From Candidatus Omnitrophota bacterium (lineage in GTDB: Bacteria; Omnitrophota; Gorgyraeia; Gygaellales; Profunditerraquicolaceae): a stretch of 62,509 nt of DNA. The position numbers and the translations under genes are program-made. Numbering within the stretch: position 1 is the first letter of the stretch; each line of letters starts with the position of its first letter. Of this stretch, positions 1-62,509 are shown one piece after another. The notes under the pieces are model-generated. The model was not told the origin of the DNA, searched no databases, and saw nothing but the letters and a program-made list of their open reading frames with translations. Where the stretch lies: contig WOZK01000007.1 in NCBI GenBank assembly GCA_011620275.1, positions 1-62,509 on the forward strand, written 5' to 3'.

Positions 1-103
1 TCGTCTTGAGACGAAAATAACCTGGCAGTTTACAAAAAGCAAAGCCCGTGACAAAGTGAACCGGCATTATCAATATATTAAAAACTAATTTGACAGCGCA
101 CTA
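1..103 (+). mobile_element. 3' end of an IS630-family element (transposase C-terminus 2-88 plus right end)
   Basis: Frame from base 2 reads RLETKITWQFTKSKARDKVNRHY..stop(86-88), matching the IS630 C-terminal I-x-W-Q-F-T...A-R motif; followed by TTGACAGCGCACTA ending in TA, the IS630 target dinucleotide. Confidence 0.7.
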
Positions 104-105
104 GT

Positions 106-432
106 TTGACCGACGTAGCTAATGCCGAAGCGCAACTTGCACCTTCTACGCCGTCTTTGGCAGCGCCTCTATTGACATATCAGGGTATTCGGGAGTTTCA
201 GAATCTTTGGCTCTCTCGTTTAGATGCGTGCGGTGAGATCAGCTGGCCCAGTGAAGATAAAGAAAACTGTAAAGATGAATATTCAGACAGCGGGTGGTGG
301 GCAAAAGGCTTTGGGTATTGGGGCAGCCAAGATGCGCGGGGCGCCTTTACTGCGTATGACGCAAGAATCCTTGGCACTATGATAGCTTATGATAGGTCTC
401 TTGGTCTTAATACGCGAGGGGGCTTAGTCTAA
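106..432 (+). pseudogene. Autotransporter fragment (linker helix and first beta-strands)
   Basis: AQLAP...SRLD...GWWAKGFGYWGSQDARGAFTAYDARILGTMIAYD resembles the start of an autotransporter beta-domain; cut at the 5' end by the IS and far too short for a barrel. Confidence 0.65.
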
Positions 433-500
433 ATCGCGGCCTTGCTTGCAATCATCTTTTTCCCACCATTCCTTCGCTTTCTCTTTAATGCAATTTTCCT

Positions 501-1277
501 TTATACAACAACCTTGGGATACATATACGCACTCAGAAACGATATAGCAAATGTAACGATAACAAGAATAGCTATGTCAAAAGGAAGCCGCGATACGTCT
601 CCGGTAACCAACAGAGCACGAAGACCATCAACCATATAGCTAAGAGGATTGATGTTGGCTACCACTTGAAGCCATGAAGGCATAATTGAAATCGGATATA
701 TTGCATTCGAGGCGAAAAATAACGGCAGGGTGATAACTTGTCCTATTCCCATGAACCGCTCGCGAGTCTTTACTATGGAGGCGATAATCATTGATAACCC
801 GGTAAAAAAGCTGGCGCCAAGCATCGTGATGATTACTACCCCAAGAATCGAAAACAGTGTAATCCGAAGATGAATTTGTAAGATAAGGGTAAAAAGGAAA
901 ATGATGATCGCTTGGCTTAACCCGCGCATGCCAGCAGAAATCATTTTCCCCCACACCAGCGCCAAGCGGGGAGTTGGAGTAACTAAGATTTTTTGCAGTA
1001 ACCCCATGTCGCGTTCCCAGATAATTGCCAAACCATAGAATATCGAAACAAACGTTATTGATTGAGTTAGAATGCCGGGAGTGATAAATTGTAAGTAAGT
1101 AAATCCCTGAGTCGGGATTGCCCGAATTTTGCTCATTGCTTCTCCAAAAATACCTAACCATAAAATAGGCTGTACGGCTCGAGTGATTAGTTCCGTTGGG
1201 TCATGCAGGAGTTTTCTTATTTCTATTTCAGCCATCACCCATGTTTTAATGATAAGTTGCGCGATATAATTCAGCAT
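501..1277 (-). CDS. ABC-2 type exporter permease (DrrB-like)
   Basis: YLQFITPGIL, IIWERDMG, NPLSYMVDGLR motifs; about 6 TM segments. Confidence 0.92.
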   Translation of the reverse strand: MLNYIAQLIIKTWVMAEIEIRKLLHDPTELITRAVQPILWLGIFGEAMSKIRAIPTQGFTYLQFITPGILTQSITFVSIFYGLAIIWERDMGLLQKILVTPTPRLALVWGKMISAGMRGLSQAIIIFLFTLILQIHLRITLFSILGVVIITMLGASFFTGLSMIIASIVKTRERFMGIGQVITLPLFFASNAIYPISIMPSWLQVVANINPLSYMVDGLRALLVTGDVSRLPFDIAILVIVTFAISFLSAYMYPKVVV

Positions 1278-1281
1278 AAAT

Positions 1282-2085
1282 TTAGCCCAATCTATGGTGT
1301 ATTTGTCTTGTCCTTTTTATCTCACGGAAATTGCCGTTACTCTGGAGCTCATTTCCAGTAAAGAAGATAAAGGCATCTTCAAGCGTAGCATCTTTCTTGT
1401 TGGTTTTTTCTTTTAGTTCCGAAACTGAGCCGATAACGGCAATTTGGCCGGTATTCATAATCGCAACTCTATCACAGGCCTCTTCCGCTTCTTCCATATT
1501 GTGTGTAGAAAAGAAGATTGTTGTACCAAAGGTATTGCGCAGCTCGACTAGGTGCTCCCATATATTGCGTTTTGCTATAGGGTCAAGCCCGGTGGTCGGT
1601 TCATCCAGAAAAAGCAGATGGGGATTATGCAGCATGGCCTGGCCTACTTCTAGTTTACGGATCATGCCTCCGGAAAGTGTCCGCACGAGTGATCGGGCAT
1701 ATTTTTCCAGCTTAAGAAATGCGAGCATTTCCTTAATGCGCCTATTGCATTCACGGTAAGGAACATCATAAAGATGGGCCATAAGCATCAGGTTTTCTTG
1801 TGCGGTAAGCGCTCCGTCAACAGAAATCATCTGAGGTACGTAGCCAATGACTTTGCGCACTTCAGCCGGATGATGGATTATACTATATCCGTTAATGGCT
1901 GCATCACCGCTTGTTGGCGCAAGCAGAGTAATGAGCATCCTTATTGTAGTAGTCTTCCCGGCTCCATTTGGCCCCAAAAAAGCAAAGATCTCTGATTGCT
2001 TAATTTCAAATGAGATATTCTTAACCGCCTGGACTGAGCCGAAATTCTTGGATAAATTATTAACCCGAATTATTATCTCATCCAT
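1282..2085 (-). CDS. ABC exporter ATP-binding subunit (DrrA-like)
   Basis: Walker A GPNGAGKTT, signature LSGGM, Walker B LFLDEPT. Confidence 0.95.
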   Translation of the reverse strand: MDEIIIRVNNLSKNFGSVQAVKNISFEIKQSEIFAFLGPNGAGKTTTIRMLITLLAPTSGDAAINGYSIIHHPAEVRKVIGYVPQMISVDGALTAQENLMLMAHLYDVPYRECNRRIKEMLAFLKLEKYARSLVRTLSGGMIRKLEVGQAMLHNPHLLFLDEPTTGLDPIAKRNIWEHLVELRNTFGTTIFFSTHNMEEAEEACDRVAIMNTGQIAVIGSVSELKEKTNKKDATLEDAFIFFTGNELQSNGNFREIKRTRQIHHRLG

Positions 2086-2210
2086 ATTTTATAGCCAGCC
2101 TTTATCTTTCCAGTAGCGATACTCCCCTTGTCAAATCTAATCCTAAGCTGCTCGCTTTATTTTTGGATTCTTCGGTTAGCGGAAACACAAACCCACGAGG
2201 AGGATTACCT

Positions 2211-2445
2211 ATGAGTCACTATACCACAGTTTTGAATGAAATGCTAAATTATGTACCCAGAGAGATACGAATTCCAAAAAGCCGTTTCAGAGACTAAAAC
2301 CGAATATCACTCAAGAGGCTTTAGTTCCTGGAACCACTTTGTTTCTATGCTTTTTGGCCAACTTGCCGGTCAGGATAGCCTGCGTGGTATTGAGGCCGGA
2401 CTTGCTACCCAATCCGAGAATCTCTACCAGAATCTCTACCATCTG
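2211..2445 (+). pseudogene. IS4-family (DUF4372 N-terminal domain) transposase remnant
   Basis: ATG 2211 after RBS GAGGAGG: MSHYTTVLNEMLNYVPR, frameshift, then YEFQKAV...FSSWNHFVSMLFGQLAGQDSLRGIEAGL; truncated. Confidence 0.8.
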
Positions 2446-2454
2446 ATAATCTAT

Positions 2455-2506
2455 TTGACAATTTGAGCGATTATAATATAATTGTAAGTGAGTATTTACT
2501 TACAAT
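2455..2506 (+). promoter_or_regulatory. sigma70 promoter with TetR-type operator
   Basis: TTGACA 2455-2460, TATAAT 2477-2482; palindrome ATTGTAAGT-N8-ACTTACAAT at 2481-2506 just upstream of the tetR-family gene. Confidence 0.75.
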
Positions 2507-2518
2507 GAGAACTTTAAG

Positions 2519-3121
2519 ATGAAAGCAAAAACGGACTCCAGTAAATCTATTCGTCGGCAAGAAATTATTAATGCTGCCAGAAAAATAATAAGTTCAAGGG
2601 GAATAGAGAACCTTACTGTGCGTAAAATAGCCGATGATCTCAGGGTAACTGATGGAGCTCTCTACCGGCATTTTAAGAGCAAGAAAGAGATTGTAAGTAT
2701 TTTAATAGATGACATCGGGAAGACCCTGCTAATTACTATTGAAGAAGCCGCTAAAGAATCAGAGAAGCCGTTGCATAAGTTGTCCGATATTTTTGTATCC
2801 CATCTTTCTTATGCAGAACAAAGAAAAGGGATTACTTTTATTGTTATTAATGAAACCTTGAATCTTAAAGATAAGAGTCTCCGAAGGAAAATGTTCGGAG
2901 TTATTAATAAATACCTCAAGATGATAAAGGCAATACTTGTTGAGGGAGTTGATTCTGGAATATTTCGGAAGGATTTGGATATTACCACTGCGAGTATCGT
3001 TTTTTTTGGTATGGTGCAATCAATAGTTACTCTTTGGGCTCTGAGTGGTTCCAAGCATTCTTTACGAAAAGATCGCCTGGATGAGTTGTTTAGTATTTAC
3101 ACAAAAGGAGTTATGCGATAG
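2519..3121 (+). CDS. TetR/AcrR family transcriptional regulator
   Basis: N-terminal HTH GIENLTVRKIADDLRVTDGALYRHFKSK. Confidence 0.95.
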   Translation: MKAKTDSSKSIRRQEIINAARKIISSRGIENLTVRKIADDLRVTDGALYRHFKSKKEIVSILIDDIGKTLLITIEEAAKESEKPLHKLSDIFVSHLSYAEQRKGITFIVINETLNLKDKSLRRKMFGVINKYLKMIKAILVEGVDSGIFRKDLDITTASIVFFGMVQSIVTLWALSGSKHSLRKDRLDELFSIYTKGVMR

Positions 3122-3239
3122 ATAATCTTTTGTCGAAAGGATAATAATCGTTTAAGTAGTCTGGAAATCATTCGGGATTTCCGGAGGATTTAGATGGTCG
3201 GGCCGCCATCTTGCAGGTAATGCGGGATGGCTTTATTTT

Positions 3240-5405
3240 ATGGAAAATCACACAAAGAAAATTAGAGTTTGGCCGGGGCGTCCTAGCCCTTTGGGGGCTT
3301 ATTGGGATGGCAAAGGCACAAATTTTGCGCTTTTTTCGGAAGGCGCTACTAAAGTGGAGCTATGCCTTTTTGAATCACCTGAAAGCCGTAGCGAGTCGCG
3401 CCGGATTCCGGTGATTGAGAACACTGATAGAGTTTGGCATTGTTATTTACCTGAGGTAGGGCCTGGGCAGCTTTATGGTTATCGTGTTTCTGGGCTGCAT
3501 AATCCTGAATTAGGGCATAGGTTTAATCCGAATAAAGTTATTCTTGATCCATACGCTAAGGCGATCGGCAGGGGGCTGTGCTGGCGCGATGAGATGTTTG
3601 GTTACAAAATCGGAAATGCCCAAGAGGATCTGTCTTTTGATGAACGGGACAACGCCGCCTTTGCGCCGCTTGCCGCGGTTATTGATAATAGTTTTGACTG
3701 GAAAGATGATGCTTCGCTCAAGATCCCCTGGCATAGAACTTTGATTTACGAACTTCATGTAAAAGGATTTACTATCCAGAATCCGAAAGTACCGCAGGAT
3801 TTAAGAGGAACTTACACGGGATTGGCTATTGACTCGGTAGTTAATTACCTAAAAGAACTGGGAGTTACCGCCGTGGAACTTATGCCTACTCATTACCATA
3901 TTGACGATAGGCATCTTACGGTAAAAGGTTTAAGCAACTATTGGGGTTACAACACGTTATCTTTTTTTGCTCCCGACATGCGTTACGCGTCTTCGCATAT
4001 TCCTCAAGAAGCTGTTAATGAATTCAAGAATATGGTTCTATCTCTCCATCGAGCAGGGATTGAAGTGATTTTGGATGTCGTTTACAACCATACGGCAGAG
4101 GGTAATCAAATGGGGCCGACACTGTCGTTACGCGGAATAGATAATGTTTCGTATTATCGGCTTTCCCCCAAAAACCAGCGATATTATGAAGATTTTACGG
4201 GGTGCGGCAACACGCTTAATGTGCGGCATCCTCGCGTTGTTCAATTAATCATGGATAGTTTACGCTACTGGGCGCTTGAAATGCACGTTGACGGTTTTAG
4301 GTTTGATTTGGCGAGCGCGCTTGCCAGGGAACTGTACGCTGTGGATAAACTGAGCGCGTTTTTTGACGTAATCTGTCAGGACCCTGTTTTGTCACAAGTT
4401 AAGCTGATCGCGGAACCCTGGGATCTCGGCCAGGGCGGATATCAAGTCGGTAATTTTCCGGTTGGATGGACTGAGTGGAATGGAAAATACCGCGATGCGA
4501 TGCGCAGATTCTGGAAAGGGGACGGCGGCACGACAGGCGAATTCGCTACTCGTTTAAGCGGCTCAAGCGACCTTTATGAACAGAGCGGGCGCAGGCCATA
4601 CGCCAGCGTTAATTTCATTACCTGCCATGATGGTTTTACTCTTGAGGACTTAACCAGTTATAATCAAAAGCATAATGAGGCTAATGGCGAGAATAATAAT
4701 GACGGTGCCAATGATAATAACAGCTGGAACTGTGGCATAGAAGGTGCTACCAAAGACGCGTCAATTATTGATTTGCGTGAGCGTCAAAAGCGGAATTTTC
4801 TTGCTACGCTTCTTTTGTCCCAAGGGGTGCCTATGGTTCTTGCGGGTGATGAAATCGGACGTACTCAGAAAGGAAATAACAACACATATTGCCAGGATAA
4901 TGAATTAAGCTGGATTGATTGGGATTTGACCGAAAATAAAAAAAATCTGCTTGATTTTGTCCGCAGGCTGATTCGCTTACGAAGAGAGCAGCCTGTTTTT
5001 CGAAGAAGGAAATTCTTTCAGGGGCGGGATATCCGGGGTTCGGAAGCCAAAGATATTATTTGGTTTGATGTTAATGGACAGGAGATGACCGATGAAAAAT
5101 GGAATTCTGCCTGGGTCAAGTGTCTTGGAGTTGTTCTGGCCGGGGATACGATACAGGAGACGGATGAGTACGGCGAGCGCATCATCGGAGACACCTTGCT
5201 TTTATTGATGAATTCGTCGCAGGAGGATATTGTTTTTACTTTACCCGCTTACCGAGAGGGTGTGGAGTGGAAACTTATTTTAGATACTTTTGATCCGCGC
5301 GCGGAAGTCATAACTTTAGCCGGACTAAACGGATATAATTTAAGAGGCCGTTCCCTGTCCGTTTTTTTTCTTACGGAAAAACCAGTCAAGAATGGAAAAA
5401 AATGA
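3240..5405 (+). CDS. glgX: Glycogen debranching enzyme (GH13 isoamylase)
   Basis: NYWGYNT, DVVYNHTAEG, DGFRFDLA, KLIAEPWD, NFITCHDGFTL. Confidence 0.97.
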   Translation: MENHTKKIRVWPGRPSPLGAYWDGKGTNFALFSEGATKVELCLFESPESRSESRRIPVIENTDRVWHCYLPEVGPGQLYGYRVSGLHNPELGHRFNPNKVILDPYAKAIGRGLCWRDEMFGYKIGNAQEDLSFDERDNAAFAPLAAVIDNSFDWKDDASLKIPWHRTLIYELHVKGFTIQNPKVPQDLRGTYTGLAIDSVVNYLKELGVTAVELMPTHYHIDDRHLTVKGLSNYWGYNTLSFFAPDMRYASSHIPQEAVNEFKNMVLSLHRAGIEVILDVVYNHTAEGNQMGPTLSLRGIDNVSYYRLSPKNQRYYEDFTGCGNTLNVRHPRVVQLIMDSLRYWALEMHVDGFRFDLASALARELYAVDKLSAFFDVICQDPVLSQVKLIAEPWDLGQGGYQVGNFPVGWTEWNGKYRDAMRRFWKGDGGTTGEFATRLSGSSDLYEQSGRRPYASVNFITCHDGFTLEDLTSYNQKHNEANGENNNDGANDNNSWNCGIEGATKDASIIDLRERQKRNFLATLLLSQGVPMVLAGDEIGRTQKGNNNTYCQDNELSWIDWDLTENKKNLLDFVRRLIRLRREQPVFRRRKFFQGRDIRGSEAKDIIWFDVNGQEMTDEKWNSAWVKCLGVVLAGDTIQETDEYGERIIGDTLLLLMNSSQEDIVFTLPAYREGVEWKLILDTFDPRAEVITLAGLNGYNLRGRSLSVFFLTEKPVKNGKK

Positions 5406-8400
5406 GCCAAGATAAACTGAGTAAATGCGGACAATCGGGAACAGAGCCTGCTAAAATTATCTTTAGCGAAGAGAAATTACGGTCCCTGATTCTTAAAATG
5501 ATACGAGTTATCTTTATCCCATCGTCAGTTTACCGCATTCAGCTAAACCGTGATTTTACCTTTAAGCACGTCACGGTCTTGGTCCCGTATTTAAAAGAAC
5601 TTGGCATTGAAGCTGTTTATTGCTCTCCCTATTTTCAGGCCGTTCCCGGGAGTATGCATGGATACAATGTGATTAATCCAAATTCAATTAATCCCGAGAT
5701 TGGAACGTCCGAAGAATATTCGAATTTCTGTGATGTCCTTGCGAAGAATGACATGGGGCATATTCTGGATGTGGTTCCTAATCATATGGGGGTTATGGGT
5801 AAAAACAACCGCTGGTGGCTTGACGTGCTGGAAAACGGCCTCTGTTCATTTTACGCGCAGTATTTCGACATTGATTGGAAGCCTATAAAACAGGAACTTT
5901 GGGGTAAAGTTCTTTTGCCGATTTTGGGTGATTTTTACGGGAAGGTCCTGGAAAATCAGGAAATACGCATTATTTTTCAAGATGGTGGATTTACCGCCTT
6001 TTATCATGATCACTGTTTTCCGATTGACCCTAAGACCTACGCGGTTATCTTAGAGGGCGATATAGACAAGCTCGTGAAAGAGATGGGTCAAGACAATCAG
6101 GATTATTCGGAATATTTAAGCGTTATCACGGCTTTTAAAAATTTGCCTCCTGCCTCCGAATGTTTGCCGGAAAAGATAATCGAGCGCAGCCGGGAAAAAG
6201 AGATCGCTAAGCGCAGGTTGGCGGCGCTTGCGGAACGCTCCGAAAAAATTAGCAGTTTCATAGAAGAACGCGTGCGTTTTTTTAACGGGAATAAAGACGA
6301 CCCAAAAAGCTTTGACGCGCTCGATCACCTTTTGAACTTGCAATCGTACCGTCTTGCTTTTTGGTCGGTGGCTTCGCAGGAGATTAATTACCGTCGTTTT
6401 TTTGATATTAATGAACTCGGAGCTATTCGTACCGAGGATGAAAAAGTTTTCAAGGCATACCATGAGATGCTTTATAAACTCATCAAAGAAGGAAAGGTCA
6501 ATGGACTGCGTATCGATCATCCTGATGGATTGTATGATCCTTCAAAATATTTTATTCGACTTCAGCGCGAGTATCTTTTGCAAATGATATTGAAAGAATC
6601 GGAAGAAGAATTTCGTAAAAAAGGGGAAGATTCCGCGCAGATTGATGAAGATGCAACCCGTGAGACTTTGGAGCGTTTGCTTGCCAATGAATTTTCTGCT
6701 TCACCCGCTCTTTATGTGGTAGCCGAAAAAATCCTGGGAAGCAGGGAATCCCTGCCTGAGAATTGGAGCATTCATGGAACTGTTGGGTACGAATTCTTGA
6801 ATGCGGTAAACGGCCTTTTTGTTGATGCCAAAAACCAAGAGGCATTCGGGAAACTGTATGAAGGCTATATCGGTCATACGATAGATTTTGATGAATTGGC
6901 CTACAACAAAAAGAAGTTTTTCGGTTTAGTTCCCATGGCGAGCGAAATAAACGCGTTGGGACACCGTTTAGACCGCATCTCTGAGACAAACAGAAATTAC
7001 AGGGATTTTACCAGAAATGATCTTACGGTTGCGATACGAGAAGTTATCGCTGGTTTTTCAGTTTACAGGACTTATGTGTCCCCGGACAGCGCAAGTGTTT
7101 CAGAGAGAGATGAGAAATATATATGCGCGGCCGTTGAAAAGGCCCGAGCCAAGACCCCTGCCTTGAATCCCGCAGTATACGATTTTTTGAAAGATGTGCT
7201 TCTCTTGCGCGTTAAAATCGAAGCGGGCAGCGATGAAGCAAACCTTTATAAGGACTTCGTATTGCGGTTCCAGCAGTTAACAGGGCCTATTATGGCCAAA
7301 GGAGTGGAAGATACTTCTTTTTATGTATACAACCGGCTTTTATCTCTTAATGAAGTGGGCGGAGATCCTTTTTGTTTTGGATGCACCAGGAAGAAATTCC
7401 ACCAACAGAACATCGAGCGCAACAAGCGTTGGCCTTGCAGTATGATAAATTCCTCCACGCACGATACCAAACGCAGTGAAGACGTACGGATGAGGATTAA
7501 TGTTTTAAGCGAAATACCTGAGGAATGGAAGCTGAAAATCAACGAATGGGGCGAATTAAATCGTCAATTTAAGACTGCCATAGATGGAATTTCAGAGCCG
7601 CGCCCTAACACCGAATATTTTATTTATCAAACGCTTATCGGCGCGTGGCCCGATGAAGATTTATCGCGCGATGCTACGGATTCTTTTATTGAGCGTATCT
7701 GGCAGTATACGTTAAAGGCTGTCCGGGAGGCAAAAATTTATACCAGTTGGTCTAAGCCTGATACCGCGTATGAGGAAGCGGTTAATCGGTTTATAAAAGC
7801 GATCTTGACTCAATCTGATTCTAACCATTTTTTAAAGACGTTTCTTCCTTTTCAGAAAAAGATTTCATTTTTTGGAAAACTTAACGGCCTTTCTGCCACT
7901 TTGTTAAAAATAGCCTCTCCCGGAGTTGTGGATATTTACCAAGGGAATGAGACATGGTGCTATGCGCTGGTAGATCCCGATAACAGGCGCAGCGTTGATT
8001 TCGAGGGCAGGATGCATATGCTTGGCGAGGCGAAAAAAAATCTCGAATCCGGCGCGTCAGAGAATCTTTCAGCGCGCTTATTTGCTTTAGAAAATCTAGG
8101 GCGGCTTAAACTTATCTATACGTGGAAAACTCTTACTTTTCGAAGGCAGAATAAGGATTTATTTGTCGGGGGAGAGTATATTCCGGTAGAAGTTAAGGGC
8201 GATAAAGAGAGAAATATCGTCGCGTTCGTTCGTAAGCGCGGTAAAAAAATAGCGCTGGCAGTTGCCGCTAGATTTTTCACCTCGTGCTTGTCGAATACGG
8301 AAATGAGCTTTTCACCGGATTTCTGGAAAGGCACGGAACTCATTTGGCCTAAAGATTTGGAGCTTCCAGAAAAACTGAAGGACGTTGTATTCGCTGATAG

Positions 8401-8497
8401 CGTAGACATTGTAAAGCGGGATCGAGAAGTAACACTTAAGATTGATGGTTTATTCAAACATGCCTGTGCGTGCCTTTTAACGAACAATGAAGAATAA
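5402..8497 (+). CDS. treY: Malto-oligosyltrehalose synthase
   Basis: SMHGYNV, DVVPNHMG, INYRRFFDI, GLRIDHPDGLYDP, STHDTKRSED, LVDPDNRR. Confidence 0.96.
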   Translation: MSQDKLSKCGQSGTEPAKIIFSEEKLRSLILKMIRVIFIPSSVYRIQLNRDFTFKHVTVLVPYLKELGIEAVYCSPYFQAVPGSMHGYNVINPNSINPEIGTSEEYSNFCDVLAKNDMGHILDVVPNHMGVMGKNNRWWLDVLENGLCSFYAQYFDIDWKPIKQELWGKVLLPILGDFYGKVLENQEIRIIFQDGGFTAFYHDHCFPIDPKTYAVILEGDIDKLVKEMGQDNQDYSEYLSVITAFKNLPPASECLPEKIIERSREKEIAKRRLAALAERSEKISSFIEERVRFFNGNKDDPKSFDALDHLLNLQSYRLAFWSVASQEINYRRFFDINELGAIRTEDEKVFKAYHEMLYKLIKEGKVNGLRIDHPDGLYDPSKYFIRLQREYLLQMILKESEEEFRKKGEDSAQIDEDATRETLERLLANEFSASPALYVVAEKILGSRESLPENWSIHGTVGYEFLNAVNGLFVDAKNQEAFGKLYEGYIGHTIDFDELAYNKKKFFGLVPMASEINALGHRLDRISETNRNYRDFTRNDLTVAIREVIAGFSVYRTYVSPDSASVSERDEKYICAAVEKARAKTPALNPAVYDFLKDVLLLRVKIEAGSDEANLYKDFVLRFQQLTGPIMAKGVEDTSFYVYNRLLSLNEVGGDPFCFGCTRKKFHQQNIERNKRWPCSMINSSTHDTKRSEDVRMRINVLSEIPEEWKLKINEWGELNRQFKTAIDGISEPRPNTEYFIYQTLIGAWPDEDLSRDATDSFIERIWQYTLKAVREAKIYTSWSKPDTAYEEAVNRFIKAILTQSDSNHFLKTFLPFQKKISFFGKLNGLSATLLKIASPGVVDIYQGNETWCYALVDPDNRRSVDFEGRMHMLGEAKKNLESGASENLSARLFALENLGRLKLIYTWKTLTFRRQNKDLFVGGEYIPVEVKGDKERNIVAFVRKRGKKIALAVAARFFTSCLSNTEMSFSPDFWKGTELIWPKDLELPEKLKDVVFADSVDIVKRDREVTLKIDGLFKHACACLLTNNEE

Positions 8498-10307
8498 TAT
8501 GGAGTTAATAGGGACTAAAAAGCTGGGCGCTAATTTTTATTCATTTAGGGTGTGGGCTCCGCGTTGCTCTAAAGTTGAGCTAAAATTGTTTTTTGAGCCC
8601 TCGGAGACTTTGGTCGTTATGGAGAAAGAAAACCAAGGTTATTTTCGCGCGGAAGTCCCGGAGGTCTCGCCCGGTACGCGATATGTATTTATTTTAGACG
8701 GGCATAAAGAATGCCCTGATCCCGCGTCGCGCTTTCAACCCGAGGGCGTCCATGGCCCTTCTTGCGTGGTGGACCCCGAGAATTACAAATGGAAAGACCT
8801 TAAGTGGAAAGGCGTAGCCTTAAAGGATTTAATTCTTTATGAAGCGCATATAGGAACGTTTACGCCGGAAGGGACTTTTGACGCGGCTGTTAAGAAGTTA
8901 CCTTATCTTAAAAAGCTGGGCATTACCTGTCTTGAAATTATGCCTGTGGCGCAATTTCCCGGCAAAAGAAACTGGGGATATGACGGAGTCGGGCTTTTTG
9001 CAGTTCAGAATAGTTACGGCGGGCCCGAAGCGTTTAAGAGGCTTATAGACGCCTGCCACCGGATGGGGATTGCAGTTTGTCTTGATGTTGTTTACAATCA
9101 TTTAGGCCCCGAAGGCAATTATTTGCATGATTACGGGCCTTATTTTACCAAGAAATACCATACTCCCTGGGGAGACGCTATTAATTTTGATGATCGCGAA
9201 AGTGATCATGTGAGACGTTTTGTGATTCAGAATGCTCTTTATTGGATTACTGAATACCATATCGATGTATTAAGGCTGGATGCTATCCATGGGATATACG
9301 ATTTCAGCGCCAAGCACATTTTGAGGGAGATAAACGATGCGGTAGAGAGCGTGGCTCAGAAACTCGGTCGTCGTGTTTCTATTATTGCTGAAAGCGACTT
9401 GAATGATTCTCGGATTATCCGGGATAAAAAACTGGGAGGATACGGATTAGCCGGGCAATGGAGCGACGACTTCCATCATGCCATGCACGCGTATCTTACC
9501 GGAGAGCATCAAGGATATTACGAGGATTTCGATCGCCTTGCAGATATCACTAAAGCAATCAAGGATGGATTTGTCTACGATGGGAAATATTCAGCCTTTC
9601 GAAAACGGCATCACGGGAATTTCGTTAAAAAATTGGCTCCGGAAAAGTTGGTTGTTTGTATCCAGAATCACGATCAGGTCGGAAACCGCGCGTTTGGCGA
9701 GCGGCTATCAGAGCTTGTTGATTTTGATAAACAGAAGATTGCCGCCGCCATTTTAATTCTATCTCCGCATACTCCATTACTTTTTATGGGGCAGGAATAC
9801 GCGGAAAAAGCGCCCTTTCAATATTTTATTGATCATAAAGACCTCGGGCTTATTCAGGCCGTACGGGATGGGAGGAAAAGAGAGTTCGCGGCTTTCGGTT
9901 TTAAAGATATTCCCGATCCTGAGTCTAAGAAGGCGTTTCTAAATTCTAAACTCAGGTGGGATTTCAAGAGTACGCAAGAACAACGCTGTTTATTGCGCCT
10001 TTACAGAGATTTGATCGTTCTAAGAAAATCAATGCTTTCGCAAAAACGCCTTTTAGGAGTTTGGCATAATGAATTTGAGAAGTGGTTAGCTGTTGAATAT
10101 GCGTGTGGAAAATTTAATTTAGGGATGATTGTTTCTTTCTCAAACCGTGGCCAATATATTCATTCTCCCTTTGGTCAAAGGCATTTCCGCCAAGTATTAA
10201 ATACCTCATATAAGGCTTATGGCGGGAAAGTAATGAAACGAACGGTTTCCCATGGTGGAGATATATATATGCCGCCCTGCTCTGCGGTCGCGGGAGAAAT
10301 AAGATAA
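8487..10307 (+). CDS. treZ: Malto-oligosyltrehalose trehalohydrolase (start may be 8499)
   Basis: PDPASRFQPEGVHGPS, RNWGYDGV, RLDAIH, QNHDQVGNRA. Confidence 0.96.
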   Translation: MKNNMELIGTKKLGANFYSFRVWAPRCSKVELKLFFEPSETLVVMEKENQGYFRAEVPEVSPGTRYVFILDGHKECPDPASRFQPEGVHGPSCVVDPENYKWKDLKWKGVALKDLILYEAHIGTFTPEGTFDAAVKKLPYLKKLGITCLEIMPVAQFPGKRNWGYDGVGLFAVQNSYGGPEAFKRLIDACHRMGIAVCLDVVYNHLGPEGNYLHDYGPYFTKKYHTPWGDAINFDDRESDHVRRFVIQNALYWITEYHIDVLRLDAIHGIYDFSAKHILREINDAVESVAQKLGRRVSIIAESDLNDSRIIRDKKLGGYGLAGQWSDDFHHAMHAYLTGEHQGYYEDFDRLADITKAIKDGFVYDGKYSAFRKRHHGNFVKKLAPEKLVVCIQNHDQVGNRAFGERLSELVDFDKQKIAAAILILSPHTPLLFMGQEYAEKAPFQYFIDHKDLGLIQAVRDGRKREFAAFGFKDIPDPESKKAFLNSKLRWDFKSTQEQRCLLRLYRDLIVLRKSMLSQKRLLGVWHNEFEKWLAVEYACGKFNLGMIVSFSNRGQYIHSPFGQRHFRQVLNTSYKAYGGKVMKRTVSHGGDIYMPPCSAVAGEIR

Positions 10308-10328
10308 AAATTACCAGAGGAGGTTGAT

Positions 10329-11384
10329 ATGTACATGGAAATACTCAATAAGGTTTTTTTAGGGAACCGGGTCTTGGATTATCTGATATCCTTCGGCGTT
10401 TTATTATTCGGTTTTCTTGCGATAAAAATTGTCGCGCTTGTGATTATTAAACGCCTTAAAGAAATTTCTAAGAGGACAACGACCACCTTAGATGACTTTT
10501 TTATGGATGTCATCGATAGAATAGGGGTGCCTTTGTTGTTTTTGGCGGTTTTATATGCCTCTATCAAAATTCTTACATTTCACCCGTATTTAGAAAAAGG
10601 GATGAATTATTTAGGGCTCGGGGTCCTGATTTATTTTGTTTCCCGCTTAGCGATCATGTTCATTACGTATGGTTTCACCGTATATTTAACTAAGCGCGGC
10701 GAGGATGCCAGCCTTGAGCGTAGTTTTCAGGGAATCCTTGTTGTAGTAAAAGGAATAGTTTGGGCAGGAGCGGTTATTTTCTTTATGGATAATTTGGGCT
10801 TTAAGATCTCGGCAATTATTGCCGGTTTAGGTATAGGCGGTGTTGCGGTTGCCCTGGCCGCTCAGAGTATTCTCAAAGACCTTTTTAGTTATTTTTCTAT
10901 CATTTTTGACCGCCCTTTTAAAGTGGGAGATTTTATCATTATCGGCGATTTTATGGGTACTGTCGAGTATCTCGGAATTAAAACTACACGCCTACGCAGT
11001 TTGGGCGGTGAGCAGGTAATATTTTCCAATACTGATCTCACCGACTCACGCGTGCGTAATTATAAACTGATGGAAAAAAGGCGTGTCGTATTCAAGCTAG
11101 GCGTTACGTATCAGACTTCACTTCAGCAACTGAAGGAAATTCCGAAAGTCATCGAGAAAATTATCAAGAATACTAAAGATACAGCGTTCGACCGCGCGCA
11201 TTTCTTTAGCTACGGCGATTTTAGCCTTATATTCGAAATCGTTTATTACGTCATCGGCCCGGACTACAACAAATATATGGATATCCAACAAGAGATTAAT
11301 TTCACGATTAAGGAAGAGTTTGAAAAGTGCGGAATAGAATTTGCCTATCCTACGCAGACGCTGTATGTGCAAAAGGCGGGGTAA
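10329..11384 (+). CDS. Small-conductance mechanosensitive channel (MscS family)
   Basis: AGLGIGGVAVALAAQ, DRPFKVGDFI, GIEFAYPTQTL. Confidence 0.95.
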   Translation: MYMEILNKVFLGNRVLDYLISFGVLLFGFLAIKIVALVIIKRLKEISKRTTTTLDDFFMDVIDRIGVPLLFLAVLYASIKILTFHPYLEKGMNYLGLGVLIYFVSRLAIMFITYGFTVYLTKRGEDASLERSFQGILVVVKGIVWAGAVIFFMDNLGFKISAIIAGLGIGGVAVALAAQSILKDLFSYFSIIFDRPFKVGDFIIIGDFMGTVEYLGIKTTRLRSLGGEQVIFSNTDLTDSRVRNYKLMEKRRVVFKLGVTYQTSLQQLKEIPKVIEKIIKNTKDTAFDRAHFFSYGDFSLIFEIVYYVIGPDYNKYMDIQQEINFTIKEEFEKCGIEFAYPTQTLYVQKAG

Positions 11385-11685
11385 ATGTTTGTGTTATCTA
11401 ATTTCTTGGTGGCTGTAGCGCGTATTTTAGATATCGGTCTGACGGTACTATATTGACTGATACTTATCCGTGCGTTAATTAGCTGGGTAAATCCTGATCC
11501 TTATAATCCCACAGTGCAATTTTTATAAAATGACTGAGCCGATACTTTATCCTATCAGAAAGATATTGCCAATGGGGTTAAGGTTTGGAATAGATATTTC
11601 GCCTATAATTGCGTTCCTGGGGATAATGTTTCTAAGATCATTTTTGGTTAGGACGTTGATAGATTCGGCATTAAGATTAAAATGA
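11385..11685 (+). pseudogene. yggT: YggT family membrane protein pseudogene
   Basis: MFVLSNFLVAVARILD...LY*LILIRALISWVNPDPYNP, frameshift, then TEPILYPIRKILP...GIDISPIIA; internal TGA at 11454 and frameshift near 11525. Confidence 0.85.
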
Positions 11686-11718
11686 AGAAAGCGTTTATAA
11701 AAGAAAGGGGGAAGAGAA

Positions 11719-12723
11719 ATGGAATGGAAAGATAATGTTCCTACGCCCGATGATATCATCGATGTAGGTAAGAAGAAATTTGGCGATTTTTTTAAATTTC
11801 TACCTTGGGTAATCTTAGGCCTTTTTGTTCTCATAGGCTTAAAAGGGGTAATTTATTCTATTGGCCCGGATGAGGTAGGCGTAATCCAGAGGTTTGGCAA
11901 ATACATTGCTTTAAGTTCGCCTGGTTTACATGCAAAGATACCTTTTGGTATAGAAAAGGTTACTCCTATCAAGGTAGAGAAGATATTTAAGGAGGAATTT
12001 GGGGTTAGAACCGTACGGTCCGGCGTAAGGACAGAATATTCTTCAAGCCAATATTTAGAAGAATCATTGATGCTTACCGGAGATTTAAATATCTTAGATG
12101 TACGTTGGATTGTGCAGTTTAAGATAAAGGATCCTGTAAAATTACTTTTTGCTGTCAGGGACCCTCAAGATGCCATACGGGATGTTTCTGAGGTAGTGAT
12201 GCGCCGGTTAGTTGGAGATTATACCGTAGATGAGGTACTTACTACCAAAAGAGAAGAGGTGGATCATTTGGCGCAACAGGAGATGCAGAAGATATTAGAT
12301 TTTTATCAGACAGGCGTTCAGATTGTTACGGTTAAATTGTTGGATGTGAATCCTCCTGAAAAGGTGAAACCGGCTTTTAATGAGGTAAATGAGGCAAAAC
12401 AGGAAAAAGAAAAGATGATTAACCAGGCCTGGGAGGCCTATAATAAAGTTATTCCCAAAGCCAAAGGCGAAGCAGAAAAGACTATCCGCGAAGCCGAAGG
12501 GTATGCTTTGGATAAGATAAACCGGGCAAAGGGTGAGGCAGAGAGATTCTTGGCTACCTTGGCTGAATATAAGAAGGCGCCCCAGATAACCCAAAAGAGA
12601 CTATATCTAGAGACATTGATGGATGCTTTGCCTCGGGCAAAAGAGAAGTATATCATCGACCCTAAACAATCTTCGATTTTACCTTTATTAAATCTGGGTG
12701 AGAAGGGAGGGGTAAAACAATGA
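11719..12723 (+). CDS. hflK: FtsH protease modulator HflK
   Basis: SPFH domain, MLTGDLNI, VKPAFNEV, PKAKGEA, RLYLETL. Confidence 0.95.
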   Translation: MEWKDNVPTPDDIIDVGKKKFGDFFKFLPWVILGLFVLIGLKGVIYSIGPDEVGVIQRFGKYIALSSPGLHAKIPFGIEKVTPIKVEKIFKEEFGVRTVRSGVRTEYSSSQYLEESLMLTGDLNILDVRWIVQFKIKDPVKLLFAVRDPQDAIRDVSEVVMRRLVGDYTVDEVLTTKREEVDHLAQQEMQKILDFYQTGVQIVTVKLLDVNPPEKVKPAFNEVNEAKQEKEKMINQAWEAYNKVIPKAKGEAEKTIREAEGYALDKINRAKGEAERFLATLAEYKKAPQITQKRLYLETLMDALPRAKEKYIIDPKQSSILPLLNLGEKGGVKQ

Positions 12724-13685
12724 AAGAGGGAATGTTAGGAACTATTTTAGGAGTTTTTGTGGTTTTGGTTATTTTGGTGATAGCCGCATTTGGAAGCGGT
12801 GCACTATTTATAATTGATGAAACAAAACAGGTGGTGATAACCCAGTTTGGTAAACCTGTGGGGCAACCCATAAGCTCTGCGGGGTTACATTTTAGGACCC
12901 CCTTTGTTCAGCAGGCGCATTACTTTGAAAAAAGGATTTTAAACTGGGATGGCGACCCAAACCAGATCCCTACCAAAGACAAAAAATATATCTGGGTAGA
13001 TACCACTGCCCGCTGGAAGATAATTGATGCCTTGAAGTTTTTACAATCCGTAGGTAATGAAATGGGTGGGCACAGCCGATTGGATGACATTATTAATTCA
13101 GCAACAAGGGATGCTGTTACTAATCACCTTTTAGTTGACGCGGTGAGGGATTCCAATCGTATTTTAGAAAGCAAGGAATTAGGGGAAGACGCTATTTTTG
13201 CCGATGAGGCGCTTGAGCGCATTGAAGTCGGCAGGCAGCAACTTACCCGCGCTATCTTAGAAAAAGCTAAAGTGCTGGCGCCTCAGTATGGTATTGAAAT
13301 CATAGATGTGCGTATAAAACGCGTCAATTATGTAGAAGATGTGCGCAATAAAGTCTATGATAGGATGATTGCCGAAAGAAAACGCGCAGCTGAGAAATAC
13401 CGCTCAGAAGGACAAGGTAAGTCAGCTGAAATTTCCGGCCAGGTAGGGAAAGAATTAAAACAAATTACCTCGGAGGCATATCGTCAGGCACAGGGAGTTG
13501 TAGGCAAGGCAGATGCCGAGGCGATCAACATATATGCCCAGGCTTATAGCCAGGATCCGGATTTCTATTCGTTCCTTAAAACCTTAGAGACTTATCAAAA
13601 GACGATTGATGAGAAATCTACAATAATCCTGACTACGGATAGCGACTATTATAAGTACTTAAAAGGACTGGAATCTAAGAATTAA
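12720..13685 (+). CDS. hflC: FtsH protease modulator HflC
   Basis: QVVITQFGKP, DVRIKR, RMIAER, DPDFYSFLKTLETY; overlaps the hflK stop. Confidence 0.95.
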   Translation: MKEGMLGTILGVFVVLVILVIAAFGSGALFIIDETKQVVITQFGKPVGQPISSAGLHFRTPFVQQAHYFEKRILNWDGDPNQIPTKDKKYIWVDTTARWKIIDALKFLQSVGNEMGGHSRLDDIINSATRDAVTNHLLVDAVRDSNRILESKELGEDAIFADEALERIEVGRQQLTRAILEKAKVLAPQYGIEIIDVRIKRVNYVEDVRNKVYDRMIAERKRAAEKYRSEGQGKSAEISGQVGKELKQITSEAYRQAQGVVGKADAEAINIYAQAYSQDPDFYSFLKTLETYQKTIDEKSTIILTTDSDYYKYLKGLESKN

Positions 13686-13848
13686 AGATAATAGCGCGGA
13701 AGTAAAAAGAAGTGTTAAACATGAAAAGATGGTATTACCCAAGGGGCATGGGGATATTGCTTCATCAAGGAGGGGAGAATACTTGACTTCCTAAAGCATA
13801 TGGCGTAATGTGTCCATTAGTCAGTACAAATTACGCCATACATTACAT

Positions 13849-14978
13849 ATGATTAAACGAATACTGGAAGAAAATATTATCCAACAAACCTTCCGCGGCC
13901 AAGTTTTAATTATTCAAAGCCCCCCGCCAGGTAGGGAAGACAACCCTTGCGTTGAACGTTACTAAGTCGCTCAAAAGCAAAATGGATATCAGGATTTTTA
14001 ATTGCGACGATCCCGACCATCGCGCTATTTTAGAGAACAAGGGGTTAGAAGCGTTAAAAAGCACCGTAGGCGGTGCCAAACTCATTGTTATTGACGAAGG
14101 CCAGAAGATTTCCAGCATCGGGCAAACCTTAAAGCTTTTAGCGGATTACTATAAAAATATATCCAGATTATCGTGACTGGTTCTTCGGCCATAAATCTTT
14201 TGGACAAGACGCAGGAATCTTTAACAGGCCGGAGAAGAATTTATACATTATATCCTATTTCTGCAGAAGAATCTTCAAAAGGCGCTGTCCCCTCAAGGAA
14301 AAGGTTGGAGTCGCTGCTCGTTTATGGCAGCTATCTGCATGTTATTACCAGCAGAAGGAAACAGGACAAAGTCGATATTCTTAAAGAACTAAAAACAAGT
14401 TATCTCTATCGCGACGTTTTTGATCTTCAAGGAATGAAGAATGCCGATGTGTTTATGAATCTTGTTAAAGCGCTGGAATACCAGATTGGCAACGAGGTAT
14501 CTTATCGAGAGCTTTCGAATTTACTTAAGATCAGCTATGCGACCGTGGAGCGATATTTACATATTTTGGAGCAGACGTTTATAATATTTCATCTACCCGT
14601 TTTTAAACGTAACAAAAGACGAGAGCTTTCCAAATTAAGAAAGATTATTTTTACGATGTCTGCGTCCGCAATGCCGTTATTAACAACTTTAACCCTATTG
14701 ATAAAAGAGACGACCTCGGCGCGTTATGGGAGAATTTTATGGTTGTCGAACGGATGCAATACCGTAAATATCATCAAATCGGGGCTAATCAATATTTCTG
14801 GCGTACCTACGATGGCAGCGAAGTCGATCTTGTAGAAGAGCGTGAAGGTCGTCTTTACGGCTATGAATTCAAATGGAAACCACGGCAGTATCCACAGGTA
14901 CTTGCGAAATGGAATGAATATAAGGGGAGTTCATATCAAGTTATCACGCCAAGCGAAATGAGAGGATTTGTTCACTAA
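13849..14978 (+). pseudogene. AAA_14/DUF4143 ATP-binding protein, multiply frameshifted
   Basis: Pieces in different frames: MIKRILE.., PRQVGKTT (Walker A), IVIDEGQ (Walker B), VTGSS, ESLTGR, LWENF, FWRTYDGSEVDLV..EFKW. Confidence 0.85.
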
Positions 14979-15068
14979 AATCGATGGATTATAAATTGCG
15001 AAGAAAACGACTTCATGAAATTACTGAAGCAAAAATATGAGATGAGGTTGAGAAATTCGCCAAAGATA

Positions 15069-15983
15069 ATGGGAAAATATTCCTGTCTTTTTATAATCTC
15101 GCTGATCGTTGTTCCGTTAATAACATCCCTCGCGGTTCCGCTTTACGCCACGGAGGTCTATCTGAATAATGGCGACAGGATCAGCGGCAGGATAGTCTCC
15201 GATGAAGGGGAACGGCTGAAACTGGAGAGCCCGGTGATCGGGAGCGTCGAGATCCCCAGGGAAAAGGTTAAAGAGATACTTTATGCGAAGTCCGTTTCCG
15301 CGGCGGCAGTCAAAGAAAAGGAGAAGCCGGCAAAATGGACGAGAAGCATATCCGCCGGATACAATAAGTCCAACGGCAACACCAAGAGTTCCAATTTCTC
15401 CGTTCGCCTGCTGATGGACAGAAAGACCGATGCCGATGAGTTCTCCATGAAAAGCGACGGCTATTATTCTTCTGCCAACAACAAAATGGACGCGCAGAAA
15501 TGGTCGGGGATGCTGCGTTACGCTTACCGTTTCCAGGAAAAATCCTGGTATAACTTTTATAAAATAGAGAACGATCATGACAGGTTTGCCAATATTGAAT
15601 ACAGGATTATTCCTTCGACGGGCTTAGGTTACTGGTTTTTCGATACCCCGGGTTTCAAGGCGCTGGCGGAATTCGGCGTGGGTTTTGAGCACACGAGATT
15701 CAGGAAGGAAGAACCGGATCAGAATGAAACGGTACTGATCCCTAGGGTGTTCCTGGAAAAGAAGGTTTTCAGCAGGTCCAAGGTTACGCAGGACATATCC
15801 GTTTATCCCTCTTTGACCGAGTTCGGCGAATACAGATTGCATTCCGAAACCTCCCTGGTGAATCCTCTCAATGAGAAGTTATCTTTATGTTTTAGCTTTA
15901 TTGACGACTATTATTCCGACTCCGCAGAGCCGGCTAAAAAGAACGATTCCCGTTTCATCTCTACATTGAGATATTCGTTCTGA
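15069..15983 (+). CDS. DUF481/YdiY-family outer-membrane beta-barrel (start 15015 or 15069)
   Basis: Signal-like N-terminus, VYLNNGDRISG small domain, amphipathic strands, C-terminal LRYSF. Confidence 0.85.
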   Translation: MGKYSCLFIISLIVVPLITSLAVPLYATEVYLNNGDRISGRIVSDEGERLKLESPVIGSVEIPREKVKEILYAKSVSAAAVKEKEKPAKWTRSISAGYNKSNGNTKSSNFSVRLLMDRKTDADEFSMKSDGYYSSANNKMDAQKWSGMLRYAYRFQEKSWYNFYKIENDHDRFANIEYRIIPSTGLGYWFFDTPGFKALAEFGVGFEHTRFRKEEPDQNETVLIPRVFLEKKVFSRSKVTQDISVYPSLTEFGEYRLHSETSLVNPLNEKLSLCFSFIDDYYSDSAEPAKKNDSRFISTLRYSF

Positions 15984-16160
15984 TGCTAAAATTCTTAGCG
16001 TGAGCCTTATTTAGACAACAAGGAGATAATCTCCGGCGCGTCCCTTTGCCGAGTTCAGGAAGACCATAAACGAGGGGCTGGATAAATCCGGGCGGCAAAG
16101 GTGGCGACATTCTCGAGAGAGCAAAGGTTACTCTTCCCGCTTCCGGTTCCAAATTATCCG

Positions 16161-16189
16161 TTGCGTATGTGTCCGTTAGAGTGTATAAT
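16161..16189 (+). promoter_or_regulatory. sigma70 promoter giving a ~225-nt leader to the glycosyltransferase
   Basis: TTGCGT-17-TATAAT. Confidence 0.55.
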
Positions 16190-16419
16190 AAAAATGCTCT
16201 TACGGCGATAGCGATGTAGTGTATCCCGGAGCGGAACAGTTTTGATGATGTCAAAGTAAGCACAGCCGCTTTTATTCTTCTGCGTCTTATCCACAGGCAT
16301 AGACCCAGACTTATATCACTTATAATCGTATCGCTTCGACAAAGGCATCGGTCTGCCGATTGATGCCGGACGAGACGTTTTTTCCTTTTAAGCCAACGGC
16401 TGGAGAGTAAGGAACCGTA

Positions 16420-17538
16420 ATGAAAAAGATACTGCTGCTCACTTTTGAATTCCCCATAGGCAAAGGGTATTGCGGCGGGGTAGGCCAGGTCGTCAAACAG
16501 TGCAGGGACGCCTTGACGGACATGGGGCACAAAGTTCATGTCTTGGTAAGCTCCGAATTCAGAAAGAAATACCCTGCGAAGCTTATCAATTCGGACGGAT
16601 TCGTCACCCAATATAACAATCTGGTCGCCTTCGAAAAAGAACACGGCTGGAGAGGCTTCGACTGCATAATCCAGCATTTCGTGAATTGGCCTGGTGAGTT
16701 GCGTGGGGTCAAGAACGGCGCTCATCCCCGCCCGAAGATAATCTATCATTTCCACAGCATCTTGCGTCGGGAGCGGGAATCCGGGTTCCGGACGCTCAAT
16801 TATTTTCTGCACAACCAGGAGAAAATGATAGAGCTCGCGGATAAGATAATATGTCCTTCCAATTACGAATACGATAACTTCTGTAGGTATTTCCCAAAGT
16901 TTGCCGGGAAACTGACAATGATAGAGAACACAATAGAGACCTTCCCCGCTTCGAGAGAAATCATGTACGGCATCAGGCAGAAATACGGCATAAAAGAAGG
17001 CGACATTACGGGCCTGTACGTCGGACGGCTCGAGCAGATAAAAGGGATAGAGGTAATTATCAATCATCTTCCGAAACTCCTGTTGAGGCATAAGAACTTC
17101 AAATTCTTCATAATCGGCAAGTCCCTGGAAAAAGGCCTCCACAAAAAGCTTCTCAAGGTATTGCGTAAATTTCCCGGGCAGCTTTTTTACGTAAGATATC
17201 TGGAAAAAGAAAAGCTGTTTCAGTTGTATTACCTGAGCGACATTTATATTAACCCTTCTTTAAGCGAATCGTTCTCTCTTTCCACCCACGAAGGGGCGTT
17301 GTGCAAGAACGCGCTTTTACTCAACAGACTGCCTGTTTTCGAAAAATTTAAAGAAGCGGCCTTGTTTTTCTCAAGCCAGGAGGCGGACGGCGCCGAGTTC
17401 TCCTCCCGGCTGGAATACCTGCTCACCCACAAGAACATGCGCCGCAGACTCGCCATAAAATCTTTCAAGATCGCGCGCAGCTTCCTGGCGGGGAAAAGGT
17501 TGAAAGCGGACCTATCCGGTTTCCTGAATTCCTTCTGA
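16420..17538 (+). CDS. Glycosyltransferase family 4
   Basis: EFP...GGVG N-terminus, LYVGRLEQIKG, DIYINPSLSESFSLSTHE. Confidence 0.9.
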   Translation: MKKILLLTFEFPIGKGYCGGVGQVVKQCRDALTDMGHKVHVLVSSEFRKKYPAKLINSDGFVTQYNNLVAFEKEHGWRGFDCIIQHFVNWPGELRGVKNGAHPRPKIIYHFHSILRRERESGFRTLNYFLHNQEKMIELADKIICPSNYEYDNFCRYFPKFAGKLTMIENTIETFPASREIMYGIRQKYGIKEGDITGLYVGRLEQIKGIEVIINHLPKLLLRHKNFKFFIIGKSLEKGLHKKLLKVLRKFPGQLFYVRYLEKEKLFQLYYLSDIYINPSLSESFSLSTHEGALCKNALLLNRLPVFEKFKEAALFFSSQEADGAEFSSRLEYLLTHKNMRRRLAIKSFKIARSFLAGKRLKADLSGFLNSF

Positions 17539-17670
17539 ACCGCAATTTTTCCTTCTCATCCGCTTCTTCTCCCAGGCTTTTCTTTTTATCTTCATTTTTC
17601 GTTGTTTTATCGGGGACACTTATGACGGAAGCTTCCGCAGCAGAAACGGGTTAGAAATACCCGGTACCGT

Positions 17671-17707
17671 TTGACAAAAGCGTGAAATATGTTAGAATTA
17701 TCTAACA
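17671..17707 (+). promoter_or_regulatory. Promoter with DtxR/MntR-type operator
   Basis: TTGACA at 17671; palindrome TGTTAGA-ATTA-TCTAACA 17690-17707 overlaps the -10 TAGAAT. Confidence 0.75.
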
Positions 17708-17739
17708 AGCGCATTGGGGCAGCATAAACGGGAGAGTAG

Positions 17740-18249
17740 ATGAGCGCGGGGATAAAAAAGATTACATCCAATATGGAAGATTACCTTGAAGCGGTGTATT
17801 CTTACGAGAAGAAGAACGGTTTTGCCAGGGTAAGCGATGTATCCGCGCGGCTGGGGGTGAAGAAATCCAGCGTCAACACGGCCTTCAAAATTCTCGCCAG
17901 AAGGGGGATGCTAAAGCATGAGAGATACGGATCGGCTTGTCTTACCGCCGCGGGCAAGCGCCTTGCCTGCGAGCTTCAGGATAAAGAGGATATGCTGTTC
18001 CGTTTCCTGACGGAGTATCTGTTCATCGATCCTGATACGGCAAGGGAGGAGGCCTGCAAGCTGGAGCATTCCGTCAGCGGGTTAACGCTGTCCAGGATGT
18101 CCGGTTTCCTTTCCTTTATAGAGAAGGAACTTCCGTCCGGCAGCCTCAGCGGCCTTGAGTCCCGAGTAAAAAGGGCGCAAAGGGTCAAAAAATGTAGAGA
18201 AAAAGGTGATGTTATGGGGAATTTTCATCTAGGTGTTAGCTCTGACTAA
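17740..18249 (+). CDS. DtxR/MntR family metal-dependent regulator
   Basis: MEDYLEAVY, ARVSDVSARLGVKKSSV, EACKLEH. Confidence 0.93.
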   Translation: MSAGIKKITSNMEDYLEAVYSYEKKNGFARVSDVSARLGVKKSSVNTAFKILARRGMLKHERYGSACLTAAGKRLACELQDKEDMLFRFLTEYLFIDPDTAREEACKLEHSVSGLTLSRMSGFLSFIEKELPSGSLSGLESRVKRAQRVKKCREKGDVMGNFHLGVSSD

Positions 18250-18251
18250 CA
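18234..18251. promoter_or_regulatory. Second DtxR-type box upstream of the permease
   Basis: TGTTAG-CTCTGA-CTAACA, same symmetry as the 17690 box. Confidence 0.65.
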
Positions 18252-18282
18252 TATCAAAAGAGAGAAAATAAAGAGGTAAATT

Positions 18283-19188
18283 ATGTTTTCATCCAAGTTT
18301 TGCGCTTCTTTTATTCATTATCTTGCCGTGACCGGCCCTGCTTTGTTCGTCGGATTTATCCTGAGCGGGGTCATCCATGAATTCGTCCCGGACGAGTGGA
18401 TAGAGAAGCACTTGGGCGGACGAGGAATGAAAGGGGTATTTTGGTCCACCCTGGTCGGAACGCTCGCTCCCGTATGCTGCTGGGGAGCGCTTCCCATCGC
18501 GGTGAGCTTCCGCAGGAAAGGAGCGTCTCTGGGGCCGATCCTCGCCGTCTTGATCGTTACCCCCGCCACTTCCGTGAATGCCATGGTAGTTACGGCGGGA
18601 GTTCTCGGCGTTAAATTCGCTGCATTCCTTTTCTTCACCGTGATCTTAATGGGCCTGGCCGCGGGTTTTATCGGCAACAGGATCGCGGTCAAGGGGAGCG
18701 GAAAGATCCCGGCCGTTACGGAATGCAGCCACGGCGGAAAAAAATGTCCGCATTGTGCGGCAAAGGCCCAAAAAGGTTTTCTCTCCAGGATGAAGTCGAT
18801 CCTCAAATACGCGTTCATAGATATGCCCAAAGATATAGGAAAAGAGATCCTCCTGGGCCTCGGGCTGGCGGCTGCGGTGGAAACATTGGTGCCCGTGGGC
18901 TATCTTGTGAAGACCTATCTTAAAGGGGCTGCCGGGTATGGCTTTGCGCTGGTTTTCGGGCTGTCTGTGTATTTCTGCGCCACTATGGGCGTGCCGGTGG
19001 TCGATGCCCTGATCAGGCGGGGCTTGAGCACAGGGGCGGGGTTTACCCTGCTTTTGGCCGGTCCGATCACAAGTTACGGGACCATCCTTGTTTTGAGAAA
19101 GGAATTCGGGACCCAAGTCCTGGTGATATATCTGGCGTTTATATGCTCGGCATCCTTGTTGGCTGGATACGTTTTTAGCCTGATATAA
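18283..19188 (+). CDS. DUF318/ArsP-family predicted metal permease
   Basis: Duplicated PVCCWGALP / YFCATMGVP motifs; Cys/His-rich loop CSHGGKKCPHC. Confidence 0.88.
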   Translation: MFSSKFCASFIHYLAVTGPALFVGFILSGVIHEFVPDEWIEKHLGGRGMKGVFWSTLVGTLAPVCCWGALPIAVSFRRKGASLGPILAVLIVTPATSVNAMVVTAGVLGVKFAAFLFFTVILMGLAAGFIGNRIAVKGSGKIPAVTECSHGGKKCPHCAAKAQKGFLSRMKSILKYAFIDMPKDIGKEILLGLGLAAAVETLVPVGYLVKTYLKGAAGYGFALVFGLSVYFCATMGVPVVDALIRRGLSTGAGFTLLLAGPITSYGTILVLRKEFGTQVLVIYLAFICSASLLAGYVFSLI

Positions 19189-19386
19189 AATTTTTTGAGT
19201 GAATGGTAGACATATCTAACTACAAAACAATCATTTCCTTGCATTTTGATTCCAAAACATCCGTTTCGGTGCTACAATAACCTAAATTATTGCCGTGTGC
19301 TCAGTTATGATTTCGATTCTGGGGACACGATACTTAATTATGGCGATTCAGTATTGTTTTTCTCAGGATTTTGAGGAGGCGTTGGT

Positions 19387-19656
19387 ATGGAGATCACGGT
19401 GCGCCAATTGACGCAGGAGGAGTTGAAGAAGAAGGGTGTCTTCGGCTGGCCAATATGGAGCAAAGAGATCTCGCGTTTCGATTGGCAGTATGAGTCGGTG
19501 GAGGAATGCTATTTTCTGGAAGGAGATGTGGAGGTTACTACTCAAGACGGGAAGAAGATGAGTTTCGGCAGGGGGGATTTTGTTACTTTTCCCGAGGGGC
19601 TCTCCTGCGTCTGGGAGATCAAGAGGCCGGTGCGCAAGCATTACAATTTCCGTTAA
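19387..19656 (+). CDS. Cupin domain protein (DUF861-like)
   Basis: WPIWSKE..FDWQY..EECYFLEG..GDFVTFPEG..W..VRKHY. Confidence 0.9.
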   Translation: MEITVRQLTQEELKKKGVFGWPIWSKEISRFDWQYESVEECYFLEGDVEVTTQDGKKMSFGRGDFVTFPEGLSCVWEIKRPVRKHYNFR

Positions 19657-19677
19657 GGGGTAGCGGAGGGGATTAAA

Positions 19678-20097
19678 ATGAAGATCGTCACCAAGCGGAT
19701 CGAGCTGGAAACCCGGGGCGCAGGGGATCTAATAGATATTACTCTCAAGGTACAGAAGAGCCTGGAAAGCGCCGGACTGCAGAGAGGCAACGTCACGGTG
19801 TTCGTGGTCGGATCGACCATCGGGATCACCACCTTTGAGTATGAATCCGGGTTGATCACGGACATGCAGGGGTTGTATAATAGTATCGCCCCGCAGGACA
19901 GGCATTATGCCCACGACGAGACATGGGGAGACGCCAACGGCTTCAGTCATCTTCGCGCCGCCCTGCAGGGGCCGTCGCTGACCGTGCCTTTCGAGAATGG
20001 GAAGCTGATCCTCGGCATTTGGCAGCAGATAGTGCTGGCGGAGTTCGATAACCGCCCCCGCGACCGCCAGGTCGTGCTGCAGATGATCGGGGAGTGA
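19678..20097 (+). CDS. YjbQ/UPF0047 family protein
   Basis: DIT..V, YAHD..GDANGFSHLRA, LGIWQQIVLAEFDNRPR. Confidence 0.92.
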   Translation: MKIVTKRIELETRGAGDLIDITLKVQKSLESAGLQRGNVTVFVVGSTIGITTFEYESGLITDMQGLYNSIAPQDRHYAHDETWGDANGFSHLRAALQGPSLTVPFENGKLILGIWQQIVLAEFDNRPRDRQVVLQMIGE

Positions 20098-20182
20098 TTG
20101 CCGGTCCAGGGGCATACGCGGGCATCCCGATAGACAACGTTCTTTTATCGAAACAGGATACACTCAAAGCGAGGAGGACTGT

Positions 20183-20632
20183 ATGGGAAGAACGGTAATA
20201 AGCAGAAGGGATGTGCAGAAAAGAAGCAGTTGTCAGGTTCTCGGAGCAGGAGGAAAAACGGAGATGTTAGCCGCCGGTATAGAGGCGGATGCCGCGAAGG
20301 AACCGGACAAATATATGTCCCGTCTCATCAAATACATCCCCGGCGAGATAATAGCCCTTTACATCTATCTGGAAACGGTCGTCCGTTCCCTGCCCCAGAA
20401 CGAGACGCTGTATTGGTCTGCTTTTACTTTTTGTTTTCTGGCTACACCGCTGTATTTGTGGCGCAAGGAGAAGGTGAGTAAGAAATTACAGTTGTTGATC
20501 TCGACGGTTTCCTTTTTCGTGTGGGTCTTCGCCGTCGGCGGGCCTTTTGCGTCTTTAACCTGGTATAACGCGGTTTACGGGGTGATAGGGCTGCCGGTTT
20601 ATACTTTCCTGGTCTCCCTGGTGGAAGCTTAA
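20183..20632 (+). CDS. Uncharacterised 4-TM membrane protein
   Basis: RBS GAGGAGG; polar ~40-aa N-tail, then YMSRLIKYIPGEIIALY and four hydrophobic segments. Confidence 0.85.
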   Translation: MGRTVISRRDVQKRSSCQVLGAGGKTEMLAAGIEADAAKEPDKYMSRLIKYIPGEIIALYIYLETVVRSLPQNETLYWSAFTFCFLATPLYLWRKEKVSKKLQLLISTVSFFVWVFAVGGPFASLTWYNAVYGVIGLPVYTFLVSLVEA

Positions 20633-20653
20633 CAAATTATTCAAGGGGACGGC

Positions 20654-21439
20654 ATGAAGACAATCAAATGCATTTTTATTTTGGGATTAGTTTTCCTTGC
20701 CGGGTGCGCGACCGATCCGCTTACGAGGGCATTAAAAACAAACGGCTTTTGCCCTATTCTTCCGATCCCCGAGAAACAGGGGCTGGGGAATGTTTACCTC
20801 ACCTATTCTTTGAATTCTCTCCCGGTGGTTTTTATAGACGATATTTTCACCAAGGAAGAGAACGAAAAAACGATGGCCGATTTGAAACAGAAGATTTACC
20901 TGCCCGCGTCCTCGGGCGAGAAGACATTTTCACTGGCGGCGAAAGCGGATGTTATAGGCAAAGTCGAGGGGGCGCTTAAAGTTTTACGCGTGAAGAAGTT
21001 CAAACTTAGATTGGGCGATGTTTATCAATATAATCTTACCGAGGACCGGCTTGAAAATGTGATATTACCGGCAATAAGAAGCCGGAAACCCCGTTTGAAC
21101 CTCAAAGACAGATATATCGTATTGGCTTTGCTTCAAGCCTCGAGCTTGGAATATGAGCTTATTGATGAGAACGATAACAAAATTGAGATCGCTCCGGGGA
21201 GTGAGATAGAAAAGATCGTAAAGAACAGCTTAAGCATTGAATGGAAGGCCAACGAGCAAAGCAATCTTGTTATCGACCGTCCTTGTTTCCTGGGTTACAA
21301 GGTCGGCAGGATCATCGAAAAAGGCGGTTTTTATACCGTCAAAAACATAGGTTTTCCGCTTCAGGGAAGCAACGGAAAGCTGAAAGTCCGGGCAATACCG
21401 GCCGAGGAACTGCGCAGGCTTCTGCGCTCCAACAATTAG
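20654..21439 (+). CDS. Gasdermin-like lipoprotein (bacterial gasdermin fold with lipoprotein signal peptide)
   Basis: MKTIK + hydrophobic core + LAG|C18; mature CATDPLTRALKTNGF resembles bacterial gasdermin N-termini; further colinear blocks RYIVLALLQASSL, EIEKIVKNSLSIE and FLGYKVGRI; similar length; manual comparison only. Confidence 0.72.
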   Translation: MKTIKCIFILGLVFLAGCATDPLTRALKTNGFCPILPIPEKQGLGNVYLTYSLNSLPVVFIDDIFTKEENEKTMADLKQKIYLPASSGEKTFSLAAKADVIGKVEGALKVLRVKKFKLRLGDVYQYNLTEDRLENVILPAIRSRKPRLNLKDRYIVLALLQASSLEYELIDENDNKIEIAPGSEIEKIVKNSLSIEWKANEQSNLVIDRPCFLGYKVGRIIEKGGFYTVKNIGFPLQGSNGKLKVRAIPAEELRRLLRSNN

Positions 21440-21495
21440 TTTCCGGGAAGCTTTATTTCTTTGCAGCATATCTTTATTAAGGAGAGAAGACAACT

Positions 21496-21759
21496 ATGTT
21501 TTGGAATATTATAGGATTATCGGCAGCCTTCCTGACTATGTTCGGTTTCTTGCCGCAGGTAATCAAGATATACCGCACTAAGTCGGTGAACGATATAAGT
21601 ATTGTGACCATCGTGCAGTTCATGGCCGGGATATTTCTCTGGCTGGTGTATGGGATACATTTAAAAAACTTCGCCATTATTCTTGCCAATAGCGTTACGC
21701 TACTGATCCTCGTAGCCGGTTTAGTTTTGTTCATTAAATATAAATTTCAGAAAATTTAA
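21496..21759 (+). CDS. SemiSWEET / PQ-loop sugar transporter
   Basis: FLPQVIKIYRTKSVNDIS, LWLVYG, ILAN; 3 TM. Confidence 0.92.
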   Translation: MFWNIIGLSAAFLTMFGFLPQVIKIYRTKSVNDISIVTIVQFMAGIFLWLVYGIHLKNFAIILANSVTLLILVAGLVLFIKYKFQKI

Positions 21760-21926
21760 CCCGCAGGAAACGGTTTCAAGCAGAGCCCTGCACAAAAATC
21801 ATAGTTTACGGGAATTATTCGCGCGTGAAAAATATTTTCATCGCGGCGCATCAATGAAACGATCGATCCCGCGCGAACAATCCCGGAAACGGACAAAGAT
21901 ACAGAAGGCCGCCCCGGAGGTCTGAC

Positions 21927-22424
21927 ATGCCGATTTACGTTAAATATAGAAATCGCGCGAAGGAGATGGGGGCGAGAGATGCAAAGATAATCTCCGCAGC
22001 GAGCATCGTGGTGGCCGATTGGGTGAGGCTTAAGTGCCAGTTCGGCTGCGACGGTTACGGCCAAAACCTGACCTGTCCTCCTTATTCACCGGCGCCGGAG
22101 GTAACACGGCGGGTTATAAATTTCTACAAGAAAGCCCTGCTGGTGCACGGCGACGAATATACGGATATCCACGCCATGATCCCGGCGTTGGAACGGGAGA
22201 TATTCCTGAACGGTTATTATAAGGCGTTTGGAATGGGGGCAGGGCCGTGCCGGCTTTGCGCCAGGTGCGCGAAGTTCTGCCGTAATCCGGCCAAGACCCG
22301 TCCTTCAATGGAAGCCTGCGGCATAGACGTTTATTCCACGGTACGCGCCAACGGTTATCCGATAAAGGTGATTTCTTCTGCCGGGTACAAGGGGAATTAT
22401 TACGGGATAGTTTTGATTGAATAA
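21927..22424 (+). CDS. DUF2284 predicted metal-binding protein
   Basis: KCQFGCDGYG..TCPP, GPCRLCARC, RPSMEACGIDV. Confidence 0.9.
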   Translation: MPIYVKYRNRAKEMGARDAKIISAASIVVADWVRLKCQFGCDGYGQNLTCPPYSPAPEVTRRVINFYKKALLVHGDEYTDIHAMIPALEREIFLNGYYKAFGMGAGPCRLCARCAKFCRNPAKTRPSMEACGIDVYSTVRANGYPIKVISSAGYKGNYYGIVLIE

Positions 22425-22523
22425 GAATAGGCCATAGGCTCTGGGTAAAGAGAAGAATTGTGTAAAACAAAAAAAATAAACACGTGGCTTAAAGAACATA
22501 TTACACGGAACCCATTTTAAAAT

Positions 22524-22991
22524 ATGAATACAAAATATATGAAACTTGCGGTGGCGAAAGCGAGGAAGAACATTCGGTCAATGACCGGCGGTCCGTTCGG
22601 CGCCTGTATCGTTAGGAACGGCAGGGTGATCGCGGTTGCCAGGAATACCGTGTTGAAGAACGACGCTACCTGCCACGCCGAGGTGAACGCCATAAGGGCG
22701 GCCTCCAGGGAACTGGGGAAATATGATCTCTCCGGCTGCGCGATCTATTCCACCACCGAGCCGTGCCCGATGTGTTTCTCGGCGATACACTGGGCGAGGA
22801 TAAAAACGATCATTTTCGGGACCAGAACCAGCGACGCCAGGAAGGTCGGTTTTAATGAATTGAATATTCCTGTCGCGAAACTCGCGTCTATAGGAAAATT
22901 GAAGATCAAGATCACCGGCGGCGTGTTGCTGGGTGAGTGCCGGGAACTTTTTTACGACTGGTCGGCAAGGAAGAACAAGAAGTTGTATTAA
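22524..22991 (+). CDS. Nucleoside/guanine deaminase (CDA family)
   Basis: GGPFGA, HAEVNAIR, EPCPMC. Confidence 0.92.
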   Translation: MNTKYMKLAVAKARKNIRSMTGGPFGACIVRNGRVIAVARNTVLKNDATCHAEVNAIRAASRELGKYDLSGCAIYSTTEPCPMCFSAIHWARIKTIIFGTRTSDARKVGFNELNIPVAKLASIGKLKIKITGGVLLGECRELFYDWSARKNKKLY

Positions 22992-23057
22992 ATAACAGGC
23001 CATAGGCTTTAGGCTCCTGGATTCAGTGAAAACCCGGGGCGGGGAGAGAGGACGGGA

Positions 23058-23882
23058 ATGGGTATTTTTGAGGTTGATAGAAAGATCTGCAGGAGAGATG
23101 GGAAGTGCGTGGAGATCTGCCCGGTGGGGATATTGAGAATGAATGAGAAGGAACGCGTGCCGGAGTTCATTCCCGGGGGAGAAAAGCTGTGCATAAATTG
23201 CGGGCATTGTTTCGCTTTCTGCCCGTCGGGTTCGATCAGGCTTGCCGGAATGGGCGCCGCGGACGCCTTGCGGTTTAATCATTCTCAGCTGCCCGGGGAC
23301 GGTCAGCTGGAGATGCTTTTAAAAGGCAGGCGTTCCATCCGGACATATAAAGACGATCCTGTTTCCCGGGAGATGATAGAGAAGCTTCTGGATATGGCCC
23401 GCTACGCTCCGTCCGGGACCAACCGCCAGCCGGTGAACTGGGCGGTGCTTTCTGGTAAAGAGAGGGTGCGGGAGATAGGCGGTCTGGTCGTGGCTTGGAT
23501 GGAAGGTTTGTTGAATTCAGAGTCTCCGATGGCCGTGTCGCTGCGTTTTGACCGTCTGGTGGAGGCGTGGAAGAATAATGAGGATCGCATCTGCCGCGGC
23601 GCGCCCTGTCTGGTCATAGCTTACGGCTTGAAAGACGACTTCCTGACCGCTCAATCGTGCCTGATTGCTGGAACTTATCTTGAACTCGCCGCTTTCGGGA
23701 TGGGGCTCGGCGCCTGCTGGGCGGGATACGTGAATATGGCGATCAACGAGTCCCCTGAGGTAAAAAAAATCGCCGGATTGTCTCCCCGCGCCGCAGCCGG
23801 AGCAGTTATGATGCTCGGCTGCCCCAAATACCGCTACAGCCGCATCCCTTCCAGAAAACCGGCCAAGGTGCTCTGGAAATAA
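23058..23882 (+). CDS. Nitroreductase with N-terminal 4Fe-4S ferredoxin domain
   Basis: CRRDGKCVEICP, CINCGHCFAFCP, RRSIRTY, APSGTNRQP. Confidence 0.93.
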   Translation: MGIFEVDRKICRRDGKCVEICPVGILRMNEKERVPEFIPGGEKLCINCGHCFAFCPSGSIRLAGMGAADALRFNHSQLPGDGQLEMLLKGRRSIRTYKDDPVSREMIEKLLDMARYAPSGTNRQPVNWAVLSGKERVREIGGLVVAWMEGLLNSESPMAVSLRFDRLVEAWKNNEDRICRGAPCLVIAYGLKDDFLTAQSCLIAGTYLELAAFGMGLGACWAGYVNMAINESPEVKKIAGLSPRAAAGAVMMLGCPKYRYSRIPSRKPAKVLWK

Positions 23883-24029
23883 AAACCGGTTTTTGCGGAG
23901 CTATGTTATACTTCTATCAGCGCATTCATATATTGTTCTCGGAATCGCTCAAAGTATCGTATAATCCAAGATGAACGGCGGAATTCATGTCTGGTGGTAT
24001 CGTCTGATTTTCCGGAAGAGGAGAGAAAG

Positions 24030-24698
24030 TTGCGGGTACTATTGGTAGAAGACGAAATAAAAGTAGCCGGCTTTATCGCACGAGGGCTGAAGGAGGAGAA
24101 TTACGTGGTCGATGTCGCCGATGACGGAGAAAAAGCGCTGTTTCTGGCCGAAGTCAACCCGTACGACCTCATAATTCTCGATATTATACTGCCGCGTAAA
24201 GACGGTATCAGTGTTTGCAAAGAGCTTAGGCGAAAAAAAATCAACGTGCCGATCCTGATGCTGACTTCCAAAGACCTGGTAAGCGACAAGGTGATGGGGT
24301 TGAACGCCGGAGCCGACGATTACTTGACCAAGCCGTTCGCTTTCGAGGAATTATTGGCCAGAGTCGGCGCCTTATTAAGGAGGGGCAGGGCCGATAAAAC
24401 CGGCATTCTCAAGGTCGCGGACCTGGAGGTGGATCCGTCGCGGCATAAAGTTACGCGGGCCGGCAAAGAGATTATGTTAACGGCCAAAGAGTTCGCGCTG
24501 CTCGAATACTTGATGCTGAACGCCGATTGCGTGGTCAGCAGGACGATGATCTCGGAACACGTTTGGCATGAGAACTACGACAGTTTCACCAATGTTATCG
24601 ATGTTTACGTGAGTTTCTTGCGCAATAAGATAGATAAAGGGCAGGCTAAACAGCTTATCCATACCGTTCAAGGTAAAGGATATGTTTTACGGGGTTAA
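24030..24698 (+). CDS. OmpR-family response regulator (CusR-like)
   Basis: LLVEDE, LDIILP, GADDYLTKPF, winged-helix C-terminus; TTG start after GAGGAG. Confidence 0.93.
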   Translation: MRVLLVEDEIKVAGFIARGLKEENYVVDVADDGEKALFLAEVNPYDLIILDIILPRKDGISVCKELRRKKINVPILMLTSKDLVSDKVMGLNAGADDYLTKPFAFEELLARVGALLRRGRADKTGILKVADLEVDPSRHKVTRAGKEIMLTAKEFALLEYLMLNADCVVSRTMISEHVWHENYDSFTNVIDVYVSFLRNKIDKGQAKQLIHTVQGKGYVLRG

Positions 24699-24699
24699 G

Positions 24700-25734
24700 A
24701 TGCGTCTCGGGACCGGCAGTATGAAGATAACCTTGTTATCCGTTGTTCTGTTGGGGATATCATTATCTTTATATGTATTCCTCCTGCTGTGCCTGCCCCC
24801 CGGGATTTTGCATAATTACAGGCTGTTGTTTATACTGGCGCCGCTCCTGCCGGTTTCTTTGGCGGGGTATTGCGCGGGGCGCATGATCGAAAAGAGGATA
24901 TTGATCCCGATAAAAGAGATCACGGACACGGTCAATCATATTACGCACGAAGATCTGAACTTTAGGGTAAAAATGAAGAATGCCGATGAAGAACTGCGGA
25001 GTTTGATAGAGGCTTTTAACGGCATGATTGCGAGACTGGGGGAATCGTTCGAATATATAACCGACTCCAGCTCTTATATAGCCCATGAATTGAAGACCCC
25101 CATCGCCATTATCAGAGGGGAGTCCGAGTTCGCCTTGAAGAAAGACCGGGAAAAGGAAGAATACAAAAGGGTCATCAGCGTCAGCCTGGAAGAAACGAAA
25201 AGAATGCTTAAGATCATAGAAGATCTGCTTTTGTTGACCAGGATGAATTACCAGCCGGAAGTCCTCAGATTTGAACGGACCGATCTGACGCAGTTCATAG
25301 GTATAATCTATGAACAGGCGAAGGTGTTAGCCTCCAAGAAGAATTTAAGAGTTGATACGGAAATACCGGAAGAGACCGGGTACGCCGAGGTTGACGAGCT
25401 GCATCTGCGGAGATTGTTTTTCAATTTGATAGACAACGCGATAAAATACACTCCTGCCGGAGGTACGATAAAGATATGCCTGAAATACGGGGAACGGAAA
25501 GCGGAGGTTTCCATTATGGATAGCGGGATAGGTATAGATGAAGCGGATGTCCCGAAACTTTTCGACAAGTTTTTTCGCATTGAAGGAAAGATTAAAGATA
25601 GTTCTCCCAGCAGCGGCCTAGGGTTGAGCATCGCCCAGTCGATAGCCCAACTACACCGGGGAGATATTTCCGTGGTCAGCCGCGCCGGACAAGGTTCCGT
25701 GTTTACCGTTGCCCTCCCCCTCGCCGCGGATTGA
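24700..25734 (+). CDS. HAMP sensor histidine kinase
   Basis: Two TMs, HAMP, AHELKTP H-box, NLIDNAIKY, DSGIGI, GLGLSI. Confidence 0.93.
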   Translation: MRLGTGSMKITLLSVVLLGISLSLYVFLLLCLPPGILHNYRLLFILAPLLPVSLAGYCAGRMIEKRILIPIKEITDTVNHITHEDLNFRVKMKNADEELRSLIEAFNGMIARLGESFEYITDSSSYIAHELKTPIAIIRGESEFALKKDREKEEYKRVISVSLEETKRMLKIIEDLLLLTRMNYQPEVLRFERTDLTQFIGIIYEQAKVLASKKNLRVDTEIPEETGYAEVDELHLRRLFFNLIDNAIKYTPAGGTIKICLKYGERKAEVSIMDSGIGIDEADVPKLFDKFFRIEGKIKDSSPSSGLGLSIAQSIAQLHRGDISVVSRAGQGSVFTVALPLAAD

Positions 25735-25949
25735 CCGAGGACATCCGCGGTTGCTTGCTTCCGGCAGCTCCGGGCATAACAGCCCTTCGAAGAATCCTTC
25801 GGATCCCTCTCCTTTTACCGTCTCCCGTTCGCCCGATCCCGTGAAGGCGAGGGGATGTTAAAAAATTTAACATTTTTTTAATCCTCGTTTAATCCGGTCC
25901 GGGTTATACTTTTAATAGAATTCCAGGCCGGTTAATTGGAGGAGAAGAA

Positions 25950-26678
25950 ATGACCAGGATATTGATCGTGGACGATGAGGAAAAAGTCAGAAATATGTAT
26001 AACGCCATGCTTGTAAACGAAGGTTTTGAAGTGCTCAATGCTTCCGATGCCATGCAGGCTTCGTGTATTTTGAATGAAGAGACGATTGATATAATGCTTC
26101 TTGATATAAAAATGCCGCGGGTCTACGGCAGTGTCTTTTACGACATTATGAAGGTGTTTCGTAAGGAAGTGAGAGTGGTAGTAGCAAGCGTTTATCCGGT
26201 AGAAGAACAAAAAGAGATGGTGAAAGGCGCCGCCGATTATTATGACAAATCTCAAGGGCTGGATTTGCTGCTGGAAAAGATAAAAGTGCTCGAACGGAGC
26301 ATCGCCCTGCATAAGAGTATACTGGTTATTGACGATGAACCGCGTATCAGGAAGATATACCGGCACTATTTACAGGAGCACGGGTACCGTATTATAGAGG
26401 CTCACAACGGTTATGCCGGTATGGAAGTATTGAGTAAAAACAAGGATATCGGCCTGGTTATTCTCGATATCGCCATGCCCAATCAGAGCGGTTTCTATAT
26501 CCATAAGAAAATAAAAAAAGAATTTCCTTCGGTAAAAGTGCTGGTCGCCAGCGTGTTCAACCAGTCTTATCAGAAGCTCATACTGCCGGATGCCGATGAA
26601 TATTACGACAAAGCGGAAGACGCCGGGGATCTGATAAAAAAGATAGAGAAGTTGTTGTATGCCGAGAGCAGAGTGTAG
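25950..26678 (+). CDS. Tandem double receiver-domain protein
   Basis: Two similar REC domains (ILIVDDE..LDIKMP..YYDK and ILVIDDE..LDIAMP..YYDK), no output domain. Confidence 0.9.
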   Translation: MTRILIVDDEEKVRNMYNAMLVNEGFEVLNASDAMQASCILNEETIDIMLLDIKMPRVYGSVFYDIMKVFRKEVRVVVASVYPVEEQKEMVKGAADYYDKSQGLDLLLEKIKVLERSIALHKSILVIDDEPRIRKIYRHYLQEHGYRIIEAHNGYAGMEVLSKNKDIGLVILDIAMPNQSGFYIHKKIKKEFPSVKVLVASVFNQSYQKLILPDADEYYDKAEDAGDLIKKIEKLLYAESRV

Positions 26679-26812
26679 GATAAAGGCGGCCGGTGTCCCT
26701 TTTTCCGCTTTCAACCTGCGGGAAGCCGGCCGCCTTCTTCTACCGAAGAGCGGTTTACTTCGGAGTATGATATAAAGAATGGCCGGTGCAATAACCGGGA
26801 AAAGGGGGTATA

Positions 26813-27331
26813 ATGAAAAACAAGAAGATATATATCACGCAATCCGATCTTTATCGTCTCAGGGAAATGATAAAGAAGATGATATTCGGCAAGGAGACCG
26901 ATAGATTGGCTTTGGACGAGATGACCCGTTTATCGGACTCGGCCACCGTATCGTCATGGCTGCGGGATGCGAGGCGGCGGAACGATCCCGGGAATGAAGC
27001 AGAGTGGACGAGGATAGAAGAACTTGAAGTCGAGTTGAACAGGGCCGTTATCGTAGCCCCGGATCAAGTAGCGGCGGATATAATCACTATGAATTCGAAA
27101 GTCTGCCTTAAAGACGTCGATACCAACAAAGAAGAGATTTATGAATTAGTGTATCCTGAAGACGCTGACATCGAGCAGAATAAAATATCGGTTCTCGCTC
27201 CTATCGGCACGGCGATATTGGGATATAAAGTAGGGGATATCATTGAATGGAAGGTCCCGGCCGGACTGAGGAAGTTTAAGATTCAAAGAATATTATATCA
27301 ACCGGAAGCCGCCAAGGAATATTATCTTTAG
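26813..27331 (+). CDS. rnk: Nucleoside diphosphate kinase regulator (GreA/GreB-like C-terminal domain)
   Basis: IYIT..D..RL, ITMNSKV, LVYPEDAD, ISVLAPIGTAILG, YQPEA. Confidence 0.88.
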   Translation: MKNKKIYITQSDLYRLREMIKKMIFGKETDRLALDEMTRLSDSATVSSWLRDARRRNDPGNEAEWTRIEELEVELNRAVIVAPDQVAADIITMNSKVCLKDVDTNKEEIYELVYPEDADIEQNKISVLAPIGTAILGYKVGDIIEWKVPAGLRKFKIQRILYQPEAAKEYYL

Positions 27332-27444
27332 AATTCCGGATGGGGGTACAGTAATATGTTTAAGGATCATCCAGGTTTCTGCCCGGGACATCTTTATCCA
27401 GTGAAATCCCGGTATATAATGAATAACCGACAAGCCTTTGAACC

Positions 27445-28044
27445 ATGGACGATATAGGTCTATACCGGCTGCGCCGTAAACTTGACGATGCCATCACTTA
27501 TTCCGGCGCGGCACCTGCCGGCAGGTTGGTGGAGGAAGGGCTGCGGCTGTCACGCGAAAGAAATATGCCGGCCGAAGAGATGTATTTCAAGGCGCAGCGG
27601 GAGATACTGGAGGGAAATTTCGGCGACGCCATCGTGTATCTGGATTCCGTGATCAAGCTCAATCCCTTGGACGGGGCGGCTTACAATGACCGCGCCTTGT
27701 GTATGGTGGAACTGGGGATAATTGACGCGGCCCTGCCGTATTTCGACAAAGGCATAGAGAGCGAGCCGGATTATGCCACCATTTTCCATAATAAAGGCTG
27801 GTTGTTGAACAAGATGGGCGAGCATCGTAAGGCGGTGGCGCTTTTCGAGAAGGCGCTGGGGATCGAACCCGGCCGGGCCGTGACTTACGAGAATCTGGCG
27901 GACGCTTACCGTAATCTCGGGATGAAGAAAGAGGCGCTTGCGGCGCTGCAGAAGGCGTTGGAATTCCTGCCGTCGTCCTGCCCGGAGATCAGGGAACAGA
28001 TCGAATCCGGGATTAAAGAGCTTTTAGAGCAATGCCCGCCTTAG
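27445..28044 (+). CDS. TPR repeat protein
   Basis: Several TPR units (AYNDRALC, IFHNKGW, TYENLADAY). Confidence 0.88.
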   Translation: MDDIGLYRLRRKLDDAITYSGAAPAGRLVEEGLRLSRERNMPAEEMYFKAQREILEGNFGDAIVYLDSVIKLNPLDGAAYNDRALCMVELGIIDAALPYFDKGIESEPDYATIFHNKGWLLNKMGEHRKAVALFEKALGIEPGRAVTYENLADAYRNLGMKKEALAALQKALEFLPSSCPEIREQIESGIKELLEQCPP

Positions 28045-28180
28045 AATCGGGCATAAGGCCGTCCTTTTAAGCCGTGCAGGTGCCGTCGGGGTGTTTCGCC
28101 AACGGACGCAGCCCTTGCGGGGCGGAAAAGATCCGGATTTGCAAGTGCGGTATACATTGCCGGGGCGCGGCCGGCCGGTT

Positions 28181-28573
28181 TCAGAGAGCTTCGCACTGCC
28201 GCCCCAAGACCTCTTCGATATTTTTCAGCAGTTCGTCCATCTGGAAAGGCTTGGTCATATAGTGGTTGGCGCCGATGACTTTGCCGATGATAGCGTCCAC
28301 GGTGGAAGCCTTGGCGGTGACCATGATGATGGGGATATTCTCCGTTGTTTCCTCTCCGCGGATCTTCTTGCAGACTTCTTCTCCGGTGATCTTGGGCAGT
28401 ATCAAGTCGAGGATGATTAAGTGAGGAGGTTCCTTCAGGGCTTTTTGCAGCCCTTCTTCTCCATCGTTGGCTACGCAAACCTCGTATTTGCCGGTTTGCT
28501 CCAGGTTGAGTTTGACCAGCGCGGCGAGATGGTTTTCGTTATCAATTATAAGTATTTTTCTTTTTTGCCGCAT
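28181..28573 (-). CDS. Single-domain response regulator (REC)
   Basis: ILIIDNE, LIILDLILP, IIMVTA, GANHYMTKPF. Confidence 0.9.
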   Translation of the reverse strand: MRQKRKILIIDNENHLAALVKLNLEQTGKYEVCVANDGEEGLQKALKEPPHLIILDLILPKITGEEVCKKIRGEETTENIPIIMVTAKASTVDAIIGKVIGANHYMTKPFQMDELLKNIEEVLGRQCEAL

Positions 28574-28780
28574 TCGCGTTCCAGGTTTGCGAGTTTGAAT
28601 TCCCCCCTCCATATTTATAGTTTACCACCTGTTTTAGATTCTCTCAAGAGCCAGGGCTATTTTTAACCGCGGGCGAGCTAATAGTATTAGAGTTTTCAGT
28701 AAAAAATAGTATAATTACTGTTGCGGTGCGGAGATCCCAAAAGAGGAACGCTCCTTAAACAGGACAGACAGAGAGGCGAT

Positions 28781-28999
28781 ATGACCGTTTTCTTATGGAT
28801 CGTAATGATAATTATCGCTTTCTTCATTTTCTCTTCGCTGTTGTATAAAACTAAGAATCAGGAAGCGGAAGAGAAGAATAAAGAGGAAGCCTCGCGCCGC
28901 CGGGTGGAGAAAAATATAATTAACCCGGAGACTAAGCTTCACGAAGAAGAGAAGAAACGCTGGGAAAACGACTACTGGGACCGCAAAGAGAAGAAATAG
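28781..28999 (+). CDS. Small membrane-anchored hypothetical protein
   Basis: RBS GAGG, one N-terminal TM, charged tail. Confidence 0.6.
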   Translation: MTVFLWIVMIIIAFFIFSSLLYKTKNQEAEEKNKEEASRRRVEKNIINPETKLHEEEKKRWENDYWDRKEKK

Positions 29000-29055
29000 C
29001 CCATCCGTTTTAAACGACACCCTCCGTTTTAGCCCGGTTGAGTTTAATTACGCTG

Positions 29056-29106
29056 TTGACAGGAGGTATTATTTTGTGTTATAAATAGAAATCATTTCTA
29101 TTTATA
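29056..29106 (+). promoter_or_regulatory. Promoter with Zur box
   Basis: TTGACA at 29056; perfect 13-1-13 palindrome TATAAATAGAAAT-C-ATTTCTATTTATA 29080-29106, similar to the Firmicutes-type Zur consensus. Confidence 0.85.
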
Positions 29107-29183
29107 TTGATGTGGAAGGATTTCGTTTCTAACGATAATTATCGCCGCCCGGAGTTTTTGCGGAGGTGCGAAAGTAAAGCATA

Positions 29184-29615
29184 ATGGAAAAGTATCTGGC
29201 GGTATTAAAGGAACATCATTTCAAGATAACTCCGCGCAGAAAAGCGGTGCTTGAGTTGTTCTTGCGGGAAAAGCGGTATCTCGGCCCTTATGAGATCAAA
29301 CAGATGCTGGAGAAGGCGTCTCTGGAGGTAGGTCTGCCTTCAATATACCGTATTCTAGAAGAACTGGAGGGATCCGGCATCTTGGTAAAAATAGAACATA
29401 GCAGCCGCCGGCTTTATTACAGTCTCTGCCGCAATCCGCAAGTAAGTCATCATCATTTTATCTGCAGCAAGTGCAATAAGGTTGAAGAGGTGGAATTCTG
29501 TAATTTCTCGGAAATATCCAGTTTCATAGAAAAAAAACTTAACGCCAGGGTTCAGCATCATTCCCTGCATATAGAGGGATTGTGTTCGGAATGCCGGGTG
29601 GAAAACAGCTCATAA
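29184..29615 (+). CDS. zur: Fur-family zinc uptake regulator
   Basis: KITPRR, SIYRIL, HHHFICSKC, GLCSEC; precedes znuACB. Confidence 0.85.
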   Translation: MEKYLAVLKEHHFKITPRRKAVLELFLREKRYLGPYEIKQMLEKASLEVGLPSIYRILEELEGSGILVKIEHSSRRLYYSLCRNPQVSHHHFICSKCNKVEEVEFCNFSEISSFIEKKLNARVQHHSLHIEGLCSECRVENSS

Positions 29616-29642
29616 CCGGACAATATTCTTAAGGGAGGCAGG

Positions 29643-30533
29643 ATGGGTAGATATAAGCGGTTTATGACGGGAGTTGTATTGTTATCGGTATTTACCGGTG
29701 TGTTCGCGCGCGGCGCACGCGCCGTGCAGAAGGAAATAAAAGTAGTCGCTTCTTTTTATCCGGTGTATATTATGGCCAGGAACGTGATAAAAGACGTGCC
29801 GGGAGTGTCGCTGGAGAATCTTACTCCGCCGTTCACCGGGTGCCTGCATGATTACGCGCTTACTGCCGCGGATATGAGAAAACTCGACGGGGCCCAGGCG
29901 TTGATTGTCAACGGAGCCGGCATGGAGTCTTTCCTTGAAGAGGTGGCGGCCCGGCATTCCGGTTTGCGCATTATCGGCGTATCTGACGGGATTTCTTTGA
30001 TAAAAAGCGGTGATGAGGAAAATCCTCATATCTGGGTGGGCATTTCCGGCGCCGTCAAACAGGTGAAGAATCTCGGCGCGGCCATGCAGAGCCTGGATCC
30101 GGCGCACAAAGAGCTTTACGCCCAGAATACAGCCGACTACGTAGCGAAGCTGGACTCCCTGCGGAAACAAATGCACGCGCAGCTGTCGTCCTATAAAGGC
30201 AGGAAGATCATCACTTTTCACGAGGCATTCCCATATTTCGCCGAGGAGTTCGAGCTGGAGATCGCGGCCGTGGTGGAACGAGAACCGGGGAGCGAGCCCA
30301 GCGCGAAGAAACTTGCTGAGACGATAGATCTGATCAGGAATTCAGGCAAAGACGGTTGCGTGTTGTTCAGCGAACCCCAGTATCCGTCTTCAGCCGCCGA
30401 AACCATCGCCGCGGAAACAGGTTTGAAAGTATATGTGCTCGATCCGGCGGTGAGCGGCCCGGACGAAGACGACGCCTATCTTAAGATAATGGAAAAGAAT
30501 CTGGAAGTTTTGAAGGATGCTTTCCGGAAATAA
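29643..30533 (+). CDS. znuA: Zn/Mn ABC transporter substrate-binding protein
   Basis: CLHDY, NGAGME, NPHIW, FHEAFPYF, LDP. Confidence 0.88.
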   Translation: MGRYKRFMTGVVLLSVFTGVFARGARAVQKEIKVVASFYPVYIMARNVIKDVPGVSLENLTPPFTGCLHDYALTAADMRKLDGAQALIVNGAGMESFLEEVAARHSGLRIIGVSDGISLIKSGDEENPHIWVGISGAVKQVKNLGAAMQSLDPAHKELYAQNTADYVAKLDSLRKQMHAQLSSYKGRKIITFHEAFPYFAEEFELEIAAVVEREPGSEPSAKKLAETIDLIRNSGKDGCVLFSEPQYPSSAAETIAAETGLKVYVLDPAVSGPDEDDAYLKIMEKNLEVLKDAFRK

Positions 30534-30550
30534 AGGCGGAGGAGGCGGAA

Positions 30551-31339
30551 TTGCTTAATACCTGCGAACATTGCTGCACGAGGGTGGAGGATCTGACGGT
30601 AAAACTGGGCAGCAATGTTATACTGTCTAGAGTCAATCTGCACGTCAACTGCGGCGAGGTCGTCGGAGTGGTCGGGCCCAATGGGGCAGGCAAGACCACT
30701 CTGTTGCGCACTTTGATGGGAGAGATGCCTTACCAGGGGAGGATATCCTTCCGCGTCGGCGGTAATCTTTCCCAGACGCCCAAGATAGGTTATGTCTCGC
30801 AGAAACTGCATTTGGAAAAAGGGGCGCCCGTCAGCGTAGCGGATCTGGTGGCTTCGGCAGTAACCCGCAGGCCGGTTTGGGCCGGGATAGACGGCAGCAC
30901 TGTCGGCAGGGTCAAAGAGGTACTGTCGCTGTTTTCCGCGGAGCACCTTGTCAAAAGAAAGGTCGGAGATCTTTCGGGAGGGGAATTGCAGCGCGTTCTG
31001 CTGGCGATCGCCATGACGCCCACCCCGGATCTCCTTCTGCTAGACGAGCCTGCCAGCGGCGTGGACGCGAAGGGATTGGCGCTTTTTTACCGCATCGTGC
31101 GCGGCCTGAGGCAAAAGCATGATATCTCGGTCGTACTGGTGACGCACGATCTTGCAGGGATCTATTCTTACGTGGACAGGATGGTGCTGCTTAACCGCGG
31201 AGTGATCGCTGAAGGCACTCCGCAGGAGGTGTTGGCAGACGGCAAATTAGTGGAGGTGTTCGGAGCGGCTTTGTGGAATATTTCGTGTCTGCCAGATATT
31301 GTAAAGGATAAGGGTAAAGGCGGCGATAATGCTGATTGA
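30551..31339 (+). CDS. znuC: Zn ABC transporter ATPase
   Basis: GPNGAGKTT, IGYVSQ, LSGGELQR, LLLDEP, VTHD. Confidence 0.88.
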   Translation: MLNTCEHCCTRVEDLTVKLGSNVILSRVNLHVNCGEVVGVVGPNGAGKTTLLRTLMGEMPYQGRISFRVGGNLSQTPKIGYVSQKLHLEKGAPVSVADLVASAVTRRPVWAGIDGSTVGRVKEVLSLFSAEHLVKRKVGDLSGGELQRVLLAIAMTPTPDLLLLDEPASGVDAKGLALFYRIVRGLRQKHDISVVLVTHDLAGIYSYVDRMVLLNRGVIAEGTPQEVLADGKLVEVFGAALWNISCLPDIVKDKGKGGDNAD

Positions 31340-32174
31340 CTCCTGGTACAACCTGGTAAACACCCTGCCGTTTGAATGGGCCCATTATGTCTTCATGAAA
31401 AACGCCCTGCTGGCGGTTTTGCTGGTCACTCCGCTGTTCGCTTTGATGGGGACGATGGTGGTCAGCAACCGCATGGTTTTCTTTACCGATGTCCTGGGGC
31501 ATTCCGCGCTTACCGGTATTGCCATCGGCGTTCTGCTCGGTTTTCAGGACCCGGTATTGCCGATGCTTCTGCTGGCGGTGCTGCTTTCCGTAGGCGTCAA
31601 CCTTTTGAAAAACATGACGCGGGCATCTATGGATACCATCCTGGGCGTATTGTTCGCTTTTATCGTGGCTTTGGGGATCGTTGTCCTGAGCAGGCGGGGA
31701 GGTTTCGCGAAATACACCGGTTACCTGATTGGGGATATCCTGACCGTGACCCCCGCACAGATAGGATGGTTGCTGGTAATCGCCGCGGCCGTTATGGTTT
31801 ATTGGTTCGCCGCCGGTAATGCCATGATCTTCACCAGTATCAGTTCTTCTTTGGCGCGCAGCCGCAAGGTGAATACTTTTTGGGTGGAGACTAGTTTTAC
31901 CGTGCTGCTGGCGCTGGTGGTGATCCTTTCTATAAGGCTGGCCGGGATATTGATCATAAATTCTCTGCTTGTGCTCCCAGCGGCGGCGGCCAGAAATATC
32001 TCCCGCAATATGCGCGCTTACACGGCCTGGGCGGTGGTGATCAGCCTTTTCTCCGGTATCAGCGGTTTGATCGTTTCTTTCTATTGGGGAACGGCGTCTG
32101 GGGCGACTATCGTGCTTTTCGCCGCGGCCTGCTACGCCGTCTCAGCGCTGTTCGGGGCGGGCAGGAATAGATAA
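31329..32174 (+). CDS. znuB: Zn ABC transporter permease
   Basis: FFTDVLGHSALTGIA, YLIGDILTV, LLVLPAAAAR. Confidence 0.88.
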   Translation: MLIDSWYNLVNTLPFEWAHYVFMKNALLAVLLVTPLFALMGTMVVSNRMVFFTDVLGHSALTGIAIGVLLGFQDPVLPMLLLAVLLSVGVNLLKNMTRASMDTILGVLFAFIVALGIVVLSRRGGFAKYTGYLIGDILTVTPAQIGWLLVIAAAVMVYWFAAGNAMIFTSISSSLARSRKVNTFWVETSFTVLLALVVILSIRLAGILIINSLLVLPAAAARNISRNMRAYTAWAVVISLFSGISGLIVSFYWGTASGATIVLFAAACYAVSALFGAGRNR

Positions 32175-32526
32175 TTCTACGATTACGAAAGAGGAAAGGC
32201 GAAGCCACGCAGCCGTTTAGGAATATCCTGCACCGCATTCATCCATCTCGCCTTCACCGCGCTTTCATACAGATATTGAAAAGAGACCGCTGATGGGACA
32301 GCCCTGTTTTTCGGAGAATTACCGAAAAATGCCCCTGGAGTAACAAGAGCCTTGTAAAGAGCGGGTGTAATTCGCACCGGATGAATTTTAAAAGGGATTC
32401 TGCAAGCTCCGGCGGGGAAAAGAATTTACTATGTAGACAGCGGCTTGATATTTTCCGGCGATGATGTATACTGAAATATCTTTGCGCGGATTGAAAAGAG
32501 AAGTTTTATAACGGAGGTGACGTAAA

Positions 32527-33075
32527 ATGAGGGGACTCGCGGCGGCCTTAACGTTCGTTTTTTTATTAACCGGTGCGATTATCTGCGGAGGTACTTTTGC
32601 AATGGATGCGAAAACCGTGGTGCTGGAGACCAATTTGGGGAATATAGAATTGCAATTGATGCCGGACACCGCTCCCAAGGCGAGTGAGAATTTCAGCAAG
32701 CTGGCCGAGAAGGGGTATTATAACGGAGTGATTTTTCACCGGGTGATCAAGAATTTTATGATCCAGGGAGGCGATCCGACCGGCACCGGACGCGGCGGGG
32801 AGTCCATATGGGGCAAGCCGTTCGAGGACGAATGTTCGCCAACGGTGACTTTCGACGCCCCGGGGATCCTGGCCATGGCCAACGCCGGCCCCGGCACAAA
32901 CGGAAGCCAGTTTTTTATAACTACGGCCAAGACCCCCTGGCTCAATATGCGCCATACTATATTCGGCAAGGTAGTTTCAGGTTACGACGTGGTGCAGAAA
33001 ATCGAGAATGCCGCCACCGACTCCCAGGACAGGCCGGTTTCGGAAATAAAGATCGGCAAGGCTTATCTTAAATAA
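32527..33075 (+). CDS. Exported cyclophilin-type peptidyl-prolyl isomerase
   Basis: Signal peptide; FHRVIKNFMIQGGDP, AMANAGPGTNGSQFFIT. Confidence 0.95.
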   Translation: MRGLAAALTFVFLLTGAIICGGTFAMDAKTVVLETNLGNIELQLMPDTAPKASENFSKLAEKGYYNGVIFHRVIKNFMIQGGDPTGTGRGGESIWGKPFEDECSPTVTFDAPGILAMANAGPGTNGSQFFITTAKTPWLNMRHTIFGKVVSGYDVVQKIENAATDSQDRPVSEIKIGKAYLK

Positions 33076-33229
33076 GAGAAATTCTCCGGCGTAACAAAAA
33101 AATTAAAAAACACTTGCTTTTTTTCAAGAATTTATATAATTAAATAGATAAGGGGAGTTATTTACTTCTAAAACCGTTACAACAAACCCGCTTGAAAAGC
33201 GGAGAAACTTTAAAATAGGGGGGGGTGAG

Positions 33230-33595
33230 ATGACAGGCTGTTCTAAGACAAAAGGGACTTTTAGAACTGTCCATTTGATTGCCGATCTGGAAGCGCCTAA
33301 AAAGATGAATGAGACTCCCGCGGCGGTGAAGAAATTGCTTTGGGGGGCGGCTAAAGCGGCCAACAATACGCCGTTAAAAGCTTCCGTATACAAATTCCCC
33401 GTGCAGGGGATTACGGGCGTGGTCATACTGGCGGAATCTCATATCGCCATCCACACCTGGCCCGAGCATAATCATATCGCCCTCGATATTTTTACCTGCG
33501 GCGAAAATACCCGCCCTTACGCCGCCCTCGAATTCCTTAAAAATAAAATCAAACCCACAAAAGTAAGAGTCAAATTGCTGAAAAGAGGTCTATAA
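33230..33595 (+). CDS. speD: S-adenosylmethionine decarboxylase proenzyme
   Basis: HLIADL, GITGVVILAESHIAIHTWPE, DIFTCG. Confidence 0.93.
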   Translation: MTGCSKTKGTFRTVHLIADLEAPKKMNETPAAVKKLLWGAAKAANNTPLKASVYKFPVQGITGVVILAESHIAIHTWPEHNHIALDIFTCGENTRPYAALEFLKNKIKPTKVRVKLLKRGL

Positions 33596-33596
33596 A

Positions 33597-34490
33597 GTGA
33601 AAGCCATCTCCGCCAAGAAAGAAAAATGGTTCGTGGAAGCCGCTTTTCCCGGCATCAGGCGATGCAAAAAAGACACCTTCAGGGTAGAAAAGGAAATTTT
33701 TTCCGGCAGGACCAAATATCAAAAAATATATATATTCGAGAGCCTCGGGTTCGGCAAGATGCTCGCCCTGGACGGGATCATACAATTTTCCCAGAGCGAT
33801 GAGTTTATTTATCACGAGATTATCGCCCACGTGCCGTTGATGACGCACCCGGATCCCCAAAGGCTGCTGGTGGTAGGGGGAGGGGACGGCGGCGTTCTGC
33901 GGGAGGCGCGCAAACATCCTTTGAAGGAAATGAGCTTGGTAGATATCGACGAGGAAGTAGTCGGGATAGCCAGGCAATACCTGCCTTTCGTCTCGCAGGG
34001 AAGTTTCACGGACAAAAGACTGACTCTTGCCTTCCAGGACGGCAGAGAATTCATCAAGGCGCACAAGAATCATTTCGATATCATCGTGGTTGATTCCACC
34101 GATCCCGTGGGTCCGGGGAAGGCACTGTTCCAGGGGGATTTCTATAAGAGCGTGCACGAGGCTCTCACGGAAGACGGCATCGCCATATTCCAGCTGGGAC
34201 CGTTCCTGGATTTCGATATCATCATCAAAGGAACGGTGGAAAAACTCTCCAAACTGTTCACGTATCTTAATCCGGTCAGGCTGCCGATGCCTTCCTACAG
34301 CTGCGGATGCGAATACTGTTTCCTGATGGCGTCCAAGAAGGTCGATCCGGCAAAGCTTGCTCTACCGGTGTTGAAGCGCAGGCTGCAGCAGCGCCTGGGC
34401 GCCAAAGCCGCGGACCTGAAGTATTATTCCCCGGAGATGCACCTGGCCAGTCTGGTCACGCCTAAGATCTGGCGTCTCAAGAAGAGATGA
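33597..34490 (+). CDS. speE: Polyamine aminopropyltransferase (spermidine synthase)
   Basis: LDGIIQ, YHEIIAH, VVGGGDGG, DIIVVDSTDPVGP. Confidence 0.93.
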   Translation: MKAISAKKEKWFVEAAFPGIRRCKKDTFRVEKEIFSGRTKYQKIYIFESLGFGKMLALDGIIQFSQSDEFIYHEIIAHVPLMTHPDPQRLLVVGGGDGGVLREARKHPLKEMSLVDIDEEVVGIARQYLPFVSQGSFTDKRLTLAFQDGREFIKAHKNHFDIIVVDSTDPVGPGKALFQGDFYKSVHEALTEDGIAIFQLGPFLDFDIIIKGTVEKLSKLFTYLNPVRLPMPSYSCGCEYCFLMASKKVDPAKLALPVLKRRLQQRLGAKAADLKYYSPEMHLASLVTPKIWRLKKR

Positions 34491-35497
34491 AATCCCGTTA
34501 CAAAGTCGCGGTTGCCGGAGACGGCCGTATAAGCCGCGCGGTCCTGTGTTTCTTCAACAGGCAGAACAGAGATATCCGCGCTTTCCCCCTCAAGAACGAG
34601 AAAGATTTGCGGAACGCTGATCTGATCACCGGCGCTTTGGCCGGTGAGATCGGTGAACGCTGCCTGGACCTGGCTTTGAAATACCGTAAAGACCTCGTCG
34701 ACGTCTCGGATGTCGATCCGGAGATATACCAGGCCAGGGAAAAAGAGATCGGCAAAAGCGGGATAACGGTGATACCGGGATGCGGTTTCTGTCCCGGAAT
34801 AGTCAATTTTCTTCTCGGCAGGGAAACTTGTTCTTCCGCCCGAGTGCTCGAGATCCACGTGAAGGCCGGCTCTCTCTCCCCGCAGGATAATTATTTCCCT
34901 TTTTTGTGGTGTTTCGAGGATTTAATACTTGAACACCGGCTCGTATCCTGCCAGATCATCTCCGGCAAGAAGAAAAGGTTCCCGGCATTCGCCGGTTACC
35001 GGAGGGAGAAATATTTCGGCATAGAGGCGGAAAGTTATTATTCTGCCAGCGGATTCGAGAATATCCTGGATAAGACAGGGGCGCGCTGCCTGACCTGTCG
35101 CGTGGTCAGGCCTTCGGGATTCGCCGCTTTTTTTCGTTTCGCCGAGAGCTACGGAATGTTTTCGCCGGAACGCATGGCCGAAAGCAAGGCTTTTTTAGAG
35201 AGGGTCAGGCGGGCAAATTATACTCTCGGAGAGGTGGAAGTCGTTTTCCCCGGCAAACGCATCGTCTGGCTTTTGAAAAGTTTTTCCGCGGCGGGGGAAA
35301 AGTGGAACTCGATGCAGAAAATAACGGCCGGCGTCCCGGCCGCAGTCGGCAGGCTTTTGCTGGATGGAAGGATTGAGCGCAAAGGGCTGGTTTTTCTGGA
35401 AGACCTTGCCGCCGACAAGACGGTTTTCCGGGCGTTGATAGACGGGGTAAAAAAACAAGGCGTAACGATCGTCAGGCAGGAAAAGAGAAATGCTTAA
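34487..35497 (+). CDS. Saccharopine dehydrogenase family oxidoreductase
   Basis: Rossmann VAVAGDGRIS, DLVDVS, PGCGFCPGIVN, SMQKITAGVPA. Confidence 0.8.
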   Translation: MKSRYKVAVAGDGRISRAVLCFFNRQNRDIRAFPLKNEKDLRNADLITGALAGEIGERCLDLALKYRKDLVDVSDVDPEIYQAREKEIGKSGITVIPGCGFCPGIVNFLLGRETCSSARVLEIHVKAGSLSPQDNYFPFLWCFEDLILEHRLVSCQIISGKKKRFPAFAGYRREKYFGIEAESYYSASGFENILDKTGARCLTCRVVRPSGFAAFFRFAESYGMFSPERMAESKAFLERVRRANYTLGEVEVVFPGKRIVWLLKSFSAAGEKWNSMQKITAGVPAAVGRLLLDGRIERKGLVFLEDLAADKTVFRALIDGVKKQGVTIVRQEKRNA

Positions 35498-36074
35498 GCA
35501 TTCCTACGTCAGCGGCAAAGTCAAGGTGAACCGTTCTGGGATCGATCACCGCGGAGTTTTCGCGGTAAAGCCGATCAAGAAAAACGAGATAATCGCGGTC
35601 TGGGGAGGGTTTATTATTTCGCAATCCGAGTTCGTTAAGCTGGAAAAGACCTGTTTCAAAAAAATAGAGAATTACGCCACCAGGGTGGCCGATGGGTTCT
35701 TTCTGGTATCCTGTAAAAAGGGTGGACTGGAGGATGACGATTTCTTTAACCACAGTTGTTCCCCAAATGCCGGGATTAAAGGGCACCTGGTTATAGCGGC
35801 GATGCGAGACATCTCGCTCGGCGAAGAGGTGACCTACGATTACTGCATGACCGACGCGGATTTCGATTATTCTTTCAAGTGCCGCTGCGGTTCTCCGCGC
35901 TGCCGCGGGCTGGTTACCACCAAAGACTGGATGCAACCGGCCCTGCAAAGGGAATATAAAGGATATTTTTCCTGGTACGTGCAGGAGAAGATAGACGAAT
36001 TGAGGCGAAAAAAGCTCCCAGCGTCCGTAAAAAATACCCTCTTGACAGGGAAAAAAGTTTGTGTTATAAAATGA
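35490..36074 (+). CDS. SET-domain methyltransferase with post-SET zinc motif
   Basis: RGVFA, FFNHSCSPNA, RDISLGEEVTYDY, CRCGSPRCRG. Confidence 0.93.
   Translation: MLKHSYVSGKVKVNRSGIDHRGVFAVKPIKKNEIIAVWGGFIISQSEFVKLEKTCFKKIENYATRVADGFFLVSCKKGGLEDDDFFNHSCSPNAGIKGHLVIAAMRDISLGEEVTYDYCMTDADFDYSFKCRCGSPRCRGLVTTKDWMQPALQREYKGYFSWYVQEKIDELRRKKLPASVKNTLLTGKKVCVIK
36042..36070 (+). promoter_or_regulatory. Probable groESL promoter inside the 3' end of the SET gene
   Basis: TTGACA-17-TATAAA. Confidence 0.6.
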
Positions 36075-36200
36075 AACCTGGAGCAAATAAGCGGTCTTTC
36101 CGCACTGCGCCGGAGATATCTTTCCGCAACGATTCCATTCAAGAATAAAAACAGGATCTTCTTATGGAAGGGGAGCAAAAAACATTTTTTTCGCGTTGTC

Positions 36201-36227
36201 TTAGCACTCTTTATAAAAGAGTGCCAG
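36201..36227. promoter_or_regulatory. CIRCE element (HrcA operator)
   Basis: TTAGCACTC-N9-GAGTGCCAG upstream of groES. Confidence 0.9.
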
Positions 36228-36362
36228 TCATCTCACAGGGGTTTTACGGAAGGGATAAAACTCTTGCTATATCCAGAGGTTAAAGAACAGCGGAAAAATC
36301 GCTGCGTTGCAGCGCCGGAAAGAACAGATACAAATTAACAATAAACAGGAAGGAGGGAGTAT

Positions 36363-36653
36363 ATGCAGATCACACCTTTAGGAGACAGGGTACTCGTGAA
36401 ACCCTTGGACGCCGAGGACAAAACCAAAGGAGGGATCATTCTTCCCGATACGGCGAAAGAGAAGCCGCAGGAGGGGAAAGTGGTTTCAGTCGGCAAGGGC
36501 AAAATTTCCGATGACGGCAAGCTGGTAGCCCTGGAAGTCAAAGCCGGGGACAAAGTGCTTTACGGCAAATATTCCGGCACGGAGATCAAACTCAACGGAG
36601 AAGATCATTTGATCGTCCGCGAGGAGGATATTCTTGCGATAGTGAAGGATTAA
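36363..36653 (+). CDS. groES: Co-chaperonin GroES
   Basis: [26 protein letters not shown]. Confidence 0.98.
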
Positions 36654-36667
36654 CTTTTAATATATAA

Positions 36668-38296
<1,629 letters not shown>

Positions 38297-38416
38297 TCCC
38301 GGGGGCAAGCGGCAGTAAAAAAGTTAATTGATGCAGCCGGCCCGGCCGCACAGTCTTGAACTGGCGCGGCCGGGCCGGTCTTTTAAGAGCCCCAATGGAG
38401 AAGGGAGAGTATCTTT

Positions 38417-39199
38417 ATGATACCCGCGAAGAGACCGAGAAAGGTCCGTATATTGTTGACCAACGACGACGGCATTCAGTCCGCCGGCCTGGTCGCTCTT
38501 TACCGGGCATTGTCGCCGCTGGGAAAAGTCACGGTGGTTGCTCCGGACAACGAACGCAGCGCGGCGAGCCACGCCATCACCCTGCACCAACCGTTGCGTT
38601 TGAAGCAGGTGAAATTCAAAGACGGCAAGAAATGGTTCTGCACCAGCGGGACGCCTGCGGACTGCGTGAAGCTCGGCTTGAGCGCGGTATTGAAACATTC
38701 CCCGGATATGGTGGTTTCCGGCATCAATCCCGGGCCGAATACAGGATTCAGCGTGCTGTATTCCGGGACGGTTTCCGCGGCCAGGGAGGCAGCGATGTGC
38801 GGGATACCGGCTATGGCCGTTTCGCTGGTGACCCGCTCCGTTTCTGCCGACTTTGAATTCGCGGCCTCTTTTGCTGCGGGGTTGGCGCGCAAGATACTTT
38901 CCGGCAGGTTCATCCCGGCCGGCTGCCTGTTGAACGTCAATATCCCGGAAGGCAAGATAAAAGGCGTAAAATTCACAAAGCAGAGCACGCGTTTCTTCAA
39001 GGACAGGTTCGAAAAAAGGCACGACCCGCGCAAACGCGAATATTATTGGCTAAGCGGAGAATCCTTTGGCGGGAGCCCGGACGCGGAGAGCGACAGCGAG
39101 ACCGTGCGGCGCGGCTACATCTCCCTGACTCCGCTTATAAACGACGCTACCGATTACGCGTTTCTCGCCGGGTTGCGGGACAAGCGGGCAATCTTATAG
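38417..39199 (+). CDS. surE: 5'/3'-nucleotidase SurE
   Basis: ILLTNDDG, GTPADCV, SGINPGPN, YSGTV. Confidence 0.96.
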   Translation: MIPAKRPRKVRILLTNDDGIQSAGLVALYRALSPLGKVTVVAPDNERSAASHAITLHQPLRLKQVKFKDGKKWFCTSGTPADCVKLGLSAVLKHSPDMVVSGINPGPNTGFSVLYSGTVSAAREAAMCGIPAMAVSLVTRSVSADFEFAASFAAGLARKILSGRFIPAGCLLNVNIPEGKIKGVKFTKQSTRFFKDRFEKRHDPRKREYYWLSGESFGGSPDAESDSETVRRGYISLTPLINDATDYAFLAGLRDKRAIL

Positions 39200-39352
39200 G
39201 TCACAGCGGCGACAGATGGTGCCGTCGGCTTCATTTCGTCTTCATCCACCCTCCTGTATTTATTTTATTGCTTGTTAGTGTTTCTCTAAGGTATTATAAT
39301 AAAAAATAAAACGCACCGGACGCATGGTTTGAAAAAAACGAGCGTGGGCAAC

Positions 39353-39514
39353 ATGAATAAAGCAGCATATCTTTTTAAAGAAACCTTCCATTTGATCAAG
39401 GCGCATAAGATTTATTTTCTTGCGCCGATCCTAATAACATTTGCGCTTTTAGCCCTCCTTGTTTTCTATGTCGGACCGAGCGTGATAATCTCTTTCATTT
39501 ACGCCGGGATATAG
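39353..39514 (+). CDS. DUF5989/SxtK-like small membrane protein
   Basis: KIYFLAPILI...SFIYAGI; family typically accompanies carbamoyltransferases. Confidence 0.7.
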   Translation: MNKAAYLFKETFHLIKAHKIYFLAPILITFALLALLVFYVGPSVIISFIYAGI

Positions 39515-39602
39515 TGTGGAATTCCCTCTTAACGCCGCGGCGGCGGTATAAACGTAATCGTCTTAAATTAACTGTGACCCGAGGCGGCATCGGCCGGTAG
39601 AT

Positions 39603-41162
39603 ATGTCCGGAAAAACAATCATGCGGAAACTGGCGGCATTCTTACTCGGCGGGGCCTTAGTTTTTTTTGTTTTGGAGATCATCCTGCGCGCCGGCGGATT
39701 CTTCATCTTCCATCGGCAGGGTATTGAGAAATACAAACAGGCCCCGAGCGGCTACAGGATACTATGTATAGGAGATTCGTTTACTTACGGTCTGGGCGCG
39801 GCGCATGGTTTTGATTATCCGATTCAACTGGCAAGGCTGCTCGGGTCCAAGTATCCAGGCGGTAAATTCCAGGTAATGAACCGCGGAAGGTGTTCTTATA
39901 ATACCACGCAGATCTTGTCGGATTTTCAGGCGACTTTGAGAGAAGGCACGGCTCCGAATTTGGTAATTCTTCTGGGCGGTGGTAACAATTACTGGAATTT
40001 TTACGGCAGGGAGAGACAATCCGGAGTGATAGCTCTGCCGGTAAAATGGTTCTTTCGTACCAAAGTCGGGAAATTAATCGTTTTGATTTCCTGGAAAATA
40101 AGAAAACGGGGTGGTTCTCCTGGAGACACATTCGGTAACATTCCGGCTACGCACAATTACGGTTCTGTCGGCGGCCGGCCGGCATTTTTAGAAAAGTTGA
40201 AAGCGCGCTTCTGCCGCGAAAATCACGGAAGCAAAGTTTATATCGAACTCGGCGTTGCCTTGGCCGAATGCGGTTCATACCCGGAAGCCGAAAAATGTTT
40301 TCTGAAAGGGATAGAGATCGATCCCGCCTCAAGCGAAGGTTACGCGCGCATGGGAGGATTATGCGTTTCTCTGGGACGTTATGAAGAAGCAAAGAAATGG
40401 CTGGCTCAGGCCTTTAAAACCGGACCGGGGGATATAGAATGTTATGTAGAAACCGGATGGTTTTATTTGCAGCAGCGTTTTTATGATGAGGCGATCGAAT
40501 GGTACAGAAAAGGGCTTGAAATAGATCCCCAATCGGGGATATGTTATTTGAGCATCGGGACGGCTTATGCGAGGCGGTCACTTTATGATGAAGCTGTGGC
40601 ATGGCTGGAAAAGGGTATCTCTGTAGATCGAATGAACGGGGATCTTTACAGATGCCTTGCCGGCGTGTATGCGAATAAAGGCGAGACCGCGAAGTCAAGA
40701 GAATGCATACTGCTGGCCGCCTGCCTGAATCCGGAGGATATTGATACCCGGTCCGACCTTGTGCGCATCTTCGGCGGTGATCGTTCCGCCATTTCGGAGG
40801 CGCTCGCTAAAAATAGTATCGTTCTCCCCCCAAGAATAGCCGCATTACTTAAAAAGATATCCTATTTCGACGATGTCAGGCAGTGGATAATTTCTGATAT
40901 AAGAGAGATCGCGAATATCTGCCGCCGTAATGATATTAGGATGATCTTGATGGATTATCCCGGAGACGAGGTTTTCTCGGAGTTGATGTCGAAAATCGCC
41001 GGGGATAATTCAATACCGTTCGTGAGCAATTACCGTGTTTTTTCTGTTATGGACAGAGCGGCCTCCCGGAATTGTTTTGTCTCAGACGGGCACTGCAGCG
41101 CTGATGGGTATGCCGTTATAGCGCGTAATTTATTTAATTTCCTGGAGGCGGAAGGGAAATGA
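39603..41162 (+). CDS. Membrane-anchored SGNH hydrolase/acyltransferase with inserted TPR array
   Basis: LEIILR anchor, GDSFTYG, NRG, GGNN, TPRs, C-terminal DGH. Confidence 0.85.
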   Translation: MSGKTIMRKLAAFLLGGALVFFVLEIILRAGGFFIFHRQGIEKYKQAPSGYRILCIGDSFTYGLGAAHGFDYPIQLARLLGSKYPGGKFQVMNRGRCSYNTTQILSDFQATLREGTAPNLVILLGGGNNYWNFYGRERQSGVIALPVKWFFRTKVGKLIVLISWKIRKRGGSPGDTFGNIPATHNYGSVGGRPAFLEKLKARFCRENHGSKVYIELGVALAECGSYPEAEKCFLKGIEIDPASSEGYARMGGLCVSLGRYEEAKKWLAQAFKTGPGDIECYVETGWFYLQQRFYDEAIEWYRKGLEIDPQSGICYLSIGTAYARRSLYDEAVAWLEKGISVDRMNGDLYRCLAGVYANKGETAKSRECILLAACLNPEDIDTRSDLVRIFGGDRSAISEALAKNSIVLPPRIAALLKKISYFDDVRQWIISDIREIANICRRNDIRMILMDYPGDEVFSELMSKIAGDNSIPFVSNYRVFSVMDRAASRNCFVSDGHCSADGYAVIARNLFNFLEAEGK

Positions 41163-41167
41163 TATAG

Positions 41168-42610
41168 ATGACGGGAAGAAAGTTCACCGAGGGGATTACC
41201 CGGGGGTTAGTTGTAATATCCGGACTGTTCATGTCCCTGATATTCCTGGAGGTTGTTCTCCGTCTCGGCTGCTGCATGATGTCTTTTCTGCAGGAATGCC
41301 GAAACAGGCAGGGCATAGAACACAAAGGAGTTTATAAGATTATGTGCGTTGGTGAATCTACAACCGCAATAGGAGGAGAAAATTCTTATCCGAACCAGCT
41401 TGAGGCGATGTTGAACCGCTTGGGCAATGGGCTTTGTTTCCGTGTGATCAATAAAGGCGTATCTGCAGTCGACAGTAACTATATCATCAGGCATTTGGAA
41501 GAGAATGTGGAAAAATACAAACCGGACATGGTGATCGCCATGATGGGTATAAACGATAGGCACATTAAATATTACGAGGGTATTCAGGATACTGAGTCCA
41601 TATTGTTCAGGCATTCCGCTGCGTACCGTTTCTTAAAGTTTCTTGCGTTGGATATCCAAGGAAAATTTAAGGAGCGGCCCGAGTCGAAGGAGAAGGTTTC
41701 TCCTGTCTCCGGCGCGGATATAGGTGGACATCCGGCAGCTAAGGAGCAGTCCGGTGAAACTGATCCCGGGAAATACGGAGAGAGTGATTATATACGGCTC
41801 GGAAGATTCTACCGGGAAAGAGGACAATATCTGAGAGCTGAAGAAGCGTTTAGAAAAGCCCTGGCGGTTAACCCGGCCAATCCTTCCACATACGTGGAAC
41901 TGGGGTGGACATATACGCAGGATAAGAAGTATCTGGAAGCAAAAGATAGCTTTGTGGCGGCATTGAACGTTGATCCTTTTGATAAGGGAGCGTTGTTGGG
42001 GTACGGGTTATTCTGTTCTTCAAGAACTGCGTATCATAGCGCAGAGGAGATATTTAAAAGGCTTATAGAAGTTGATCCTTACGATGAGAAAGGGTATGTG
42101 GAACTCGCCTGGGTTTATATGCGGACAGGCAAATATTCCCGTTCGGAGGAAGTCTTAAAGAAATATGTGTCTTTTAATCCGGGGAGCGCAAAAGTTTACG
42201 CGGCATTATCCACTCTTTACCGGGAAACCGGCAGACCGGATTTGGCAGACGTCTTTATCGGGAAGATGGATACGGCGCAAGCATCTTCCTACAGCGCTCT
42301 GACCGTATATAATTATAAAAAGATGAAGGAGATATTGGATAAAAAGGGCATAAAACTTGCATGTATGGGGTATCCCATGCGTAGCGTCGAACCTTTGAAG
42401 ACCATTTTCAACGGCAATCCCGGAGTCCTTATTATCGACAACGAGAATGTTTTCAAAAAAGCCTTGAAACGCGGCAGGTACCGAGATTATTTTTTGGACA
42501 TGTTTGGAGGCAACTTCGGACACTGTCGGCGAAAGGGAAACGCGCTCATTGCCGAGAACGCGGCGAATAATGTGATAGATTTTTTAGGAAGAGAGGCGAC
42601 ATGGAAGTGA
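41168..42610 (+). CDS. Second SGNH-TPR protein
   Basis: LEVVLR anchor, GESTT, NKG, MGIND, TPRs, FGH. Confidence 0.85.
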   Translation: MTGRKFTEGITRGLVVISGLFMSLIFLEVVLRLGCCMMSFLQECRNRQGIEHKGVYKIMCVGESTTAIGGENSYPNQLEAMLNRLGNGLCFRVINKGVSAVDSNYIIRHLEENVEKYKPDMVIAMMGINDRHIKYYEGIQDTESILFRHSAAYRFLKFLALDIQGKFKERPESKEKVSPVSGADIGGHPAAKEQSGETDPGKYGESDYIRLGRFYRERGQYLRAEEAFRKALAVNPANPSTYVELGWTYTQDKKYLEAKDSFVAALNVDPFDKGALLGYGLFCSSRTAYHSAEEIFKRLIEVDPYDEKGYVELAWVYMRTGKYSRSEEVLKKYVSFNPGSAKVYAALSTLYRETGRPDLADVFIGKMDTAQASSYSALTVYNYKKMKEILDKKGIKLACMGYPMRSVEPLKTIFNGNPGVLIIDNENVFKKALKRGRYRDYFLDMFGGNFGHCRRKGNALIAENAANNVIDFLGREATWK

Positions 42611-43608
42611 AGAATGAATCCGGTAAATTGTGCGTGAAATGCGTGATGCCGGAGTATAAACCAGATATCACTTTTAACGCCGCTGGGCAATGCAGTTTAT
42701 GTTCCGGACATAAAGACGCGAACTATCGCCGGCAGGAAGGGCCTTTACTGGAAACGGAATTCATCAAAATGCTGACACGCAATAAAAAACGCGGCAGATA
42801 TCATTGTCTGGTAATGTGCAGCGGAGGGAAAGACAGTACCGCCGCTTTATACTACATGAAAAAGCGATATAAACTGGAACCTCTGGCGTTCAATTTCGAC
42901 AACGGGTTTGAGCTTCCGGATGCCCTGGAGAACGTTCGGAACACGGTGGAGCGTCTCGGTGTAGATTCTCTCATGTTCAAGAGCGATTTTATGCTGGACA
43001 TGTTCGCTGCGATAGTGAAGTCGGGAGCAAAAGCCGTCATCTGCCACGTCTGTTCTATCTGGTATATGGATATCGTGTTACGGATAGCTGCGGGATTATC
43101 CATCCCTGTGATAATCGGAGGTTGGACGAAGGGGCAGACCAGCCGTGGCGGGATCAGACATCCGGAATTTTCTTCCATGGCGAAAGGAACGGCGGATTTC
43201 CTGACAGGATTCCGCCGGCAGAATCCAAAATACAGGGATTTTCCGGCGAGCGTTGAGGAAGTCATTAAAAGAGCCGGCCGGCGAAAAGCGGCATGCACGG
43301 TTATCTCCCCCCATTGGTTTCTGCCTTTTGACCAGGAGGAATATTCCGGGATGATAAAACGGGAACTGGATTGGAAACCAACTGCGTTAAGCTATCCTGC
43401 CGGATCGACAAACTGCCGGCTGAACTTTCTTTCGGTGCTCCTGTCCCTGAAACATTACGGTTATTCGCATTACCACGCGGAGATGATCAGGATAGGTATT
43501 TTGACGAGAGAAGAGGCATTGAAGCGGCTTGAAATCAATTTCAAAGAAGAAGATATACTTCCGGTACTGGATAGACTGAGATGCAGGCTGGATGATTTAT
43601 GCTTTTGA
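42601..43608 (+). CDS. N-acetyl sugar amidotransferase-like PP-loop ATPase
   Basis: CVKCVMP, CSLC, SGGKDS, CHVC, STNC. Confidence 0.8.
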   Translation: MEVKNESGKLCVKCVMPEYKPDITFNAAGQCSLCSGHKDANYRRQEGPLLETEFIKMLTRNKKRGRYHCLVMCSGGKDSTAALYYMKKRYKLEPLAFNFDNGFELPDALENVRNTVERLGVDSLMFKSDFMLDMFAAIVKSGAKAVICHVCSIWYMDIVLRIAAGLSIPVIIGGWTKGQTSRGGIRHPEFSSMAKGTADFLTGFRRQNPKYRDFPASVEEVIKRAGRRKAACTVISPHWFLPFDQEEYSGMIKRELDWKPTALSYPAGSTNCRLNFLSVLLSLKHYGYSHYHAEMIRIGILTREEALKRLEINFKEEDILPVLDRLRCRLDDLCF

Positions 43609-43634
43609 CGGACAAAAAGAGGGGCGGCGTTTTT

Positions 43635-43856
43635 ATGTGGAAGACATTTCTACGTAACCTGATAGGCTTGATACAGAAAGTGTTATTGAGCTTCTGCATG
43701 CCAGTGATTTATTTCCTGGGTATGGGATTGACGGTTTTGATCATGGCGGTATTCAAGCGAAAGATCCTTGCCGGTTGCGCGAAAACCGACGGCACTTTCT
43801 GGATTGATTCCGCCGAACAAGACGGTACCGTCGATAACGGCAGGTTTCAATCATAA
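43635..43856 (+). CDS. SxtJ-like small membrane protein
   Basis: LL..IYFLG.G TM segment, TFW..., C-terminal QS; next to a carbamoyltransferase. Confidence 0.65.
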   Translation: MWKTFLRNLIGLIQKVLLSFCMPVIYFLGMGLTVLIMAVFKRKILAGCAKTDGTFWIDSAEQDGTVDNGRFQS

Positions 43857-43962
43857 CCGGCGAAAAGAAGAACTGGTTTGGATAACGGCTCGTGTTTGCG
43901 GTAAAAACTTTGACCCCGCCGGCAAAAGAGAAGGTTCCCGTATTTTATTGCAAGGATACACT

Positions 43963-45654
43963 ATGAATATATTGGGTATATCGTGTTTTTATCATGATTC
44001 CGCTGCCTGTCTTGTGCAGGACGGCAGGATAACGGCCGCCGCCTCCGAGGAACGGTTCAACCACAGTAAATGCTCTCCAGCATTCCCCTTAAATGCGATA
44101 AATTATTGTCTTCAGCACGCTGATTTAACGATGAAAGAAATCAACGCGGTGGGCTTTTATGAAAAACCGTTTCTTAAATTTTACCGTGTCCTATTGAGTC
44201 ACGCGAGGGCATACCCGTTCTCATTCGGCAGTTTCTGCCGGACATTGCCTGATTGGCTGGAGGAACGGCTTTTCTTCCCGCTGATACTGCGAAAAGAGCT
44301 TTGCTACGAAGGGAGGATCGTATTCATAAACCATCATTTGTCCCATGCGGCAAGCTCGTTTCTCGTTTCTCCGTTCGGTGAGGCGGCAATATTGACTGCT
44401 GACGGCGTGGGTGAATGGGCGAGCACCAGCTTCGGTGTCGGCAGTGGCGTGGATATTCGCATCGCTAAAGAGTTGCATTTTCCGAATTCACTGGGACTGT
44501 TCTACAGCGCGATTACCACTTATCTGGGATTCAAGGCTTTGACCGGCGAGGGCAAGGTGATGGGGCTGGCAGGTTACGGGTCCCCGGTATATGTAGATAG
44601 ATTCAAAAAGATGGTCATTGTCAGGTCAGACGGCAGTTTTATGTTGGATCAAAAGTATTTCGGATTTAATAAAGGCGGGAGAATGTATACCGAAAAACTG
44701 ATACAGACGCTGGGAAAGGAACGCCGCCCGCAGGACAAGGTCGAACAAAGGCATTGCGATGTCGCTGCCAGCCTGCAGAAAATCACCGAGGATATTCTGA
44801 TAAATATAGTCCGGAACGTGCACAAGGAAACCGGAATGAAGAAGCTTTGCTTGGCCGGAGGATTATTCCTGAATTGTGTAGCCAACGCTAAAATCTTAGA
44901 AGATACGCCGGTTGAGGAGCTATTCATTCAGCCCGCCGCCGGAGATAGCGGAGGGGCGTTGGGAGCGGCAGTTTATGTATATCACTATTTATCGCGAGAT
45001 AACCGCCGCACGGAGCTGAAAGACGTATATCTTGGGCCGGAGTTTTTCGATCGGGAGATCAAGAGGGCGTTTATTAACGGAGGTATCGTTTTTCGGGAGT
45101 ATGCCGATAACGAATTACTCAAATATATAGCCGGGCAGATCGCGCAGGATAGAATCGTCGGATGGTTTCAAGGAAGGATGGAGTTTGGCCCCAGGGCCTT
45201 GGGGAATCGTTCCATATTGGCGAATCCCTGCAATCCGCTGATGAAAGATTTGTTGAATTTGAAGGTGAAACGCCGGGAGGATTTCAGGCCGTATGCTCCA
45301 GCGGTGCTTGAAGAGCGGTGCGCCGAGTTTTTTGATGTGTGGCAACAGTCTCCGTTTATGCTGATAGCCGGAAGGGTCAAGAAAGAGAAAAAGGGTGTCA
45401 TACCCGCGGTTACGCATATTGATAATACCGCAAGGGTACAGATAGTTGATAAAGGTACTAATTCCCGCTTGCGCGGTTTGCTCAAGGAATTCGAAAATCT
45501 GACCGGCATCCCTTTATTGATAAATACTTCGTTCAATTTAAGGGGAGAACCGATCGTTTGCCGCCCAGAAGACGCAATAGACTGCTTCAATAGAAGCGGG
45601 ATGGATATCCTGGTCATGGGAAATTGTGTCGCGGAGAGAAATGGAATGTCTTAA
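43963..45654 (+). CDS. O-carbamoyltransferase (NodU/CmcH family)
   Basis: ILGISCFYHDSAA, EERF, HHLSHAAS, GEGKVMGLA, EFGPRALGNRSILA, NTSFN. Confidence 0.95.
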   Translation: MNILGISCFYHDSAACLVQDGRITAAASEERFNHSKCSPAFPLNAINYCLQHADLTMKEINAVGFYEKPFLKFYRVLLSHARAYPFSFGSFCRTLPDWLEERLFFPLILRKELCYEGRIVFINHHLSHAASSFLVSPFGEAAILTADGVGEWASTSFGVGSGVDIRIAKELHFPNSLGLFYSAITTYLGFKALTGEGKVMGLAGYGSPVYVDRFKKMVIVRSDGSFMLDQKYFGFNKGGRMYTEKLIQTLGKERRPQDKVEQRHCDVAASLQKITEDILINIVRNVHKETGMKKLCLAGGLFLNCVANAKILEDTPVEELFIQPAAGDSGGALGAAVYVYHYLSRDNRRTELKDVYLGPEFFDREIKRAFINGGIVFREYADNELLKYIAGQIAQDRIVGWFQGRMEFGPRALGNRSILANPCNPLMKDLLNLKVKRREDFRPYAPAVLEERCAEFFDVWQQSPFMLIAGRVKKEKKGVIPAVTHIDNTARVQIVDKGTNSRLRGLLKEFENLTGIPLLINTSFNLRGEPIVCRPEDAIDCFNRSGMDILVMGNCVAERNGMS

Positions 45655-45683
45655 CGTTCCCGGCCAATCGGAATAACCCCCTG

Positions 45684-45865
45684 CAGTACTTTGTTAGAAA
45701 ACGGCTCAATTTAATGGTTTTATCGTAGAGAAGATGCGTTGAACCAAAATGAAATCAAAGATAATCAACGCATTGAAATACGCACAACGTTTCTAATGAC
45801 AATATGTTACAATAAGATGGCTTTGGGAAAGTAAGCACAAAGAAATAAATTTTAACAAGGTACTG
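45684..45865. mobile_element. 182-bp MITE-like element
   Basis: Terminal inverted repeats CAGTACTTTGTTAGAA / TTTTAACAAGGTACTG (14 of 16 match), flanked by direct repeat CCCCTG (45678-45683, 45866-45871); no ORF. Confidence 0.75.
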
Positions 45866-45921
45866 CCCCTGCCTTATTGTCTATAAGAGTTGACAGACAC
45901 CACGCCATGTCTTATTATGAA

Positions 45922-45951
45922 TTTAATCAAACCGTAGAAATCCCCCGGCTT
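45922..45951 (+). repeat. ~30-bp direct repeat, copy 1 (copy 2 at 50861-50889)
   Basis: TTTAATCAAACCGTAGAAATCCCCCGGCTT vs TTTAATCAAACCGCAGAAATCCCCGGCTT. Confidence 0.85.
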
Positions 45952-46003
45952 TCCGGACGGTTTTATCTTATTAAAAGACGGACTACAGACAAAGACAGTG
46001 TAA

Positions 46004-46417
46004 ATGGGTAATCTTATAAGGTTCGGAGTTTCCATAGAAAAACAACTGGTTTCCGGGTTCGACGCTCTGATACGAAAGCGTAAGTGCGGCAATCGGTCCG
46101 AGGCGATAAGGGATCTTATCCGCCGGGAACTGGTGGAGCAGGAATGGGCCGAGGATAATGTAGTCGCCGGGGCCATCACGCTTATTTACGATCATCATAA
46201 GCGCGAACTGTTAAGCAAGTTAACGGCGGTACAGCATAATTTTCAACATTTGATAATTGCCACTCAGCATATTCATCTCGATCACTCCAATTGTCTGGAG
46301 ATGATTGCCGCCAAAGGTAAGGCCGCGGAGATCAAAGAGCTTGCCGAACTTTTGCGATCCACCAAAGGAGTGAAGCATTTGGCCTTGAACGCCGCGACCA
46401 CCGGAAGAGGCGTGTAA
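46004..46417 (+). CDS. nikR: Nickel-responsive regulator
   Basis: RFGVSI ribbon, NRSEAIRDLIR, YDHH, QHIHLDHSNCLE. Confidence 0.96.
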   Translation: MGNLIRFGVSIEKQLVSGFDALIRKRKCGNRSEAIRDLIRRELVEQEWAEDNVVAGAITLIYDHHKRELLSKLTAVQHNFQHLIIATQHIHLDHSNCLEMIAAKGKAAEIKELAELLRSTKGVKHLALNAATTGRGV

Positions 46418-46433
46418 ATTTTTTTATTTTTTA

Positions 46434-46460
46434 GTAGCACAAGTATCGCTTTTGTGCTAT
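46434..46460. promoter_or_regulatory. NikR operator
   Basis: GTAGCAC-N13-GTGCTAT inverted repeat between nikR and nikM. Confidence 0.75.
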
Positions 46461-46508
46461 CATACGTCTCCTGGAGGTGGGAATAATAATCAACACAGGG
46501 GAGAAAAA

Positions 46509-47192
46509 ATGCATATACCCGACGGATACTTGGGACCCGCCACGAGCGGAGTGATGTATGCGGCGATGCTGCCTGTATGGGCGCTGGTTTCGCGGATGGT
46601 CAAAAAAACGCTTAAAAACCAACAGATCCCTTTGCTTGCCATCAGCGCTGCCTTCTGTTTCGTTATAATGATGTTCAACGTCCCCATCCCCGGAGGGACT
46701 ACCGGACACGCGGTAGGCGCGGTGCTGGCGGCTGTGCTTCTCGGCCCCTGGGCCGCCTGTATAGCGGTTACTGTGGCCCTGGTGGTCCAAGCCCTGCTTT
46801 TCGGCGACGGCGGCATAACCGCCATCGGCGCGAATTGTTTCAATATGGCGTTTGTCGAGGTCTTCGCCGGTTATTATATCTACAAGCTCATCAGCGGTAA
46901 TTCGCCTTCAACTTCCGGCCGCAGGGTTTTTTCCGCCGCCGTGGCCGGCTACCTGGCGTTGAACATAGCCGCATTGACTACGGCGGTGATGTTCGGCATA
47001 CAGCCTTTATTGTTCAGAACCCCGACAGGCCAGTCGTTGTATTGTCCTTACGGCCTTAATGTCGCCGTCCCGATGATGCTCGGCGAGCATTTATTGGTAT
47101 TCGGCTGGGTCGAGGCTCTTATCACAGCGCTGGTTGTCAAATATCTGCAAAAACAGGATCCTTCATTGATCGTTTCGGGAAAGGAGAGGTAG
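46509..47192 (+). CDS. cbiM: ECF Ni/Co transporter S component (NikM/CbiM)
   Basis: N-terminal MHIPDGYL, GGTTGHAVG, FGDGGITAIGAN. Confidence 0.93.
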   Translation: MHIPDGYLGPATSGVMYAAMLPVWALVSRMVKKTLKNQQIPLLAISAAFCFVIMMFNVPIPGGTTGHAVGAVLAAVLLGPWAACIAVTVALVVQALLFGDGGITAIGANCFNMAFVEVFAGYYIYKLISGNSPSTSGRRVFSAAVAGYLALNIAALTTAVMFGIQPLLFRTPTGQSLYCPYGLNVAVPMMLGEHLLVFGWVEALITALVVKYLQKQDPSLIVSGKER

Positions 47193-47195
47193 GGA

Positions 47196-47528
47196 ATGAG
47201 AACTACTTCTAAACTTTGGCTGGGATTGATTATATTGGCGTTTCTTTCTCCTCTGGGGTTTTTGCTTCCCGAATATTTTAAGGCGGGGGACGCCTGGGGA
47301 GAGTGGAGCGCGGAGACTCTGCAGGAATTAGCGGGATATGTCCCGCAGGGGTTTGCCAGGCTTTCCACTCTCTGGAGCGCTCCCGTTCCTGATTACGCCT
47401 TCCAGGGATGGGAAGAAAAAGGGCTGGGCAATCTGAGTTTCGCCTATATCTCTTCAGCGGTTATCGGGATCGGTATTACCGTGTCCCTAATTATGCTGTT
47501 GGGCAAACTGCTGACCAAAAAGGATTAA
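47196..47528 (+). CDS. NikN-like (PDGLE-family) ECF accessory subunit
   Basis: LSPLG, AWGEW, APVPDY, two TMs. Confidence 0.85.
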   Translation: MRTTSKLWLGLIILAFLSPLGFLLPEYFKAGDAWGEWSAETLQELAGYVPQGFARLSTLWSAPVPDYAFQGWEEKGLGNLSFAYISSAVIGIGITVSLIMLLGKLLTKKD

Positions 47529-47568
47529 GGCGCGTTTTCTCATAGGACCGTTTTTCTTCTTACGTCGA

Positions 47569-48543
47569 ATGGCTAAAAGAAAGATAATTCTCACCGGAGG
47601 GGCAGGGTTCATCGGCAGTTGTTTTCTCTGGAAACTCAACCGGGAAGGTATATACGATATAATCGTTGTCGACGACCTCGGCAGCGACGCCAAATGGTTG
47701 AACCTGCGCGGGAAGCGTTTTATGGATTACGTCCATAAAGACGATCTCCCTGGGCTGCTTGAGTCCGGAAAACTGGACGGTATCGGAACGATAGTCCATC
47801 TCGGCGCCTGCTCTTCCACCATGCGTACCGACGCCGGGTATTACCTTAAGAATAATTACGAGTATTCCAGGCGCCTCGCCGAGTGGGCGTTTGCCCATTC
47901 GGCGAAATTCATTTACGCTTCTTCGGCCGCCACTTACGGCGCCGGAGAAGGCGGCTACGGGGATGAAGAGGCGAGACTGCCTTATCTGAAACCGCTCAAT
48001 ATTTACGGTTACGCGAAACATCTTTTTGATCTCTGGCTGCTGCGCAACGGCTGTTTCAGGACGGCCACCGGCTTCAAGTTTTTCAACGTCTTCGGGCCTA
48101 ATGAATATCACAAGGCGGAGATGATGAGTTTGGTTTGCCGTAATTTCAAAGAGGCGGCCGCCGGCAGGCCGATACAGCTGTTCAAGTCTCACAATCCCGC
48201 GTATCAGGACGGCGGGCAAAAGAGGGATTTTATTTACGTCAAGGACGCCGTCGAGGTAATGTATTATTTCTTCCGGGAACGACGGAAAAGCGGTATATTC
48301 AATCTCGGCACAGGCGCGGCAAGAGACTGGAACGATCTGGCGCGCGCGGTCTTCGCGGCCGCCGGCCAAGCGGCCAAGATCGAGTATATAGATATGCCGG
48401 AGAACATAAGGCCGAGATATCAGTATTTCACGCAGGCCGATATCTCCAAATTAAGAGACGCCGGCTGCAGCCACGGATTTTCTTCCCTCGAGGATAGCGT
48501 GAAGGATTATGCTTCATATCTGGACAAGGAAGAATATTTATAG
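47569..48543 (+). CDS. hldD: ADP-L-glycero-D-manno-heptose 6-epimerase
   Basis: TGGAGFIGS, HLGACSST, YASSAATYG, PLNIYGYAK, FFNVFGPNEYHK, YQYFTQAD. Confidence 0.95.
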   Translation: MAKRKIILTGGAGFIGSCFLWKLNREGIYDIIVVDDLGSDAKWLNLRGKRFMDYVHKDDLPGLLESGKLDGIGTIVHLGACSSTMRTDAGYYLKNNYEYSRRLAEWAFAHSAKFIYASSAATYGAGEGGYGDEEARLPYLKPLNIYGYAKHLFDLWLLRNGCFRTATGFKFFNVFGPNEYHKAEMMSLVCRNFKEAAAGRPIQLFKSHNPAYQDGGQKRDFIYVKDAVEVMYYFFRERRKSGIFNLGTGAARDWNDLARAVFAAAGQAAKIEYIDMPENIRPRYQYFTQADISKLRDAGCSHGFSSLEDSVKDYASYLDKEEYL

Positions 48544-48575
48544 ATATCAATTCAGGTGCCCGCGTTTGCAATCAC

Positions 48576-49415
48576 ATGAGAAGAAGCCGCTTTATAGAAA
48601 AATCCCTGATGGGGACCGTTGCTTTTTTGAGAGAGTCGGTCTTCGCCGATGATTACGCTGCGAAGAAGGGTTTTCTGCAGGCGCGTGATCCGCGTTTCAA
48701 GACGGCGGCGGTGTTTTTTCTGGTACTATCGGTGCTTTTCGCGCGGGACATCCCGGCGATCGGCGTCATTTATCTTATAACGCTCTTGTCCGTTGGCTGC
48801 TCTTTCATCAACCCGGTGTTTTTTCTCTCCAGGACATGGTTTTTTATCCCGTTTTTTGCGCTTTTCATCGCGGGCCCCTCTATATTCAGCGTTTTTACTC
48901 CTGGAGAACCGCTGGCATCGTTAAGAATAGGCGGGTTTTTCCTACAAATAACGCGGCAAGGGGCGGCCGGCGCGCTTATTTTCTTTTCCAGGGTTCTCGT
49001 CTCGGTTTCCTTGTGCGTGTTGTTATCTCTGACAACAAAACATTTTGCGCTGCTTAAGGTCTTGAGGGTGTTCCGGGTGCCGCAGATATTCGTAATGACT
49101 CTGGGGATGTGTTACCGATATATCTTTCTTTTTATCGGCATAATACAGGATACCTACACGGCGATGAAAAGCCGCTGCGGTTACGCGGTCTCTCCGGTAA
49201 AGGGACAGAGAATCGTGGCCTGGAATATCGCCACTCTCTGGCAGCGTTCATACCAGATGCAGAACAGCGTTTATGACGCCATGCTTTCGCGCGGGTACAC
49301 CGGAGAGACATATTTGTACGGCGGATTCCGCGCCGGGGTGAAAGACGTTTTTATGCTGGCGGCTGCGGTGGTCATCTTCTTTTTTGTCCTATGGCAAACA
49401 TATTGTTCGAGCTGA
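48576..49415 (+). CDS. cbiQ: ECF Ni/Co transporter T component
   Basis: DPRFK, YRYIF, AMKSR, AMLSRGY. Confidence 0.92.
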   Translation: MRRSRFIEKSLMGTVAFLRESVFADDYAAKKGFLQARDPRFKTAAVFFLVLSVLFARDIPAIGVIYLITLLSVGCSFINPVFFLSRTWFFIPFFALFIAGPSIFSVFTPGEPLASLRIGGFFLQITRQGAAGALIFFSRVLVSVSLCVLLSLTTKHFALLKVLRVFRVPQIFVMTLGMCYRYIFLFIGIIQDTYTAMKSRCGYAVSPVKGQRIVAWNIATLWQRSYQMQNSVYDAMLSRGYTGETYLYGGFRAGVKDVFMLAAAVVIFFFVLWQTYCSS

Positions 49416-50203
49416 AACAGGCCGGTTATTCGTATTTCGGACGGTTCCCCGCCCTCTGTTCCGTAGACTTGACGATAATGCAGGGTTCCAAGATCTCCGT
49501 GATCGGAGCCAACGGCACCGGCAAGTCCACTCTGTTATCTATGCTGGACGCGCTCATATTTCCGGATGAGGGAAGCGTAAAGGCCTTTGGTATGCCCCTG
49601 AATGATAAAATGCAGGAAAATACCGATTTTACCATGGCTTTCCGCAGGAGAGTGGGGCTGGTCTTTCAGAATCCGGACATCCAGTTGTTTTGCCCGACGG
49701 TAAGGGATGATATAATGTTCGGCCCGCTCCAATTGCGGATGCGCGATTCGGAAGCTGCCAAGAGGCTGGATAAGGTAGTGACCGAGCTTAAGCTCGCATC
49801 CTTGCTGGACCGCTCTCCCTGTCAGCTCAGCATAGGAGAGAAGAAAAAGGTGGCGATCGCCTCGGTGCTTGTCATACAGCCGGAGGTGCTCCTTTTGGAC
49901 GAACCGACCGCCGGACTGGATCCGCAGACCACGCGCGACATTATAGATATCCTTGTCTCCGAGAACCTGTCTGGTACCACTCTGGTCACAGCCACGCACG
50001 ATCTGCACATAATCGAGGAGATTGCGGACACGGTGTACGTTTTCGGCCGGGAAAGGAACATAATCCGCAGCGCGCCTCCGGAAGAGGTGCTGTCCGACCG
50101 GACGTTCCTGCAGGCACATAATCTCGTGCATATTCACCGCCACAGACATAAGAATGCCGGCGTCTCGCACGCGCATCAGCACGATGTAAAACACCACCAT
50201 TAA
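49391..50203 (+). CDS. cbiO: ECF Ni/Co transporter ATPase with His-rich tail
   Basis: GANGTGKST, VFQNPDIQLF, LSIGEKK, LDEPT; tail HIHRHRH..HAHQHDVKHHH. Confidence 0.92.
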   Translation: MANILFELKQAGYSYFGRFPALCSVDLTIMQGSKISVIGANGTGKSTLLSMLDALIFPDEGSVKAFGMPLNDKMQENTDFTMAFRRRVGLVFQNPDIQLFCPTVRDDIMFGPLQLRMRDSEAAKRLDKVVTELKLASLLDRSPCQLSIGEKKKVAIASVLVIQPEVLLLDEPTAGLDPQTTRDIIDILVSENLSGTTLVTATHDLHIIEEIADTVYVFGRERNIIRSAPPEEVLSDRTFLQAHNLVHIHRHRHKNAGVSHAHQHDVKHHH

Positions 50204-50408
50204 TTAAGATGCTGAAATCCCGGATGCCGGGTATTTGTATCGTCTCTTGTTTATCGGTAATTGGAGATTGGAAGGCGAAATTAGACCACAATCGAGAATT
50301 TTCATCGAATCAAATCTCGACTCTCGATTGCTCTGTGCGCTGTCTAAAAAGCTTACTGAACAGCGCATCCCCCCTCCATCATCCCCTTCGGATGACAGGG
50401 AAGATTAT

Positions 50409-50445
50409 CACCCCTCTTTCATCCTCCCCATCAAGGGGAGGAAAG
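50409..50445. repeat. REP-like palindrome
   Basis: TCCTCCCC-ATCAA-GGGGAGGA hairpin in an intergenic region. Confidence 0.45.
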
Positions 50446-50541
50446 ATTGGTTGGGGGCTGTTGGTTACCGTAGCCGTTGCCGAATTAAGTATTGTGTCCC
50501 CGGATTGACAGCCGCTTTTCTTTGTGTTATAAGCAGTGATC

Positions 50542-50865
50542 ATGGATAAGCCCGCTATATTTAAAGTAGCGTTGAGAAAAAGGAGCCGGTTTCAACGCCT
50601 GCTGAAAGGCCGGCCGCAGACTTCGGGAATGAAATCAGGACAGGTGAGGCTTTCTCCGGGGGAGGAAATAGGCGGGCACGATACCGAATGCAAGGAAGAG
50701 ATATTGGTAATTCTCGAAGGCATGGCTACGATTTATCGGGAAGGCCGTTACCGCGCGAAAGTCCGGGCTCCGGGCATTGTTTATATCCCGGCGCACACTT
50801 TTCACAATGTCCGCAACCGCGGCAAATCACTCCTCAGATACATTTACGTCGTCTCTCCGGTTTAA
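50542..50865 (+). CDS. Cupin-2 domain protein
   Basis: LSPGEEIGGHDT..EEILVILEG..YIPAHTFHNVRN; TTGACA-17-TATAAG upstream. Confidence 0.85.
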   Translation: MDKPAIFKVALRKRSRFQRLLKGRPQTSGMKSGQVRLSPGEEIGGHDTECKEEILVILEGMATIYREGRYRAKVRAPGIVYIPAHTFHNVRNRGKSLLRYIYVVSPV

Positions 50866-50889
50866 TCAAACCGCAGAAATCCCCGGCTT
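50861..50889 (+). repeat. ~30-bp direct repeat, copy 2
   Basis: Matches 45922-45951; both copies are followed shortly by CCGGACGG. Confidence 0.85.
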
Positions 50890-51087
50890 CCCTGAACCCG
50901 GACGGCCTTGGGGGCGGCCTTTTCCCTCTGGCCTGTCAGCCTTTACGGTGGTAGAATGAAAACACTTCCGGTATCTTTCGACACGGGATTGTTCGAGGAA
51001 GAAAGCTACTGCTAAGGCTTGTCGAAAGAGCTCATCCCGGGGAGCTTCATATCTCTGAAGACAGCCGTTCTTGAAAGGAGGCGTGAG

Positions 51088-53454
51088 ATGAAAAATATAC
51101 GTACCGCTAGACCGGCAGCCGCCGCGGAACTCCGCAAAATAGACGCCTACTGGAGGGCCGCCAATTATCTCTCCGTGGGACAAATATATCTTCTCGACAA
51201 TCCTTTGCTTAAAAAACCTCTACGCAAGGAGCATATCAAGCCGCGCCTGCTTGGACACTGGGGGACCACGCCCGGCCTGAATTTCATCTACGCGCACCTT
51301 AACCGTATCATTAAGGCTTACGATCTGGATATGATCTACGTTATCGGCCCAGGCCATGGCGGACCGGCTATTGCCGCCAACTGTTACCTGGAAGGGACTT
51401 ACAGCGAACATTATCCGCTTGTATCCCGCGATGAAGTCGGGATGCGGCGTCTTTTCCGGCAGTTCTCTTTTCCCGGCGGCATACCCAGCCACGTCTCCGC
51501 CGATATCCCGGGTTCCATACATGAAGGGGGAGAGCTCGGTTATTCTCTGGCGCATGCCTGCGGCGCCGCGCTGGACAACCCTGACCTGGTGGTCGCCTGC
51601 GTGGTGGGGGACGGGGAAGCGGAGACAGGGCCGCTTGCGGCGAGCTGGCATTTCAACAAGTTCCTCAATCCGATCTTCGACGGTACAGTCCTGCCGATCC
51701 TGCATCTGAACGGTTATAAAATTGCCAACCCCTCTCTGCTTGCGCGCATCCCGGAGAGCGAATTGAAAGCGCTTTTTCATGGATACGGTTACAAGCCTTA
51801 TTTCGTCGAGGGTAAAGACCCGGCGAATATGCATAGGTTGATGTCCGGAACACTGGACAAGGTGGTTCTTGAAATTCAGAGAATACGTTCGGAGGCGCGC
51901 GGGCGTAGAAAAACCGCCAGGCCCGTATGGCCGATGATCATTTTGCGCACGCCCAAGGGTTGGACTTGTCCCAAAGTCATAGACGGCAAGATGGTCGAGG
52001 GGTCTTGGCGGTCGCACCAGGTGCCGCTGTCAGAAATGTTCTCCAAGCCGCATCATATCAGGATACTGGGAAAGTGGATGAAAAGTTACCGTCCGCGCGA
52101 GTTGTTCGATAAGAACGGAGTTCTGCGGCCCGAGCTCGCGGCGCTCGCCCCGGAAGGCAGACGTCGTATGGGAGATAACCCGCACGCCAACGGCGGAGAA
52201 ATACTTAAGGATCTTGTTCTGCCGGATTTTCGAGCCTACGCGGTGAAGATAAGCAGGCCGGGCAGGCAGGAAAGCGAGGCAACAAAGGTACTGGGTAAAT
52301 TCCTGCGCGATGTGATGTCGGCAAATTCAGCGGCGCGCAATTTTCGCGTGATGTGCCCGGACGAGATCTCCTCTAACCGCCTGGACGCAATTTTCGAGGC
52401 CACCGGCCGGGCCTGGGAGGCGAAGACCCTGAAAACCGACGACAATCTACGCCGCGGCGGCAGGGTAATGGAGGTATTGAGCGAGCATCTCTGCCAGGGG
52501 TGGCTGGAGGGATACCTGCTGACCGGCAGGCACGGCTTCTTTCCTTGTTACGAGGCGTTCATCCACGTGGTGGATTCGATGTTTAACCAGCACGCTAAAT
52601 GGCTAAAGGTATCGCGCAGGATACCCTGGAGACATCCGGTGGCTTCCTTGAATTACCTGCTTACTTCGCATGTCTGGAGGCAGGATCATAACGGTTTTTC
52701 ACACCAGGACCCAGGGTTTATAGACCACGTGGTCAACAAGAAGGCGGAGGTGATCCGCGTCTATCTGCCTCCGGACGCAAACACTCTGCTTTCCGTTGCC
52801 GACCATTGCCTGCGCAGCCGGAATTACGTGAACGTGATAATCGCCGGCAAGCATCCCGCGCCGCAGTACCTGGAGATAGAGGAAGCGGTGAAGCATTGCG
52901 CGGCCGGAGCCGGTATCTGGGGATGGGCGAGTAACGACCGTTCAGGAGAACCGGACGCGGTGCTCGCCTGCGCCGGGGACGTCCCCACCCTGGAGACGCT
53001 CGCCGCGGTTGATATTCTGCGCAGTAACTTTCCCAAATTGAAACTGCGGGTGGTCAATGTTGTTGATCTGATGTCCCTGCTGCCGCCGTCGGAGCACCCG
53101 CACGGGTTAAGTGACAAGGATTTCGACGCTATGTTCACCGGGGACAAACCGGTCATCTTCGCATTCCACGGTTACCCCTGGCTGATACACCGCCTTACCT
53201 ACCGCCGCACCAATCACGACAATATACATGTGCGCGGATATAAAGAGGAGGGAACTACCACCACGCCTTTCGATATGGTGGTTTTAAATCAGATGGACAG
53301 ATTCCATCTGGCGATGGACGTTGTAGACAGGCTCTCTATGCCGGCCGGGTATTTTAAACAGATGATGAAGGACAAATTAACCGAGCACCGTTGTTATATA
53401 GATAAAGTCGGCGATGATCTGCCGGAAGTGAAGAACTGGCGCTGGAAGCATTAA
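51088..53454 (+). CDS. xfp: Xylulose-5P/fructose-6P phosphoketolase
   Basis: [38 protein letters not shown]. Confidence 0.97.
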
Positions 53455-53483
53455 GAAGACAATAGGATTATCGGGGAAGTGCA

Positions 53484-54272
53484 TTGGCTCATCTATTCAA
53501 ATTAAAGCGTATTTTATCCAGAATGGACTCTGCCGTGCTGGCTTATTCCGGGGGAGTAGACAGCGTATTCCTGGCCGCTGTAGCCGGCGAGGCGCTAAAA
53601 GGCCGTCTGCTGGCAGTCACCGCGGATTCCCCGACTTATCCGCCGGAGGAATTACGTTTCGCGCGCTCGATGGCAGCGCGGCTAGGAGTGAAGCACTTGG
53701 TGATAAAGACGAGGGAGATAAAGCACGGGAAGTTCTTTTCCAATCCACCGGACAGGTGTTATTACTGCAAACGCGTGCTCTTTTCCGCGCTGCACAGTAT
53801 AGCGGATAAGCGCGGCATCTCTTGCGTAATAGACGCAAGCAGCCTATCTGATAAAAAAGACTACCGTCCCGGCAGCAGGGCCAAGAAGGAGCTCGGGGTG
53901 CGTTCTCCCCTGCAGGAGGCCGGATTTGATAAGGAGGATATACGGAAAGAAAGCCGCAGGATGGGCCTGCCAACATGGAACAAGCCGGCGATGGCCTGTT
54001 TGGCTTCCCGCGTGCCTTACGGTACGCCGCTGGAACCCGGGTTGCTCAAACGCATAAACAGGGCTGAACAGGCGCTCGCCGAGATGGGGTTGCCGGGAGC
54101 GCGGTTGAGGCATTACGGCAGCCTCTGCCGCATCGAGACCGCCCCTGTTTATTTCAAGACCATTTTGAAGAAAAGGAAACGCGTTGTCTCTATACTGAAA
54201 CGGGCGGGATACCGTCACATAACTTTCGACCTGCAGGGATACAGGCAGGGAAGTATGAATCTCGACATATGA
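53484..54272 (+). CDS. larE: LarE-family ATP-dependent sulfur transferase
   Basis: AYSGGVDS, RCYYCK, DYRPG, ACLASR, GYRQGSMN. Confidence 0.93.
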   Translation: MAHLFKLKRILSRMDSAVLAYSGGVDSVFLAAVAGEALKGRLLAVTADSPTYPPEELRFARSMAARLGVKHLVIKTREIKHGKFFSNPPDRCYYCKRVLFSALHSIADKRGISCVIDASSLSDKKDYRPGSRAKKELGVRSPLQEAGFDKEDIRKESRRMGLPTWNKPAMACLASRVPYGTPLEPGLLKRINRAEQALAEMGLPGARLRHYGSLCRIETAPVYFKTILKKRKRVVSILKRAGYRHITFDLQGYRQGSMNLDI

Positions 54273-54372
54273 AGCTCCGTTGATCGATACTTTGACAGGC
54301 TCAGAACAGGCGTCGGAGGTTTTCCTGCCGCAGATATTATATAGCACACCGCTTCTTTTTCCTGCTATTTCC

Positions 54373-54418
54373 TATTGACATATATTGACACTGTTATGCC
54401 GATGTCATATAATGTCGG
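54373..54418 (+). promoter_or_regulatory. Consensus sigma70 promoter overlaid by phased TGACA repeats
   Basis: TTGACA 54385-54390, 17 bp, TATAAT 54408-54413; TATTGACA at 54373 and 54383, inverse ATGTC at 54402 and 54412. Confidence 0.75.
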
Positions 54419-54447
54419 AGCAAATTTATCTCAAGGAGTGTTTATAA

Positions 54448-55137
54448 ATGCAACTTACCATTAAAGAGGTTTCCCGTCTCCTGAATGTTTCCGAGAGAAC
54501 GCTCTACCGCTGGATAAACAAAAAGGCCATTCCCGCTTACCGCATTCTTGATCAATACCGCTTTGACCGCGCTGAACTGCTGGAGTGGGTCAATAATCGG
54601 CGCATCAATATTTCTCCGGAGATATTCTCTTCCTCCGGCGAAGAGGAAGAGATGCCTTCTTTAGAGGAGGCGTTGCAAAGGGGAGGGATTTTTTACCGTG
54701 TAGGCGGCAATGATAAGCAGGAGGTCTTGAAGGAGGTAGTAGGTTTGCTGCGTCTACCGGAGAAAACGGACAGGGAGTTCCTTTTTAAGGTGCTTCTGGC
54801 AAGGGAGGAACTGGCTTCCACCGCCGTCGGCGGCGGCATCGCCATCCCGCACGTGAGGAACCCTATAGTTTTGAACATCCACGCTTCCACGATAGCGCTC
54901 TGCTTCTCGGAAAAAGCGGTGGATTTCGGCGCGGTGGACGGCAAACCGGTGCATGCTTTGTTCACGCTGGTCAGCCCCACGGCCCGCGTGCATCTTCAAT
55001 TGTTATCCCGCCTGGCCTTTGTCCTTCAGCAGAAGGATTTCAAGGATGCGGTCCTGCGGCAGCGGTCGCGGGAGGAGATATTTTCCGCGTTGCAAAAGGC
55101 CGAGGCGATGCTGGATAAGAGGAAAGGTAAAAGCTGA
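54448..55137 (+). CDS. Excisionase-type HTH fused to a PTS EIIA(Ntr)-like domain
   Basis: LTIKEVSRLLNVSERTLYRW..YRF; LAREELASTAVGGGIAIPH..DFGAVDGKPV. Confidence 0.92.
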   Translation: MQLTIKEVSRLLNVSERTLYRWINKKAIPAYRILDQYRFDRAELLEWVNNRRINISPEIFSSSGEEEEMPSLEEALQRGGIFYRVGGNDKQEVLKEVVGLLRLPEKTDREFLFKVLLAREELASTAVGGGIAIPHVRNPIVLNIHASTIALCFSEKAVDFGAVDGKPVHALFTLVSPTARVHLQLLSRLAFVLQQKDFKDAVLRQRSREEIFSALQKAEAMLDKRKGKS

Positions 55138-55138
55138 T

Positions 55139-57124
55139 ATGGTATTTATAGCCGCGGCGTTGCTCCTGCTTTTATTAAGCGGGCTCTGCGCCCTGTTCTT
55201 GAATAATCGTCCTGCAGTTGCCGCGGCGCTCTGCGCCACGGCCTGTATCGCGAGCTGTTTAGCGGCTTTGTTCCCGGTTTTCGCGGTATTCTTTTCCGGT
55301 CGGGAAATGTCTTTTGACCTGCTCTGGCCGGCGGCCGGAGGTCTGCGGCTGTTCCTGGTGCTCGACAGGCTCTCCGCTTTCTTTCTCGTGCCGGTGCTTC
55401 TGCTCTCCGCGCTGGCGGCTCTCTATGGATGGGGCTATCTGCGCAGGGAAAGGAACTCCGAGTCCTGCGGTAGGCAGTGGTTCTTTTTTAACATGCTCGT
55501 TGCTTCGATGCTCGCCGTTTTTCTGGCCGCGGACGGATTGATCTTCCTTCTTTGCTGGGAGATGATGGCCCTTTCTTCGTTCTTTTTGGTGGTCTCGCGC
55601 GACGAGGAAGAAAGCGTCCGCCGCGCCGGTTTCATTTACCTTGCGGCGTCGCACTGCGGTACCGCCGCGTTGTTTGTCATGTTCGCTTTCTTGTCGGCGG
55701 CCGGGATTTCCGGGGGGTTCTGGAATTCGGCGGCATTCCCCGGCCCTGACGTCGGTGTCCTGCGGGTTTTACTTCTGTCTTTGGGGATATTCGGGTTCGG
55801 CATGAAAGCAGGATTCATGCCATTTCATTTCTGGCTTCCCAGGGCCCACCCGGCGGCGCCCAGCCACGTTTCCGCTTTGATGTCCGGGATAATGATAAAG
55901 GCGGGGATATACGGCATCCTGCGCATGTTTTCCGTCGCCGGCGTGACAGATGCATGGTGCGGGGCGGCCCTCATTATCGCGGGTATCTGTTCCGGCATCC
56001 TGGCGATGCTTTCCGCCCTTAACCGGCGCGATACGAAAAGCGTGTTGGCTTACAGCAGTATAGAGAACATCGGGATAATCTGCATGGGGACCGGGCTGGC
56101 GGTTTACGCCGCGTCCTGCGGCGGCACCCTTGTCTGCCTGCTGGCGCTGTCCGGGGCCCTGCTGCATCTTTTCAATCACGCTTTTTTTAAGGGTTTGTTG
56201 TTCATGGCAGCCGGAGCCGCCGGCAAGTCCTGCGGAAGCCGCGATCCGGACGCGCTCGGCGGTTGCGCGAAGGCATTACCGGTGACGTCATCCTCGTTTT
56301 TTCTGGGAGCGGCCGCGGCGTCGGGTGTTCCGTTGTTGAACGGATTCCCCGGCAAATTTCTCATATATCTTGCGGCGTTCTGCGGGTTGCAGTTGAAAGG
56401 GTCCGGATTATTGCTGCCTTCAACGGCAGTGATCGTTGGATTGTCTTTGTCGGGGTGCCTCAGCCTCGCCTGTTTCACTGGATTGTCCGGGATTATCTTT
56501 CTCGGAAAGCCGCGTTCCTGTGCCGGCCGGCCGGAGGAATACAGCGCGTTAATGGGCGCGGCGATGATATCCGCGGCGGCCGTCTGTTTGTTCCTGACTT
56601 TCGCGGCGCCTTTATTGTCTTTTTCTCTTTGCGGGGCGGTCTCCGCGGTTTTCGCTTCCACCGATACCGCGTCGGCGTCGGGGCTGGCCGACAGGCTCGC
56701 GCCTCTCAGCTGCGCGTCCGCCTGGGTCTTCGTCTTGATCGCGGCGGCGCTGGCTGCCGGGCGCCTGCTGTTGAGGAGAAGAAAGGTTTCTTTCGGAGAA
56801 ACCTGGAATTGTGCTTACGCGGCGGCGGACGCGAGAATGCAATACACATCGGCCTCCTTTTTCTACCCGTTAAGCAGGACATTCACCTTTTTTAACGTCA
56901 GAAAAAGTCCCGCAGCCGTTTCCAAAACGACTTTCTTTCCCGGAGAGTATGAAGGATACTCTTCCCGTCGGATAGGCGTGTTTCGAACGCTTCTTTCCGG
57001 TATTGCCGCGAAACTTGAATTCAGCTTGTCGTGCCTGCGCTGGCTGCAGCAGGGCCGACTGCATATTTATATCATGTACATAATGACTGCGCTGTTGGCG
57101 CTGTTGCTTTGGAAGGTCAGATGA
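55139..57124 (+). CDS. hyfB: Hyf/Ehr antiporter-like subunit B
   Basis: WEMM, KAGFMPFHFWLPRAHPAAPSHVSALMSG, LAYSSIEN, TWNCAY..RMQYT. Confidence 0.88.
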   Translation: MVFIAAALLLLLLSGLCALFLNNRPAVAAALCATACIASCLAALFPVFAVFFSGREMSFDLLWPAAGGLRLFLVLDRLSAFFLVPVLLLSALAALYGWGYLRRERNSESCGRQWFFFNMLVASMLAVFLAADGLIFLLCWEMMALSSFFLVVSRDEEESVRRAGFIYLAASHCGTAALFVMFAFLSAAGISGGFWNSAAFPGPDVGVLRVLLLSLGIFGFGMKAGFMPFHFWLPRAHPAAPSHVSALMSGIMIKAGIYGILRMFSVAGVTDAWCGAALIIAGICSGILAMLSALNRRDTKSVLAYSSIENIGIICMGTGLAVYAASCGGTLVCLLALSGALLHLFNHAFFKGLLFMAAGAAGKSCGSRDPDALGGCAKALPVTSSSFFLGAAAASGVPLLNGFPGKFLIYLAAFCGLQLKGSGLLLPSTAVIVGLSLSGCLSLACFTGLSGIIFLGKPRSCAGRPEEYSALMGAAMISAAAVCLFLTFAAPLLSFSLCGAVSAVFASTDTASASGLADRLAPLSCASAWVFVLIAAALAAGRLLLRRRKVSFGETWNCAYAAADARMQYTSASFFYPLSRTFTFFNVRKSPAAVSKTTFFPGEYEGYSSRRIGVFRTLLSGIAAKLEFSLSCLRWLQQGRLHIYIMYIMTALLALLLWKVR

Positions 57125-58038
57125 ATAATCTTTATCCTTTATTCAATCTTATTATCGCGCTGACGGCGGCACCGCTGATGTCCGGGGTAATCAACCGGGT
57201 CAAGGCTTTCTTTGCCGGAAGGAAAGGGCCGCCTCTTTTACAGCTGTATTTCGATATCGGGAAACTGCTGCGTAAAGGCGCGGTATACAGCAGGACGACG
57301 GGGGTTTTCTTCCGTCTCGCTCCGCCGGCGGGTCTGGTTTTTATTCTCACGGCGTTATTATTCATCCCTTGCGGCGCGTATCCTGCCGTTTTGTTCTTCC
57401 CCGGCGACATGGTGCTGGTCGTTTATCTTCTGGGCGCTCAGCGTTTTTGTATGCTTTTGGCCGCGCTTGATACCGGTTCCAGTTTCGAGGGCATGGGCGC
57501 CAGCCGCGACGCGCATTTCTCGGTTTTCTCTGAAGCGGTACTGTTTCTGTGTCTGGCGGCTATGTCAGTTGCCTCCGGGAGCGTTTCCCTCAACGGTATG
57601 CTTTTTACGGCGGGAGGCAGGATCTGGCAGGTGTCTCCTCCTGTTTTGCTAGTCGTGGTTTTTGTTCTCTACATCGTACTCCTGGTTGAGAATTACCGTG
57701 TGCCGTTCGATGATCCCAATACGCACCTGGAACTGACGATGATACACGAGGCGATGGCGCTCGACCACGGGGGGCCGGATATTGCCATGTTCGAGTATGC
57801 CGCGGCGTTGAAATTCTGGATACTGGCGTCGCTGCCCGCCGGGCTGCTATTCCCCTACGGGATGAAACCGGATTTCTTCGGAAATTCCGCTTTATTCCTG
57901 GGAGTGATCGCGCTGACGGCCGCGCTCACCGGCGCGCTGGAGTCATGCGCGGCGCGTTTGCGGCTGGTGAAGGTTCCGCAGATGCTGACCGCCGCCGCGG
58001 CACTTTCCGTGGTGGCGCTTATTTTCTTGGCAAAGTGA
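57121..58038 (+). CDS. hyfC: Hyf/Ehr membrane subunit C (NuoH-like)
   Basis: GRKGPPLLQ, DTGSSFEGMGASR, RVPFDDP.THLELTMIHE. Confidence 0.9.
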   Translation: MNNLYPLFNLIIALTAAPLMSGVINRVKAFFAGRKGPPLLQLYFDIGKLLRKGAVYSRTTGVFFRLAPPAGLVFILTALLFIPCGAYPAVLFFPGDMVLVVYLLGAQRFCMLLAALDTGSSFEGMGASRDAHFSVFSEAVLFLCLAAMSVASGSVSLNGMLFTAGGRIWQVSPPVLLVVVFVLYIVLLVENYRVPFDDPNTHLELTMIHEAMALDHGGPDIAMFEYAAALKFWILASLPAGLLFPYGMKPDFFGNSALFLGVIALTAALTGALESCAARLRLVKVPQMLTAAAALSVVALIFLAK

Positions 58039-58045
58039 GGACACG

Positions 58046-58708
58046 ATGGTCGACGGTATATTGATGCTGCTGGTTCTTCTTAATCTTTTCTCCCTGGGGT
58101 CGACGAGGATATCGGCGAGCATCAGGGTCGTCGCGTATCAGGGAGCCGCAATCGGGCTGGTCCCGCTGTTCCTCCCAGGGAAGATAACCGGAGGAATTCT
58201 GGCGGCAATTGTTTTAGTTACCCTGCTGGTCAAGGCGGTAATATTGCCGTGGTTCCTGCGTTACGCGCAAAAAAGGGTGAATGTCAGGCGCGAAGAGAAG
58301 CCTTTCGTCGGCGCTTCTACCTCTATCTTGTTCGGAGTGGCCGCGTTGGGGACGGCATTTTTCATCAGTTCGAGACTGCCCATACCGTTTGCCGTCGTCT
58401 CGCCTTTCATCGTGCCGGTGGCGCTCTCGGTTTCCCTGACGGGTTTTTTTATCATCATCAGCAGGGCGGAAGCGCTCAGCCAGGTTGTTGGGTACTTGAT
58501 ACTGGAGAACGGCATCTATCTGTTCGGAATCGCCCTGCTTTTGGAACAGCCGCTGCTGGTAGAGCTCGGTATGCTGCTCGACGTTTTCGTCGGGATATTC
58601 GTGATGGGGATAACAGTTTTTCACATCAGCCGGGAGTTTGAGCATACGGATACCTCCCGTCTTTCCGGGCTGGCCGACTGGTTACCGGAAGTGAGGAGGA
58701 ACGAATAA
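58046..58708 (+). CDS. hyfE: Hyf/Ehr membrane subunit E
   Basis: VKAVILP, QVVGYLILENGI, VELGMLLDV. Confidence 0.9.
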   Translation: MVDGILMLLVLLNLFSLGSTRISASIRVVAYQGAAIGLVPLFLPGKITGGILAAIVLVTLLVKAVILPWFLRYAQKRVNVRREEKPFVGASTSILFGVAALGTAFFISSRLPIPFAVVSPFIVPVALSVSLTGFFIIISRAEALSQVVGYLILENGIYLFGIALLLEQPLLVELGMLLDVFVGIFVMGITVFHISREFEHTDTSRLSGLADWLPEVRRNE

Positions 58709-60169
58709 ATGGCAATTCTTCTTTTTCTGGCGCCTTTCGCCGCAGGGCTTGCCGCTTTTGTGATAAAGAACGACCGGCTTCGCCGCCGGCTTCTTTTTAC
58801 CGTGGCTTGCGCGCACGCGGCATTCGCGCTCTATCTATGCCTGTTCCCCCCGGGAGGGGAGGATTACCGCTGGCTCTGGTTCGGCTTCGACGCACTCAGT
58901 CGTTATTTCACGGCGGTCTTCAGCCTGTTGTTCCTCTGCGCTTCTTTTTATGCCGTGATCTATCTTAAAGGAGAAAAAAGCAGGCCGTGTGAGAAAGAAG
59001 AAGATCTATTGTTCCATAATGCCCCTGAGGCGGCCTTTACCGGCTGCCTGCTCGTGTTCCTCGCCTGTATGAGCCTGCTGGCGCTTAGCAGGCATTTTGG
59101 TTTGATATGGATAGCCATGGAGGCCACTACGCTGGTGAGCGCGCCTTTGATCTATTTTCACAGGCAGCGGAGTTCCCTGGAAGCCACCTGGAAATATCTC
59201 TTGATCTGTTCAGTCGGCATAGCGCTGGCGCTTTTCGGCAACCTGTTTTTGGCGGTTTCCGCTTCAGGACAGGGGCCGGGGATGGAGATTTCAATCGACA
59301 GTCTGCTTGGTCCGGGTGTCAGGCTCGATCCGCTTTGGCTGAAAGCCGGGTTCATTTTTGTCCTGGTTGGTTACGGCACCAAAATGGGGCTGGCCCCAAT
59401 GCATACCTGGCTTCCCGACGCGCACAGCGAAGCCCCCTCGGTGGCTTCTGCGCTGTTGTCAGGCGCGCTGCTGAACTGCGCTTTTCTGGCCATCCTGCGT
59501 TTCTACCAGCTTTGCCTGGCCAACGGTCTGGGATCCTTCTGCCGGGAACTGTTTCTTATTTTCGGGATCCTTTCTATGGCTGTCGCCGCCGTCTTTATCA
59601 TCGGGCAGTCGGATTACAAACGCCTGCTGGCTTATTCCAGCGTCGAACACATGGGGATACTTTGTTTCGCCGTGGCCGTGGGCACGGCATACGGTTCAAT
59701 GCTGCAGGCGGCCAATCATTCTTTCCTTAAAGGAGCCCTGTTCATTTGCGCGGGGAATATCCTGGCCGGTTTTAGAAGCAAAAGGATAGCGGACGTGCGG
59801 GGGATAGCGCATATTATGCCCTGGGCCGGCGTCCTCTGGTTTACCGGCATACTGGCCATCTGCGGGATGCCGCCTTTCGGCGCGTTCCTGAGCGAATGGA
59901 TTATTCTTAAAGCGGCGTTCTCCGCCGGTAATCTTTTGCTCCCGGTCGTCTATCTCTTTCTGCTGGGGGTCATTTTCATCGGTATGACCGGGACCGGGAT
60001 ACGCATGACTTTCGGAGTTCCCTCCATCCCGGAAGGGGGAAAATCCTTTCTGTCTTTGTTTCCGGCGCTGATCCTGCTTCTGCTATCGCTGTTTCTGGGT
60101 ATATACATGCCGGCGGCATTGGAGGGAGCGGTTTCCGGCGCAGCAGCTTTGCTGGGAGGGGAGGGATGA
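58709..60169 (+). CDS. hyfF: Hyf/Ehr antiporter-like subunit F
   Basis: EATTL, EATWKY, GTKMGLAPMHTWLPDAHSEAP, KRLLAYSSVEHMG. Confidence 0.9.
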   Translation: MAILLFLAPFAAGLAAFVIKNDRLRRRLLFTVACAHAAFALYLCLFPPGGEDYRWLWFGFDALSRYFTAVFSLLFLCASFYAVIYLKGEKSRPCEKEEDLLFHNAPEAAFTGCLLVFLACMSLLALSRHFGLIWIAMEATTLVSAPLIYFHRQRSSLEATWKYLLICSVGIALALFGNLFLAVSASGQGPGMEISIDSLLGPGVRLDPLWLKAGFIFVLVGYGTKMGLAPMHTWLPDAHSEAPSVASALLSGALLNCAFLAILRFYQLCLANGLGSFCRELFLIFGILSMAVAAVFIIGQSDYKRLLAYSSVEHMGILCFAVAVGTAYGSMLQAANHSFLKGALFICAGNILAGFRSKRIADVRGIAHIMPWAGVLWFTGILAICGMPPFGAFLSEWIILKAAFSAGNLLLPVVYLFLLGVIFIGMTGTGIRMTFGVPSIPEGGKSFLSLFPALILLLLSLFLGIYMPAALEGAVSGAAALLGGEG

Positions 60170-61638
60170 TGTCTTCCGGAGCCTCTATACAGAACAGCGG
60201 GACTCTTAAACTGGGAGATATCCCGCGCATGCGTATCGAAGATTTGCGTGGTTTCATATTGCGGGAAGTTTCTTCCGGCTCCAGGATTGTTTCCCTGTTT
60301 GGTCATTCCGGCCGTGAAGGCGGGACGGATATATTCGCTGTGACGGCGCATGATAAAAGCGGGCGGCTTTCGTTGGCCTCCGCCGCGGTGAAAGGCGGGT
60401 ATGATTCGCTCACCCCTGATTGTCCGCAGGCAGAGCTTTTCGAGCGGGAGATATTCGAAGAACACGGCATTATCCCGCGCGGCCATCCCTGGCTTAAGCC
60501 GGTGCGTAGGAATACCGGCGGGGGAGTAAAGAGAGAGTTCTGGCGCGTGCCGGACCGGCGCTGCCACGAAGTGGCGGTGGGGCCGGTGCATGCCGGGGTA
60601 ATAGAGCCGGGACATTTCAGGTTTCAGTGTCTAGGGGAAGACGTCCTGCATCTCGAAATGGAGTTGGGTTATCAGCACCGCGGCATCGAACGCGCGCTGA
60701 TATCGGCTCCGCCTGCCAGGGCGCTCGCGTATATGGAGACGGTGGCAGGCGACACCTCCATAGGACACGCGCTGGCGTATTGCCGCGCTTGCGAAGCTTT
60801 GTCCGGGATGCACATACCTGCCAGGGCACAGTGCCTGCGCGGCATAGCGCTGGAGTTGGAAAGACTGGCCAATCACAGCGGAGACCTCGGAGCCCTGTCC
60901 GGGGACGTCGCTTATCTGCCCACCGCGTCTTATTGCGGCAGGTTGCGGGGGGATTTTCTTAATATGACCGCGCTGCTTTGCGGCAGCCGTTTCGGCCGGT
61001 CCCTGATATGTCAGGGGGGAGTTAATTTCGATATGGATAACGGCCTGGTTTTTCTCTTGCGGGAGAAACTGGAAGCGTCCTTCGCCGCTCTGAAGGGCGC
61101 GGTAGGCCTGCTTTGGGTAACCCCTTCTGTGCTTGACCGTTTTGAAGGAACCGGCGGTCTTTCGGCGGAGCAGTGCTTTGCCCTTGGGCTTGTGGGGCCG
61201 GCTTGTCGGGCCTGCGGGATCGAGCGCGACATCCGTTTCGATTTTCCTTATGGGATCTACCGGTTTGAACAGATACCGGTAGCCACCTATCCTTCCGGAG
61301 ACGTTTTTGCCAGGGCCTATGTGCGCTGGATAGAATGTGAGAGGTCGGTTGATTTTATCCGCTCTCAGCTGGAGTCGATGCCGGGAGGGGTGACGCTCCA
61401 GAGGCCGGGCATTTTTGCCCCGGAGAGACTGACGGTGTCTCTGGTGGAAGGATGGAGGGGGGAGATCTGTCATGTGGCGCTGACTGATTCCCGGGGAGGG
61501 TTTGCCAGGTATAAAATAACCGATCCGTCTTTCCATAACTGGCTCGGTCTGGCGGTGGCAATGAGAGGGGAACAGATATTCGATTTCCCTCTTTGTAACA
61601 AAAGCTTCAATCTTTCTTATTGCGGGCACGATTTGTAA
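60166..61638 (+). CDS. Ehr (hydrogenase-related) large subunit, HyfG-like but without NiFe ligands
   Basis: VGPVHAGVIEPGHFRF, VEGWRGE, DPSFHNW; L1 reads ETVAGDTSIGH and L2 reads DFPLCNKSFNLSYCGHDL, so there are no CxxC pairs. Confidence 0.9.
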   Translation: MMSSGASIQNSGTLKLGDIPRMRIEDLRGFILREVSSGSRIVSLFGHSGREGGTDIFAVTAHDKSGRLSLASAAVKGGYDSLTPDCPQAELFEREIFEEHGIIPRGHPWLKPVRRNTGGGVKREFWRVPDRRCHEVAVGPVHAGVIEPGHFRFQCLGEDVLHLEMELGYQHRGIERALISAPPARALAYMETVAGDTSIGHALAYCRACEALSGMHIPARAQCLRGIALELERLANHSGDLGALSGDVAYLPTASYCGRLRGDFLNMTALLCGSRFGRSLICQGGVNFDMDNGLVFLLREKLEASFAALKGAVGLLWVTPSVLDRFEGTGGLSAEQCFALGLVGPACRACGIERDIRFDFPYGIYRFEQIPVATYPSGDVFARAYVRWIECERSVDFIRSQLESMPGGVTLQRPGIFAPERLTVSLVEGWRGEICHVALTDSRGGFARYKITDPSFHNWLGLAVAMRGEQIFDFPLCNKSFNLSYCGHDL

Positions 61639-61655
61639 ATACGGGAGAAAGGAAT

Positions 61656-62417
61656 ATGTTCAGGGTATTGATGGAGAGATTACGGCAGGGATACCGCACG
61701 CTGCCTTTTCCCGCGCGGGAAGATTCTTTACCGGAACGGTTCCGCGGCATGCCGGTCGTGGATTCTTTGCGCTGCGCCGGCGATTGCAATGACTGCGCCG
61801 CCGTTTGTCCTTCCGGGGCCATTCTGCGGAGCGGGCGGAGCATACTTCTGGATCTCGGTAAATGTGTATTTTGTTCTTCCTGCTTGGCGGCCTGCGGTCG
61901 CAACGGCGTTCATTTCTCCCGCGACTACCGTCTCGCGGCTTTTTCCAGGGAGGCGTTGATATTGGGGAAAGAAGGCGTATTATCCGGGGAAGGCGTTGCG
62001 CGCAAAGAAATAAAGCGTGTTTTCGGACGCTCTCTTAAATTAAGGCAGATAAGCGCCGGAGGGTGCAATGCCTGCGAAGCGGACGTTAACGTTTTGAACA
62101 CCCTCGCATATGACCTCGGCAGGTTCGGCATACAATTCACGGCTTCTCCCAGGCATGCCGACGGCCTTTTGGTGACCGGTCCGGTAAGCGTTAATATGCG
62201 TTTCGCCCTTCTTGAGACATACGCGGCAATCCCTGAACCCAGGGTAGTCATCGCCTGCGGAGCATGCGCTATTTCCGGAGGCATCTACAACGGGCATCCG
62301 GAAACCTGCGGCGGAGTGTCCTCTATCCTTCCGGTAGATCTTTTTATACCGGGATGTCCGCCTCATCCATACACAATACTTGACGGCCTGCTGCGTCTCA
62401 TCGGCCGCATAAAATAA
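61656..62417 (+). CDS. Ehr small subunit (ferredoxin fused to a NuoB/HyfI-like domain)
   Basis: CAGDCNDCAAVCP, CVFCSSCLAAC, GGCNACE, SPRHAD, GACA, PGCPP. Confidence 0.9.
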   Translation: MFRVLMERLRQGYRTLPFPAREDSLPERFRGMPVVDSLRCAGDCNDCAAVCPSGAILRSGRSILLDLGKCVFCSSCLAACGRNGVHFSRDYRLAAFSREALILGKEGVLSGEGVARKEIKRVFGRSLKLRQISAGGCNACEADVNVLNTLAYDLGRFGIQFTASPRHADGLLVTGPVSVNMRFALLETYAAIPEPRVVIACGACAISGGIYNGHPETCGGVSSILPVDLFIPGCPPHPYTILDGLLRLIGRIK

Positions 62418-62509
62418 CCCGGTCCGGCACGACACCCCGCTTTTACGCTTTTATTAGTGGAGTTTCCCCAAAATTTCCCTTTGATTTTCTGTAACTGATG
62501 TAAATAGAT

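Follow-up and report, generated by a model that had tools for sequence, protein, structure and literature searches.

The closest described relatives of the locus analysed here are the bacterial gasdermins (bGSDMs), represented by structures 7N50, 7N51 and 7N52 (Johnson et al., bioRxiv 10.1101/2021.06.07.447441; PMC10153256). In the available text of these sources, all bacterial gasdermins characterised so far are cytoplasmic proteins that carry a palmitoyl group and are activated by a protease encoded next to them. The available part of PMC10153256 also describes protease-less bGSDM-like proteins of Gammaproteobacteria, which are fused to cytolysin-type Ig-like domains and are read as toxin-like. 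A different set of small, protease-licensed death effectors is named in the accessible sections of Kaur et al. (PMC7159879) and Evans et al. (PMC12642450): Trypco1/2 (Pepco), EACC1, MBL hydrolase and alpha/beta hydrolase. The terms "lipoprotein", "signal peptide" and "periplasm" are absent from 10.1101/2021.06.07.447441 and PMC13475620, as are lipoprotein and periplasm from the available text of PMC10153256, and in the literature we found no description of an exported, lipoprotein-type gasdermin subfamily.

The stretch of DNA that we analysed, called the window below, comprises 62,509 nucleotides from a Candidatus Omnitrophota bacterium. Its ORF listing contains two adjacent genes, each with an ATG start, that lie on the same strand with a spacer of 21 nt (20633-20653). 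The original prediction described them as a tight pair, each gene with an RBS-like motif, set between yjbQ and SemiSWEET-like genes, and this description holds: the upstream flank (19678-20097) matches the UPF0047/YjbQ family (E 2.7e-31), and the downstream flank (21496-21759) is SemiSWEET-like, with PQ-loop and MtN3_slv matches (E 3.6e-12 and 4.8e-10). The features of the locus are the following.

20098-21439, + strand: presence/absence unit of intergenic leader, ORF1 and ORF2; a genome of the same genus lacks the whole block
20171-20177, + strand: Shine-Dalgarno-like GAGGAGG, read in the sequence, 5 nt ahead of the ORF1 ATG
20183-20632, + strand: ORF1, 149 aa, of a four-helix membrane family that has no name (homologue family, alignments)
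20183-20332, + strand: polar, basic N-tail of ORF1, aa 1-50, with 10 K+R (alignments)
20333-20623, + strand: membrane core of ORF1, aa 51-147, four hydrophobic segments (alignments, hydrophobicity)
20643-20649, + strand: Shine-Dalgarno-like AAGGGGA, read in the sequence, 4 nt ahead of the ORF2 ATG
20654-21439, + strand: ORF2, 261 aa, lipoprotein-type gasdermin homologue (profile, AF2, Foldseek, VIA)
20654-20707, + strand: predicted lipoprotein signal peptide of ORF2, aa 1-17, and lipobox Cys18, codon 20705-20707 (sequence, family alignment)
20708-21322, + strand: gasdermin pore-forming-domain-like core of ORF2, aa 19-223 (AF2 model, VIA match to 7N50)
21323-21376, + strand: variable, low-confidence loop of ORF2, aa 224-241 (pLDDT, column identity)
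21377-21436, + strand: C-terminal strand and helix of ORF2, aa 242-261, with a conserved ..IP..ELR.. motif (AF2 model)

A closely spaced pair of genes on one strand is nothing unusual in itself. This pair is more than chance because both genes have real homologue families and because genomes of the genus have either both of them or neither. The block is carried by two genomes of one genus (G000 and G115), and a DNA search within that genus revealed an empty site in a third (G541), where only about 55 nt separate the YjbQ stop from the SemiSWEET start. Within one genus, the two genes are a single presence/absence (single indel) unit. RNA-library contigs that share about 91% identity with the window span YjbQ, the four-helix (4-TM) gene and its gasdermin-like neighbour in three of four runs; such contigs may contain DNA, and their bridging cannot prove one transcript. 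Sludge metatranscriptomes gave small word shares only, to which we attach no weight as evidence of habitat. A scan for promoters and terminators returned counts that were not above those of shuffles (6 versus 3.7 +/- 1.9; 4 versus 3.9 +/- 2.2) and left the 21-nt gap between the genes empty. The GC content of the gasdermin-like gene is 0.435-0.465, versus about 0.55 in yjbQ, but the SemiSWEET gene is just as low, so that the foreign signature is not clear.

ORF2 is a gasdermin homologue, as both its fold and its family establish. The AF2 model (pLDDT 87.4, pTM 0.83) had bGSDM chains as its best six matches in Foldseek (E 1.7e-8 to 5e-5), and VIA gave Z values of 11.4 with 7N50, 10.1 with 7N51 and 9.9 with 7N52, the best 24 rows all being gasdermins. 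The likeness covers nearly the full length: against 7N50, VIA aligned 200 residues at an rmsd of 5.0, from model residues 19-258, and the alignment extends to residue 253 of 7N50. At the sequence level, a profile of 58 family members matches the bGSDMs 7N51, 8SL0 and 7N52 (E 8e-6 to 6e-5), and 28 of these 58 match the PADLOC bGSDM model, with a best E of 5.2e-11; ORF2 itself reaches only 1.2e-3. It scores 13.5 bits in NCBIfam NF051890, short of the cut-off of 100, and a Pfam search with it returned no match. Because ORF2 lies below the curated cut-off and its homology is seen at the profile level and through relatives, we assign it to a divergent gasdermin subfamily rather than regard it as an equivalog.

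The same family differs from known bGSDMs at its N-terminus. ORF2 begins with MKTIKCIFILGLVFLAGC, which reads as a signal peptide; its lipobox is L-A-G-C, with the cysteine at position 18 (Cys18). This lipobox is kept in all seven close family members, and a strict lipobox regex is matched by 49 of 75 family sequences, the remainder being mostly N-terminal fragments; the subfamily as a whole has thus kept both signal peptide and lipobox. In the profile alignment, Cys18 falls on Cys4 of the solved bGSDM 7N51. Because a lipoprotein signal peptide thus precedes the very cysteine that cytoplasmic bGSDMs palmitoylate, ORF2 is predicted to be exported and then lipidated by Lgt and LspA, whose genes are found in the same genome, together with Omp85. 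The original prediction of a gasdermin-like lipoprotein is therefore upheld by profile, AF2, Foldseek, VIA and the lipobox counts. Whereas bGSDMs are cytoplasmic and act on the inner leaflet, their cysteine being S-palmitoylated there, ORF2 would be a gasdermin homologue relocated to the cell envelope, with Lgt lipidation following export.

In other respects ORF2 resembles bGSDMs. The mature protein would be of similar size, about 240 residues, its N-terminal Cys aligns with theirs, and its core is predicted to lead into a flexible loop and then into a short C-terminal stretch, at the place that the inhibitory peptide occupies in bGSDMs. In the model, pLDDT falls below 50 at residues 226-238, residues 221-240 are the least conserved (column identity 0.51), and a strand (243-247) and a helix (250-260) follow. 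To judge from the model, the loop at aa 224-241 could be a protease-accessible linker and aa 242-261 the counterpart of the short autoinhibitory peptide, in which case the strand and helix would probably keep the gasdermin core inactive until the loop is cut. ORF2 shares with the Ig-fused bGSDM-like proteins a gasdermin-like pore-forming domain encoded without a protease, but it has no C-terminal beta-sandwich domain, and it differs from them in being a lipoprotein that keeps a short bGSDM-like C-terminal segment. The C-terminal extensions of two longer relatives (P0041, P0024) had no significant match in the PDB.

ORF1 fits the earlier description, both in its hydrophobic segments and in its charges: it is a membrane protein in which a polar N-tail is followed by four helices. 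The tail is conserved at its very N-terminus (MGR.V..) and in a D.Y..R..KYIPGE motif, whereas its linker varies; the core carries the conserved motifs TP.Y.W and ST.AF.VW..A.GGPF. Lysines and arginines number 10 in the tail, none in loop 1, five in loop 2 and none in loop 3, a distribution consistent with a predicted N-in/C-in topology, which would place the tail in the cytoplasm as a candidate gate or cleavage region. The hydrophobicity of helices 1 and 2 is only moderate. The family has no name in the resources we consulted: 41 members scanned gave no consistent Pfam match (six unrelated single-member matches) and none in PADLOC, neither ORF1 nor a relative on a viral contig matched PHROGs, the nearest Atlas clusters are unnamed, and the ten effector families named in the available text of PMC12642450 do not include it. 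Longer or fused forms were not found among the relatives, which is weak evidence. Relatives do occur on plasmids and on one phage-like contig; for the gasdermin-like gene, neither plasmids nor viral contigs yielded an example.

What the 4-TM family might do is suggested by its neighbours elsewhere. At 19 of 51 divergent loci, a Trypsin_2, CHAT or Peptidase_S8 gene stands immediately beside the 4-TM relative; clustering at 70% identity leaves 32 clusters, of which 11 are protease-adjacent. The remaining 21 clusters have no protease neighbour, many of the contigs being short, and at least 800 nt were available on both sides at 29 of the 51 loci only. These 51 include L048-L055 (25-29% identity, TctC/racemase neighbours), which are possibly another small membrane family and are given no weight. 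The closest relatives outside the genus (L012, L014-L018) mostly have no protease neighbour; from L012 to L018, L013 alone has one. On a Fischerella plasmid (AP018301.1), the gene order is EAD1-trypsin, 4-TM, EAD1-VMAP, AAA_5 and FGE-sulfatase; on a Bradyrhizobium plasmid, the 4-TM gene adjoins a CHAT protein. At L024 the order is MBL hydrolase, CHAT and 4-TM, which places the family beside a type of protease-licensed effector described in the available text of PMC12642450.

The 4-TM relatives of other phyla thus occupy the slot of protease-licensed effectors, beside trypsin-like (often EAD1-bearing), CHAT and subtilase genes of NTP-dependent conflict systems, vWA-MoxR/VMAP operons included. 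They differ from the known effectors in having four predicted membrane helices, where Pepco is a beta-barrel and EACC1 has one TM helix. These proteases seem to have one more family, polytopic and unnamed, among the effectors that they license. Most of the proteases lack a hydrophobic segment and are presumably cytoplasmic, consistent with a cytoplasmic N-tail in ORF1. Among the roles first offered for the 4-TM protein (immunity factor, receptor or activator, second pore effector with the polar N-tail as its gate), the last agrees best with the protease neighbours in 11 of 32 lineages. Because its relatives hold a protease-adjacent effector slot, loss or release of the N-tail would most likely turn ORF1 into a protein that damages the inner membrane.

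Nevertheless, the window itself differs from these systems. As originally stated, the pair is accompanied neither by a protease nor by an NLR-like gene: about 12 kb to each side of it contain no protease, so that the 4-TM gene has no protease neighbour and ORF2 lacks the adjacent caspase-like, CHAT, trypsin or subtilisin gene of bGSDMs. A search of the genome for Trypsin_2 also found none. If the mechanism is protease-licensed, the visible activator is therefore missing in this genome. Among divergent gasdermin-like loci, one of three has a protease nearby (L002, TPR-CHAT with a DUF900 hydrolase). We considered a common ancestry of this TPR-CHAT protein and the one at the 4-TM locus L013, and rejected it, the CHAT domains being only 26% identical.

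The two families were also proposed to form a conserved module, and here the original prediction is not supported. In the survey of co-occurrence that it had called for, the pairing is confined to one genus and is not a conserved pair elsewhere: a gasdermin-like neighbour was found at none of the 51 divergent 4-TM loci, and a 4-TM neighbour at none of the three divergent gasdermin-like loci (L002, L003, L094). Of the 401 genomes sampled in the phylum, 5 carry the gasdermin-like gene (4 of 204 in the family) and 2 the 4-TM gene, and three of the five gasdermin-like carriers have no 4-TM gene. One spurious match is removed from these counts; it lay inside a radical SAM/SPASM gene of G352. YjbQ loci of other genera (21, within 1.5-kb flanks) contain no SemiSWEET, 4-TM or gasdermin-like gene, and are given no weight. 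What survives of the proposed linkage is the single indel unit within the genus, with RNA-library contigs that bridge both genes.

The reading that we prefer, although we would put it slightly short of an even chance, is that the locus is a small accessory cassette which came or went as a single block and holds two distinct genes for membrane-permeabilising effectors, with no activator of its own. ORF2 would be the envelope-side gasdermin, probably autoinhibited by its C-terminal peptide, and ORF1 an inner-membrane four-helix protein, probably gated by its basic, cytoplasmic N-tail. Either protein may form pores, and the two may cooperate.

A related reading places more weight on export. The gasdermin would strike a membrane from its periplasmic or outer face, and the 4-TM protein would be an inner-membrane gate or an immunity partner. 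The target could be the cell's own membranes, in a pyroptosis whose trigger is not cytoplasmic, or those of prey or host cells of these small-genome Omnitrophota. We consider this unlikely as a whole. If it were true, the aligned cysteine would be an evolutionary switch, the same residue being S-palmitoylated in the cytoplasm in one lineage and lipidated through Lgt in the other.

Another reading, that the cassette serves antagonism, with the lipid-anchored gasdermin as a pore weapon against prey, hosts or competitors and the 4-TM protein as immunity factor or resistant partner, seems to us quite improbable. It would explain why ORF2 is predicted to be exported rather than cytoplasmic and has no protease partner, and the variability of the cassette among genomes of one genus is typical of toxin-immunity loci. 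Exported, proteolytically activated CDC-like pore formers do serve antibacterial antagonism, according to the available text of PMC11952106. However, an immunity gene should accompany its toxin, and the 4-TM gene is absent from all three divergent gasdermin-like lineages; its own relatives, beside proteases without hydrophobic segments and never beside a gasdermin-like gene (0 of 51), are unlike an immunity protein. Moreover, neither a secretion system nor a targeting domain was found near the pair, and the bGSDM-like C-terminal peptide retained by ORF2 suggests that activation is still needed.

Nor do we expect much of a two-membrane autolysis device, in which a holin- or gate-like 4-TM protein triggers or joins the envelope-anchored gasdermin, so that both membranes are breached without a protease; its purpose would be abortive infection or programmed lysis. 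The 21-nt linkage of genes with their own ribosome-binding sites, the single indel unit, the bridging RNA-library contigs, and the prediction of one inner-membrane and one exported protein all fit such a device. Indeed, a small polytopic inner-membrane protein beside an envelope lipoprotein recalls the holin and spanin cassettes of phages. But the architecture of spanins differs from the gasdermin fold that ORF2 has, PHROGs gave no match, holin, spanin or other, to ORF1 or ORF2, the surroundings of the pair contain neither an endolysin nor a phage gene, and the families do not co-occur outside the genus.

Finally, the notion that the genes have neither a death function nor any coupling, a non-lytic envelope lipoprotein and an unrelated membrane protein having arrived in one chance insertion, draws on surroundings of housekeeping type, in which we found no defence or mobile-element genes, and on several homologues of each family that also lie among housekeeping genes (L003, L017, L018, L094), but it is a similarly poor candidate, given that the solved proteins of gasdermin fold among the best 24 structural matches are all pore formers, that both families are as sporadic as the phylum counts indicate, and that the 4-TM relatives on plasmids, on a phage-like contig and beside proteases show a pattern typical of conflict genes.

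Returning to the preferred reading of an accessory effector cassette, its broader interest lies in the exported subfamily, which comprises at least 71 sequence clusters. Their lipoprotein signal, directly before the same cysteine, suggests that the envelope, too, is a place from which gasdermin pores can be deployed. They bear on the idea, put forward in the available text of PMC10153256, that self-killing gasdermins descend from toxins directed against other cells. For the 4-TM family, the Fischerella and Bradyrhizobium plasmid operons offer model systems.

The genome's sole CHAT protein, a CHAT-TPR protein on contig 26, was considered as a specific activator of the cassette and rejected, being a core gene present in 56 of 61 family genomes. 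This gene adjoins sigma/anti-sigma-like ORFs.

The locus comprises two ORFs on the same strand separated by 21 nt, each preceded by a motif read from the sequence, and lies between YjbQ and SemiSWEET genes, just as the original prediction had described.

Features of the two-gene locus
20183..20632, + strand: ORF1, 149 aa, ATG start, four-helix membrane (4-TM) protein
GAGGAGG, 5 nt upstream of the ORF1 ATG
20654..21439, + strand: ORF2, 261 aa, ATG start, gasdermin-like protein of lipoprotein type
AAGGGGA, 4 nt upstream of the ORF2 ATG

On the 5' side are a cupin gene and the UPF0047/YjbQ gene, and on the 3' side a PQ-loop/MtN3 (SemiSWEET-like) gene and a DUF2284 gene. The ~12 kb on either side hold housekeeping-type genes: amylases, MscS, two SPFH genes, a DtxR-like repressor, an ArsP permease, a deaminase, a nitroreductase, a two-component system, GreA, Fur, ZnuABC and SpeDE. 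Within that distance there are no protease, defence or mobile-element genes. The architecture was rightly called non-canonical. At 13952-14832, consecutive ORFs encoding AAA_14 (74 aa) and DUF4143 (220 aa) resemble a single ATPase gene broken in two; a same-genus relative has an additional 173-aa ORF between SemiSWEET and DUF2284 (L001:7185-7706), absent from the window.

The ORF2 sequence alone gave a weak PADLOC match to bacterial gasdermin (bGSDM; E 1.2e-3) and 13.5 bits against NCBIfam prok_gasdermin (cut-off 100); a Pfam search matched no family. A profile from seven close homologues, run against 1.84 billion proteins, recovered a family of 71 representative clusters, 57 of them at E <= 1e-10. 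These 57 sequences and ORF2 form a 58-sequence alignment (A3), with 14 short fragments excluded. PADLOC bGSDM was matched by 28 of the 58 members (best E 5.2e-11), and the A3 profile matched the solved bGSDM structures 7N51, 8SL0 and 7N52 at E 8e-6 to 6e-5 over profile positions 21-229. With A3, AlphaFold2 modelled ORF2 at pLDDT 87.4 and pTM 0.83 (pLDDT 59.3 with the seven-sequence alignment). The top six Foldseek hits of this model in the PDB were bGSDM chains (E 1.7e-8 to 5e-5), with animal gasdermins ranking next. The top 24 VIA-align rows were gasdermins throughout, and model residues 19-258 superposed on 8-253 of 7N50 (Z 11.4, rmsd 5.0 over 200 aligned residues). ORF2 is homologous to gasdermins.

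The N-terminus of ORF2 is a signal peptide with a terminal lipobox, L-A-G-C, whose cysteine aligns with Cys4 of 7N51 in the profile-to-PDB alignment; Cys4 is the N-terminal cysteine that is palmitoylated in bGSDMs, according to excerpts of Johnson et al. (10.1101/2021.06.07.447441; PMC13475620). A strict lipobox pattern is present in 49/75 family sequences, and the remainder are, by eye, mostly N-terminal fragments or near-lipoboxes that the pattern missed. The host genome (G000, 92.5% complete) has genes for Lgt, LspA and an Omp85 protein; a search of it for LolA found none. Beyond the core, loop residues 226-238 have low model confidence and are the least conserved, and residues 243-260 form a conserved strand and helix at the place of the short inhibitory peptide of bGSDMs. 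We infer that ORF2 is exported, lipidated and autoinhibited. No account of lipoprotein gasdermins turned up in our literature searches. Neither the 2021 preprint (10.1101/2021.06.07.447441) nor the 2026 Science Advances paper (PMC13475620) contains the words 'lipoprotein', 'signal peptide' or 'periplasm', and the 2023 pore-structure preprint (PMC10153256) lacks 'lipoprotein' and 'periplasm'.

ORF1 consists of a basic 50-residue N-terminal tail and four hydrophobic segments; both proteins had been correctly identified from the outset. Its loop lysines and arginines are confined to one side, which fits an N-in/C-in topology. The family shares M-G/S-R-R-I/V at the extreme N-terminus, followed by a variable-length linker, then D.Y..R..KYIPGE before helix 1 and ST.AF.VW..A.GGPF within helix 3. 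Among 41 members scanned, Pfam gave no consistent match (6 unrelated single-member matches) and PADLOC matched no family; PHROGs matched neither of two members scanned (ORF1 and a viral-contig relative), and the nearest Atlas clusters are unnamed.

The proposal that the two families form a conserved module did not hold outside one genus. A metagenome scan yielded 56 4-TM loci, 5 at >= 94% identity to the window and 51 divergent; the gasdermin-like HMM found a neighbour at the five near-identical loci only (0/51 divergent). Conversely, none of three divergent gasdermin-like loci has a 4-TM neighbour. At L002 (4820-10384), from a different genus of the bacterium's own family, the gasdermin-like lipoprotein has a DUF900 alpha/beta hydrolase upstream, membrane-anchored at its N-terminus, and a 1158-aa TPR-CHAT protein downstream; near the N-terminus of the latter, residues 25-43 are hydrophobic and resemble a signal peptide. 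The three may form a protease-effector trio outside the cytoplasm. The neighbours are peptide deformylase and DUF6515 at L003, and GGDEF and DUF362 genes at L094. Among 401 phylum genomes sampled, 2 carry the 4-TM gene and 6 a gasdermin-like profile match, one of them (G352) spurious, a radical SAM gene; 4/204 family genomes and 2/5 genus genomes carry the gasdermin-like gene.

Within the genus, the co-occurrence did stand: the two genes behave as one presence/absence unit. In G541 the YjbQ stop and SemiSWEET start are ~55 nt apart and the 1.34-kb block is missing; in G540 the contigs end at both block edges, and in G539 the block region was not found. RNA-library contigs that share ~91% identity with the window extend across all three genes, YjbQ, 4-TM and gasdermin-like (X4, X6), or bridge the 4-TM/gasdermin-like junction (X1), which is covered in 3/4 runs, although such contigs may contain DNA and spanning is no proof of a single transcript. 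Right after the gasdermin-like stop, at 21438-21449, the relative's contigs X1 and X6 swap 10 nt for 52 other letters; this site lies at the right edge of the presence/absence block. An antagonism toxin with its immunity partner seems unlikely, and we give equally little credence to a coupled two-membrane lysis device.

We favor, at a little short of even chances, a cassette of two independent effectors. For the 4-TM protein, the suggestion with most support is that of a second, tail-gated effector, judging from its relatives' gene neighbors: Trypsin_2, CHAT or Peptidase_S8 is the immediate neighbor in 19/51 divergent loci (11/32 clusters at 70% identity). One context is an EAD1-trypsin with EAD1-VMAP, an AAA_5 MoxR-like ATPase and WD40 or FGE-sulfatase proteins; others are TPR-CHAT, kinase-EAD8-trypsin, TPR-S-trypsin and subtilase. 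The arrangement recurs on two annotated plasmids (Fischerella AP018301.1, Bradyrhizobium CP126019.1). At L024 (851-4228) the order is MBL-fold hydrolase, CHAT protease, 4-TM homologue, one protease with a candidate effector on each side. Most of these proteases lack a hydrophobic segment, consistent with a cytoplasmic ORF1-type tail as substrate. In excerpts of Kaur et al. (PMC7159879), trypsin genes of such systems adjoin Trypco1 or Trypco2, and caspase genes an alpha/beta hydrolase; in those of Evans et al. [quoted passage not shown] By genomic position, the 4-TM family looks like one more.

This effector reading is weakened because 21/32 clusters have no protease neighbor (>= 800 nt was available on both sides in just 29/51 loci) and because L013 alone has one among the nearest relatives from outside the genus (L012-L018). 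Nor is an activator for the cassette visible in G000. Its only CHAT protein (701-aa CHAT-TPR, L063:370-3748, contig 26) is a core gene, found in 56/61 family genomes, and in G000 lies downstream of sigma-factor-like and anti-sigma-like ORFs; Trypsin_2 (HtrA/DegP-type) was not found, the same search being positive in 12/14 control genomes. We regard a locus devoid of any death function as just as unlikely as the toxin-immunity pair or the lysis device.

A 4-TM homologue with 36% identity (L111:1570-5474) lies without a protease on a phage-like contig carrying terminase, SSB and replication genes, close to a RelE-like toxin gene. dCTP-deaminase-like (DCD) genes adjoin 4-TM homologues at L016:3369-6103 and L012:201-1142, the former with a tyrosine integrase gene directly upstream. 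Weak relatives (L048-L055, 25-29% identity) are invariably beside TctC-like and Asp/Glu racemase genes and perhaps belong to another family of small membrane proteins.

Follow-up and report, generated by a model that had tools for sequence, protein, structure and literature searches.

Can a gasdermin be built as a lipoprotein and work on the far side of the cytoplasmic membrane? An ORF in the window (the whole stretch of 62,509 nucleotides of Candidatus Omnitrophota DNA analyzed here) raises this question. To our knowledge, all described bacterial gasdermins (bGSDMs) are leaderless, cytoplasmic, and self-palmitoylated, and they enter the inner membrane from inside. The ORF product, P0001, differs in having a 17-residue Sec/SPII leader with a lipobox, and it would act on the periplasmic side. 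Its lipid would then come from Lgt, LspA, and Lnt, which predicts triacylation rather than S-palmitoylation. We lean slightly toward an explanation in which P0001, exported by Sec and anchored by its lipid, belongs to the bacterial gasdermin superfamily and forms protease-activated pores in the envelope.

A predicted lipoprotein signal at the start of P0001

P0001 is the longest ORF at 20654-21439. The start of the gene and the leader have the following features.

20643..20649, + strand: Shine-Dalgarno-like AAGGGGA, read from the sequence, 4 nt 5′ of the ATG
20654..21439, + strand: ORF of the predicted prolipoprotein and gasdermin homolog P0001, 261 aa plus stop (translation table 11)
20654..20704, + strand: predicted signal peptide, residues 1-17, with K2/K5 in the n-region, an h-region, then L-A-G before the Cys
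20696..20707, + strand: lipobox LAGC, residues 15-18, with Cys18 encoded by TGC at 20705-20707

Comparison with three orthologs (90-92% identical) gave a dN/dS of 0.11-0.13, so P0001 is a real gene under constraint (purifying selection). A profile search of the 1.48-Mb genome found it in a single copy. Its homolog P0004 (53% identical, locus L003) has AGGAGG ahead of the ATG.

P0001 satisfies a PROSITE-type lipobox rule (K/R in the n-region, an h-region, a lipobox [LVI][ASTVI][GAS]C, and a Cys at about 15-35), which was applied as a regular expression. The hydrophobic stretch of the leader spans residues 6-15. The initial annotation described a lipoprotein signal with its Cys at residue 18 and no Met before it. 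This description is confirmed, with the Cys codon at 20705-20707, no Met among residues 2-17, and every quoted motif found in the translation.

The signal is also a family trait. The P0001 family comprises 71 cluster representatives, aligned in 76 rows (profile A3), and the source names seen for its members are 'hypothetical protein'. In the lipobox column, 61 rows have Cys, 13 (N-terminally incomplete) have a gap, and 2 have Leu. Leader length and character are kept across the 61 rows with Cys, and 49 of these satisfy the lipobox rule with an upstream K/R. In all seven close relatives, G-C is retained and (A)(T)DPLTR comes after it. For lipoprotein processing, the genome encodes Lgt, LspA, and Lnt, which score 195, 139, and 358 bits, respectively, each over its cut-off. 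A predicted type II signal peptide with a lipobox Cys, common to some 70 sequence clusters, is strongly supported by these patterns. P0001 is very probably a lipoprotein, with Cys18 the predicted Lgt/LspA/Lnt lipidation site and the first residue of the mature protein.

The residue at +2 is Ala in P0001 and in 26 of the 61 rows, and Asp in one. By the E. coli rule, Ala at +2 is no inner-membrane retention signal, and sorting rules may differ in Omnitrophota. BamA (578 bits) is present, indicating a diderm envelope. No LolA was detected in the genome, which is 92.5% complete, and a LolCE-like gene scores 319 bits, below the cut-off of 362. The outer-membrane destination drawn earlier from the +2 Ala is therefore not established.

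The same observations touch on an offensive role, in which P0001 would sit in the outer membrane, at the surface, or on vesicles and perforate another cell (host, prey, or competitor) instead of the producer. Export beyond the cytoplasmic membrane, the lack of a retention signal under the E. coli rule, and the small genome (1.48 Mb) would suit such a role, while the failure to detect LolA speaks against it.

Remote homology to bacterial gasdermins

Closest to P0001 among known proteins are the bGSDMs of Runella, Vitiosangium, and Bradyrhizobium, represented by PDB entries 7N50-52 and 8SL0 and by the models Pfam PF26164, NCBIfam NF051890, and PADLOC PDLC02986. Taken alone, P0001 matches the bGSDM models weakly. 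Its only PADLOC match is bGSDM, at 16.3 bits and E 0.0012, where residues 105-207 align with profile positions 96-200. Its only NCBIfam match is NF051890 (E 0.045), at 13.5 bits, far below the curated cut-off of 100; the family, too, is below the cut-offs of the curated gasdermin models. In a local copy of Pfam without PF26164, P0001 had no match, and the ten most divergent family members matched nothing relevant. A single-sequence phmmer search of the PDB with P0001 returned no gasdermin. Core profiles of 7 and 17 rows gave no significant PDB match (7n52_A at E 0.26 with the 17-row profile). The link to the PDB thus needs the more divergent family members.

With these members included, the link becomes clear. 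At a threshold of E<=0.01, 28 of 58 family members match PADLOC bGSDM, the best at 5.2e-11, and no other PADLOC family is matched. NCBIfam prok_gasdermin is matched by 16 of the 58 (best 4.4e-6). When the 76-row profile was compared with the PDB, the top four matches were all gasdermins: 8sl0_A (1.6e-5), 7n51_A (1.8e-5), 7n52_A (1e-4), and 9v2s_A (3e-3). Profile positions 22-228 align to residues 4-225 of 7N51, starting at the lipobox Cys. A second route runs through a divergent subfamily (A4). The core subfamily (A5) aligns with A4 over 225 columns (hhalign probability 99.7%, E 1.5e-25), and the A4 profile matches 7n52_A at 1.1e-7 and, in the genome, P0001 alone (4.1e-20). The precomputed annotation of one lipobox-bearing A4 member, P0073, includes Pfam PF26164 Bact_GSDM. 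By the 76-row profile and by the chain from A5 through A4 to the PDB, homology to solved bGSDMs spans the whole pore-forming domain. Further homolog searches from P0073, and then from A4, added almost no new members.

A bona fide bGSDM, P0084 (G358:C1, L028 7995-8834), was found in the same phylum, with a PADLOC score of 220.9 bits and a match to 7N51 at 1.8e-27. A very long branch separates it from the lipoprotein family. Alignment of A5, A4, and A3 to this single canonical sequence by hhalign was colinear and not significant (2.1%, 23.5%, and 4.2%, respectively).

Some weak matches elsewhere were set aside. NF051890 weakly matched ORFs of about 790-800 aa in four other Omnitrophota genomes, and the one inspected, in L005, looks like BamA. 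A weak PADLOC bGSDM match in another genome (G259) fell within a 797-aa ORF.

Structure models of homologs

Models from the ESM Atlas are available for two homologs of P0001, both of moderate confidence (pTM 0.64 and 0.65). For P0003 (90% identical) the best match was to Bact_GSDM clusters, with TM 0.59/0.58 over 217 residues. For P0004 the best match was again to Bact_GSDM clusters, with TM 0.55/0.55 over 207 residues. The matches cover residues 17-253 and 23-247. Eukaryotic gasdermin clusters reached a TM of about 0.5.

Could the gasdermin likeness be chance or profile drift, or the leader a mis-called start? P0001 would then be either a lipoprotein unrelated to gasdermins or a plain cytoplasmic protein. 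The individual E-values of P0001 (0.0012 and 0.045) are weak, core-only profiles miss the PDB gasdermins, and hhalign finds no significant match to the one canonical bGSDM. Against this, independent lines reach one family with colinear alignments, and Bact_GSDM ranked first in both Atlas structure searches. A C-x-DP motif is common to both groups exactly at the N-terminus, and the leader is kept in 61 rows, with a Shine-Dalgarno sequence before the ATG. We regard this possibility as very improbable. The gasdermin relationship first put forward by eye is now supported by HMM, profile-to-PDB, profile-profile, and Atlas structure matches, and P0001 is very likely a gasdermin homolog. Its predicted homology to bGSDMs is remote but consistent, and strongly supported, with the mature protein colinear from the Cys onward.

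Core, predicted lipidated cysteine and C-terminal tail

The mature protein divides into three parts.

20705..21328, + strand: gasdermin-like core, residues 18-225 (A3 profile against 7N51, PADLOC bGSDM, and Atlas models of homologs)
21329..21379, + strand: variable linker, residues 226-242, differing greatly in length and sequence between family members
21380..21436, + strand: conserved C-terminal peptide, residues 243-261 (..IPAEELRRLL..)

The core runs from a C-x-x-DPL...LK..GF thumb motif to an FLGYK motif around the near-invariant Gly214. Like bGSDMs, P0001 is about 260 aa long, starts C-x(1-2)-DP...LK..G(Y/F), and is colinear from the N-terminal Cys to (V/F)-x-G-(F/Y)-(K/R). Cys18 aligns with Cys4 of 7N51 and 8SL0, Cys3 of 7N52, and Cys7 of P0084. 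The C-x-x-DPL..LK of P0084 occupies the same alignment columns, and a 12-row alignment containing this protein shows no variation at C18, D21, or P22. Unlike P0001, P0084 has just six residues before the Cys and thus no signal peptide. The available text of the Johnson preprint gives Cys3/Cys4 of bGSDMs as palmitoylated. The lipobox Cys had been proposed to be the gasdermin lipidation Cys, and the alignments with 7N51, 8SL0, 7N52, and P0084 bear out that positional equivalence. By this alignment, Cys18 is probably the counterpart of the palmitoylated Cys that begins the thumb helix of bGSDMs.

A difference lies in the first-hairpin region. Solved and canonical bGSDMs carry an insertion of 8-11 residues relative to the P0001 family (11 in P0084), so the first hairpin is indeed shorter, as had been suspected. 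A shorter hairpin than that of pore-forming bGSDMs would suit a non-lytic envelope lipoprotein with a gasdermin-like fold. Such a protein would bind lipids or acyl chains, play a structural part, or serve periplasmic trafficking, and would form no regulated pore. The very remote similarity to functional bGSDMs points the same way. So does the hydrophobic tunnel of the inactive gasdermin fold, which binds an acyl chain according to the Johnson preprint. The nearest ESM feature clusters are auto-named 'putative lipoprotein' or 'TamB domain-containing', which also fits. In the other direction, the family is still laid out as gasdermins are, with a core followed by a variable linker and then a conserved C-terminal peptide. 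The Gly214 motif also aligns with the segment holding L211/F213 of the Vitiosangium bGSDM, residues that are reported to matter for killing by that protein.

Like bGSDMs, P0001 has a short C-terminal tail instead of the large C-terminal domain of eukaryotic gasdermins. In the family alignment the tail after Gly214 ranges from 9 to 190 aa (median 47), and some members have just 9-25 residues. In P0001, 36 residues follow the aligned core, with a variable linker and then a conserved IP..ELR motif. L253 and R254 are invariant in seven close relatives. A regular expression found an (I/V)P..(E/D)LR-like motif in 25 of the 70 rows with Gly214. In size and position this tail resembles the 29-aa C-terminal peptide of Vitiosangium, whose delta-CTD form is reported as residues 1-237. 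By likeness to the bGSDM peptide of about 20-29 aa, residues 243-261 may be autoinhibitory. The linker (residues 226-242) may likewise be a protease-accessible loop, as its position matches the bGSDM cleavage region.

Gene neighborhoods and candidate proteases

Does P0001 have a protease partner? In the window, its neighbors are housekeeping-like (UPF0047, a PQ-loop/SemiSWEET protein, DUF2284, a deaminase, and a nitroreductase), and no protease adjoins the gene. An adjacent protease was likewise not found in three of the four other distinct contexts (L004, L022, and L024). The available text of the Johnson preprint reports a protease beside 43 of 50 bGSDMs and none beside 7, so P0001 is unlike most bGSDMs in this respect. 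CHAT accounts for 23 of the 59 adjacent proteases counted there, and CHAT/TPR-CHAT proteins are the commonest partners. The canonical P0084 has as its upstream neighbor a 360-aa ORF with an HExxH motif.

The fourth context, L003, differs. Here, as for most bGSDMs, the homolog P0004 adjoins a TPR-CHAT caspase-like protease, a 1158-aa protein 134 nt downstream (CHAT E 1.2e-56). This protein has an N-terminal export signal made up of a basic n-region and a hydrophobic leader of about 20 residues. The L022 copy lies in a defense-island context, with methyltransferase/Vsr-like ORFs around it as well as AAA_14-DUF4143 and PIN genes.

The sole CHAT protein of the source genome was tried as a partner for P0001 and rejected. 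It lies on another contig, beside ECF-sigma-like ORFs, and has the order CHAT-TM-TPR and no leader. With the CHAT domain N-terminal to the membrane segment and no leader, this domain is probably cytoplasmic. A search of the genome for Peptidase_C14 genes found none.

The family is patchily distributed, as bGSDMs are. The gene occurs in 4 of 401 Omnitrophota genomes, counting the source genome, and in 3 of 60 genomes of its own family. A tblastn search of plasmids with P0001, P0013, P0046, P0073, and P0076 found no relative (one chance TetR match, E 0.9), and there was no family match in PHROGs or in viral contigs.

These contexts bear on both functional alternatives. The housekeeping-like neighbors, with no protease or defense gene adjoining P0001, fit a non-lytic lipoprotein. 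Such rarity (4 of 401 in the phylum, 3 of 60 in its own family) would be unusual for a housekeeping envelope factor, and the pairing of one homolog with an exported TPR-CHAT protease is also at odds with it. We consider the non-lytic reading unlikely, though worth serious weight. An offensive gasdermin finds no secretion-system, immunity, or delivery gene adjoining in any of the five contexts, and no match in phage or plasmid collections. The exported TPR-CHAT of L003 fits a sensor-protease-executioner layout for self-killing better than a toxin-immunity one. Precedents for offense do exist. The gasdermin fold became a toxin at least once, in pyroptolysins (bioRxiv 10.64898/2026.10.05.756811), and lipid-anchored or secreted giant-pore toxins between bacteria are known, such as CDC-like proteins. 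We nevertheless judge an offensive role improbable.

A proposed route to an envelope pore

The explanation we favor is that of a regulated, protease-activated pore in the envelope. After export, Cys18 would be diacylglycerylated, the leader cut, and the new N-terminus acylated. The N-terminal lipid would thus come from the lipoprotein pathway, whereas cytoplasmic bGSDMs acquire theirs by self-palmitoylation of the homologous Cys. P0001, still in the inactive gasdermin fold, would then rest on a membrane leaflet that faces the periplasm, with the C-terminal peptide (about 243-261) keeping it closed. A periplasmic protease would cut the variable linker (about 226-242) and free the peptide. The core would oligomerize as a beta-barrel pore that pierces the anchoring membrane and breaches the envelope. 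For the single step of protease activation to a pore, we see the balance as even. The most likely outcome would be regulated self-killing or defense, a reading drawn from the patchy distribution, the one defense-island context, and the exported TPR-CHAT caspase-like protease at one locus.

Has such a configuration been described? The initial annotation knew of none, and our search of the full-text literature agrees. No gasdermin with a lipobox or lipoprotein signal was described there, with subscription-only papers and supplements (for example, Johnson Tables S1 and S4) lying outside the search. Neither a signal peptide nor a lipoprotein is mentioned in the available text of the Johnson preprint. 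Pyroptolysins also place a gasdermin fold outside classical cytoplasmic self-killing, and the words lipoprotein and lipobox are absent from the available text on them (bioRxiv 10.64898/2026.10.05.756811). That text describes an added CDC-type Ig-like sterol-sensing domain, whereas P0001 is a single gasdermin-sized domain of 261 aa with a lipobox.

If P0001 works as proposed, the site of gasdermin pore formation would be the periplasm or the outer membrane, and the conserved N-terminal lipid of gasdermins would gain a simple enzymatic explanation. Sensor-protease-gasdermin cascades might also be assembled outside the cytoplasm, as the exported TPR-CHAT neighbor of one homolog suggests. The comparison of leader and lipobox with self-palmitoylation makes it testable whether the N-terminal lipid of gasdermins need only tether. 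More tentatively, and in our view somewhat less likely than not, a whole gasdermin clade may work outside the cytoplasm. Its members would be exported by Sec, and Lgt/LspA/Lnt would lipidate the same Cys that is self-palmitoylated in cytoplasmic gasdermins. At least some would be paired with an exported TPR-CHAT caspase-like protease in a periplasmic 'pyroptosis' that senses envelope-side events and perforates a membrane from without. In that case, the N-terminal gasdermin lipid and the lipoprotein pathway would have a common evolutionary origin, the leader having been gained or lost ahead of a fixed Cys-x-DP motif.

The upstream ORF and RNA-library contigs

One further ORF lies just upstream of the gene.

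20183..20632, + strand: 149-aa membrane ORF, 21 nt before the P0001 gene

This ORF has two strongly hydrophobic 19-residue windows and a dN/dS of 0.09-0.11, and it has no family match in Pfam or PHROGs. It may be co-transcribed with P0001. As a conserved partner it was rejected, since only the four genus-level loci (L002 and L018-L020) have it, and L003, L004, L022, and L024 lack it. Promoter and terminator scans around P0001 stayed at chance level.

RNA-library contigs from four metatranscriptome runs, belonging to a relative 90-95% alike, bridge the upstream ORF and the P0001 gene. Record 6 of run X16 covers 20134-21279, and record 9 of run X17 covers 20134-21438. These contigs are weak RNA evidence, as DNA carry-over is possible and contigs cannot show a single transcript. 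Runs with at least 0.57 of the sequence words are labeled as oil-field or oil-production metagenomes, two of them possibly the source itself. Word shares in runs X5-X20 are small, so we make no habitat claim. With a GC content of 0.44-0.47, the P0001 gene falls within the neighborhood range of 0.44-0.57, toward its lower limit.

A constrained gene with a lipoprotein-type N-terminus

P0001, the 261-residue gasdermin homologue, is encoded by the longest ORF at its site (table-11 translation), and all motifs quoted in the initial annotation are present in that translation. The gene and its immediate neighbours are as follows.

20183-20632, + strand: 149-aa membrane ORF, 21 nt upstream of the gasdermin gene
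20643-20649, + strand: Shine-Dalgarno-like AAGGGGA (sequence reading)
20654-21439, + strand: P0001 ORF, 261 aa
20705-20707, + strand: Cys18 codon, TGC (sequence reading)
21496-21759, + strand: 87-aa PQ-loop/MtN3 (SemiSWEET-like) protein, directly downstream of the gasdermin gene

The protein begins with two lysines and a hydrophobic stretch, followed by LAGC, with no Met between the start and Cys18. Comparison with three orthologues (90-92% identity) gives a dN/dS of 0.11-0.13, which marks the ORF as a gene under constraint. The upstream membrane ORF is under purifying selection as well (dN/dS 0.09-0.11); its conservation is limited to the genus, and it has no family match. The gasdermin gene is present in one copy in the host genome. 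Its closest named relative, from a Candidatus Undivivens industriae MAG (phylum Omnitrophota), is 90% identical, with gene order unchanged. Contigs of a relative 90-95% alike, from four metatranscriptome runs, cover the 149-aa ORF and the gasdermin gene, and two of them bridge both. This is a weak indication of expression, since DNA carry-over is possible and the contigs are no proof of a single transcript.

The leader is shared by a wider family

A word-indexed search returned six relatives of P0001 (45-93% identity), every named one a 'hypothetical protein'. G-C followed by (A)(T)DPLTR is kept in all seven sequences. A profile built from the seven and scored on 1.84 billion representatives gave 71 proteins with E<=1e-3, among them 57 at <=1e-10 and 41 at <=1e-30. 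In the 76-row family alignment, 61 rows have Cys at the Cys18 column; 13 rows are incomplete at the N-terminus and gapped there, and 2 have Leu. Of the 61 aligned-Cys rows, 49 satisfy a PROSITE-type lipobox rule, run as a regular expression, plus an upstream K/R. The +2 residue is Ala in 26 of these 61 rows and Asp in one.

A maximum-likelihood tree covered the 63 family rows with 220 or more residues, together with P0084, a canonical bacterial gasdermin (bGSDM); shorter rows and P0078-P0083 were excluded. It separates a core clade of 52 rows, P0001 included, from a divergent clade of 11 (support 96/72-74), and lipoboxes occur in both. The nine-row alignment of the divergent clade (A4) has two invariant cysteines, C68 and C157 in the numbering of its member P0073. 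These could possibly form a disulfide, which would agree with export and a periplasmic location. The family is rare in the phylum: 4 of 401 Omnitrophota genomes carry it, host included, as do 3 of the 60 others of the host's own family.

Relationship to bacterial gasdermins

With a Pfam set lacking PF26164 (Bact_GSDM), P0001 had no match. Its sole NCBIfam match was prok_gasdermin (E 0.045, 13.5 bits vs a cut-off of 100), and its sole PADLOC match was bGSDM (E 0.0012, with residues 105-207 aligned to positions 96-200 of the profile). For P0001 itself, this sequence evidence is weak but specific.

The case is much stronger for the family than for P0001 alone. Of 58 members, 28 matched the PADLOC bGSDM model at E<=0.01, the best of them at 5.2e-11, and bGSDM was the only PADLOC family to match; prok_gasdermin matched 16 of the 58 (best 4.4e-6). 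Searched against all PDB chains, the 76-row profile had gasdermins as its top four matches (8sl0_A, 1.6e-5; 7n51_A, 1.8e-5; 7n52_A, 1e-4; 9v2s_A, 3e-3), aligning profile positions 22-228 with residues 4-225. A4 matched 7n52_A and 9v2s_A at 1.1e-7, and its lipobox-bearing member P0073 has a precomputed PF26164 annotation. The core-only alignment A5 and A4 match each other in hhalign (probability 99.7%, E 1.5e-25, 225 columns), and the P0001 ORF is the sole match of the A4 profile in the host genome (4.1e-20). PDB gasdermins were not significant with the single P0001 sequence or with a 7-row or 17-row profile. Alignments by hhalign against P0084, one canonical bGSDM, were colinear at probabilities of only 2.1-23.5%.

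ESM Atlas models were available for P0003 (90% identical to P0001, pTM 0.64) and P0004 (53% identical, pTM 0.65). The best structural neighbour of P0003 is a cluster with 85% Bact_GSDM members (TM 0.59/0.58, 217 residues), and that of P0004 a cluster with 61% (TM 0.55/0.55, 207 residues). For eukaryotic gasdermin clusters the TM-scores are about 0.5.

Separately, weak prok_gasdermin matches in four other Omnitrophota genomes (L005-L008), at E 1e-4 to 1e-3 and covering profile positions 20-79, fall inside ORFs of ~790-800 aa. They were taken as spurious because the L005 ORF, the one read, looks BamA-like.

The lipobox cysteine and the canonical core

The initial annotation had equated the lipobox Cys with the gasdermin lipidation Cys, and by position this holds: the family-profile Cys lies opposite Cys4 of Vitiosangium and Cys3 of Runella in the PDB alignment. 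After it, the family and the PDB bGSDMs alike have x-DP, a short L-K helix and G-Y. The Johnson preprint names C3 of Bradyrhizobium and C4 of Vitiosangium as the palmitoylated residues, and according to PMC10153256 the Vitiosangium protein is inactivated by C4A.

A PADLOC model scan of the 401 Omnitrophota genomes found one canonical bGSDM, P0084 (1.8e-27 against 7N51), which is leaderless, since only six residues precede its Cys.

L028 (G358:C1), 6823-7905, + strand: 360-aa HExxH ORF, upstream of P0084
L028 (G358:C1), 7995-8834, + strand: P0084, canonical bGSDM (PADLOC model, 220.9 bits)

The HExxH ORF has no PDB relative and is possibly a metallopeptidase partner of P0084. In a 12-row MAFFT alignment of P0084 with 11 lipoprotein-type members, M1, C18, D21, P22, L108 and L160 are invariant. 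Canonical bGSDMs have an 8-11-residue first-hairpin insertion relative to the lipoprotein-type family, in agreement with the shorter first hairpin noted earlier in P0001. Gly214, the family's one nearly invariant residue, lines up with Gly in the Vitiosangium V-F-G-F-K segment. That segment includes L211 and F213, whose mutation causes partial loss of killing (PMC10153256).

Lipoprotein machinery of the host

The host genome (1.48 Mb, 36 contigs, 92.5% complete, the window being contig C10) encodes the processing machinery for a lipoprotein leader. Lgt (195 bits) and LspA (139 bits) are neighbours on contig C32, and Lnt (358 bits) is present. BamA scores 578 bits. A LolCE-like protein scores 319 bits, under the 362-bit cut-off, and LolA was not detected in this incomplete genome.

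The C-terminus and a proposed model of activation

The linker after the aligned core varies greatly in length and sequence across the family, and the tail past Gly214 spans 9-190 residues (median 47). Core-clade members have a conserved (I/V)P..(E/D)LR motif after the linker (25 of 70 rows by regular expression); L253 and R254 are invariant in the seven close relatives. This layout resembles the C-terminal inhibitory peptide of bGSDMs, which is ~20 aa in the Johnson preprint. In PMC10153256, the Vitiosangium peptide is 29 aa and the active fragment comprises residues 1-237. By analogy, we infer C-terminal inhibition and linker cleavage in the lipoprotein-gasdermin family.

In the pathway judged most likely, P0001 would be exported by Sec and processed at Cys18 by Lgt, LspA and Lnt (step 1). 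The product would be an autoinhibited gasdermin, tethered by its lipid to a leaflet that faces the periplasm (step 2). A periplasmic protease would then take off the C-terminal peptide (step 3), and the core would oligomerise to form a beta-barrel pore within the membrane that anchors it (step 4). In the published model (PMC10153256), the palmitoyl exits a groove and enters the bilayer before the fingers refold; a permanent triacyl anchor would serve as such a membrane tether from the outset. Our preferred reading of the outcome is self-killing; pore formation might instead serve to release vesicles or contents, or to attack another cell.

Genomic contexts

Five distinct family contexts were examined, and a caspase-like protease, apparently exported too, occurs in one.

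Context (i), the window and four genus-level loci: UPF0047, 149-aa membrane ORF, gasdermin, PQ-loop/SemiSWEET, DUF2284, deaminase, nitroreductase
Context (ii), L003: DUF900 hydrolase, gasdermin P0004, 134 nt, 1158-aa TPR-CHAT protein
Context (iii), L004: peptide deformylase upstream, DUF6515 downstream
Context (iv), L024: 181-aa lipoprotein-like ORF and methyltransferase
Context (v), L022 359-9479: methyltransferase, endonuclease-like, Vsr (by eye), AAA_14-DUF4143, gasdermin, PIN, LOG-like-domain protein
L003, 6908-10384, + strand: P0083, the 1158-aa TPR-CHAT caspase-like protease (CHAT E 1.2e-56)
L025 (G000:C26), 370-3748, - strand: sole CHAT protein of the host genome, 701 aa (CHAT, membrane segment, TPR)

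No protease lies in context (i) at the window or the four genus-level loci. In the Johnson preprint, 43 of 50 bGSDMs adjoin a protease; CHAT is the commonest partner (23 of 59 adjacent proteases counted), with some TPR fusions. P0083 has, by eye, His and Cys in caspase-like contexts. Its N-terminus, a basic stretch and then ~20 hydrophobic residues, suggests export, by which its bulk should face the periplasm. The DUF900 alpha/beta-hydrolase upstream of P0004 also has an N-terminal hydrophobic segment. Context (v), with a 45%-identical gasdermin homologue and a LOG-like-domain protein of 638 aa, looks like a defence island. Two ORFs precede the host's CHAT protein, one resembling by eye an ECF sigma factor and the other a zinc-finger anti-sigma factor; of the pair, the 289-aa ORF has no Pfam match.

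Novelty and other features of the window

In the freely accessible main texts searched, no description turned up of a gasdermin that carries a lipobox or other lipoprotein-type signal, and 'signal peptide' and 'lipoprotein' are absent from the Johnson preprint text. Databases already contain such proteins without comment, PF26164 on P0073 being an example. Of the departures from the cytoplasmic paradigm met in this literature, pyroptolysins come closest; they are gasdermin/cholesterol-dependent-cytolysin chimeras (bioRxiv 10.64898/2026.10.05.756811), an architecture unlike P0001.

Further features of the window are listed below.

3159-3211, + strand: nhaA-I RNA (Rfam RF03057), 41 bits vs a gathering score of 37, immediately 5' of ORF 3240-5405
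3240-5405 and the next two ORFs (to 10307): alpha-amylase and CBM48 domains
14173-14835, + strand: 220-aa ORF, possibly truncated, with DUF4143 but not the rest of an AAA_14-DUF4143 ATPase
15015-15983, + strand: DUF481 protein
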